From assembly GCA_002104945.1 (NCBI GenBank), contig MCFH01000224.1, forward strand, positions 1-14,242: a stretch of DNA of 14,242 nt, read 5' to 3'. Below, in pieces: positions 1 to 14,242 of the stretch. The translations under genes and the position numbers were made by a program. The stretch comes from Piromyces finnis finn (taxonomy: Eukaryota; Fungi; Neocallimastigomycota). Under the pieces are notes generated by a model. The model was given only the letters and a program-made list of their open reading frames with translations. It did not search any database and was not told where the DNA came from. How positions within the stretch are numbered: position 1 is the stretch's first letter; the number at the start of each line of letters is the position of its first letter.

Positions 1-78
1 TTATTATATTATTATTATATTATTATTATTATTATTTTTTTATTATTAATTATTTATTATTATATATTATTATTATTA
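1..78. repeat. (TTA)n-like low-complexity microsatellite
   Basis: Degenerate TTA/TAT repeats from the window start. Confidence 0.7.
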
Positions 79-308
79 TGGTCATAATGCTCTAACCCTA
101 CTTATTATAACATTATTTTAAACACAAATAAATAATTAAATTAGTACTAAAGTATTTATATAAATTATTAATTTTAAAATTATAAATGTAAACAAAAACT
201 ACTTATTTATTTATTAATTAATTAAATAGCTAATTAATTGTTTATTAATATAATACTTTAAAAATATAAATGTATAAATAGTGTTAGAATTACTTTATTT
301 TAAAAATT

Positions 309-389
309 GTTCCTAATAATCCGTCAAAATTAGATATATTATATTAAATTTATTAAATGGTTCCTAATAATCCAGAAAATTAGATATAT
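309..389. repeat. Short degenerate direct repeat (2 x ~31 bp)
   Basis: GTTCCTAATAATCCGTCAAAATTAGATATAT (309-339) and GTTCCTAATAATCCAGAAAATTAGATATAT (360-389). Confidence 0.7.
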
Positions 390-737
390 AATTTATATAA
401 ATAATATTTGTAATTATAATAATACACATACGAGATGTATTGAATAATAATAATATTATATATATTAATAATACAAGAGTTATTAAATATTAAAACTTTA
501 TAATTAAATAAAATAAATTTATATTTTTAACTAACAAGGACTTGCAAATGAACAAATAAAATAAATTTATATTTTAAATTAACAAAGATTTTCAAATGAA
601 CAAGTATAAAAATCATTTATTATTTTTTTTTTATTTCTATTTATTAAATTTTAGATACAGATTGTCACTTTCTATATTCATTTATAGAATTAAGGTAATA
701 TCATACCATAACAAAATTAATAGAAGTCAATGAAGTG

Positions 738-809
738 GGAGGGTTGGCGCAACGGTAGCGCGTCCGCCTCCAGAGCGGAAGGTTGGGTGTTCGAATCACT
801 CACTCTCCA
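738..809 (+). tRNA. trnW-CCA: tRNA-Trp (CCA), intronless, canonical cloverleaf
   Basis: Acceptor GGAGGGT/ACTCTCC, D stem GCGC/GCGC with AACGGTA loop, anticodon stem TCCGC/GCGGA with loop CT-CCA-GA (CCA at 770-772), T arm GGGTG-TTCGAAT-CACTC, discriminator A809. Confidence 0.96.
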
Positions 810-813
810 TTTT
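810..813 (+). terminator. Pol III oligo-T terminator of tRNA-Trp
   Basis: TTTT immediately after the discriminator base. Confidence 0.6.
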
Positions 814-837
814 AATAAAAAATATAAATATACCACT

Positions 838-1035
838 TTTTATTTATTTATTTTATTTTATATTTATATTTATATATTATATTTATATTTATATTATATT
901 TATATTTATATTATATATTATATTTATATTTAATTATATTTATATTTATATTTATATTATATTTATATTTATATTTATATTTATAATATTTATATTTATA
1001 TTTATATTATATTTATTATATTTATATTTATAAAT
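838..1035. repeat. (TATATT)n-like AT microsatellite
   Basis: Long run of degenerate TATATT/TTATAT hexamers. Confidence 0.8.
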
Positions 1036-1573
1036 TTTTACTAAAATCAAAATATATAATATAAGAAATGTTATTGATCCTGCTAATCATGAATTCTGAA
1101 AGTATTTTTAAAAACAAATTTTAATTAAATATTATCGAATTGATTAATTAATGTCCATTTATCATTATTAGATTAAAAACAATATATATCATTAATCTCA
1201 CCAGTTTAACAATTTTAATTATGAAATATTAGTTTTTTATGACTATGTATTTAAATAAAGGTTTATTCCTTTAATTCACTAGAAATGCTTTTATATATAT
1301 AAATATTTAATAAAGAATTTAATGATAGTTTTATATAGTCATAATATTTATAATAATTACGATTAGAAAGAACCGCATTCGCTCATTTATTTGATTTGTC
1401 TTAGAAAAATTAAAGAATAATATTGTAAACTATTTTTCTCCTAAATATTTAAGTATAATCCCAAGAAATATTAAAGGATAATATTGTAATTATCTTTCCT
1501 TAATAATTTAATAAAATTCCAAGAATGTTAAAAAAATTCACAATATAAGTGTTATAAAATCATATATATTCAA

Positions 1574-1908
1574 TATATTAATTAATAGCAGAGCTTATAT
1601 TTTAATATGTATTATTGTATTATATATTAATTAATAGCAGAGCTTATATTTATATGTAATTATTGTATTATATATTAAATTAATAGCAGAGTTATTTTAA
1701 TATGTAATTATTGTATTATATATTAAATAATAGCAGAGCTTATTTTAATATGGTAATTATTTATTATATATTAAATTAATAGCAAGCTTATTTTTAATAT
1801 GTATTATTGTATTATATTAAATTATAGCAGGCTTGTATTTTAATTATTTTATTGTATTATATTAAATTAATGCAGCTTATATTTAATATGTAATTATTAT
1901 ATATTAAT
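1574..1908. repeat. ~48-bp AT-rich minisatellite, ~7 copies
   Basis: Unit approx. TATTAATTAATAGCAGAGCTTATATTTTAATATGTAATTATTGTATTATA. The TAGCAG core recurs near 1586, 1635, 1684, 1731, 1780, 1825 and 1871 (spacing 45-49). Confidence 0.9.
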
Positions 1909-2715
1909 TTGTATATATATATATATTATTAGAATTTATAAGCATTTAATAGAATGCTTCCATCTTTATCTATTTGTCTTAAGAAAGAATATTTGAAATA
2001 ATTCTAGTCTTTGATATTTCCAGAAAACATTAGTTTAATTTTATAATTTGGCATAATTATAAATCTGAGTATAAATTATATAGAATTATTTCCACTAATA
2101 GAAGTATTATACTCATTAGAATACAAAACACCATGTTAATATATTTGGGATTTGACGCTGATAATAAATTAAACTATAGTAGAATAATATATAATTAAAT
2201 ATTAAAATCAACTATACACCTACAAACTCATAAATGCAGTATTTTATATTTTATTAATGCTTTATGATTTATATTCAAAAATAGTTTCCCTTTTAAGTTT
2301 TATAAATTATTCTCTCCAATATTAGAATAAAATTTTAATTACTTAACTTTAGTAATTCAAATAATAGATATATAATAGTTGAGCTGAGTTAAGTGAATTG
2401 AAACCTACGTCTTTTTAAAGATTAATTATTTATAAAATTTAATAATGCTCTTATGTATTAATCAAATTACCGTAATTTCATTTAAAATATTAAATAAAAA
2501 AGAATTATTAAACAAAAATAAACCTTTGTTATTTAACTATTTAATTGCTATTCCTAATAACTTATTCTTCTAAAGTTAATATAATATAGAAAATTCATTT
2601 GGCAAATGAATAAATGAATTATATATTTATAAATAAGAAATGCAATGCATATATGATATGATAAGTAAATAAACTACCTATTTATCTTAATGAATATTCT
2701 ATAAATATTTTTTTT

Positions 2716-2788
2716 CACTCACGGCGGGACTCGAACCCGCAATCTTCAGATTAGAGTCTGACGCCCTATCCAATTAGGCTACGCGAGC
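2716..2788 (-). tRNA. trnR-TCT: tRNA-Arg (TCT); anticodon loop one base short in this sequence
   Basis: Minus strand GCTCGCG TA GCCT AATTGGATA GGGC G TCAGA CTCTAA TCTGA AGATT GCGGG TTCGAGT CCCGC CGTGAGT G. Acceptor stem, discriminator and variable loop match fungal tRNA-Arg(UCU) as recalled (GCTCGCG/CGTGAGTG, AGATT). Expected loop CTTCTAA is missing one T. Confidence 0.85.
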
Positions 2789-2796
2789 TTTAAAGA

Positions 2797-2856
2797 TTCC
2801 GCATCGGGGAATCGAACCCCGGCCGCCACGGTGAAAGCGTGTATGGACCATGCGGA
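2797..2856 (-). tRNA. trnE-TTC: tRNA-Glu (TTC) with D-loop deletion (pseudogene or assembly error)
   Basis: Minus strand TCCGCAT GGTCCA TACACG CT-TTC-AC CGTGG CGGC CGGGG TTCGATT CCCCG ATGCGGA A. Acceptor, anticodon loop and T arm are intact; 60 nt instead of ~72, with the D loop missing. Confidence 0.8.
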
Positions 2857-2862
2857 TAATCT

Positions 2863-2867
2863 TCATA
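2863..2867. repeat. Left target-site duplication TCATA
   Basis: TCATA directly before TGTAAG; identical to 9417-9421. Confidence 0.9.
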
Positions 2868-3323
2868 TGTAAGAATATTTGTAGCCATAAGTTGCCCACA
2901 AATATTCAATTGAACCATATATTCTGGTCACCATTTATTGGCCAATATATGCATAACCATATTAATGTTATTAATTAAATAGGAGTCTATTTGCTTTACC
3001 CAATCAAGTGGTAAAGAAATAAACTCATATAGTTAATAGTTAGTCAAACTAACGTTAATACTTTAGCGTTAGTATTAAAGTAAATTATAGCTATAATAAT
3101 AATTATGTATATAATTATAACTAATAAATAAAAGATAATAATATAATTATTAAGTAAATATATTTCATATAATTTATTGTATTATTTATTTTGTTTATAA
3201 TATTTATTTAGTTCTTTTATTATTTTTATAAAACTTTATTTAGTTATTAACTCGTATAGAGAGTATAACTACTTAATTAACTTTTATATTAACTTATTAA
3301 CTAACATATAAAAACCTTTTACA
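2868..3323 (+). repeat. 5' LTR (456 bp)
   Basis: TGTAAGAATATTTG...AAAACCTTTTACA; colinear with 8933-9416, differing mostly by single-base indels. Confidence 0.95.
3065..3075 (+). promoter_or_regulatory. Putative self-primer / transcript 5' end (start of R)
   Basis: AGCGTTAGTAT is the exact reverse complement of 3324-3334; also present in the 3' LTR at 9141-9151. Confidence 0.8.
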
Positions 3324-3334
3324 ATACTAACGCT
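3324..3334 (+). promoter_or_regulatory. Primer-binding site, self-priming type
   Basis: ATACTAACGCT abuts the LTR end, does not begin with TGG (so is not complementary to a tRNA CCA end), and pairs with LTR 3065-3075. Confidence 0.85.
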
Positions 3335-3605
3335 TTATAGTTAGTTCTTACGTTAGCTTAGTTTTATTAGGTTATGTTATTAAAATTCTTAAAAACATAT
3401 TTATTTTATTTAAATTATGGTTAATAATAATTATTTACATATTTTATATATTCAATATATATTTAAAGAAGTAAATTTATTATTAAAATAATATTTTTTA
3501 ATAGTTTAGCATTAAAATTCATTATTTGTAATTTTAAATTCATTATAACCATATTTTATTAATAAATTCTTTAATTTATTAAAAGAATTTATTTTCGAAT
3601 TAGAA

Positions 3606-5200
3606 ATGAAAAACGCAGGTAGTCGCTAACCCTCGGGGTGTCCATAATTGGACACAAAACATCATTCGTAAGGGACGGGACCGTCCTGACGCGGCGAGCG
3701 CGGATGGCATGGATGGTGTAGAGGGAATGTCACGGGTTCGAACCCGGTGCTTCTCGAAAGCACTGAGGTCGAATCTAATCAGAATTTACAGGTCAACAGG
3801 GGATTCTAGCCCACCCCTGTTGATCCTTCTTTCTTTTTTACTATAATATGAGGTAAACCAATGCAACACATTGAAGTTCTTCTTAATAGATGGGTTTCGG
3901 AAATATCTAGCCAGTTTGCTAGTATGGGAAACCGTCTGGGTGCTATGGAAGAACAACTTCGGGGTATTGAGGTTTACAAGAGCGAGATAAACGATGCTCT
4001 TCAGCAAAATTTGTGAAGTGGATCAAAGGTTGGAAGCAATGAGTCAGCTAGCCAAGTTAGCTTGGAAGAGCTGCATGCTGTGGAAAATGCCTTTACCGCA
4101 GAACATGAGGAAAGGTTACAAGACACCAGCAAGTGCTAAACAACCAAGAAACGTTGTACCGTCATCTAGTGCCTTTGTCTCTATAAAAAGAGCTTGAAGA
4201 AGAGATGGCCAGATTGAGGAGCAACGAAACGCTCTAGAAGAAAGAAAAATTGTTCGAGGCTAAAGTCGAAGCCATGAACAAAAGCTGAAGCCAGAGCTCA
4301 TGAAAGAACATCCTATCAACCGGTGGTATGGGTATCCTCATGGTGCTGGAACTAGTAGCAGCACCACCCTACGGATATTCCGAGGATGGGGACGTGAAGA
4401 TGTTCGATTGGCGAGTACATAGGTATGAAGAAAAGTGCCTATGTTTGATAATAATGGGATAGACTTAGAGGGTTTTCAAGAGAAGTGCTTACGTCATTTC
4501 AACGTTACCCATATGACTATGGTAACGACGAAAAGGCAAAGGTTAGCTTCATTGAAGATCATCTAGGTGGGAAGTATTGAGATGGTATAGACTTAGAGAG
4601 AGGATGTTGCAGCGTAGGATCCCGATGCTGAAAGACTATTCCTCACCTTCAAGATAAGTTTCCACCAGAGTCTCCCATGAACTCTGCAAGTCAAGTGCTT
4701 AAGCTCACACATGAGTGGGGAAAAGCATACGACTACTTGGAAGTTCAATGAATTGACGGAAACACTTGGCTTCCTGAAAATGTTAGGAGACAGGTTAATA
4801 CAACAGGTCAGCCTTCTGTCAGGGAAGCGTTCTATGATATCCCTGAACCGGAACGTACGCTGGAAACATTAGTGAAGTCTTGCTAAAGTGCGATGACCAC
4901 CAAGCAGTCTTCCGTAATGAAACCATAGAAAGTACGACAAAAGAGACGCCGACCACTATTATGGCCTTGTTGGATTCACGACCCATGTAGACCATCTAGA
5001 TGGGCTGAGTTAAAGCAGAAGAACACAAGCCAATAATAGCCTAAGTTGAGCAGACCAACACTCAGGCTTACGTAAAAAACAATACGGTGCCAAAGAACGT
5101 CGTGAATCCTTAATAGTCAGCTTTAGAAGAAGTTCTAGCTTCCAACCAAAGCAAGGACCTTCTAGTATGGGAAATAACCCATTACCTAAGGCTATGGCAA
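3606..5200 (+). CDS. gag: Gag (capsid) region, broken by multiple frameshifts in this sequence; boundaries approximate
   Basis: GC content jumps at the ATG at 3606. In-frame piece 3861-4013 reads MQHIEVLLNRWVSEISSQFASMGNRLGAMEEQLRGIEVYKSEINDALQQNL. Retrotransposon-gag-like fragments near 4540-4780 (KVSFIEDHLGG..LRWYRLRE; LKLTHEWGKAYDYLE.FNELTETLG) need frameshifts to join. No CCHC knuckle seen. Confidence 0.7.
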
Positions 5201-5269
5201 GTCAAACGACGGTCAATAACAGCTACTACAGTCAGAACCAACTAGTAGCTGAAATAATGCAAGAAGCAA

Positions 5270-5655
5270 CCTCGAGATATAAAAAGGGTAGAAGTTGTAT
5301 GATACTGGTTCCACTACAAACCTCATTCACCCAAATTAGCAAAGAAGCTCGGGTTAAAGGTAGTGGACAAACCAGCCATATTCAGAACTGTGAATGGTGA
5401 TATCGAGTTAAAGCAGTTCTCAGATGACTTGCAGTTGAAGTTATGGTTAACTCCATCTGGCGAACAAGAAGCTAAGCCATACTGCTTCAACACAAGTTGT
5501 CACCTATCCGACTACATGCCGGAGATAATCATTGTGGGACTGGGCTTCATGGATGAGCACTTTATCTACAGAGGTTATGATAAAGATGCACAAGTGAGGT
5601 ACTTCGTAGTAGATAATGATAAGGATAAGAACACACCAACAGTTATGGTGTAAAT
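5270..5655 (+). other. Aspartic protease domain
   Basis: DTG catalytic motif at 5301-5309, followed by IIVGLGFM-type C-terminal strand in ORF 5363-5653. Confidence 0.8.
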
Positions 5656-8600
5656 GACGGCGATATCTACTACTGTACTCAATTAAGTCCCATAACTACA
5701 GTTCTAATGCAAAAGCAAGAAGGCCTCTGTAACTGTAACCGCAGAAAACATCGAAGCCGAAATCGTGTGTAATGGTAGCCACAGGCTACAAAAAACCAGG
5801 GACGGAAGTTCCGGAGGGTTGGCATCGAGTTCCAACTTAGAGAAAACTTGTGTTTCAGTAGGGTTGGTACAAGAGTCAAACTTAGAGAAAAATCACATTT
5901 ACGTAGGGTTGGTACAGGAAGAAAACTTAAACGAAATCAACCTACACCTGAAGAAATCGTGGAGAAGTACTACCACAATTTCAAAGAAGCATTTAATGAA
6001 GAAATAGCTAACCAGCTACCAGAACACCGTCCTTACGACTGTAGATCGACCTGGAGCCGGATGCTAGTCTTCATAAAGGGCCTATATCCCTTCAATCCAG
6101 AAGAGGAAAAGCACTGAAGGAATATATTGAGGAAAACCTGGCAAAGGGCTTCATCAGGAAATCAGAGAGTCCTGCAGGTTATCCTGTGTTATTCGTGCCC
6201 AAAAAGAGTGGTGAAAGACGATTATGTACTGATTATAGGCGTCTTATAAGGTAACAGTGCGTAACTCCTTCCCTTTACCACTCATCAGTCAAGTGTTTGA
6301 GGCTATGAAAGGCGCGACTATCTTCTCCAAGTTGGATTTGAAGTCTGCCTACAACCTCGTGCGTATTCGTGAAGGTGACGAATACAAGACGGCATTCTCA
6401 ACCAAGTTTGGGCATTATGAATATCTAGTGATGCCATTTGGTTGACTAATGCTCCTGCCACGTTCCAAGGGTTCATTAATACGGTGCTGGCAGAAGAATC
6501 AACGATGCTGTCAAGTGTACTTGGATGATATCATCATCTACTCCAAGTCACTTGAAGAGCATGTAGGGCATGTAAAAGAGTCCTACAAAAGCTAATAGAT
6601 ATCGTCTAGTAGCTAAGTTAGCGAAGTGTGAGTTCCACAAGGAAAACTTGCATTCCTGGGTCATGTAGTTGGAAAATATGGTATTAAAACCGACCCAGAA
6701 AAGTTAAAAGCTGTAGCAAGTTGGCCACAACCAACCAACATTAAAGAACTACAGTCATTCCTCGGATTCTGCAACTATTATAGGAAGTTTATAAGGACTT
6801 CTCTAAGATAGCAAGGCCGTTATATGCGATGACGTCCAAAAGGTACAGTTCCTGTGGAATGAAGAACGCATCCAGGCGTTCGAGAAGTTAAAAGAAATGC
6901 TGTTGTCTCCACCAGTATTAGCATATCCTGACCATGACCGTCAGTTTATAGTGGAGTGCGACGCTAGTAACTACGCAGTGGTGGTGTATTATCACAACTA
7001 GGCGATGACAATGAACTACACCCTGTGTATTACTATTCCAAGAAACTTACGAAAGCAGAATCAACTACTCCATACGGAAAAGGAGTTGTTGGCTATTAGG
7101 AATGCTTTCATCGAGTGGCGACACCTGTTAATGGGTGCGAAACATAAGGTCCTAGTATATAGTGACCATAGGAATCTCCTGTTCGCCACAAACCACAGTT
7201 GTTGACAGCAAGACAGGCAAGATGGCAAGAGCTGTTTGCTGCATACAACTTCGAAATAATATATCGGCCAGGAAAAATGAATGGTAGAGCCGATATCCTA
7301 TCAAGAATGGTATCTCCAGAACAGGTACAACTGGAGATGGAAAAAGCTAGCCTCCTTCGACCTGAACAGGTAAAAGAATTTCCACCCGTGGAAGAAGAGT
7401 GCTATGCGGTGTTAGAAGTAAGCTTTGTGGGAGAACTGAAACAAGCTTACAACACGAATGAGCTTGCTAGGGAAATTAGAGATGGTCTTGACGCAAAAAG
7501 AGGCCACAAGCTCATCAAAAAGAAGTGGTTGATGGTTAATGGGTTGATTGTTAGAAAGGATGCACCAGAACGTACATATGTACCAAAGGTGTTAAGGGAA
7601 ACAATCATAAAACTTAACCACGATAGTGAAACAGCAGGTCATTTGGGAAAGATAAAACTTATGACCTGATAGCCAGAACTACTACTGGCCAAAAATGAAG
7701 GATGACATTGCGGGATATATTAAAGCTTGTACCATATGTTGTACCCAAAAGGACAACAGACACAAGCCGTACGGTAGCGCTGCTAGGGTAAAAGTTGCAG
7801 ACTTACCTTGGCAAGAAGTAGAAATCGACTTCCTGACGGACCTACCTATTAAGGAACGTAGAAAACCAGGTAGTAGTCCTCAGAACCCCAGAAGTCACTA
7901 GAAGAGGTTGTATCATGGTTTGTAGCGATAAGTTAACCAAAATGATACACTTAGTGGGATTTAGGAGTATGCCTACTGCTAAGAAACAGCCTTAGCATAC
8001 TTACAACATGTATTCAAGTTACATGGTTGTCCCAAATCGGTTACTACGGATCGTGGTGTCCAGTTCACTAGTAAGTTGTGGAAGGACATTATGGGGTTCT
8101 TTGGCGTAGAAGTAAACCTTGCTACTACTGGCCATCATGAAACAGTTGGTCAGGTAGAACGCAATAACTCCTACGTAAGTATGTACCTTAGATGCTTTGT
8201 GAAGACCTTTGATGACGACGAATGGTTGAAGTACTTGTACTTAGCTGAGTTCTGCTATAATAATGCAGTACACAGTTCTACTAAGCAGTCCCCATTCCTA
8301 GCCTTGTATAACTACCAGGTACATATGAACCTCAAGACTCAGAACTTGTCCACTCACTTGGTGAAGCTCCTATATTAGATAGCTTCGCTCACAACTTAGG
8401 TAACTTAAAGCACATGCTGGACATATCAAGAACACGGTTCTTAGACCACTTGGACCATAGAAGAGAACTTAACTACCCTAAATTAGGCTCCTGGATTTGG
8501 TGTGGTTAAGAAAACCAGAAAATTACAACCCTTTCCCTTCTACAAGCTACAAGCAAGAAAGTACGGTCCCTTCAAGGTTATTAGAATTGATGAAACCAAG

Positions 8601-8937
8601 CTTAACTACCGGTTGGATATCAGCAAGTCACCTTTCCCCAATGTCTACCCAGTGTTTCATATCAGTGAACTTGAACCCTACCATAACAAACCTGAAGAAC
8701 TAACACCTGCACCAGTGGGCTACCAGAAATTATCAAATCATGAATGCCAGAAGAAAGAGGATAACTACCATACTTAGCTACCTTTAGTGACTTTAGACAG
8801 AGTGGGTTGATGCTGATATCATTGACAAGAACTCCCACTATGATAAGCTACTCAAGGATTTCAAGATAAATGCTACCAGGAATTCATGGTTAGTGTCCAA
8901 AACCCTGCCTAGGTTTTCTCCTCAGGGGGCATTGTAA
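5270..8937 (+). CDS. pol: Pol polyprotein (protease-RT-RNase H-integrase), frameshifted in this sequence
   Basis: [11 protein letters not shown] (D at 5301); LPEHRPYDC; PLPLI...[10 protein letters not shown]...KTAF...YEYLVMPFG; YLDD (6518-6529); ECDASNYA (D at 6960); EKELLAI...SDHRNL; ADILSR; integrase motifs below. The last frame as read ends at TAA 8935-8937 inside the 3' LTR. Confidence 0.95.
6000..7305 (+). other. Reverse transcriptase + RNase H domains
   Basis: Ty3/Gypsy RT motifs ([33 protein letters not shown]) and RNase H motifs (DAS, EKELLA, SDH, ADILSR). Confidence 0.95.
7540..8700 (+). other. Integrase: HHCC zinc finger, DDE core, GPY/F domain
   Basis: HDSETAGH (H at 7619) ... 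CTIC; IDF (D at 7827); TDRGVQF (D at 8049); GQVERNN (E at 8157); KYGPFKV (8559-8579); [10 protein letters not shown]. Confidence 0.93.
8723..8865 (+). other. Degenerate chromodomain-like C-terminal extension of integrase
   Basis: Joining across apparent indels gives PEIIKS...ERG...[31 protein letters not shown], echoing the chromodomain pattern (E.I...R..G...YLV.W......TWE....L......LL.EF). Confidence 0.5.
8924..8929 (+). promoter_or_regulatory. Polypurine tract
   Basis: AGGGGG three bases before the 3' LTR TGT; may be shortened by homopolymer error. Confidence 0.75.
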
Positions 8938-9416
8938 GAAATATTTGTGGCCATAAGTTTGCCCACAAATATTTCAATTGAAACCATATATTCTGGTCAC
9001 CATTTATTGGCCAAATATATGCATAACCATATATTAATGGTTATTAATTAATAGGAAGTCTATTTGCTTACCCAATCAAGTGGTAAAGAAAATAAACTCA
9101 TATAGTTAATAGTATAGTCAAAACTAACGTTAAATACTTTAGCGTTAGTATTAAAGTAATTAATAGCTATATAATAATAATGTATATAATATAACTAATA
9201 AATAAAAGATAATAATTATAATAATTATTTAAGTAAATAATATTTCATATTAATATTTATCGTATTATATTTATTTTGTGTTATAATATTTATTTTAGTT
9301 CTTTTATATTTTTTATAAACTTTATTTAGTTATTAACTCGTATAGAGAGGTAATAACTAACTTAATTAACTTGTTATATTTAACTTATTAACTAACATAT
9401 ATAAAAACCTTTTACA
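8933..9416 (+). repeat. 3' LTR (484 bp)
   Basis: TGTAAGAAATATTTG...AAAACCTTTTACA; matches the 5' LTR throughout. Confidence 0.95.
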
Positions 9417-9421
9417 TCATA
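9417..9421. repeat. Right target-site duplication TCATA
   Basis: TCATA directly after TTTTACA. Confidence 0.9.
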
Positions 9422-9474
9422 TGTAATCTAATATATAATTTTAATTATATATGCAAATCTTAACTACAATGTAT

Positions 9475-9675
9475 TGTTACCGATTTCACTTCAGTTAGGT
9501 CGGAATACACATATTACCCTAAGTTTATTAATTTAATAAATAAATGAATAATAAATATTTTAAATAAATAACATTTATTAATTAACTTTATTTATTAATA
9601 AATTTTATTTAAAGAAAAATTTTATTTAAAGAAAATTTTTATTTATTAAATATTATTATATTAGAGTAAATATTA
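9475..9675 (-). mobile_element. Truncated inverted copy of the 218-bp TIR element (one TIR missing)
   Basis: Matches the reverse complement of 10742 back to about 10558 and stops at GAGTAAATATTA, before the second TIR. Carries an internal 17-bp tandem duplication (9601-9617/9618-9634). Confidence 0.88.
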
Positions 9676-9676
9676 A

Positions 9677-10525
9677 TGTAATGAACTCTCGAAATCCCTA
9701 ATGATAGGAATTTTCTCGAGTATTATACTATTCTAATATTAGGAATACATTTTAAATTTAATACATGACTATTATTTATATTAATTAACTATTCTATAAA
9801 TTAATTATATATTAATTATATATGACTTTTCACTCGTGTTAAATTTAATAATTATAAAGTCATGTTATCAATCATTTGTAGAAGGAATGATTATTTTATA
9901 ATTTAGTTTTATTTCCTTCTTAATCAATGAATAAAGAGATATTAATTCAAATTTTAATTTTAATAATATAAATCTTAACAATTATAATTAATTAATATCT
10001 CTTAAATATTATTTAATTATGTTTTATAATAAATATTTCTAATTAATTAAACGAATAGAACACTAATTAAATAATAATCATGAATCCACTAATATTCATG
10101 ACATTGCCCGTCTACAAAATTGAATTCTAGGCAATTTTATAAATTAATTTAATAATGAAATATATAAATCTTCATGAGACAACCATTAGTTTAATTTGTA
10201 TAATTTAAATTATATCCACAATGTGGATGTGGAGTTCTACATTTAGTAGAGGATAGATAGTATTACTTATTTTAGTAGTCCTTATTCAAAGATAGATTAA
10301 TAACTTTCCCAACATTCAAATTCAAAAATCTCATAATTCCATTTCAAATTCCACCAAATTCATTCTCAAAAATTTCCAAATATATGTTAACATATGTGGC
10401 GTAGGTGGCGTTTATTTCTTTAATAATGTATTTGTACATTCCAAGGCAACTTGAAGTCCACAAAACCTTAAGATCTAACTAGTAGTTTGAAAGTCCCAAG
10501 TCTGTAGTAGAGTGGAGAGTTCATT
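9677..10525. mobile_element. Putative ~850-bp non-coding element (solo LTR or MITE) with short TIRs
   Basis: Starts TGTAATGAACTCTC (9677-9690). GAGAGTTCATT (10515-10525) is the reverse complement minus the terminal ACA. Both ends abut the flanking TIR-element copies. Confidence 0.5.
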
Positions 10526-10742
10526 GTTACGGATTTCACTTCAGTTAGGTCGGAATATAATATTTACTCTAATTAATAATATTTAATAAATAAAATTTTC
10601 TTTAAATAAAAATTTATTATAAATAAAGTTAATTAATAAAATGTTATTTATTTAAAATATTTATTTATTCATTTATTTATTAAATTAATAAACTTAGGGT
10701 AAATATGTATATTCCGACCTAACTGAAGTGAAATCCGTAACA
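10525..10742. mobile_element. 218-bp MITE-like element with TGT...ACA termini and 35-bp perfect TIRs
   Basis: TGTTACGGATTTCACTTCAGTTAGGTCGGAATATA (10525-10559) and its exact reverse complement (10708-10742); the TIR extends imperfectly to ~49 bp. A second copy lies at 9475. Confidence 0.9.
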
Positions 10743-12044
10743 TGAATTAATGTGAGTGGCTTGGGGTGGTACGCACTTGGTTAGAATGTTTTATATTATA
10801 ACTTAATTAATAAAAATTAAACTTGTTTATTATTAAACTATTTTTAAAACGGTTAAAGAATCTAATCAATACTAATTAAATTAAATGGTTTCTTATAATA
10901 ATATAACTCTTTTATTATATAAATTATTTATAAATTTATTTATTAATCATTTGTCATTAAAATAATATTTATCAAGTTATATTGTAATAAATACTAATTA
11001 ATAATTAATAATCTTACAAAAATTTCAAATGATTTAATTTTTGTTTAATACTTTTCTTACAATTAATAAATTACATTGATATAATATGATTTAATAATAA
11101 AGATAAAATAAATAATTTTAAATTAAAATATTAATAGTTGATATTGATTGATTCATATGATAGATCTTAAGATTATCTTTTAGATTTCTTTTAAATAAAA
11201 AGTATTTTTAAACATATTAATTTAAATATTAATATCATAAATTGGAGAGTAACATTGCTGATGCTAATATTATTCTCATGATTAATTAATTAAATTATTA
11301 CTAATGATTTTTGATCAAAAGGTTTTTGGTTTGGTTTGATTGAAGTTAATAATCAAAAATTATTTGAGAAATTATTAATTAATTTTTATAATTGATTAGG
11401 TTTGTAATCAAGAATACTTATTATCTAACCTTATTAATAATAATGGAGAATTTTTAAATTAAATTATTTATAGAAAGTTGGATGACTTGAATAATGATTT
11501 TATTATATAAATAATATTGATCATTTCAATATATATTAATTGGTATAATTAGGTCTTTAAATAGTCATATCTTTAGAACTAGTGATTAAAATAACTGGAA
11601 TTCATGAGGATATTGATCTTGACTCGTACTTTCTAACATAGTTAGTTTAACGTTTATAGAAAATGGAATAGACGCGAGATTCCGAAGTTACCATTAGTTT
11701 TATATAATGTATTTTTTACTCAAGGATTAATGTATGAAGATTAAATTTTGTGATCCTTAACCCTTTCAATATTAATTTCTCCAAAGTGTCCTTTTAATTA
11801 TTTTATAATTTTTGAATATAAAGATGATTTTTAGATTATGTTTTGAATATTTCAATTTATTTATTAATCGTTTTCTATCTTGACAATTAATATATTGTAA
11901 ATATAATAGAATTATATACAAATTATTCTAGTTGTAGTATTTAATGTATTTTTTATTAATTTTTACTGTGTGAAAAAAAATTATTTATTAGAAACCCTTT
12001 CATAAAGAACTTTTAAAAGTTACTCTTTGTTCCATTTATTTATA

Positions 12045-12117
12045 CAATAATAGCTATAATAATAGCCATAATAATAATAAATAAATAGCATAATATAATA
12101 TAATAATAATAATAATA

Positions 12118-12169
<52 letters not shown>

Positions 12170-12190
12170 TAAAAATAATAATAATAATAA

Positions 12191-12247
<57 letters not shown>

Positions 12248-12335
12248 TAATAATAATATAATAATAATAATAATAATATAATAATATAATAAATAATAAT
12301 AATAATAATAATAATAATTAATATAATAATAATAT
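12045..12335. repeat. (AAT)n microsatellite
   Basis: About 290 bp of near-pure AAT triplets. Confidence 0.95.
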
Positions 12336-12429
12336 TGACAATATTGATATCTCTAATAAAACCAATAGTTCCAATTTTAACGGGGGGAAACGAAAAAGTT
12401 GTTTCCAATTTTTATGAAAAAATTTTTAA

Positions 12430-12911
12430 ATTATAAATTGCATTATGACAATAACTATTTCAAAGATAATAATAATTTTGAGAGATTATTGACGATCCTT
12501 ATACAAAACCAAGATAACTGCAAGGAATATAGAAAGAACAGAAGGTGTACAAAAACATATGAAGGAAAAGAAAATATTATTGAAAAAGTTTAATTATTGA
12601 TGTAAAAAATATGTTCCTTTGCAAATCTATCAATTAAACAAATTGAAACTACTACCAAACCAACGGAAAAATTTAGAACACCTGTCAAAGCTCCTTTTGT
12701 TAGACTTGGTTTTGGTATTATAGGTCATCAAAAGAAACTACACTTGGAAACAAATATATAATGATACGCGTAGATTATTTTACAAAGTGGGTAGAAGAAA
12801 AACCAGTTAGAACTATACCTCTCAAGATGTAACCAATTTTTTAGTTGAAGTGTTCAGCAAGCATGAAATTCCACATTAATAATGTCAGATAATGATGTAC
12901 AGTGTAATGCT
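12430..12911 (+). pseudogene. Degenerate Gypsy-type integrase, N-terminal half (Zn finger + first DDE residues)
   Basis: Across frameshifts: EGVQKTYEG..KYY.KSLIIDVKKYV..C...QLNK; RTPVKAPFVRLG..IIG; GNKYI...VDYFTKWVE.KP; SQDVTNFL.EVFSKH.IP; SDNDVQCNA. 5' boundary approximate. Confidence 0.85.
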
Positions 12912-13522
12912 AACACAAAAAAGAATAGATTAGGATATCTATTCTATTCAATAACCACTAAATGAATAAAATAAAAATAAATGTTTATTAAAAATATCTT
13001 TTATTATAATAGAATTTTATTAATAACAATTACATCGATAAATGATGAAAAATATCTCTATTTATATTTTTCCTAAATACATTTATGCTATATTATAATT
13101 ATTTATTTCTTATATATTATTATTTAAAATCTACACCTAAAATCTTATTATTAATAAATATTTAAACTATAACTATTTTTAGTAAAATACAGTTGGCAAT
13201 TCAATTAAGTACTATTCAATTTGATATGTGCCCATGTATTATTGATATTTAATCATTTAATAATTATATACTATATCTATTTCTATTACAAAAAAATACT
13301 AAACTAGGGGTTTGAATTGAGAATTTTAATTTATTTGTTAAACATTAAAAATAAATTAATAATTTATTTTGTTTTAAACTTTAATTATTAATAAATAAAT
13401 TATGTCTCATTTTCTTTTTCTGTAATATAATTCGTGTAACTTAAACAATAATGATTATGGCTTAAGTTATATTAAAGATATCAATCTGTGGCGTTTGATA
13501 TCTTTACATTCAATTTGTTTCT
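12912..13522. mobile_element. 611-bp AT-rich insertion splitting the integrase relic
   Basis: Removing it fuses ...AAT GCT|GAA TAT ACA AAA... into continuous SDNDVQCNA-EYTKIFVDLY. CT is duplicated at 12910-12911 and 13521-13522. Element class unknown. Confidence 0.65.
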
Positions 13523-14130
13523 GAATATACAAAAATATTTGTAGACCTATATGACGTATATATTCATTTTATTAGCACATACCATCCGGAATATAATGGA
13601 CTGATTGAAAATAGGAACAGAAAAATTGGCAAGCAATTAAGAAATTTCACTGATAATAATGAAAACTGGGATGTATTGCTACCAATTGCATTATGGGCTA
13701 TCCGAATTTGTAAATCTGTGTCTACTGGTTATTCAAGTTTTGAACTATTGCATGGAAGATCAGATAATATTCCAATTGACATCAATATAAGAAATTCAAT
13801 ATTAAATAAAAGAAAGATCAGTAGAAGGATTATTAATGGAAATGTTTTTAAAATGAGTAAAACAAGCTGCCAGTAAAACGTTAAAGACAATAAATTATTG
13901 GAAAAGTAGAAGATTAGCTCAGCAAAGTATGATGAATAAAAACAACTATAAAATAAGGGATAAAATAAAGATTAGAAATTAACGAAGAAATAGATTAGAA
14001 CCCTATTTTATCAGACTTTTTATTATAAGAGGAATATCTTGGAATACAGCTAAACTACAAGATGAACTTACAGGACAATATCTGGAAAGAAATGTTAATT
14101 TTAAGAGCATATTACTATTCAAGGAGTAAA
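13523..14130 (+). pseudogene. Degenerate Gypsy-type integrase, C-terminal half
   Basis: EYTKIFVDLYDVYIHFISTYHPEYNGLIENRNRKIGKQLRNFTDNNENWDVLLPIALWAIRICKSVSTGYSSFELLHGRSDNIP, then GDK-like and RLEPYF...GISWNTAKLQDELTGQYLERNV C-terminal fragments. Confidence 0.9.
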
Positions 14131-14242
14131 AATAAATTAAAAAAAAATAAAAATAAAAAATATATAAATGATTAAGAAAAAAATATAATACTAACTCTAT
14201 ACATTAAATTACTACAACATAAAGAAAAAAAAAAAATATATT

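Follow-up and report, generated by a model that had tools for sequence, protein, structure and literature searches.

The window analysed here is an entire contig of the Piromyces finnis assembly (C140; 14,242 nucleotides, or 14 kb), which is very AT-rich, with a GC content of 28%. The assembly searched alongside it comprises 56,455,805 bases in 232 contigs. The window holds a long terminal repeat (LTR) retrotransposon of 6.5 kb on the plus strand (2868-9416), with both LTRs bounded by TG...CA, inserted beside a tandem pair of tRNA genes on the minus strand (Table 1). The gap between the 5′ end of tRNA-Glu and the LTR measures 11 nt (2857-2867). Direct reading confirms the geometry given in the first-pass annotation, namely an LTR that starts 11 nt upstream of tRNA-Glu, is oriented divergently from it and has its target site duplication (TSD) at -7 to -11. 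The LTR boundaries proposed there, 2868-3323, also hold, but the length that they enclose is an assembly error. The gene itself derives from tRNA-Glu(UUC), with its 5′-most base at 2856, but it is damaged, 10 nt of the D arm being gone.

Table 1. Coordinates of the retrotransposon and of its target in the window.
Feature	Position	Strand	Basis
tRNA-Arg(UCU), tandem partner of the Glu gene	2716..2788	-	ARAGORN; Rfam 59.5 bits
tRNA-Glu(UUC)-derived gene, the target	2798..2856	-	alignment with the intact Glu-Arg pair and the C62 copy
Left TSD copy, TCATA	2863..2867	.	read directly; -7 to -11 of tRNA-Glu
5′ LTR, TGTAAG...TTACA, 456 nt here, 494 nt in polished copies	2868..3323	+	LTR alignment
AGCGTTAGTAT within the LTR, complement of the primer site	3065..3075	+	exact 11-nt complement; nt 212-222 of the polished-copy LTR
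Primer-binding site ATACTAACGCT, immediately after the LTR (offset 0)	3324..3334	+	11-nt exact complement
Internal region: leader and one gag-pol ORF, PR-RT-RNase H-IN-SH3-predicted degenerate chromodomain	3335..8912	+	Pfam domains, polished copies
Polypurine tract AGGGGG then CAT, abutting the 3′ LTR	8924..8932	+	read directly
3′ LTR	8933..9416	+	LTR alignment
Right TSD copy, TCATA	9417..9421	.	read directly

Over 10 kb, the alignment of the window with contig C62 contains 1 mismatch and has 324 gap positions, and on this basis C140 is judged to be a badly polished duplicate of the C62 locus. Such a poor duplicate accounts for the short 5′ LTR, the fragmented open reading frames (ORFs) and the defective anticodon loop of tRNA-Arg as assembly errors. 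In the window no ORF exceeds 156 aa, and gag-pol is broken by assembly indels, its stop being the TAG at 8910-8912; the C62 copy of the same insertion has an ORF of 1801 aa and LTRs that differ by 2 mismatches. The anticodon loop of tRNA-Arg is one base short in C140 only, where ARAGORN labels the gene 'tRNA-???', and the C62 copy is intact (69.9 bits, Rfam). Measured against an intact Glu-Arg pair (C184), tRNA-Glu lacks the 10 nt of the D arm in C62, C15 and C32. Neither ARAGORN nor Rfam calls tRNA-Glu in the window itself, and the C62 copy scores 34.1 bits with the Rfam tRNA model (cut-off 29); its B box GGTTCGATTCC is intact and most of the A box is retained. From these alignments we regard the target as a damaged tRNA gene whose D-arm defect, unlike the other defects of the window, is real.

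Full polished copies of the element are 6.7-6.9 kb long and encode one ORF of 1727-1861 aa. Pfam places Asp_protease_2 at residues 579-623, RVT_1 at 918-1077, RT_RNaseH at 1141-1272, Integrase_H2C2 and rve at 1384-1570, and SH3_Tf2-1, an SH3 domain of the Tf2 type, at 1691-1754. The pol order protease-RT-RNase H-integrase assigns the element to the Ty3/gypsy group. Every 3′ LTR is preceded by AGGGGGGCAT, and TSDs of 5 bp are seen on both sides in 13 copies, seven of which lie at tRNA junctions. In nine polished full copies the two LTRs differ by 0-2 mismatches, and seven of the nine retain the long ORF, which together indicate a young family; from these sequence features it is probably still active. 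ORF length changes by 30-aa steps, and a short repeat sits between protease and RT. At L033:2593-8088 this is a repeat of ~15 aa (..NLEK..VSVGLVQS..) at ORF residues ~790-860, and by its position and length it very probably accounts for the ORFs of 1801, 1831 and 1861 aa in near-identical copies.

The primer site shows no complementarity to any tRNA 3′ end, and its exact complement lies within the LTR of the element itself. Reverse transcription is thus most likely self-primed, of the Tf1/Tj1 type, and AGCGTTAGTAT, which begins at LTR nt 212, would probably form the first 11 nt of the transcript and mark the start of R. Ty3 is generally described as primed by initiator tRNA-Met, whereas the family studied here has a self-priming site. 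Self-priming has been described for Tf1 and proposed for Tj1 (PMC4600332).

The insertion preference of the family was examined throughout the assembly. Scored matches to the LTR numbered 43, and a pattern consisting of its first 34 nt occurred 216 times (0 for the reversed control). Searches with patterns that also report the DNA upstream of the LTR, and that exclude the polypurine tract of 3′ LTRs, returned 125 flanks of 5′ or solo LTRs. The survey of insertion distances, which the first-pass annotation had proposed, gave a sharp peak: 23 of these flanks, with 18 distinct gap sequences and nine tRNA types, adjoin the 5′ end of an opposite-strand tRNA gene at a gap of 11-13 nt. With each tRNA numbered with A14 in place, the gap at the 18 distinct sites is 11 nt in five, 12 nt in eleven and 13 nt in two; the gaps derived from ARAGORN agree in the fetched loci, except for Ser-UGA, which the program started one base early. 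The targets are Glu (2 loci), elongator Met, initiator-like Met, Trp (4), Cys (3), Ser-UGA, Ser-GCU, Arg-UCU (4) and Gly-UCC, and insertion leaves the tRNA genes intact. At these real tRNA genes, 18-20 nt separate the LTR edge from the A box downstream. The distance between the integration site and the internal A-box promoter is fixed. A 3-nt interval in one orientation at up to ~2900 tRNA candidates in 56.5 Mb represents at most 8e-5 of sites, so that ~0.01 hits are expected by chance per 125 insertions versus at least 16-18 independent ones observed, which bears out the earlier judgement that chance placement is unlikely. No 5S or U6 gene was recognised among the 125 flanks, which were read by eye, and ~10-15 of them fit neither a tRNA nor a recognisable LTR terminus.

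A pattern of this kind could in principle arise without targeting, either through random insertion followed by survival near tRNA genes or through the spread of one junction by duplication or assembly redundancy. Several junctions indeed occur 2-4 times on different contigs (C140/C62/C15/C32; C184 twice; C159 twice), and the genome has many redundant small contigs. Nevertheless, the 18 gap sequences and nine tRNA types are what remains after identical flanks have been collapsed, all fall within 3 nt, and seven of the 18 junctions have their own TSDs at both ends. Neither single-nucleotide precision nor a 13:1 orientation bias is within the reach of selection, and purging cannot account for the pattern in copies so young that their LTRs are identical, which leaves an origin without targeting very improbable. 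Even harder to credit is that the element reads a DNA motif upstream of tRNA genes instead of a protein complex. The gaps are AT-rich and often T-rich beside the LTR, but AT-richness is genome-wide, as the base composition of the window illustrates, and no common motif is found either in the TSD 5-mers (TCATA, TTATC, ATTTT, GCGTC, GAAAT, GTTAA and others) or in the 18 gap sequences; moreover, the distance to the A box is constant even at sites with unrelated flanks, described below.

Besides the genuine tRNA genes, 22 of the 125 flanks adjoin tRNA-derived modules, all with U3 toward the module. Each of these ~175-nt modules has its B box GTTCGAGACC 44 nt beyond an A-box-like TGTCTTAGTGG and also contains a T run and an (ATTTT)n tail. 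The LTR edge lies 17-22 nt from the module A box, with a mode of 20. Because the modules share this tRNA-like spacing in spite of unrelated flanks, the constant is the distance to the internal promoter and not the flank sequence. Rfam found neither a tRNA nor any other family in the odd flanks L018, L029, L019, L014, L027 and L021, so that tRNA-like modules there are to be read as decayed.

Two further arrangements concern such promoter-like sequences. At L037:8901-9869 (G000:C192), the ~175-nt module is embedded in RT-coding DNA of another gypsy element and forms tandem units of 216 nt, in which 42 nt of RT sequence accompany the module; two neighbouring units each carry an independent insertion of the studied family, 2 nt apart. 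At L021:1383-1500 (G000:C198) and G000:C196:47058, the family's own gag site ...TTCG/TAAGGG adjoins the LTR edge, at two places 3 nt apart. A palindromic B-box-like GGGTTCGAACCC is located 72 nt downstream of this gag site, and a solo LTR is found 36 nt from the opposite side of the palindrome. By their sequence, the gag-site junctions may reflect self-targeting via an internal B box, or they may be a deletion derivative.

The orientation of the insertions is strongly biased. U3 faces the target in 40 copies (18 at tRNA genes and 22 at modules) and U5 in three, so that ~93% of directly adjacent copies, or ~13:1, have element and tRNA transcribed divergently. No tRNA was present in the 24 flanks of an initial survey of U5 ends; a broader pattern, requiring a B box 58-86 nt past the LTR end, gave three matches. 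The first, a full-length copy, lies 11 nt upstream of tRNA-Ser-GCU (C159:464254-471063, TSD ATAAG), the second is a solo LTR 12 nt upstream of tRNA-Arg on C176 (TSD AAAAT, checked in L065), and the third lies at tRNA-Arg on C207. These three copies rule out the absolute orientation that had been based on the 24 negative flanks, and the bias is therefore strong but not absolute.

A large part of the surveyed flanks, ~70 of the 125, end in the terminus (...CA) of another LTR family, 0-10 nt from the studied LTR. At least 12 flanks belong to the ...TTTATCA class, which reads ...AATTATTTATCA followed by T, TT or G. In L066 the order is the 5′ end of tRNA-Arg, 12 nt, a solo LTR of ~780 nt from the other family, TT and the studied LTR; this is a stack in which the newest element is nearest the gene. 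By extension from L066, the single case traced, most of the ~70 flanks may be read as stacks. In all five checkable copies (L014/L013, L035, L027, C165 and C190), the 1-4 bases between the foreign terminus and the studied LTR are the end of the copy's own TSD, which indicates that the neighbour was inserted later, cutting 1-4 nt further from the tRNA. An older LTR often begins (TG...) to the right of the right-hand TSD. In the window, the flank immediately after the TSD (9422-9470) begins TGTAATCT; by sequence, an older LTR fragment, formerly at -12 of tRNA-Glu, probably begins at 9422, which would make the window itself a small stack.

An alternative view of the other-LTR flanks as 'head-to-head landing pads' was partly rejected: one class is a plain stack (L066), and the flanks lying 8 nt from the neighbour's terminus include minority-orientation copies (L065 and C159:464254-471063). 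At L039:1-2090 (G000:C219), the element beside the studied U3 has an ORF that points away from the junction, in a head-to-head arrangement; either this neighbour comes from a family also inserted in the opposite orientation, or it is an earlier resident joined by a minority-orientation copy of the studied family. On the minus strand at G000:C198:57764, the end of the studied LTR is followed by ATT, ten G and GC-rich DNA that is atypical of the genome.

The integrase was compared with proteins of known structure in order to characterize its C-terminal region. Its best match in the PDB is 7q5b, the Ty3 integrase complexed with TFIIIB on a tRNA gene (E 7e-28). The alignment extends through the SH3 domain, beyond which no sequence identity to the Ty3 integrase is detectable in the PDB search. 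Pfam gives no hit for the last 77 residues, and no Chromo domain in the studied protein even at E 10. A language-model search places these 77 residues among chromodomain clusters (score 0.92), and a full HMMER scan finds Pfam Chromo at the tail position in 27 of 41 homologues. The AlphaFold model of the last 175 aa, built from the 41-sequence alignment (pLDDT 90), begins with a long helix, continues into an SH3 barrel and ends in three strands and a helix; a single-sequence model of the tail was discarded (pLDDT 42). With the whole module, the top Foldseek matches are chains C and B of 7q5b, at weak E values (3e-3 and 8e-3) and probabilities of 1.0 and 0.99, and these chains match ~140-170 of the 175 modelled residues. 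With the tail, Foldseek retrieves the chromodomains of Rhino, CBX5 and Oxpecker (TM 0.74-0.80, rmsd 1.4-1.6 A). The language-model search, the Pfam Chromo matches of homologues and the AlphaFold model all point to a predicted degenerate chromodomain in the tail. In a small alignment the aromatic cage is lost, position 1 being aliphatic and the other two unconserved in close relatives (F and F in the studied protein), and a tryptophan past the third strand and the long C-terminal helix are kept. The relatives consist of one protein from Neocallimastix lanati and others from metagenomes; an N. lanati locus and metagenome contigs carrying relatives show no LTR pair and no tRNA.

Taken together, the family is with high probability a young and probably active Ty3/gypsy group of the chromovirus type, whose integrase targets the Pol III pre-initiation complex assembled at tRNA genes. 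The tether would be TFIIIB (TBP/Brf1), contacted by the module of helix, SH3 and predicted degenerate chromodomain, by analogy with Ty3, in which contacts of the SH3 domain with TBP and of a vestigial chromodomain with Brf1 fix the site (PMC8632968). Insertion puts the LTR edge 18-20 nt before the A box and 11-13 nt upstream of the mature 5′ end, with a 5-bp duplication, and takes the same position at tRNA-derived, SINE-like promoter modules; the inserted cDNA would most likely have been self-primed as in Tf1/Tj1. The host TBP gene has at least four exons.

The targeting could also be real and the tether be something other than TFIIIB, such as TFIIIC, a Pol III subunit (as in the pairing of the Ty1 integrase with AC40) or a different factor placed by the A box. 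The data show the A-box distance only; TFIIIC contacts the A and B boxes directly and sets the orientation of Ty3 (PMC5911963, PMC8632968), and the chromodomain-like tail is conserved in the clade, yet its sequence is unlike that of Ty3. The strong orientation bias in turn requires an asymmetric contact. Against this, Pol III tethering of the Ty1 type spreads over ~1 kb and not within +/-1 nt (PMC5911963), a narrow interval just upstream of the coding region is the signature of Ty3 and Tj1, and the closest solved integrase, with the same C-terminal module, is that of Ty3. We therefore consider a tether other than TFIIIB unlikely, and retain TFIIIB as the candidate.

The Ty3/gypsy elements that a 2018 review gives as directed to tRNA genes are Ty3, Ty3p, Tj1, Tca8, Tyl3, Ylt1, Tyl6, DGLT-A and Skipper-2, and their hosts are ascomycete yeasts or Dictyostelium only (PMC5911963). 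A literature search on Neocallimastigomycota or anaerobic fungi together with retrotransposons found nothing on target choice, in line with the suggestion of the first-pass annotation that the family is undescribed in this lineage. That annotation had also called the insertion Ty3-like, a description that is apt for the domain order and for the best solved integrase relative, which is that of Ty3, but less so for the life style, which is nearer to Tj1/Tf1 in self-priming and orientation bias.

As a Ty3/gypsy element that targets Pol III genes, the family is closest in behaviour to Tj1 of Schizosaccharomyces japonicus, which is likewise a Ty3/gypsy element, inserts 5-11 bp upstream of the mature tRNA 5′ end, has a primer site that complements the 5′ end of its own RNA and shows an orientation preference (PMC4600332). 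The preference is of opposite sense: all 16 of 16 Tj1 inserts share the tRNA gene's direction (PMC4600332), whereas ~93% of the studied copies run opposite to it. In 2015, the authors of the Tj1 study knew of no other wild-type LTR element of fixed orientation (PMC4600332). Tj1 further differs in its host, an ascomycete yeast, in its ORF organisation, the studied family having a single ORF, and in that its targeting was shown by de novo integration, whereas the studied family is known from genomic copies. With Ty3 of Saccharomyces cerevisiae the family shares the Ty3/gypsy domain order, the 5-bp duplication and probably a landing site a few bp from the Pol III start, and its modelled tail of helix, SH3 and chromodomain matches those chains of Ty3 through which TBP and Brf1 are contacted. 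However, Ty3 has two ORFs, GAG3 and POL3, joined by a +1 frameshift, in contrast to the one ORF of 1727-1861 aa in seven polished copies, and it uses both orientations (PMC5911963) as against 40 and 3 here.

The elements of social amoebae offer a second set of parallels. DGLT-A of Dictyostelium and other dictyostelids also has a single gag-pol ORF and inserts 10-33 bp upstream of tRNA coding regions, where later insertions displace earlier ones (PMC5006619). Unlike the studied family, it integrates in either orientation and over a wider range, lacks a chromodomain, having a 32-aa integrase extension, and resides in an amoebozoan host (PMC5006619, PMC5911963). Skipper-2, also from Dictyostelium, resembles the family as a chromovirus with a diverged chromodomain that has switched to tRNA genes (PMC5006619), but it inserts 7-136 bp downstream of them, whereas the studied family sits upstream at -12.

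A more ambitious reading can be proposed tentatively, as a possibility that falls short of being likely. Pol III targeting may have arisen independently in a chromovirus of an early-diverging fungus, with the cage-less chromodomain serving as a dock for TFIIIB; this dock would be asymmetric and would set the orientation at ~13:1, as a mirror image of Tj1, and promoter mimics, either SINE-like or borne by LTRs, would act as extra landing pads. If the last part is true, mobile elements multiply their own safe sites.

Integration targeted at tRNA genes is the textbook example of 'safe' site choice and is documented mainly in ascomycete yeasts and social amoebae. The family described here adds a third, distant lineage, with ~200 LTR copies, many of them full-length with identical LTRs and open ORFs. 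These copies form a natural data set on the proposed re-tuning of an integrase C-terminus, composed of SH3 and the predicted degenerate chromodomain, from chromatin to TFIIIB, and likewise on the determinants of insertion orientation. They account for part of the repeat architecture of anaerobic fungi, namely LTR stacks at tRNA genes and redundant small contigs, and the insertion sites can serve as an approximate guide to the Pol III start sites of this organism.

The remainder of the window contains several other repeats. A tRNA-Trp(CCA) gene occupies 738-809 on the plus strand, and a different LTR-like repeat (640-713) terminates 24 nt upstream of its 5′ end. This repeat reads ...ATTCATTTATAGAATTAAGG...CCATAACA, with 713 as its last base, and its family adjoins studied LTRs elsewhere (C176:84557, C190:19103 and C166:470213). 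A palindromic unit of 218 bp at 10525-10742 has perfect terminal inverted repeats of 35 nt (TGTTACGGATTTCACTTCAG...), with a third copy of the arm at 9475-9515; from its structure, the unit is classed as either MITE-like or derived from an LTR terminus. The AT-rich spacer that separates the tRNA genes carries 48-nt tandem repeats, in five copies at 1562-1850 and in two at 506-601.
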